Of a stretch of DNA of 20,000 nucleotides, positions 1 to 20,000 are shown piece by piece (within the stretch, counting starts at the first letter, position 1; every line of letters starts with the position of its first letter). Both the position numbers and the translations under genes were made by a program. Source of the DNA: an uncultured virus (IMG/VR IMGVR_UViG_3300043434_000216) (Duplodnaviria > Heunggongvirae > Uroviricota > Caudoviricetes); IMG/VR virus record IMGVR_UViG_3300043434_000216; one strand, 5' to 3'. Under the pieces are notes generated by a model. It saw only the letters and a program-made list of their open reading frames with translations. It was not told the DNA's origin and did not search any database.

Positions 1-1417
1 CCTTGTTATTACCATTACCAGAAGCGTATTCAGTTCCAATGTACCTGTATTGACCAGGTACGTTTTGCTGAGTATATAATTTAATGCTACCAGTAGATAT
101 TGTTACGTCTCCAGCAGTACTTAATGCGCCAGAAAAAATAGCAGGTCCTCCACCTGTAAAAGTAAACTTATTTGAGCTGCCAAAGTTCATCTCTAAAGCC
201 CCAGCATCCATTACCATATAGTCAGATGTGCCACTCCAGAATAAACCAAAATAGCCCCTTGCTGTACCTGCGCTATTAAAGAATCTTAAGTAGCTTGAAC
301 CTGTAGAAGTCCCCGCTTGCATTCTTAATGCTAGAGTATCAAAGTTGCCAATAGTTACAGTATTTGTAAATCTTGCTGTCCCATTAACATCAAGCATATA
401 ACTCGTTGCCGCATAACTCGCATAACCTATGCTTAGGCTATTGCCAAAGTAAGATGTATCGTTTGTGTGGAGCAACACCTTAAGGGCGCCTGCTGCGTTG
501 TAATAGTACGCTAAAGCAGTACCATCAACTCCGACATAAAATGGATAAGCAGATAGCGAGCCATCAGATTTCTCGACACGGAATTGCCCTCCTGTAGGAT
601 TAGAACGCATTGATACAATGTTGTTTCCGACAAGAGTTCCTCCGTTAATTGATAAGGTAGAAGCGTTGATTACTGAGCTAAATGTCTTTACGCCTGTAAT
701 CGTTTCTGCGCCTGCAATATGAACTACACCTGAATCGTTAGCAGGCGTATATCCTAATATTGCAGCAATAGTCTTATTCTTCCAAAGATTGGTTGCGGAC
801 TCGTATGTTAGTATCTCATTATTCGCCTTAGATGTAATCAAGACATCGTGAATCTCATCTAACTCAAATCCATTCTGGATAGATACAAAGATAACTCCAA
901 CAGTTGCGTGTTGACGAATACAACGACCAACAACCACTCCGTGAGCAGGTTGTGTAGGACGAGTTGTTGTCATCTCACCAGCAGTCTCAGAAAGCCAAAT
1001 CATTGAACCTTCTGTTAATAGCGAGGTGTCAATATTCCTAACGTATCCAAATGTTGTACAGAAAGCCTTGTCGCCACCTGTCGCGGATTCCGTCATTACG
1101 CCAAATGTCTTTGATGATGTACTTTCAGCCGTAGCTGCAGCGTATCTTACAAGAACATTGGAGCCATCAGAGCCCGCCTGATAAACAACCTTACCATTAG
1201 TAAGCCCTGTGTTATCAGCGTGCTTTACTAGAACAGGAAGCTCTTGACCGATTTGCTGAGTCACATTCCCTCCCTTCATCTGAAACTCTAAGGTTCCATC
1301 GGTATCATTCCAAACAATCTTTCCAGGAGCCCCCGCAGGCGCAGCTACGGTCGTGTCTACTTTAAAGTAATTGCTTGTAATCCCAGCTTTAGCCAGTATT
1401 TCTGTTAAGAATCTCAT
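1..1417 (-). CDS. Tail fibre / receptor-binding protein, 3'-truncated by the window edge
   Basis: Not in the ORF track. ATG at 1417, open to the edge: MRFLTEILAKAGITSNYFKVDTT...GKIVWNDTDGTLEF...ELDEIHDVLITSKANNEILTYESATNLWKNKT...VVHIAGAETITGVKTF. G/T/S/A-rich with fibre-type segments; follows two other tail genes. Confidence 0.8.
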   Translation of the reverse strand, partial: MRFLTEILAKAGITSNYFKVDTTVAAPAGAPGKIVWNDTDGTLEFQMKGGNVTQQIGQELPVLVKHADNTGLTNGKVVYQAGSDGSNVLVRYAAATAESTSSKTFGVMTESATGGDKAFCTTFGYVRNIDTSLLTEGSMIWLSETAGEMTTTRPTQPAHGVVVGRCIRQHATVGVIFVSIQNGFELDEIHDVLITSKANNEILTYESATNLWKNKTIAAILGYTPANDSGVVHIAGAETITGVKTFSSVINASTLSINGGTLVGNNIVSMRSNPTGGQFRVEKSDGSLSAYPFYVGVDGTALAYYYNAAGALKVLLHTNDTSYFGNSLSIGYASYAATSYMLDVNGTARFTNTVTIGNFDTLALRMQAGTSTGSSYLRFFNSAGTARGYFGLFWSGTSDYMVMDAGALEMNFGSSNKFTFTGGGPAIFSGALSTAGDVTISTGSIKLYTQQNVPGQYRYIGTEYASGNGNNK

Positions 1418-1425
1418 TCAGTATA

Positions 1426-2634
1426 TTATTTTTTAATAACTACTCTGTAAGCGTTAGAAGCTGGAGCTACTGCAAATGATACAGTAACTACAGAAGTTGA
1501 AGTAAGTACTACGTCAGCAAATACTTCTTCGTAGGTTGAATTATCATAAATAGCAACTACAACATCTCTTGTGCCAAGTGCGTGTGTTAAGGCAAATGAA
1601 GTTGCTGTGCCGTCTCCTACGTTAGCAGCATAACCACCTGTGCGATTATCTAGTAACGTTTTTAATTTTAATGGAGTAACGATTGTTGCGTCGTCTGTAC
1701 CTGTATTAACTTCAGTTTGTGTTGCAATTTCTGCAATACCTGAACGAGTTTCAGTAGCTGTGCGACCTGCTAAAGTAGCTGGTGTTACTGCATCTGTGGC
1801 GTTTGTTCCTGTGTTAACTTCAGTTTGTGTAGCTAACGTTACTAAACCTAAGATAGATTCAGTAGCTTGGTCACGGTTAACTTCTAACTGAATCCAATCT
1901 GAAGCTACAGTTACAGACGCATTATCTACTCTTGCAATAATGACATCCCCAATGTTAAACGCTACTCCACCTACCGTTCCGCCAAAACTAACATACCAAT
2001 AATCTCCCTTTTTTGTTCCTGCTACAGGAGAAGAGCCAGTAGGAAAAACACCTATTGAAGCATCCCATCCTCCTTCTAAGTTCCCTAAACCACCTGTTGC
2101 AGCGTCAACATAAGCCTTGACAGCAGCCGCAGAAGGGATATTTGAGTTAGCAGCACCTGTTAGGTTAGTGTCTGTAATAATATCAACCTCAGCAACGTTA
2201 CCTGTTGAACCAGATACGTTACCTAAGACTTTACCGCTTGCAATTGTTTGAATCTTAGCAAACGTTACTTGATTCCCACCTATCTTAACAGTAGTAACCG
2301 CACCATTATCTAGCTTTGCAGTTGTGATACCAAGGTCTTTAACTTGAATGGCATCAGCTGAAATCTCAATCGTAGCGTTGTCCACATTGATGTCTAAGGT
2401 AACAGAGCCTGTAGTTCCGCCTCCGCCTAGACCAGCTCCCGCTACAACAGCAGAAATGTCACCAGAAGCGTCAACCCACGCAGTTCCATTATAGAAATAT
2501 AAGTGCGCATCAGTTGTATTGAAATACACTTGTCCTGCTACAGGAGAAGATGGAGCTGATGATAGATTCTGAATCGCGACGTTTAATATCTGATTCTTTG
2601 TTAAATCTAAACTGGTTAAAAACTTCTTTGCCAT
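1426..2634 (-). CDS. Tail fibre protein with T4 gp34/gp12-like repeats
   Basis: 402 aa, A/T/G/V-rich. Two repeats of (LV/IA)xxATQTEVNTGTxxxxxVTP preceded by ATESILG/ATETRSG, matching the T4 long/short tail fibre repeat pattern as recalled. Confidence 0.8.
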   Translation of the reverse strand: MAKKFLTSLDLTKNQILNVAIQNLSSAPSSPVAGQVYFNTTDAHLYFYNGTAWVDASGDISAVVAGAGLGGGGTTGSVTLDINVDNATIEISADAIQVKDLGITTAKLDNGAVTTVKIGGNQVTFAKIQTIASGKVLGNVSGSTGNVAEVDIITDTNLTGAANSNIPSAAAVKAYVDAATGGLGNLEGGWDASIGVFPTGSSPVAGTKKGDYWYVSFGGTVGGVAFNIGDVIIARVDNASVTVASDWIQLEVNRDQATESILGLVTLATQTEVNTGTNATDAVTPATLAGRTATETRSGIAEIATQTEVNTGTDDATIVTPLKLKTLLDNRTGGYAANVGDGTATSFALTHALGTRDVVVAIYDNSTYEEVFADVVLTSTSVVTVSFAVAPASNAYRVVIKK

Positions 2635-2642
2635 TGCTTATG

Positions 2643-3878
2643 TTAATTTAAAAATGCCTTGCCGCTAAATGCTGCGGAGAATGTTATTACTACTTGACTT
2701 GTACTTGTATAGTTAACCTCCCCTATAACTTCATCATTTGCAGAATCAACTATGCTAACGGAAGGATATTTACCTAAATCGTGATTAATTGTCCAGACAG
2801 CTGCTGGAGTGGATTGTGTAAACACATACCCTAATTTTGCTGTAAAAGTAAGTTTATTATTGCTTACTGCAATGGCTAAACCTGAGTTTGCTGATTCAAC
2901 AAGCAATGTTTCACCAGTAAGTATCCCATCGCTATTTACTCCATCAGATACAACAAATGCAGTATTGTTTGCAACAGATAACGCAAACGGTAACATTTGT
3001 GTAGCCTTATATGTATAAGGATTTGTAGGAGGCAATAACCCTAGTAATTGGTCTAGGATAGGCTTACATCCATCAAGAGTATTTGTATCATAGCGAGCTA
3101 TCAAATGAGAGTATAAACCCAATACTAAATCATACTCCTCATTACGTCTTTCGTACTCGTCAGGATTAGTCGTTTTGTACGCCTCAATTTGGTCCTTGTA
3201 AGTATTCATTAAGGCAACCAACTCTTCTTGAGTAGGTGCTTCTCTAATGTCATATGTCTCTTCTAATAAGTCAACATAACTTACCGTTAACCAAGACTTA
3301 GAAGAGTGCGTATAAGCCACGGAAATATCTGATTTGACTAGATATATACCCTCGTAGTATTTCGAGCTGTGAGAGGGCGTTAAAACGTCTCCTACGCTTT
3401 GCTTCTTTAACGCTCCAACCTCGCTTCCAGCGGGAGTGTAAGTATAGAAGTCTCTAGTTAATACACCTGTAAAGCTTCCAGATGTTTCGTAAGGCGTTGA
3501 ATCGCGAAATTTGATATCTGGTAAAACTACATCAGACTCGTTTAAGATACTCTTTGTGGGCTTGGTCCAATTGAAGTCGAAGGTACGCTCTAGCGTGTAT
3601 TCTGTGGCAGCAGCGTCTAATGCAACAAAGTTTACCACATAATTGCCCGTCATTATACCATCGTTGATGATGGTAAGTAATGCAATATCAACTGAGCCTC
3701 CTGGCGCTGATATGTCGGGGGAGACAAAGTCTGTGTGTATTATCTGCGACCCATCAGGATAAGTTACCGAGAAATTACCCTTTGCCAAAGTAAATCCTGT
3801 AGAAGTATCCGTCAGGCGCAACACCCTTGTAGATGTCTTCTCGTTTACAATAAATTGGGCATTAAAATTTGCAGGCAT
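2643..3878 (-). CDS. Putative tail/virion structural protein
   Basis: 411 aa in the structural module. Beta-rich N-terminus; C-terminal motif WTINHDLGKYPSVSIVDS...VVITFS resembles the C-terminus of the next fibre gene. Confidence 0.6.
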   Translation of the reverse strand: MPANFNAQFIVNEKTSTRVLRLTDTSTGFTLAKGNFSVTYPDGSQIIHTDFVSPDISAPGGSVDIALLTIINDGIMTGNYVVNFVALDAAATEYTLERTFDFNWTKPTKSILNESDVVLPDIKFRDSTPYETSGSFTGVLTRDFYTYTPAGSEVGALKKQSVGDVLTPSHSSKYYEGIYLVKSDISVAYTHSSKSWLTVSYVDLLEETYDIREAPTQEELVALMNTYKDQIEAYKTTNPDEYERRNEEYDLVLGLYSHLIARYDTNTLDGCKPILDQLLGLLPPTNPYTYKATQMLPFALSVANNTAFVVSDGVNSDGILTGETLLVESANSGLAIAVSNNKLTFTAKLGYVFTQSTPAAVWTINHDLGKYPSVSIVDSANDEVIGEVNYTSTSQVVITFSAAFSGKAFLN

Positions 3879-3899
3879 ACCAGCTTAGGATAATTTGTT

Positions 3900-3907
3900 C
3901 AAATATA
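3900..3907 (-). promoter_or_regulatory. Bacteroidota-type -7 promoter element (TATATTTG)
   Basis: Matches TAnnTTTG, about 20 nt upstream of the ATG at 3878 and just downstream of a terminator. Confidence 0.6.
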
Positions 3908-3926
3908 CGATATTTTATATTGCTTT

Positions 3927-3963
3927 AAAAAAAGAAAAGCGTTACAATATGTAACGCCTTCTT
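3927..3963 (-). terminator. Rho-independent terminator after the 4001-4825 gene
   Basis: Minus-strand stem GCGTTACA-TAT-TGTAACGC, extendable with AAGAAG/TTTCTT, followed by a T run. Confidence 0.8.
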
Positions 3964-4000
3964 ATTAACCCAACCAAACAAATCAATCCTGTAGTCGGAT

Positions 4001-4825
4001 TTAGCCTAGGCGGCTCTTGATGGCTTCTAGCTCATCTGGATTTGTTTCTAATAAATGGTCGGCTAATTCCTTGAAGTAGTTCTTGTCCTTACCTTTTGTG
4101 TAAGTAAAGATTACTTTCCCTGTTTCAACCCATTTAAAGCACGATGCGTTCACATCATTCTTGATAATGTTCTTCTTTACAGCATCTTTTAATGCACTCT
4201 CGTTAGCTAAAGATGCGCGCTCAACTACCTCTAAGAACTCTTCAGGATAGTCTCCTGCGTAGTCTTCAAGTTCATTGCGTAGCTCGTCATTAGATTCTGC
4301 GTCAATTCCGAGTGCTAACGCAACCTCTTTTGCTTTCTTGTCATCTAAATCTAATGCTAAGTTAACTGCTTTTACGATTAACTTACGCAAGTTTCTTTCA
4401 GTCTTAGCTTCTTTCTGTGCGTCAATACGAGAGAATAATACCTCGATTTCTGGGTCATCCTTGATTCTGTCTGGATTCGACTCGTTATAGTTACATAACT
4501 CTAAGAACTGATAAATCTTCTGGTGAACGGGGTTGTTTCCGTTAAGGAACAAGTATCCCATATTAGCAGCTGTAAATACAATGCTAATAAACGATGGGTT
4601 ACCATCAATGTCTGTTCTTTCGATTGCAGCAATAGTAACGAATTCGTTTGTGCCTTTATCTAAGATAGTGTCAATTGGTCTAATCTGTAATGCAGATGGC
4701 ATTAAGAACTTTCCTGGATTATCAGGGTCAGGACGCACGTTAAGTACGCGGTAAATAGCTCTTTCATTTGGAGCTAGTTTACGAATCATCTTGTCTGATA
4801 GATTATTAAAATCTGATGCTTTCAT
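4001..4825 (-). CDS. Hypothetical protein directly downstream of the major capsid gene (probable virion/assembly protein)
   Basis: 274 aa ORF with its own promoter and terminator; helical, charged C-terminal half. Function inferred from position only. Confidence 0.6.
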   Translation of the reverse strand: MKASDFNNLSDKMIRKLAPNERAIYRVLNVRPDPDNPGKFLMPSALQIRPIDTILDKGTNEFVTIAAIERTDIDGNPSFISIVFTAANMGYLFLNGNNPVHQKIYQFLELCNYNESNPDRIKDDPEIEVLFSRIDAQKEAKTERNLRKLIVKAVNLALDLDDKKAKEVALALGIDAESNDELRNELEDYAGDYPEEFLEVVERASLANESALKDAVKKNIIKNDVNASCFKWVETGKVIFTYTKGKDKNYFKELADHLLETNPDELEAIKSRLG

Positions 4826-4845
4826 TTTTATTTTGTTTGGTTACG

Positions 4846-4853
4846 CAAATGTA
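4846..4853 (-). promoter_or_regulatory. Bacteroidota-type -7 promoter element (TACATTTG)
   Basis: Minus strand reads ATACATTTGCGTAACCAAACAAAATAAAAATG; nearly identical to the element at 7375-7382. Confidence 0.7.
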
Positions 4854-4870
4854 TCAATTATTCTTATAAC

Positions 4871-4897
4871 AAAAAAGAGGAGGATTGCTCCCCCTCT
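4871..4897 (-). terminator. Rho-independent terminator after the major capsid gene
   Basis: Minus strand AGAGGGGGA-GCAA-TCCTCCTCT then TTTTT: 9-bp stem with one G-U pair and a GNRA loop. Confidence 0.85.
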
Positions 4898-4917
4898 CTT
4901 TGTCAATCAATCAAACA

Positions 4918-6249
4918 CTATACTGAATATTTCAAGAAGTGCTCATTTCCAACTGTCTCAAGTCCTTCGATTGAGCTATACACGATATCAAGTGTATCTG
5001 TGTCAGAAGTTGGAGTTGGCGCTAAGCCACCTAACATTTTCTCGCGGAAACGAGAGTTAACGCCATCTGGCATTTCTAAGTAGCGCATCATCATACGGTC
5101 TACTTGTCCACCACCTTGCTCAACCTTAATCTTTCCAGCAGGAACTAAGTAAGCCTCCTTAGAGAATACTGTAGCACCACCAACTGAAGTTACTTGTGGG
5201 TGAGACAATGCATTTAAACGCTTCTTGTGGAATGTACGTCCGAATGCAGAGATAGAGTTAACGCCTAATGCGATAGCTACATCTTTCTTGTTACCAAATG
5301 AAGCGTAGTTGATAGCTCCGTTAACGAATTGAGTAGCAGCTGTGATAGTTGTATCAAAAGCGTTATCGAAATCAGCACCAGCCCATAACAAGTACTCTGA
5401 AGGGCAACGGTTAGCATCCATCAAACGAGATAATGCAGATAAGTCAGCTAAAGTAACTGTGTTTCCAGTTGCTGTAGAAGATGAAATACCACCAGCGTTA
5501 ACAATAGTATCGCGTAAACCACGAGTTGTATTGATAGCGTTTCCGTCAGCATCAGTTAAACCTGCAGACTCACGACCGAATAAGATAGCATAAAGGATAT
5601 CCATACGGTGCTTCAAATATGCATCGTGCTGTTGCTTTAAGAAGTAGTAAGGCTTGCCTTTGAATTCAACCTCAATCTTCGAACCATAAGCGATATCTGT
5701 AACAGAAGTCTTAGTTTTGAAGATTTGCAACTTGTTTGAACGCTTGATTAAGTCAGACTTACGCATTTGGTTAGAACCAGTTCCTTCCGCGTATGCGTTA
5801 GACATAAACGATAACTTAGCACCAGTTGTAGTTGCAGGAATCGCGTCTCCAGAGTTAACTGGCTTAACAGTGATAACGAAGTCAGTAGCAGAAGAAATTG
5901 CTGATACATAACCTACTACGCCTGTAGCGAACAAAATCAACTCACCTACTACTGGCTTAACAGAAGTTGCGCCAACGCAAGTGATGTCAACTGAAGCACC
6001 AGCAGCACCCGCAGATGTACCTGGAGTCTTAACTGTAGCAGTTGCATACAAGAAGTTGTTTTGTACTGTGAAGTATTCAGTCTGTGCAGTAGCCTTAGCC
6101 TTACCTGTCCAGTCTAATACGTCCAACATAGACGCTTCCTCATCATAGATGTCTAATACGTCCTTTAAAATTTCACGTTGCTCTAACGTGTTTGTGAATG
6201 ATACAGTCGACAAGAATGTTCTGTCGATGTTACCTGCTCCAATAGCCAT
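4918..6249 (-). CDS. Major capsid protein
   Basis: 443 aa after portal and scaffold-like genes, strong codon bias, followed by a terminator. Segments such as NKLQIFKTKTSVTD...KHRMDILYAILFG...TTRGL fit an HK97-fold capsid protein. Confidence 0.85.
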   Translation of the reverse strand: MAIGAGNIDRTFLSTVSFTNTLEQREILKDVLDIYDEEASMLDVLDWTGKAKATAQTEYFTVQNNFLYATATVKTPGTSAGAAGASVDITCVGATSVKPVVGELILFATGVVGYVSAISSATDFVITVKPVNSGDAIPATTTGAKLSFMSNAYAEGTGSNQMRKSDLIKRSNKLQIFKTKTSVTDIAYGSKIEVEFKGKPYYFLKQQHDAYLKHRMDILYAILFGRESAGLTDADGNAINTTRGLRDTIVNAGGISSSTATGNTVTLADLSALSRLMDANRCPSEYLLWAGADFDNAFDTTITAATQFVNGAINYASFGNKKDVAIALGVNSISAFGRTFHKKRLNALSHPQVTSVGGATVFSKEAYLVPAGKIKVEQGGGQVDRMMMRYLEMPDGVNSRFREKMLGGLAPTPTSDTDTLDIVYSSIEGLETVGNEHFLKYSV

Positions 6250-6275
6250 TTTTTAAATAATTTAATTGTTAAACA

Positions 6276-7352
6276 CTATTTTTTTGTAATAGTCATTCCC
6301 TGCAAGAAAGCAATTGGGTCATCTGATGGTCTCTCAATACTGTTAGACTCAATAACCGTCTTGTTTATCGTTGGTGGAACAACATTCTTTAGTTCAGACT
6401 CCATCGCCTTGCGTCCTAAAGACTTTCCGTGTTTAATTAATTCGCTTATAAATTGAGTTGGATTCTGCGCGAATGCAACTGTTTTTGTCCACTTATCCCA
6501 ATCAACACTTCCGTCTTTTGCAAAGATGGAAAGGAACTTGTTCGAGTCCATAGCGTAGTCAACCACAACATTTGGGTCCTGAATCTGGTAATTAATACCT
6601 TCTCCGTTTGCCCCTACTTTAATAACGTTGTCCTTGATAACGGCTGCAACTCCTTCACTAATAATTTTTCTGCTCTGTTCTTGTTGAGCAGCAAGTTCTT
6701 CCTGCGAAGGACCTGTTTGAGCTTGTGGTGATTGGACGTTGTTCAAGAATTGCTGTTGCTCTTCTATGAAAGTCTTTCTTAACCTTTGTGCATCTCGCTT
6801 TAATAAGGCTTGACCGACTTCTTGGTCTTCTTCATCATACGCATCTAACCCATATTTCTCTAGCTCCTTGTCAAATAACTTCTGCTTTGCTTTTGGACTA
6901 AGGTCTGCGTTTTCCGCATCAAATTTAACCTTAAGTACCTCAACGTCAGACATCTCGTTATAGTCGACTTCGGTCGCTCTTAAGAAAGGCTGTAGTGTAC
7001 CATACGTCTCGTAGTACTGTACAGCTTTCTCAATGAACGGGTCTTTAAACTTATACTGAGCAGGAGCTTCGTCAGCCGTTACGTCTGCTGTGTCATTCGT
7101 CTGAATCGTCTCATCCTCCTGAATCACAGTTTCTGCCGCATATCCAGCCTCAGAATCTGCCTCCTCTGTATTTTCTACTGAAGTCTCAACGTTCTGAGAC
7201 TCATTATCTTCACTAGAATTATCAGCTCCTTGGTCTTCAACGCTATCATCTGCGCTAGAAGTTTCCTCGGAAGTCTCTGATGTTTCCTCTGGTGTTTCAA
7301 CAATTGGTTCGTCTTTAGACAATAACTCGTCTAGGTTAATTGGCTCTGCCAT
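6276..7352 (-). CDS. Putative capsid scaffolding/assembly protein
   Basis: 358 aa with a very acidic low-complexity N-terminus and coiled-coil middle, located between portal and capsid genes. Confidence 0.65.
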   Translation of the reverse strand: MAEPINLDELLSKDEPIVETPEETSETSEETSSADDSVEDQGADNSSEDNESQNVETSVENTEEADSEAGYAAETVIQEDETIQTNDTADVTADEAPAQYKFKDPFIEKAVQYYETYGTLQPFLRATEVDYNEMSDVEVLKVKFDAENADLSPKAKQKLFDKELEKYGLDAYDEEDQEVGQALLKRDAQRLRKTFIEEQQQFLNNVQSPQAQTGPSQEELAAQQEQSRKIISEGVAAVIKDNVIKVGANGEGINYQIQDPNVVVDYAMDSNKFLSIFAKDGSVDWDKWTKTVAFAQNPTQFISELIKHGKSLGRKAMESELKNVVPPTINKTVIESNSIERPSDDPIAFLQGMTITKK

Positions 7353-7374
7353 ATTATATTATTGTTTGGTTATG

Positions 7375-7382
7375 CAAATGTA
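7375..7382 (-). promoter_or_regulatory. Bacteroidota-type -7 promoter element (TACATTTG) for scaffold and capsid genes
   Basis: Minus strand ATACATTTGCATAACCAAACAATAATATAATATG in the 34-nt gap between portal and scaffold genes. Confidence 0.7.
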
Positions 7383-7386
7383 TAAA

Positions 7387-9687
7387 CTATTGCTGCTTAT
7401 TTGCAACTACTTTTTCGCTCTTCTTAATCTGGGCAATATATTCTCGGCTATCTGCCTCAATCTTAGCCGTATTAATCTTGCCCTCAAGTTTACCTTGCTC
7501 AATTATAGCCTCGTTCTGTAACTTCATAGCTAATAATTGTGCATCTCTCTCAGCTTGTCTATCAATTACCTGCAACTTAGCCGCTGTTTCAATCTGAATA
7601 GTCTGTTGCTTAGCTGCTTCAGCTGCCTGAGCTGATTGCTGCTGAATCTGACCATTCATCTGTTGCATTTCTAATGCCTTCTTCTGCTTCTCGTCCTCGT
7701 TCTGCTTAATCTTATACGCAAGCATTACCTCAGCGTACTTCATATTCTCAAGATTCTCTAACATAATTGCGTCAGCTAAGGTAATCTGCCCTGATTGAAT
7801 TGCAAGATTAACTCTTTGCGCAAATTTCTCCTTCTCAAACTCTGTTGGCTTCTGGGTGATTACTAAACCACATTCGTGAGCACTTGTGTTAGGGTCTAAC
7901 TTAAAGAATTGTACAGATGAGCTACCTAGCGCGCGGATATATCCTTCGATAGTGCCATTCTCAGCAGAATCTTGGATACGAAGCGTTAAGCTGTAGCATA
8001 ATTTCTCTAGTAACTCTCTCTCAGCACGTTTAATGAAGTCTAGGGAGTTGTTAGTTGACTCAGATGCATACTTCGCCACACCATTTAATGTACGTGGGTC
8101 AGGTGTTGAACCATCCGTAATTTCATTAAATCCTAAAATGTCGCGAAGTAATTGGATATTGTTAGTAATAATGTTGAAGTATTGAACTGCCTCATTACCA
8201 ATACCGTTATCAAGCTCCTCGATAGGCTTATAATTACTAGCATTACCCTCCTCAGACAATCTACGGTAAACCAAGTTACCTGTCTGGTTGTATAAGTCAA
8301 TGATTTCCATTGGCTTAAGAGCCTTGCCTGCCTTACCGATAGGCACCCCCTCAAGTGCGCCAATCTCAATCATAATACCGCGAGGACGCGCGCGTAGCAT
8401 CACGTTCTGTAGTTTATACCACGCTAACTGAATCTGGTCAGCAATTGCCTTCATTTGGCTACCTAAAGAATAAGTAACCATCTGATAGATGTTGGGTGCC
8501 ACAACGTGGTAAGATAAAGTCGTATTAGTCAAGTCTGACTTCGCGCGTTTCATATTCGTAGCCAACTCGCAATTAAAGAACACGTCGCTGTCCACAATCC
8601 ACATTCCTTGATAAACAACCTTGTAGTCTGTCTTAGAGTATTTTTTATCTTTACGATTCCCTTTAATCTTAGCCGCGCGACCTACAACTACGTTACCTTT
8701 TGAGTTAACTCTTTCTTCTAAGATTAACTTGTTGACAGAGTAGAACTCTAAGTCAAGTACCGAGATACGGAATCCGTCGTAATTACGTGTTTGATTAAAT
8801 CCAGTGTTCTTGACTAAAGTAGGATTACCGAGCTTATTCGTGTACTTTTCGGCAATCATCTGATACTGCTCTTCAGAAATCTGGTCGCCAGCTATTTCTT
8901 TTAAGTCAGAGATTGTCATCTCTATTACCTCGCCCATATACTGAACATCCTTGAATGATGGATTAGTCGTATAAGACATAACCATATTAGAAGGATTGAT
9001 GCGACGAAGTTTAATATTTCCTGCGGCGTCAAAGTATTCTTTGTAACCCGCAATGCCAAAGTCGTGAAGGTCTTCAATAACTAACGCGCGCTCTTGCGGA
9101 AAGCTATTCATATTTAACACTAAGTCAATAGCTTGCTCCATCTCAATAGCCATTCTATGCTTATATGAGTAGTTCATATACATATCAAGCTCCTTAAGGT
9201 TAGCCGCGTCAATATCAGCGTTAGGAATTAACTCAGGGTCAACACCTTGTTTCTCAAATTCTTCTTTAAGGATTAACTTAGCCGCGTTATCTGCGTAGAA
9301 CTTATTCTTGTCGTCTTGTGCAATAGGGTCAATAGCATCTACAGAAATATTGAAGTCAGACTTCATTAATGTAGCAAGCGCGATACGACGGAACTTAGGG
9401 ATAATAGGTAAGATGTCCCAGCTTATATTGGACGTTGACTGGTCTTCATTAGCAGTGGACGATGGGTTAACCAACTTCTTATATCTGCTAATAGACTGTT
9501 TACCAAGCATATAAAGCTTGATTTCGTGATAGTTTTCGCGACCATTGTATAATTGATTAGGATAATAGGTTCCAAAATCTCTCCAAGCTGCCTTAATGTA
9601 CTGGGCAATCCACTTCTTATCTTTTTTGTCGTTGTCAACTAAATGACTTGGAAAGTCTGCGTTCTTTGGTACGTCTTGTTCCATCAT
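7387..9687 (-). CDS. Portal protein
   Basis: 766 aa directly after the large terminase. Contains WDILPIIPKFRRI and ILGFNEITDGSTPDPRTLNGVAKYA, plus a long Q/A/E-rich C-terminal helix, as in podovirus/crAss-like portals. Confidence 0.85.
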   Translation of the reverse strand: MMEQDVPKNADFPSHLVDNDKKDKKWIAQYIKAAWRDFGTYYPNQLYNGRENYHEIKLYMLGKQSISRYKKLVNPSSTANEDQSTSNISWDILPIIPKFRRIALATLMKSDFNISVDAIDPIAQDDKNKFYADNAAKLILKEEFEKQGVDPELIPNADIDAANLKELDMYMNYSYKHRMAIEMEQAIDLVLNMNSFPQERALVIEDLHDFGIAGYKEYFDAAGNIKLRRINPSNMVMSYTTNPSFKDVQYMGEVIEMTISDLKEIAGDQISEEQYQMIAEKYTNKLGNPTLVKNTGFNQTRNYDGFRISVLDLEFYSVNKLILEERVNSKGNVVVGRAAKIKGNRKDKKYSKTDYKVVYQGMWIVDSDVFFNCELATNMKRAKSDLTNTTLSYHVVAPNIYQMVTYSLGSQMKAIADQIQLAWYKLQNVMLRARPRGIMIEIGALEGVPIGKAGKALKPMEIIDLYNQTGNLVYRRLSEEGNASNYKPIEELDNGIGNEAVQYFNIITNNIQLLRDILGFNEITDGSTPDPRTLNGVAKYASESTNNSLDFIKRAERELLEKLCYSLTLRIQDSAENGTIEGYIRALGSSSVQFFKLDPNTSAHECGLVITQKPTEFEKEKFAQRVNLAIQSGQITLADAIMLENLENMKYAEVMLAYKIKQNEDEKQKKALEMQQMNGQIQQQSAQAAEAAKQQTIQIETAAKLQVIDRQAERDAQLLAMKLQNEAIIEQGKLEGKINTAKIEADSREYIAQIKKSEKVVANKQQ

Positions 9688-9690
9688 AGC

Positions 9691-11700
9691 TTAAAATGGG
9701 AATATCTCCCTTATGTCGTAAAAATGTTGTTTCTGCTCTACTTTGCTAGCAAATTTAGACTTGTTAGCCTGTATCAATGTGTAACCAGATGCCATCGCGG
9801 CATCAAATTTGGTTGTCTTGTTGATATCAAACTTTAACCAGTCTTGCAATAATCGCATAAAGATAACCTTTTCTACGCTTTCTGTAATGTAGCTTTCGGT
9901 AACTTCTGCAATCTGCTGATGAGTTTTAACTGTTGCTGAGATTCCATACTTGTTAGAACCTGGCATCTTGGTTAAAAACTTCTCATATCCTCTGTACTCA
10001 AAGTATTTAATTAAGCCAACTTTGTTATCCTCGGACAGTATCTCGCATCCAAAGAAATGACAAAGCTTAATCATATCCTCGTAGAATATCTCTGCCTTCT
10101 CAGGTCTGTTAAGGTATTCAACTAAGAACGTCTCACTAAACTCATCCACCGCATCATATCTCCTGTACACATATGCAGCGCCATCTGACCGCTCCTTACT
10201 TGTTGTAATGCTATGGTCAAAGGGGTCAACTGCTATCGCGTACTTCTTGTTATTCTTTGGAGCTTTCTTTGTCCCATACTCCTCTACCTGATTAAAGTTA
10301 GCGTAGTCGTGGACGTTAAACTTCTTGTGGACCAAAAACTTTCCGTTAGAAGTCTCATTGAAAACAACTCTACTATCGCGTTCCGCTTTTTCCCAAACAA
10401 ATTCTCCACGCAAATATAAATCTTTTTCAGCAATCCACGATATCGATTCCATCTGTCTGTTCAATGCCATCGCATCATACAAACAGGTGTCTGCTTCGCT
10501 AAAGAATGCTTCGCCGATTGTAAAAGGATTCTTTCTAATAAAAGAAGCTAGAGCACGTGGGTCAGTCTCTAAAGCAGCTCTTTCTGCTAGGTAAAACTCC
10601 TTAGCCTTTTCCTCGTCAGCTTGACCAAACTTATCATAGAATAAGGTCTTATAGGCAGGCATAAAGTACTGGTATAATCCAGAACGCGTTCTTCCGTTCT
10701 TATTCTTCTCAAGTTGATTAGAAGCGTCCCATAACATCTTGAATGATTCTCCTCCATCTTCCATCTCCTCGACAGTTGTGGTGTATAAAGCCTTGCCAAT
10801 GATGTTCTCTTCTTGTTGGAGACAGAACTGTAAGACTTGATGCCTGTCGTAGACGTCAACGTTCTTTGTCTTACCTGCTTCGTCTCCAAGGTATCTATGA
10901 AGCTTCATACCGTCATAGGCAAACTTATCTGCAGACTTAAAGGTAATAGAGGATTCTAGTTCAATCTTCTCAGCAAAGATGTCGTCATTAGCACCACGCT
11001 TGTTTGTCTTAAAGAAACGTAGCTCTCCTTTAGGAGTCATACCCTTCTCTGTATCATATATAGGCACAAAGAAGTCAGGCAAGTACTTGAATGGCATAAT
11101 AACGCCCTTGGCAAATACGTTGTCCTTAGCATCTTCATAAGTCTTTGACTGAATACCTGCGTTCTTGTTCTTGCTTCTAGAGGTCAATTCAAACAAGAAA
11201 GCACCCGCTCGCATAGTCTTACCCTGACGACGTTTAGTCACCTCAACCATTCCTAAACAGTTAGGGTCTTGCACACAGTACTCTAGGAAATAAAAGAAGT
11301 CTCTATCAGTCACACGAAACGACGGGTAGCCAACGTCAAGCTTCCAGTGTACTAAGTAAAAGTAATGCAAACCCGTTATATAAGTAGCGTGACCGTTGTT
11401 ATAGAACCAAAAGCCGTTAAGCCTTCTGTCCCATTCTTGGTTACGGTATTCCTGCAACTCAGGATTAAAGTACCCTGTGTTTGTTTTTTGGGTAATAATC
11501 TCTTTCTTGCGCTTTGTTTCGTAGTCCTTTGGTGGCTCAGGTCTTTCCCAGTACTGGTAGTCTTTCTTTACCGAACGCGCTAGTATCTCGCGCTTCTCCC
11601 ATTGGTTAGTAATAATGTTGTACACATACCCATTGGGTGGTATGCTAACCTTAATATTGTTAATCTCGTACTCCCTACCCTTTGCGTGCTTCCTATACAT
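9691..11700 (-). CDS. terL: Terminase large subunit
   Basis: 669 aa with Walker A-like KRRQGKT, Walker B YLGDEAGK, coupling motif YTTT, and nuclease acidic motifs IAVDPFD and KFDAAMASG. Confidence 0.9.
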   Translation of the reverse strand: MYRKHAKGREYEINNIKVSIPPNGYVYNIITNQWEKREILARSVKKDYQYWERPEPPKDYETKRKKEIITQKTNTGYFNPELQEYRNQEWDRRLNGFWFYNNGHATYITGLHYFYLVHWKLDVGYPSFRVTDRDFFYFLEYCVQDPNCLGMVEVTKRRQGKTMRAGAFLFELTSRSKNKNAGIQSKTYEDAKDNVFAKGVIMPFKYLPDFFVPIYDTEKGMTPKGELRFFKTNKRGANDDIFAEKIELESSITFKSADKFAYDGMKLHRYLGDEAGKTKNVDVYDRHQVLQFCLQQEENIIGKALYTTTVEEMEDGGESFKMLWDASNQLEKNKNGRTRSGLYQYFMPAYKTLFYDKFGQADEEKAKEFYLAERAALETDPRALASFIRKNPFTIGEAFFSEADTCLYDAMALNRQMESISWIAEKDLYLRGEFVWEKAERDSRVVFNETSNGKFLVHKKFNVHDYANFNQVEEYGTKKAPKNNKKYAIAVDPFDHSITTSKERSDGAAYVYRRYDAVDEFSETFLVEYLNRPEKAEIFYEDMIKLCHFFGCEILSEDNKVGLIKYFEYRGYEKFLTKMPGSNKYGISATVKTHQQIAEVTESYITESVEKVIFMRLLQDWLKFDINKTTKFDAAMASGYTLIQANKSKFASKVEQKQHFYDIREIFPF

Positions 11701-12253
11701 TAGCTATTGTTTCAGGTGTCAAGTTAAGTATTTCTTTCTTCTTCTCTTTGGTATCTCCAAATAACTTGTCCTCGTAGGACTCAATCCTTTTAATGATAGC
11801 GTCGCACTCAGCCATTAGCTTAGACTTTATCTCAAGCGCTTGCAGCTTATCCTTATCTGTCTTATATGCTGTGATAGGAGATAACAATTCGCCCTGATAC
11901 TGCCAAAGAACTTCCTCGTTGGCTGCCAAAATAGACCATACTTTGGACGATTGGTGGCGAAGGTATAGGTTGATATACTTGAGTAGATTTGCGTCCTTTA
12001 AATCAAAGATGTCCTCTAGGTCGTGTTTTAGTCCAGCCATCTCTGCAGCCTCCTCCTTACGCTCCTGTATGTTAGATATCTTTAATCGCAGTGGACTCTT
12101 CTGGTCGTATATCAGTCCAACGTAAATGATAACTGGAATATCTGAACTGGGTAGGTTGCCAAATACCTGTTTGAGAATTGGATTTTTAGCAAGGTTGTCA
12201 TCTAAGACAGGAATTGCTAAATCTAAAAACTCTTCTTTATTAAATAATGCCAT
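11693..12253 (-). CDS. Hypothetical protein, candidate terminase small subunit
   Basis: 186 aa, predicted helical, overlapping the terL start by 8 nt. Function inferred from position only. Confidence 0.5.
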   Translation of the reverse strand: MALFNKEEFLDLAIPVLDDNLAKNPILKQVFGNLPSSDIPVIIYVGLIYDQKSPLRLKISNIQERKEEAAEMAGLKHDLEDIFDLKDANLLKYINLYLRHQSSKVWSILAANEEVLWQYQGELLSPITAYKTDKDKLQALEIKSKLMAECDAIIKRIESYEDKLFGDTKEKKKEILNLTPETIANV

Positions 12254-12418
12254 ATCTATTTTGGTTGCGGGCGGCGGCGGGCGGCGCGGTGTCCCAATTC
12301 TTTTTTTTTCTTTTGTCTTCTAAGGGAAGCAAGCTTCCTTTTAGTTTCAGTTTTTTGATTGTCTTTACGCTCCGCGGAATAGTATATATTAATCTTATTT
12401 ATTATATTATATATTATG

Positions 12419-12513
12419 TGGTAAAATCTTACCAGGGGTATGGTCAAATTCTACCAGGGGGTATGGTAAAATCTTACCAGGGGGGTATGGTATAATTCTA
12501 CCATAGGGGTACC
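12419..12513. repeat. Four tandem imperfect palindromes separated by G-tracts, next to an AT-rich tract
   Basis: TGGTAAAATCTTACCA (12419), TGGTCAAATTCTACCA (12441), TGGTAAAATCTTACCA (12464), TGGTATAATTCTACCA (12488). Spacers are G4TA, G5TA, G6TA. Almost pure A/T at 12379-12418. Confidence 0.9.
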
Positions 12514-13157
12514 TAGTGTTTAGAGCATAAAATATCGCTTTGCCGCACGGTATAGTACTCTTTTCCTTCGATGGTGTTCTTAAAGTTTGAGTTCTTATTT
12601 AACATAACAAGTGCACCTTGACTAACTTTTAACTCATCTTGACCTACTAATGGTTTCCCAATGTAAGACAGTCGAGCAAACTTAGTTGACGGCTTTTTAT
12701 TTAGACCAATTACTAGCCCCGAAGCAGATGTTATAGCTTCTACTTTTTGACCACCAACATCAACCGAGTCAAACTCTTCCTCAACCACCTGTTCACAAAG
12801 AGTCCAGTTCCCAACAGGTAATATATTGCCACCCCTAACAATACAAAACACCCAATAATAAGGTACTTTATAATAGTTCCCGTAGATACAGTTTGTTTCA
12901 TCGGATGTAGTTAAGTAATGAAAATATATAAGGTCACCTACTTGCACATTTTTCTCCATCTCTAAGCCGTCTTCAGTATAAACCCTTCCTTCTGGAACAG
13001 CTATTACTCGACCATAGATTCTAGCGTAGTGTGTAGGATTGAATTCTGGGTCTATGTGGAGCTTTAAATTACCGTATTGGACAGTATCATCCAAAGCAGC
13101 ACCGACTTCAACCACGACCGTATTTGGTGGCGATTTTTTAATATCGTAAGTAAGCAT
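12513..13157 (-). CDS. GroES/Cpn10-like co-chaperonin with two tandem domains
   Basis: Likely start is ATG 13157 (MLTYDIKK), after a promoter-like element. Domain 1 has GRVIAVPEG...VQVGDLIYF; domain 2 has LPVGNWTL...SASGLVI...IEGKEYYTVRQSDIL, resembling the GroES mobile loop and C-terminus. Confidence 0.75.
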   Translation of the reverse strand: MLTYDIKKSPPNTVVVEVGAALDDTVQYGNLKLHIDPEFNPTHYARIYGRVIAVPEGRVYTEDGLEMEKNVQVGDLIYFHYLTTSDETNCIYGNYYKVPYYWVFCIVRGGNILPVGNWTLCEQVVEEEFDSVDVGGQKVEAITSASGLVIGLNKKPSTKFARLSYIGKPLVGQDELKVSQGALVMLNKNSNFKNTIEGKEYYTVRQSDILCSKH

Positions 13158-13177
13158 TAAAATGTTTGTTTGGTTTG

Positions 13178-13185
13178 TAAAGGTA
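13178..13185 (-). promoter_or_regulatory. Possible -7 promoter variant (TACCTTTA) for the GroES/terminase operon
   Basis: One mismatch to TAnnTTTG, followed by the same AACCAAACAA leader seen at 4846 and 7375. Confidence 0.5.
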
Positions 13186-13869
13186 AAGATAGATAGATAG
13201 TCACATATATCCAATTTCTATCTCCATATGTTTCCACTGCCAGATTGCTTTAAACGCAGTTTTTAGACCGCGTAGGTGGATTGTTAGGGTTATATATACT
13301 ATCGGACGGTTCAGCGACATCAACGACAAACGACTTTTTGCAATGGGGTGGGGTCATATTTAGTAATCCAAATTCCAAAAATTAGGTCAATGTATCCTTA
13401 TGATACAATAACAATTTTCCAATGTATCACTTTGGTACAATACCACTCGGTCGGTGTGTTGCATCCTTCCCCCATACCTATAGTGCGAAAGAAATGTGTC
13501 CAAGGTTGCAAGGAGCAAAGGTAAATGTGCATAAAATGTGGCTTAGGATTATCTGAGGGCGCATTTATCCTAGGGGAATTATCCTCCCCCACATCACACC
13601 CTAGAAAAACCTCCCATTTTACTAGCATTCAATTTAAGGGGGCAAATCTTTGATTTAAGACATTTTCGTGTTTAAATGTCCATTCTATAAGCCCTATGCG
13701 AGATAATTGATTAGACGCGAAATCGGGGTATTTTGGAGGGTATATTATTATTATACATATAGTATATAAAGGGGATTTCTTGGAATAGTACTAAATCGAT
13801 ATATTTTCGTTGTATTATTCTAAGAAAACAGCCCATTCGTCGACACATTTGGGGATTTCGTCTCATCTT

Positions 13870-13902
13870 TTTGGAGGTAAAGCATTAGATATACTAACTT
13901 TG
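13870..13902 (+). promoter_or_regulatory. Bacteroidota housekeeping-type promoter driving the rightward (early) region
   Basis: TTTG (13870-13873), 21-nt spacer, TAACTTTG (13895-13902): full -33/-7 consensus. Confidence 0.8.
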
Positions 13903-13907
13903 CATCA

Positions 13908-14150
13908 AGCAAACGGGGAAAAAGTTCTCCAACGGCTTCCACCCCGACACATACGGGGGGTAACAGGTGTGCCTACTCGAAAGAGTCCACCTTAGTGGCT
14001 AACCCCCACTCGGAAAGGCGAAAGGTTACCCACGAGGATGGTGGATTCCTGAGTATAAAGGTTTGAAGTTTCAGAAGAACGGGTTACTAAATAAACCTAT
14101 CGCCGAACACACGGCGTCAACAAAGTCCCACACATACAAGGGTTATGTAT
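13908..14150 (+). ncRNA. Unidentified structured RNA (family not recognised)
   Basis: GC-enriched tract right after the promoter with many helices: CGGGG/CCCCG, GGGGGT/ACCCCC, AGGTG/CACCT, ACTC-GAAA-GAGT, ACTCGGAA/TTCC(T)GAGT, CCAC/GTGG, AGGTTT/AAACCT, CGCCG/CGGCG. Confidence 0.6.
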
Positions 14151-14151
14151 A

Positions 14152-14207
14152 CGATTAGACAATGGCTTGCATATTTATATGAGTGGTTCGATTCCGCTAC
14201 TAATCGC
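14152..14207 (+). ncRNA. tRNA-like mini-element (acceptor-like stem plus T-arm), not a canonical tRNA
   Basis: 7-bp stem CGATTAG (14152-14158)/CTAATCG (14200-14206) enclosing AGTGG-TTCGATT-CCGCT with a canonical T-loop. No proper D-arm, anticodon loop or CCA. Confidence 0.55.
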
Positions 14208-14227
14208 TAACTTAAAAACACACTATT

Positions 14228-14461
14228 ATGAAATTTGTATCAAACTATCTTGTAGGCGGAATTGTTCACGCAAAAACAAAATGCGACGCGCTTGTAACTA
14301 TTGCAAAACTATATGATTACCCTGATTATAAGATTTATTGGGAAGGGAATACGCCTTATATGCTACCATTTGCTCAATCTCGTAGAGTATTTAAGGTATA
14401 TGCATCACATTCTAAAATGGGAAAGGCTTTAAATGCTGAACGCAAAAGATATGGAGTGTAA
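14228..14461 (+). CDS. Hypothetical basic protein, first gene of the early region
   Basis: 77 aa ORF with an A-rich leader; its stop codon lies in stem I of the hammerhead. Confidence 0.7.
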   Translation: MKFVSNYLVGGIVHAKTKCDALVTIAKLYDYPDYKIYWEGNTPYMLPFAQSRRVFKVYASHSKMGKALNAERKRYGV

Positions 14462-14504
14462 CTGACGAGTCCTAATGGACGAAACGCCTACGGGCGTCTT
14501 ACAC
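14456..14504 (+). ncRNA. Hammerhead ribozyme, type I
   Basis: Stem I GTGTAA/TTACAC; core CTGACGA; stem II GTCC-TAAT-GGAC; GAAA; stem III CGCC-TACG-GGCG; GTC cleavage triplet with predicted cut after C14498. All core nucleotides are present. Confidence 0.95.
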
Positions 14505-14506
14505 AT

Positions 14507-14530
14507 ACCCTTTCCGTGTAGGTTAACGGA
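14507..14530 (+). promoter_or_regulatory. Small hairpin/pseudoknot-like motif, copy 1
   Basis: ACCCTT-TCCGT-GTAGGTTA-ACGGA, 12 nt before ATG 14543; similar to 16327-16352. Confidence 0.5.
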
Positions 14531-14542
14531 CTAGCACACACA

Positions 14543-14959
14543 ATGAGAATGTTATTTAATCAAGCAATCGAAATCACAAAAGAACAAGCTATTAACCACT
14601 CAAGAAATGAGTACAATCCAAGAGAATGGAAGTGTATAGTAGAAAGATTTAGTGAGAGATTTGAAGACGCAATCTTTTACGACCTTGGCTTAGGGAGGTA
14701 CAATCAAGATGAAGTTGGCGTAGTGTATGTTACTAACGGAGTTCGCTACTTTAAAACACTTCAGTATTCGTCTTGCCTAAGCGCATACGATGGCATAGGA
14801 CAAATAAATTTATATGAGGATGGAATTAGCTTTACAAAGTTTATTGATGACAACGGGAACGAGGGCTACCTTTCTGCTAGAAACCCCGTAACGGCTAACT
14901 TCTTACGAGTTATGACTTTAAGAACAAAAGACTTTATTGTAGCATCTGCAAGCATTTAA
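14543..14959 (+). CDS. Hypothetical protein
   Basis: 138 aa ORF, ATG start, co-oriented in the early cluster. Confidence 0.75.
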   Translation: MRMLFNQAIEITKEQAINHSRNEYNPREWKCIVERFSERFEDAIFYDLGLGRYNQDEVGVVYVTNGVRYFKTLQYSSCLSAYDGIGQINLYEDGISFTKFIDDNGNEGYLSARNPVTANFLRVMTLRTKDFIVASASI

Positions 14960-14963
14960 ACCT

Positions 14964-15050
14964 ATGAAATCCTTAATCGCATTCTTCTTCGCGCTCGCTA
15001 TCTATATGGTAGGGAGTGCTTTAATTCAAATCATTCAAATCTTATCTTAA
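14964..15050 (+). CDS. Small hydrophobic membrane peptide (28 aa)
   Basis: Not in the ORF track: MKSLIAFFFALAIYMVGSALIQIIQILS; fills the gap between neighbours. Confidence 0.55.
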   Translation: MKSLIAFFFALAIYMVGSALIQIIQILS

Positions 15051-15060
15051 TTCTATTCTT

Positions 15061-15249
15061 ATGAAACCATTTATCATCGTCATCGTTAGTACATTCCTAG
15101 GTCTTTACGCTATCTGCGCATTCGTTTCTTGGGACATATCAGTAATGGCACACGCTACCGAGAATGGACGTGTAGCCTACATTATCGGAGGGTTTTTCCT
15201 TAGCGGTATTTTTTCTTGTATGGTAGCATCTTTTCAGTCAGAACAATAA
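15061..15249 (+). CDS. Small membrane protein with two hydrophobic segments
   Basis: 62 aa with two hydrophobic stretches separated by a short polar loop. Confidence 0.7.
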   Translation: MKPFIIVIVSTFLGLYAICAFVSWDISVMAHATENGRVAYIIGGFFLSGIFSCMVASFQSEQ

Positions 15250-15371
15250 TGAAGACCTTTAACAAAGTAATCGTTTTCTTCCTAGGCGAAGAAGCGAGCC
15301 AAGACAAAGGTGAACTAATCACCGCGTTAATCATTGCGACGCTATGCGCGTTCCTTTTACCTTTAATGTAA
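15249..15371 (+). CDS. Small membrane peptide (40 aa)
   Basis: Not in the ORF track: MKTFNKVIVFFLGEEASQDKGELITALIIATLCAFLLPLM; TAATG stop/start overlap with the upstream gene. Confidence 0.6.
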   Translation: MKTFNKVIVFFLGEEASQDKGELITALIIATLCAFLLPLM

Positions 15372-15401
15372 TCTATCACTATCAACTTATCAAATCACAC
15401 A

Positions 15402-16319
15402 ATGGCAACTCAATCAGAATTAATCGACAATATCAATAACACAATCATCGAAGGACTACAAGCTAAGGGTTTACAATGGTTCAAACCTTTCAAAGATAGC
15501 TCTACCAATCAATGGTCTGCTATCAACTCACAAGGTAAGCCTTACCGCGGTATTAATCAGTTCATCCTTTCAGCTAAGGCAATCGAAAAGGGATGGATTA
15601 ACAAGTGGTTCACCTTCGCGCAAGTATCTAAGCTAGGCGGACGTGTTAACAAGGGCGAGAAGTCTACGGATGTCTACCTTTGGAAAGTAAACTTCGCGGT
15701 AGAAATCGCAGGTAAAACCCAATACTTCGCCCGCCTTGAGGACGTTCCAAGTCACCTACAAAAGCAAGCCAAGAAGGCGTTCTTCTTGCAGGTGTTCAAG
15801 GTGTTCTCTATCTCACAAAGCGACCTACCAATCGATACCCCATCACAACCTATTGAGGTCACTGAATTAGAGGCAGACGCGCACGCCGAAGCTATCCTTC
15901 AATCGTGGTGCAAAGAGGTAACGCTTAAGCATAGCGGACAAGGTCGGGCTTACTACTCTCCTAGCGGTGACTACATTCATATGCCCGCTAAGACTACTGA
16001 GCAATGGAAATCAAACGGAGACTACTACAAGGTATTCTTTCACGAAGCTATCCACTCCACGGGTCACGCGTCACGCCTTAATCGCCTAGACAAAACAGCA
16101 AACTTTGGCTCTGATGAGTATAGTAAGGAGGAATTGGTCGCTGAGTTAGGCGCGCTGTATTTAGAGGCTATCACGGGCATACAAACAATCGTAGACGACG
16201 TCAAAAACTCGCAAGCATATATCAACGGATGGATTAGCAAATTGAAGTCTGACCCTAAGTTAATTCTGAGTGCATCTACTAAGGCACACGAGGCGGTAGA
16301 GTTAATCCTATCTAAATAA
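15402..16319 (+). CDS. ardC: ArdC-family antirestriction / ssDNA-binding protein with zincin-like metallopeptidase domain
   Basis: N-terminal WFKPF...GKPYRGINQFIL...WFTFAQVSKLGGRVNKGEKST; C-terminal AYYSPSGDYIHMP...FFHEAIHSTGHASRLNR...FGSDEYSKEELVAELGA with HExxH. Confidence 0.92.
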   Translation: MATQSELIDNINNTIIEGLQAKGLQWFKPFKDSSTNQWSAINSQGKPYRGINQFILSAKAIEKGWINKWFTFAQVSKLGGRVNKGEKSTDVYLWKVNFAVEIAGKTQYFARLEDVPSHLQKQAKKAFFLQVFKVFSISQSDLPIDTPSQPIEVTELEADAHAEAILQSWCKEVTLKHSGQGRAYYSPSGDYIHMPAKTTEQWKSNGDYYKVFFHEAIHSTGHASRLNRLDKTANFGSDEYSKEELVAELGALYLEAITGIQTIVDDVKNSQAYINGWISKLKSDPKLILSASTKAHEAVELILSK

Positions 16320-16326
16320 CATCTTG

Positions 16327-16352
16327 ACCTTGCGGTGTATAGGTAACCGCAA
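16327..16352 (+). promoter_or_regulatory. Small hairpin/pseudoknot-like motif, copy 2
   Basis: ACCT-TGCGGT-GTATAGGTA-ACCGCA; ACCT can pair with AGGT in the loop; 7 nt before ATG 16360. Confidence 0.5.
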
Positions 16353-16359
16353 TAATACT

Positions 16360-16620
16360 ATGAACGTAAGACAAATTCTAGAAACCAACAACGAGTTGCA
16401 GATGCGTTATATCTATGAGATTAACAAGTTTTGCAAGGAACGTATGTACTCAGAATCAGGCGACAAAGAAGCGCCCAAGATTCGCCAAATTATGGACATC
16501 TTCTTTTGGGTTGGTAAGATATCCGAGAAGCAAATGGATTGGGTAGTACGCTACGCCACCAAGAATCAAATCCGCGTGGTAACATCAGATTCCACTATCA
16601 GCAATTTAGACCAAGCATAA
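16360..16620 (+). CDS. Hypothetical protein
   Basis: ATG 16360 (MNVRQILE) preferred to the track's TTG at 16324, which runs through the hairpin motif. Confidence 0.7.
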   Translation: MNVRQILETNNELQMRYIYEINKFCKERMYSESGDKEAPKIRQIMDIFFWVGKISEKQMDWVVRYATKNQIRVVTSDSTISNLDQA

Positions 16621-16621
16621 A

Positions 16622-16819
16622 ATGAGAGCAAGCGAATTATTAAACTACTTATTAGAATTAGATAAGACCAATGACTTGTCTAAGGTCGAGGTGTACTATC
16701 GCACTGATAGAGACACAAACGAAGAGCGCGTATTTCACGTCGAAGAGGACTTATACGACGAAGACAATAACTCAGAGTTAATTTCTATAATGTTATTAAA
16801 TGACCCTAAAGATATATAG
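16622..16819 (+). CDS. Small acidic hypothetical protein
   Basis: 65 aa, D/E-rich, 1 nt after the previous stop. Confidence 0.7.
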   Translation: MRASELLNYLLELDKTNDLSKVEVYYRTDRDTNEERVFHVEEDLYDEDNNSELISIMLLNDPKDI

Positions 16820-16821
16820 CT

Positions 16822-17019
16822 ATGGATGTCAAGATAAACATACTAGAGTTAGCCAGCGAGCTAGCAGATAGAGAGCTACGCGAGAAGTGGGACTTCCGCG
16901 ATGGGCAAGCGGACGTAGACGATGGGCACGGAGGCGTAATGTACTCCGACACCGCACAAGATATTTTTAACCGATTGTATGACGAATACTATACAATCAT
17001 AGACCAAATAAAGCAATGA
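16822..17019 (+). CDS. Small acidic hypothetical protein
   Basis: 65 aa, D/E-rich, tightly packed with neighbours. Confidence 0.7.
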   Translation: MDVKINILELASELADRELREKWDFRDGQADVDDGHGGVMYSDTAQDIFNRLYDEYYTIIDQIKQ

Positions 17020-17237
17020 ATACTAACGCCCTTATAATTAAATACGACTTGAAGTTCTTCACCTTTTCTCAATTAGCTACTAATTTATATCTAACTGAGG
17101 TAGAAGAATACGACATTACAACATTATTCGTAACTATAATTGACTTGTACGAAGACTTCTTGTTATCAGGATTTGATTCGCCTGATGAAACGTATCAAGA
17201 ATCAATGATGAAATATTTAGCAAACTTAATAGGATAA
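17016..17237 (+). CDS. Small acidic hypothetical protein
   Basis: 73 aa; ATGA overlap with the upstream stop. Confidence 0.65.
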   Translation: MNTNALIIKYDLKFFTFSQLATNLYLTEVEEYDITTLFVTIIDLYEDFLLSGFDSPDETYQESMMKYLANLIG

Positions 17238-17241
17238 CCTT

Positions 17242-17394
17242 ATGACAAAGCACGAAGCAACCTTAGCCCTTGTACGCACTTACTTAGATGATTTGCGGAC
17301 AAAATTAGATGACCGCAAATATGTGGACGGAGACTTTAATGAAGAAGACTCTATCATCAACGACATCGAAGTACTTATTAACTCTTTAGACTAA
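17242..17394 (+). CDS. Small acidic hypothetical protein (50 aa)
   Basis: Not in the ORF track: MTKHEATLALVRTYLDDLRTKLDDRKYVDGDFNEEDSIINDIEVLINSLD. Confidence 0.65.
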   Translation: MTKHEATLALVRTYLDDLRTKLDDRKYVDGDFNEEDSIINDIEVLINSLD

Positions 17395-17400
17395 ACACAA

Positions 17401-17454
17401 ATGAATCAAGAAGACTTAGCCCACCTAATGTGGCTACTAAACAACAACAAGTAA
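17401..17454 (+). CDS. Possible 17-aa peptide
   Basis: MNQEDLAHLMWLLNNNK; A-rich leader and TAATG coupling to the next ORF. Confidence 0.3.
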   Translation: MNQEDLAHLMWLLNNNK

Positions 17455-17684
17455 TGGGAAACCAACGAGAGAAAATCATCAACGCGATATTAGATTGTCG
17501 CGTTGGTGAGGTGTTACCACAAGAGATGGAACACTTTGCAAAGTTGTACACGGATGACCTTGTCGACGTGTTGATTAATGAATTGTATGCTCTACATAGC
17601 GCTCTTGAGGACAACGTTTCTCAGTGCAATGTAGAGACTCAGAAACTACTAGACATCATAGAGAAAAATGGCAACAAAGTTTAA
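17454..17684 (+). CDS. Hypothetical protein
   Basis: ATG 17454 (MGNQREKII) preferred to GTG 17430; predicted helical. Confidence 0.65.
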   Translation: MGNQREKIINAILDCRVGEVLPQEMEHFAKLYTDDLVDVLINELYALHSALEDNVSQCNVETQKLLDIIEKNGNKV

Positions 17685-17916
17685 TGTATCAGTTAACCCT
17701 TTTACACGCAAGGTTTGTATCGGAGCAAAGGTTAACGGAGTCGGTTCAGAAGTTATATTAGAATATGATGAATTTAACTTTTGGCAAGAGTTTGTAATGA
17801 ATGAGCAGATATTTGAAATACTCTTAGAGTATGACTATGAACTGCAAGTCAGCATATCCGATACATCAGGAAACTATCCCGTAAAACTTAATATAACTTT
17901 ATTAGATGAATTCTAA
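17668..17916 (+). CDS. Small acidic hypothetical protein
   Basis: 82 aa with an E/D-rich C-terminal half. Confidence 0.65.
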   Translation: MATKFNVSVNPFTRKVCIGAKVNGVGSEVILEYDEFNFWQEFVMNEQIFEILLEYDYELQVSISDTSGNYPVKLNITLLDEF

Positions 17917-17995
17917 AAACACCTACGTCGACCTCTTAGAGGTTGTCATAATCATTTCAGCAGTATGCTTAGCTTATTTTTTAATCGTATTATAA
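17906..17995 (+). CDS. Small membrane peptide (29 aa)
   Basis: Not in the ORF track: MNSKNTYVDLLEVVIIISAVCLAYFLIVL. Confidence 0.45.
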   Translation: MNSKNTYVDLLEVVIIISAVCLAYFLIVL

Positions 17996-18009
17996 AACCA
18001 AACAAAAAA

Positions 18010-18327
18010 ATGAAAAATCAAAAAGAAAAAATCGAATTTAATCAAGACTTGTACACTATGGGCATATATGATGCTTACATCACAGACAATGATGACCACC
18101 CTTTTGAGTTAACATCGGTCAAGAACGAGTATGCTATCGGATGGGTTGGAGATGTAGCATCGGGTGCGCACATCAGTAAACTATACCTAGCTAAAAGACC
18201 ACGCAAGGTGTGGGTTCACATAGTAGAGTCTATAGATGGAGCGTTGTTCCCTAAGTTAACCGAATACCCAGACTACACGCCTTACAAGGGTAGCGTGATT
18301 CTTAAAACATATGAAGCAGAAGTCTAA
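18010..18327 (+). CDS. Hypothetical protein
   Basis: ATG 18010 after the A-rich leader AAACCAAACAAAAAA is preferred to 17965. Confidence 0.7.
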   Translation: MKNQKEKIEFNQDLYTMGIYDAYITDNDDHPFELTSVKNEYAIGWVGDVASGAHISKLYLAKRPRKVWVHIVESIDGALFPKLTEYPDYTPYKGSVILKTYEAEV

Positions 18328-18605
18328 TGGGTCGTAGTCATCAGTTAATACACAAGGTAACTTGCGAATGGTGTGGCTACGAGAACAACCCCGAAGAGAT
18401 TCAAAAGGAGTGGGATAGACGAGACCCTTTTTACTCGATGTCCTACCCTTGTGAGTCTTGTAGTGGCACTCTAAGCGCACGTCTTAGACCTTGTGGATAC
18501 TTTACCTTACGCTACGATGGAAAGTCCCGTAGAAAGAGATTAATCGAGGCGGGTTCTAAAAGACTACGCCTCCCTATACCAAAAGAATATGAGAAGAATA
18601 GCTAA
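18327..18605 (+). CDS. Putative zinc-ribbon protein with basic tail
   Basis: 92 aa with CEWC and CESC pairs and an R/K-rich C-terminus; TAATG coupling. Confidence 0.65.
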   Translation: MGRSHQLIHKVTCEWCGYENNPEEIQKEWDRRDPFYSMSYPCESCSGTLSARLRPCGYFTLRYDGKSRRKRLIEAGSKRLRLPIPKEYEKNS

Positions 18606-18825
18606 TGAATTAGTAATTGTTGCGGTAGGCGCGATATGTATTATAGGCGTGGCAATGACATTGTATTTATCACGAGCAACAAGTAGGTATACAATCAAGA
18701 CTGAGTTTAGTACCTATTGCGTAGACAACTTTAGAATCTACGGCAAGGGTATCACATTTAACACCGCCGATGGTCGCGCGGTAATTGCACAAGGAAATTT
18801 TGAAATCATTTTAAATAAGAAATAA
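18589..18825 (+). CDS. Small protein with N-terminal transmembrane helix
   Basis: 78 aa; LVIVAVGAICIIGVAMTLYL followed by a short beta-rich domain. Confidence 0.65.
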   Translation: MRRIANELVIVAVGAICIIGVAMTLYLSRATSRYTIKTEFSTYCVDNFRIYGKGITFNTADGRAVIAQGNFEIILNKK

Positions 18826-18826
18826 A

Positions 18827-19186
18827 ATGGAAAACGAATTTGTAAGCTACGAGCAAGCAGTAGCATTGAAAGAATTAGGGTTTGATGAAAGATGTTTGGG
18901 ATGGTATTCTTCATTTGATAAATTATTAGAAATAGGTAATGTACGTCATAGCTTTTATACACTTGCTCCAATAAAACAACAAGCATTTAGATGGTTTAGG
19001 GAGAAAGGATATTCATTCAATATTATGGCAGATAATGCTATTTTAAATAGTAATTATTTCTACGATATATGGTATAATACTAAGTTTATGATTGAAACAG
19101 ACTATGATTATTCTACCTACGAAGAAGCAGAAAATGCTTGTATTGATAAGTTAATCGAATTAAGTAAACAATTAAATAATGCCTGA
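18827..19186 (+). CDS. Hypothetical protein (EFVxYEQAxALKELGFD type), paralog 1
   Basis: 119 aa with APIKQQAFRWFREKG and TYEEAENACIDKLIE; N-terminus repeated at 19874. Confidence 0.8.
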   Translation: MENEFVSYEQAVALKELGFDERCLGWYSSFDKLLEIGNVRHSFYTLAPIKQQAFRWFREKGYSFNIMADNAILNSNYFYDIWYNTKFMIETDYDYSTYEEAENACIDKLIELSKQLNNA

Positions 19187-19457
19187 ATTTACAACAGAGG
19201 TAGAAATATCCGAATGGGAGTTTGTACGGGAGTGTACAGACTCTGAGGTTTCAAGACTAATCAAAGAGATTCAAGAACAAGAAGAAGAAATTTGGGAGGA
19301 GGAAGTAAACAAGTGGCTTATAGAGTTTAATCCACCTCAAACAAGTTCGCTTGCCACTACGGAATTCTTTGAAGCATTGCAAAAGATTAGTAAGAATCAT
19401 TTAAGGTTATCATTAGAACAAGAAGAACAAATTTTAAACATCGCAAAATCATTATAA
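19179..19457 (+). CDS. Acidic hypothetical protein
   Basis: 92 aa, very E-rich. Confidence 0.7.
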   Translation: MPEFTTEVEISEWEFVRECTDSEVSRLIKEIQEQEEEIWEEEVNKWLIEFNPPQTSSLATTEFFEALQKISKNHLRLSLEQEEQILNIAKSL

Positions 19458-19459
19458 TT

Positions 19460-19738
19460 ATGTCAAGAAAAGTAATTCACACGGTCTTAATTGAGAAGAC
19501 AGGTTTAAGAAAGAATATCTACGAGGTAAACAATCCATTAGTAGACACAGGGAGGCTAGTACAAGGGCAGAAATACCTTGTTGAGTACCGACTATTGAAC
19601 AAGGAGAAGTCTAATTTCATGCTATACCTTGAGGCAACCGAAGACTTTCGCACTTTGATATTCCAGCACCCAACTGAGATGTTTAGAACTATAGGTATTC
19701 CGTTAATGAATATAAACTTTCTAACAGAAGTTGATTAA
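19460..19738 (+). CDS. Hypothetical protein
   Basis: 92 aa ORF, 2 nt after the previous stop. Confidence 0.7.
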   Translation: MSRKVIHTVLIEKTGLRKNIYEVNNPLVDTGRLVQGQKYLVEYRLLNKEKSNFMLYLEATEDFRTLIFQHPTEMFRTIGIPLMNINFLTEVD

Positions 19739-19753
19739 TTAAAACTAATGTTG

Positions 19754-19761
19754 TACATTTG
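19754..19761 (+). promoter_or_regulatory. Bacteroidota-type -7 promoter element (TACATTTG)
   Basis: Intergenic match to TAnnTTTG with a TTG about 20 nt upstream. Confidence 0.65.
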
Positions 19762-19770
19762 AATCGTACA

Positions 19771-19868
19771 ATCGGATGAGGTGAAGTTGCGGTCAGCTCA
19801 TTCGGTATTCAAGGCAACTTGAAACCGCCCCCTCTCCTGCGCAACAAGGTTTGGGGGCTATTTTTTTT
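19771..19868 (+). ncRNA. Structured leader or small RNA ending in a terminator
   Basis: Stem ATCGGATGAG/CTCATTCGGT; its loop AAGTTGC is complementary to GCAACTT (19814-19820); GCCCCC/GGGGGC hairpin followed by T8. Confidence 0.6.
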
Positions 19869-19873
19869 GTACT

Positions 19874-20000
19874 ATGGAAAAAGAATTTGTAACATACGAG
19901 CAAGCATTAGCCTTAAAGGAATTAGGTTTTGATGATGAATGCTGTGGATATTATTCTGATAATATTCTTTATATCTATGAAATTGAAAATAAAAATCTTT
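19874..20000 (+). CDS. Hypothetical protein, paralog 2 of 18827-19186, truncated by the window edge
   Basis: MEKEFVTYEQALALKELGFDDECCGYYSDNILYIYEIENKNL versus MENEFVSYEQAVALKELGFDERCLGWYSS. Confidence 0.75.
   Translation, partial: MEKEFVTYEQALALKELGFDDECCGYYSDNILYIYEIENKNL

Follow-up and report, generated by a model that had tools for sequence, protein, structure and literature searches.

The early operon of an uncultured virus of the Caudoviricetes carries an RNA architecture that is real, conserved and modular. Between the promoter and ardC, an untranslated leader, a tRNA mimic, a hammerhead ribozyme and a short hairpin motif are interspersed with small genes, and among related loci the hammerhead and a tRNA-like minihelix replace each other at three matched junctions. 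We consider it probable that the operon consists of interchangeable modules that cut and cap the early RNA, with processing by RNase P, RNase Z and self-cleavage. Every element named in a preliminary description of this region (promoter, structured leader, tRNA-like element, ORF, hammerhead and downstream motif) is present.

Genomic context and related loci

The window, i.e., the whole stretch of 20,000 nucleotides analyzed here, comprises the final 20 kb of a virus contig that measures 52 kb and is about 81% complete. The portal, TerL, SU10-type capsid protein and GroES-like genes are encoded leftward, while small genes and ardC are encoded rightward from about 13.9 kb. The closest cultured relatives by TerL, at 31% identity, are mostly phages of Flavobacterium and Cellulophaga, the nearest being the Flavobacterium elemo phages. 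From these neighbors and from the TTTG/TANNTTTG form of the promoter, we infer that the host belongs to the Bacteroidota, and the phage appears to be a freshwater one. The cassette occurs in no cultured-phage record, the sole match being hammerhead-sized and found in Agrobacterium phages.

The first gene of the operon, ORF1 (14228..14461, + strand, 77 aa), has its stop codon within stem I of the hammerhead and belongs to no known family: it has no Pfam or PHROG family, six close homologues, and Atlas matches below 0.8. ORF2 (14543..14959, + strand, 138 aa) has no family either. Further downstream in the operon lies the gene of the anti-restriction protein ArdC (15402..16319, + strand; PF08401, PF18818, phrog_7245). 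The idea that these are host-takeover genes draws its support from ArdC and from position, as the 77-aa and 138-aa ORFs match no family.

Searches with ArdC and GroES gave 32 close loci (identified below by numbers such as L011), hence 33 sequences with the window; distant ArdC loci were kept apart. The set of 33 divides into 24 sequences whose early region has a tRNA mimic (t-element) ahead of its first gene, four truncated ones and five bare ones. The 24 early regions collapse to 22, 21 and 16 groups at 90, 70 and 50% overlap, so counts over relatives overstate their independence.

On the early strand of the whole genome, structure descriptors detect the t-element and the hammerhead exactly once each and the hairpin motif (PK-B) twice, compared with 0.83, 0 and 0.1 per shuffled genome when both strands are counted. 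Rfam searches of the window, 14 related loci and 10 further loci returned only hammerheads and sub-threshold fragments. Twister, pistol, HDV-like, SAM-II/V and c-di-GMP RNAs were rejected by eye, as neither their core order, judged against what we take to be their consensus, nor an Rfam match was found. The leader pseudoknot (PK-A) and PK-B match no catalogued family tested.

Promoter and leader

A Bacteroidota -33/-7 promoter lies at 13870..13902 (+ strand), with TTTG at 13870-13873, a 21-nt spacer and TAACTTTG at 13895-13902, following the consensus and spacing of PMC6847099. The pattern matches six times in the 52-kb genome, both strands counted, and so the match is weak when taken alone; the slot is kept in relatives, most of which have a -7-like box there. 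The spacing of 4-5 nt from promoter to start given in the same source places the predicted start at 13907/13908.

The untranslated 5' part of the leader (13907..14054, + strand) folds into a 5'-terminal hairpin (13907-13938), a second hairpin (13939-13961) and a long stem (about 13968-14055). This weakly supported structure is common only to L011, with one compensatory change (13945/13955) between the two leaders. The 3' module of small hairpins that follows (14055..14126, + strand) is common to L011 and L058 and, weakly, to L005, L006 and L163 (model R1). The whole leader of the window is common only to L011 (94% identical), and its 3' 90 nt also to L058; pattern scans for homologues of the 5' half gave only the L011 and L058 contigs and two chance matches. 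The minimum free energy of the leader (13907-14152) has a z-score of -2.4 vs -2.1 for the upstream control; in general, entire leaders cannot be told from upstream controls by their folding z-scores. The 18 leaders compared are non-coding mosaics of 133-422 nt without a common core except boxA and small hairpins. A free RNA of about 240 nt, as proposed earlier, is thus not a conserved unit, and only its 3' pseudoknot is well supported.

This H-type pseudoknot, PK-A (14127..14150, + strand), has two crossing stems of 3 and 5 bp and ends 2 nt upstream of the tRNA mimic. Its nine distinct copies are 100% paired and 6/8 pairs have changed on both sides (1/3 and 5/5), so that each of the crossing stems carries compensatory changes. 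A covarying pseudoknot ends the leaders of the window, L005, L006, L011 and L058, at or near the predicted cut. Reading the leader as one structured RNA had captured the presence of structure without separating out PK-A at its 3' end. A long-range pairing of leader positions 14005-14018 with PK-B (12/14) is not kept in L011 and was taken as chance.

A boxA of the rRNA-operon type occurs once between promoter and t-element in 19 of the 24 leaders (16 via the main pattern and three via hand-added variants), and when 61 genomes of the phylum presumed to hold the host were scanned for a matching boxA, 4 of the 6 hits lay in 16S-23S spacers. Antitermination is a likely function of the leader in this phage group, judging from these motifs, and at most a putative one of the window's own leader, where the boxA pattern is absent. 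A possibly decayed boxA (14057-14069) lies at the start of the window's 3' leader module, which aligns weakly with a boxA-headed segment of L163 (E 0.013).

The tRNA mimic

The t-element of the window (14153..14206, + strand) is a mimic of the top half of a tRNA, identified by its fold, by descriptors and by covariation in relatives. An acceptor (14153-14158/14200-14205) is stacked on a T arm (14182-14198) over about 12 bp, with a T loop, a D-loop-like GG and the discriminator G14206 followed by CUA. In this copy, the stack consists of a 6-bp acceptor, an A.A mismatch (7:66) and a 5-bp T stem; position 7:66 is paired in 14 of 24 leader-type mimics. The D-loop-like GG is found in the linker of all 35 mimics, whereas the linker itself varies from 9 to 36 nt.

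Taken by itself, the window's mimic is thermodynamically marginal. Its fold is not significant (z -0.9), and acceptor pairing is 0.97-1.0 for the isolated mimic vs 0.02-0.3 with flanks and start codon, a competing fold taking in the start of ORF1. Given this weak single-sequence folding, the case for the element comes from the relatives. Among the clade sequences, 38 of 40 T-loop-anchored elements are on the early strand. An acceptor partner pairing at 6/6 positions lies upstream in 32 of 34 distinct elements vs 144/950 cross-pairings, and one with Watson-Crick pairs only in 25 of 34 vs 15/950. The 5' acceptor strand tracks 15 different 3' strands; since the acceptor sequence varies among mimics, it is the shape that is kept and not the identity.

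The element is not a canonical tRNA gene: ARAGORN finds no tRNA or tmRNA in the window, RF00005 has no match at the element, and the linker is variable. It is not the tRNA-like domain of a tmRNA either. The G3-U70 pair, which is the alanine identity pair of that domain, is present in none of the 35 mimics, and the matches to tmRNA models in relatives are 17-nt pieces of the T arm, far below cut-off. A theta/HDV-like ribozyme was also discarded, with no Rfam match and with 21 unstructured nucleotides and an ORF after the mimic.

Leader-type and internal mimics differ at their ends. The former have G+1 in 22/24 cases and C-N-A after the discriminator in 24/24 (CCA in 6, CUA in 14, CAA in 4), and the window's mimic has G+1 and a G-CUA 3' end. 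The internal mimics, or minihelices, have G+1 in 0/11 and CCA in 0/11. CCA is an antideterminant for RNase Z (PMC4919913). Under the end-sequence rules of that source, on which the class assignment depends, the leader-type mimics would fit RNase P and the internal ones RNase Z. Five internal minihelices begin 1-2 nt inside the upstream stop codon; a cut by RNase P there would damage the upstream mRNA, which counts against a system that cuts and caps.

The hammerhead ribozyme

A type I hammerhead ribozyme lies at 14456..14504 (+ strand). It scores 36.4 bits with RF00163 (gathering score 34), a score reached by none of 500 shuffles. The core motifs CUGANGA, GAAA and NUH are in place with three stems, stem I being open, and the predicted cut falls after C14498 (GUC). 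Ten aligned copies (nine distinct) are 100% paired and share an invariant core, and each of the three stems contains pairs in which both bases have changed. By its sequence, the element of the window is a member of the RF00163 family, and self-cleavage is predicted. All 12 copies have an A ahead of stem I and a loop II of the U(G)AAU type; a tertiary contact joining loop II to stem I, as fast cleavage calls for, was not identified in these 12. The predicted cuts spare the upstream stop codon, and in 9/12 cases they fall 10-16 nt before a PK-B.

The PK-B motif

PK-B (14509..14530, + strand) is a 4-bp hairpin with a conserved loop and a possible 3-bp pseudoknot, recognized by descriptors and by covariation of stem 2. 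In its first copy, 10 nt separate it from the hammerhead cut on one side and 12 nt from the ATG at 14543 on the other. A second copy (16328..16350, + strand), 9 nt before the ATG at 16360, has no cutter in front. Of 104 hits found by the anchor only, 99 pair at 4/4 positions in stem 2, which takes six or more different sequences. In the descriptor set, stem 1 (CCU/AGG) does not change; six loci have a related form in which G-C replaces C-G, and a few copies are without this stem. The MAFFT alignment misregistered the 3' strand and was excluded from the pair counts. Hence, of the pseudoknot first described here, the hairpin is borne out by the covariation of stem 2, and the knot is not, as stem 1 is invariant.

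The motif has a tight relation to start codons. In the clade, an ATG lies 7-14 nt downstream in 100 of 102 copies. Beyond it, PK-B was found in 87 viral and 11 cellular stretches, and 44 of 64 distinct outside copies have a downstream ORF. Where no Shine-Dalgarno-like word is present, 21 of 25 such copies have a spacing to the start of 7-11 nt; where one is present, the spacing is 15-57 nt in 18 of 19. The ribosomal protein bS1 has been proposed to bind positions -12 to -15 in Bacteroidota (PMC6847099), a region that PK-B spans in this phylum. PK-B may aid translation, protect the 5' end or do both. The motif had been said to cap the mRNA after cleavage; it is indeed present at this place, and the word cap is overstated, as PK-B heads many early genes without a cutter in front.

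Known elements did not account for PK-B. A roadblock for RNase J (xrRNA- or coremin-like) was rejected, the 5'-3' exoribonuclease RNase J (TIGR00649) being found in 0/151 sampled genomes of the presumed host phylum and in 10/14 controls, a figure for the phylum at large rather than for the phage's own host. Neither the DUF805 nor the DUF805b model (RF03081, RF02914) matches either copy at E<=10, and the canonical copy has no Rfam family match.

Conservation and interchange of the modules

All 12 hammerheads and 102 PK-B copies in the 33 clade sequences are on the early strand. To the leading t-element, 17 of the 24 early regions add an internal cutter ahead of ardC or a DUF932 gene, which is either a hammerhead or one more tRNA mimic, of minimal form; the other seven have none. 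The succession of t-element, 77-aa ORF family, hammerhead and PK-B recurs in L007 and L050, with different leaders and mimics. Conservation of the element order had been proposed as a check, and its outcome is mixed: the order is kept and the folds covary in relatives, and five relatives lack all elements. These bare relatives keep the promoter slot without leader, t-element, hammerhead or PK-B, and their first gene starts about 30-50 nt after the slot. Together with the seven regions without internal cutter, they indicate that the RNA module system is optional or dispensable.

The gene content from promoter to ardC differs in nearly every relative, and the RNA modules recur at gene heads. Ahead of the 138-aa gene, the window and L005 have a hammerhead, L053 and L152 a tRNA minihelix. 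At the head of the DUF932 gene, L050 and L058 have a hammerhead, L059 and L061 a minihelix, and L053 neither. Before ardC, L154 and L157 have a hammerhead, L162 and L163 a minihelix. The two elements thus replace each other at three matched junctions. Because they stand in for a self-cleaving RNA, we read the minihelices as cutters, which is a functional label. L099 has five minihelices between genes, and a small hairpin comes after four of them. A partly redundant set of 100 distant ArdC loci holds nine t-elements and 22 hammerheads, all of them on the ardC strand.

A model for processing of the early transcript

The structures, their conservation, strand, position and interchange can be read directly from the genomes; each cleavage, the enzymes involved and the role of PK-B are predictions of the following model. 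Host RNA polymerase would start at about 13907. Host RNase P would cut at 14152/14153, ahead of the tRNA mimic, and release a leader of about 245 nt closed by its 5' hairpin and its 3' pseudoknot, with PK-A protecting the 3' end. The mRNA of ORF1 would be left with the mimic as a cap, or be trimmed further by RNase Z at 14206/14207. Self-cleavage of the hammerhead at 14498/14499 would then make this mRNA monocistronic, with its stop codon kept and a structured 3' end. The downstream message would begin with a 5'-OH, 10 nt and PK-B. A 5'-OH end resists RNase E. PK-B might stabilize this end and/or, where mRNAs have no Shine-Dalgarno, help ribosomes to load, probably by way of bS1. Each early gene would in this way have a half-life of its own and a 5' end that does not depend on the neighboring genes, which would also permit gene shuffling. 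The cut sites predicted beforehand lie within 1 nt of the RNase P, RNase Z and hammerhead sites given here.

This model is supported by covariation in the hammerhead, PK-A, the t-elements and stem 2 of PK-B, by the swaps at matched junctions, by the placement on the early strand and, in distant loci, on the ardC strand, and by published precedents (PMC3088659, PMC1920247). Against it count the marginal t-element of the window with its 7:66 mismatch, the frequent occurrence of PK-B without an upstream cutter and the loop II-stem I contact, which was not identified. So does the distribution of RNase Z: of 151 genomes sampled from the presumed host phylum, only 76 were found to have it, again a figure for the phylum and not for the phage's own host.

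A broader reading joins these parts into an early operon run like a pre-rRNA, with a boxA antitermination leader, cutter spacers, a PK-B start module and a stop-codon switch. We put it forward tentatively, as a possible but rather doubtful extension. The long untranslated leader would load the host rRNA antitermination complex via boxA, which in the window would have decayed or been replaced by another RNA module. The tRNA-shaped spacers would recruit RNase P and RNase Z and be functionally interchangeable with hammerheads, and the 22-25-nt PK-B would take the place of the A-rich bS1 site and serve, in hosts that have no Shine-Dalgarno sequences, as a general module for starting translation. 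In some relatives, an RNase P cut within the upstream stop codon would yield a non-stop mRNA and turn the first gene off.

Alternative explanations

The modules might mainly serve gene shuffling, as recombination anchors and self-contained translation starts, with cleavage being incidental. The variable gene content between recurring modules would fit this, as would PK-B, which is near-identical in sequence and present in up to 11 copies per locus, and the GroES tree, in which bare relatives do not form one clade and are interspersed with module-bearing ones. What recombination requires, however, is identity of sequence; it has no need of compensatory pairs, of intact catalytic cores or of tRNA geometry. 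The bare relatives vary their gene content too, without any module. We regard this explanation as unlikely.

It is quite unlikely that the purpose lies in trans-acting small RNAs, the leader or a mini-tRNA serving as decoy or regulator of host proteins such as defence nucleases, SmpB or RNase P, instead of in the tuning of the mRNAs. The leader would be the first RNA made, it is non-coding, and in five loci it ends in the covarying pseudoknot. Yet such an RNA is hard to reconcile with mosaic leaders that have only boxA and small hairpins in common and match no Rfam family, with mimics that have no anticodon arm and never G3-U70, and with the replacement of mimics by hammerheads, which are unable to act as tRNA decoys. 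DNA-level signals or relics without RNA function (attachment-site tRNA fragments, parS-linked modules or selfish repeats) are very improbable: a 16-mer that we take to be parS-like follows the t-element by 9-11 nt in nine related loci, and neither the t-element nor the leader of the window is significantly stable alone, but the strict sense-strand placement, G-U-tolerant covariation, the intact hammerhead core and the acceptor strands that track one another all speak against it.

Comparison with known systems

The early transcript of phage T7 is cut by RNase III into gene-sized mRNAs with structured ends, and the host-takeover module of SPO1 is a further comparison for early genes. T7 uses RNase III stem-loops, whereas the predicted cutters of the window are tRNA mimics and ribozymes. 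The nearest precedent for the latter are prophages in which clustered hammerheads flank single genes, for which cutting into gene-length mRNAs was proposed (Perreault et al. 2011, PMC3088659); cleavage was shown in vitro and, for one array, also in E. coli. As in the window, these hammerheads lie at gene boundaries of phage operons with variable flanking genes, and an anti-restriction gene is close by, ardA there and ardC here. An anti-restriction gene is thus among the phage genes already published with flanking hammerheads, and the proposal of an undescribed system does not hold in that form. Unlike in the account of PMC3088659, the hammerhead of the window has an interchangeable counterpart, a tRNA mimic that would be cut by host enzymes, and it comes with a recurring hairpin or pseudoknot after it and a long modular leader before it.

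The mimics resemble the t-elements of plant mitochondria, which are non-canonical tRNA-like folds with a GGUUCRANYCC T arm that set mRNA ends through RNase P and RNase Z, as mapped ends show (Forner et al. 2007, PMC1920247). Those are organellar, whereas the elements of the window belong to a bacteriophage, are known from sequence and are exchanged with ribozymes. Theta ribozymes also combine a self-cleaving RNA with a tRNA-type element in Bacteroidota phages (Kienbeck et al. 2024, PMC10879173). They are HDV-like, lie at the 3' end of real tRNAs and trim phage tRNAs, whereas in the window 250 nt, with an ORF in them, separate the hammerhead from a tRNA mimic that is non-coding. Among the phage RNAs that host RNase P cuts are the M3 RNA, the C4 antisense RNA and T4 gene 32 mRNA (PMC11143913); these are single RNAs, whereas the clade of the window has a repeated punctuation module with predicted cleavage. 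For PK-B, a parallel is the 5' pseudoknot of the processed tisB +42 mRNA of E. coli, which binds S1 as a standby element (PMC7708055). It acts about 100 nt upstream, whereas PK-B, which might likewise recruit S1/30S, is 22-25 nt long and ends 7-14 nt ahead of the start codon.

Hammerheads beside phage genes were thus already in print in 2011; it is their interchange with tRNA mimics that we did not find there. In the literature covered, which mostly excludes subscription papers and includes PMC5737381, PMC10690425 and bioRxiv 2026.10.21.760802, we found neither this interchange nor PK-B; the motif supplements of the first two may hold either.

The purpose of self-cleaving ribozymes in bacteria and phages was called unresolved in 2019 (PMC6765202). 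The swaps of hammerhead and mimic before the same gene, along with relatives free of modules, offer ready-made comparisons for the idea of mRNA processing, and they give the anticodon-less tRNA mimics of phages a likely job. PK-B is widespread and uncatalogued, and its spacing to the start is fixed without Shine-Dalgarno and free with one, which makes it a handle on how ribosomes of Bacteroidota choose their starts and possibly an expression part for these hosts. The architecture most likely works like the hammerhead-punctuated operons of phages and the t-elements of organelles.

boxA and pseudoknots in the leaders

The leaders, i.e., the untranslated RNA between the early promoter and the t-element (a mimic of the tRNA top half, 14153-14206 in the window), carry a boxA of the rRNA-operon type in 19 related early regions, with one copy per leader (for example, at L001:3112, L008:3123, and L009:3713, where the number after the colon is the position in the related locus). 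Five leaders lack boxA, those of the window, L005, L006, L011, and L058, and these same five have PK-A, an H-type pseudoknot (14127-14150 in the window), at or near the t-element.

Structures between early genes

Internal minihelices are minimal tRNA mimics between early genes, and five of them overlap the upstream UAA stop codon, starting 1-2 nt inside it (L003:4737, L008:3879, L011:3930, L152:2599, and, on the reverse strand, L053). The reverse strand of L099 holds five near-identical tRNA minihelices in 2.7 kb, every one between genes; only one of the five overlaps a stop codon and four are followed by a small hairpin. Among the bare relatives (the five close relatives without leader, t-element, hammerhead, and PK-B), inspection by eye of L049 and L056 (reverse strand) showed plain GC-rich hairpins separating some early genes in place of the modules. 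In the window, three short hydrophobic ORFs lie upstream of ardC (14964-15371), one of which, 40 aa long (15249-15371), is retained even by bare relatives.

PK-B, a hairpin or possible pseudoknot preceding many early genes (at 14509-14530 in the cassette), was also found in unrelated phages and cellular contigs (L065-L149, L237-L247). An ORF lies downstream of 44 of the 64 distinct non-clade copies. Among these, copies lacking a Shine-Dalgarno-like word are 7-11 nt from the start (21/25), and copies with such a word are 15-57 nt from it (18/19). One non-clade copy precedes a hammerhead (L073) and another lies within a tRNA array (L091).

Repeats and boxes

The TTCGTCGAC-type boxes (13836-13866 in the window) are often doubled and precede the -7 element by 39-100 nt, in module-bearing and bare relatives alike; they are possibly an operator or a genome-end signal. 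The cassette of RNA elements and ORF1 (13870-14545) has three of the five same-strand occurrences of ACACATAC in the genome (13947, 14130, and 14501), not all of which are retained at these positions in L011. Four direct repeats (12413-12508; units of 20-27 nt spaced by 22-24 nt) separate the GroES-like gene from the 186-aa gene upstream of TerL.

Finally, nine related loci have a 16-mer 9-11 nt 3' of the t-element (L009:3935, L154:2932, L155:1017, L156:269, L157:446, L160:2769, L163:2450 and L163:2698, and, on the reverse strand, L059 and L061), which is absent from the window's own genome when up to two mismatches are allowed. The 16-mer is parS-like, and one possible role is to bring host ParB onto the part of the DNA that enters first.
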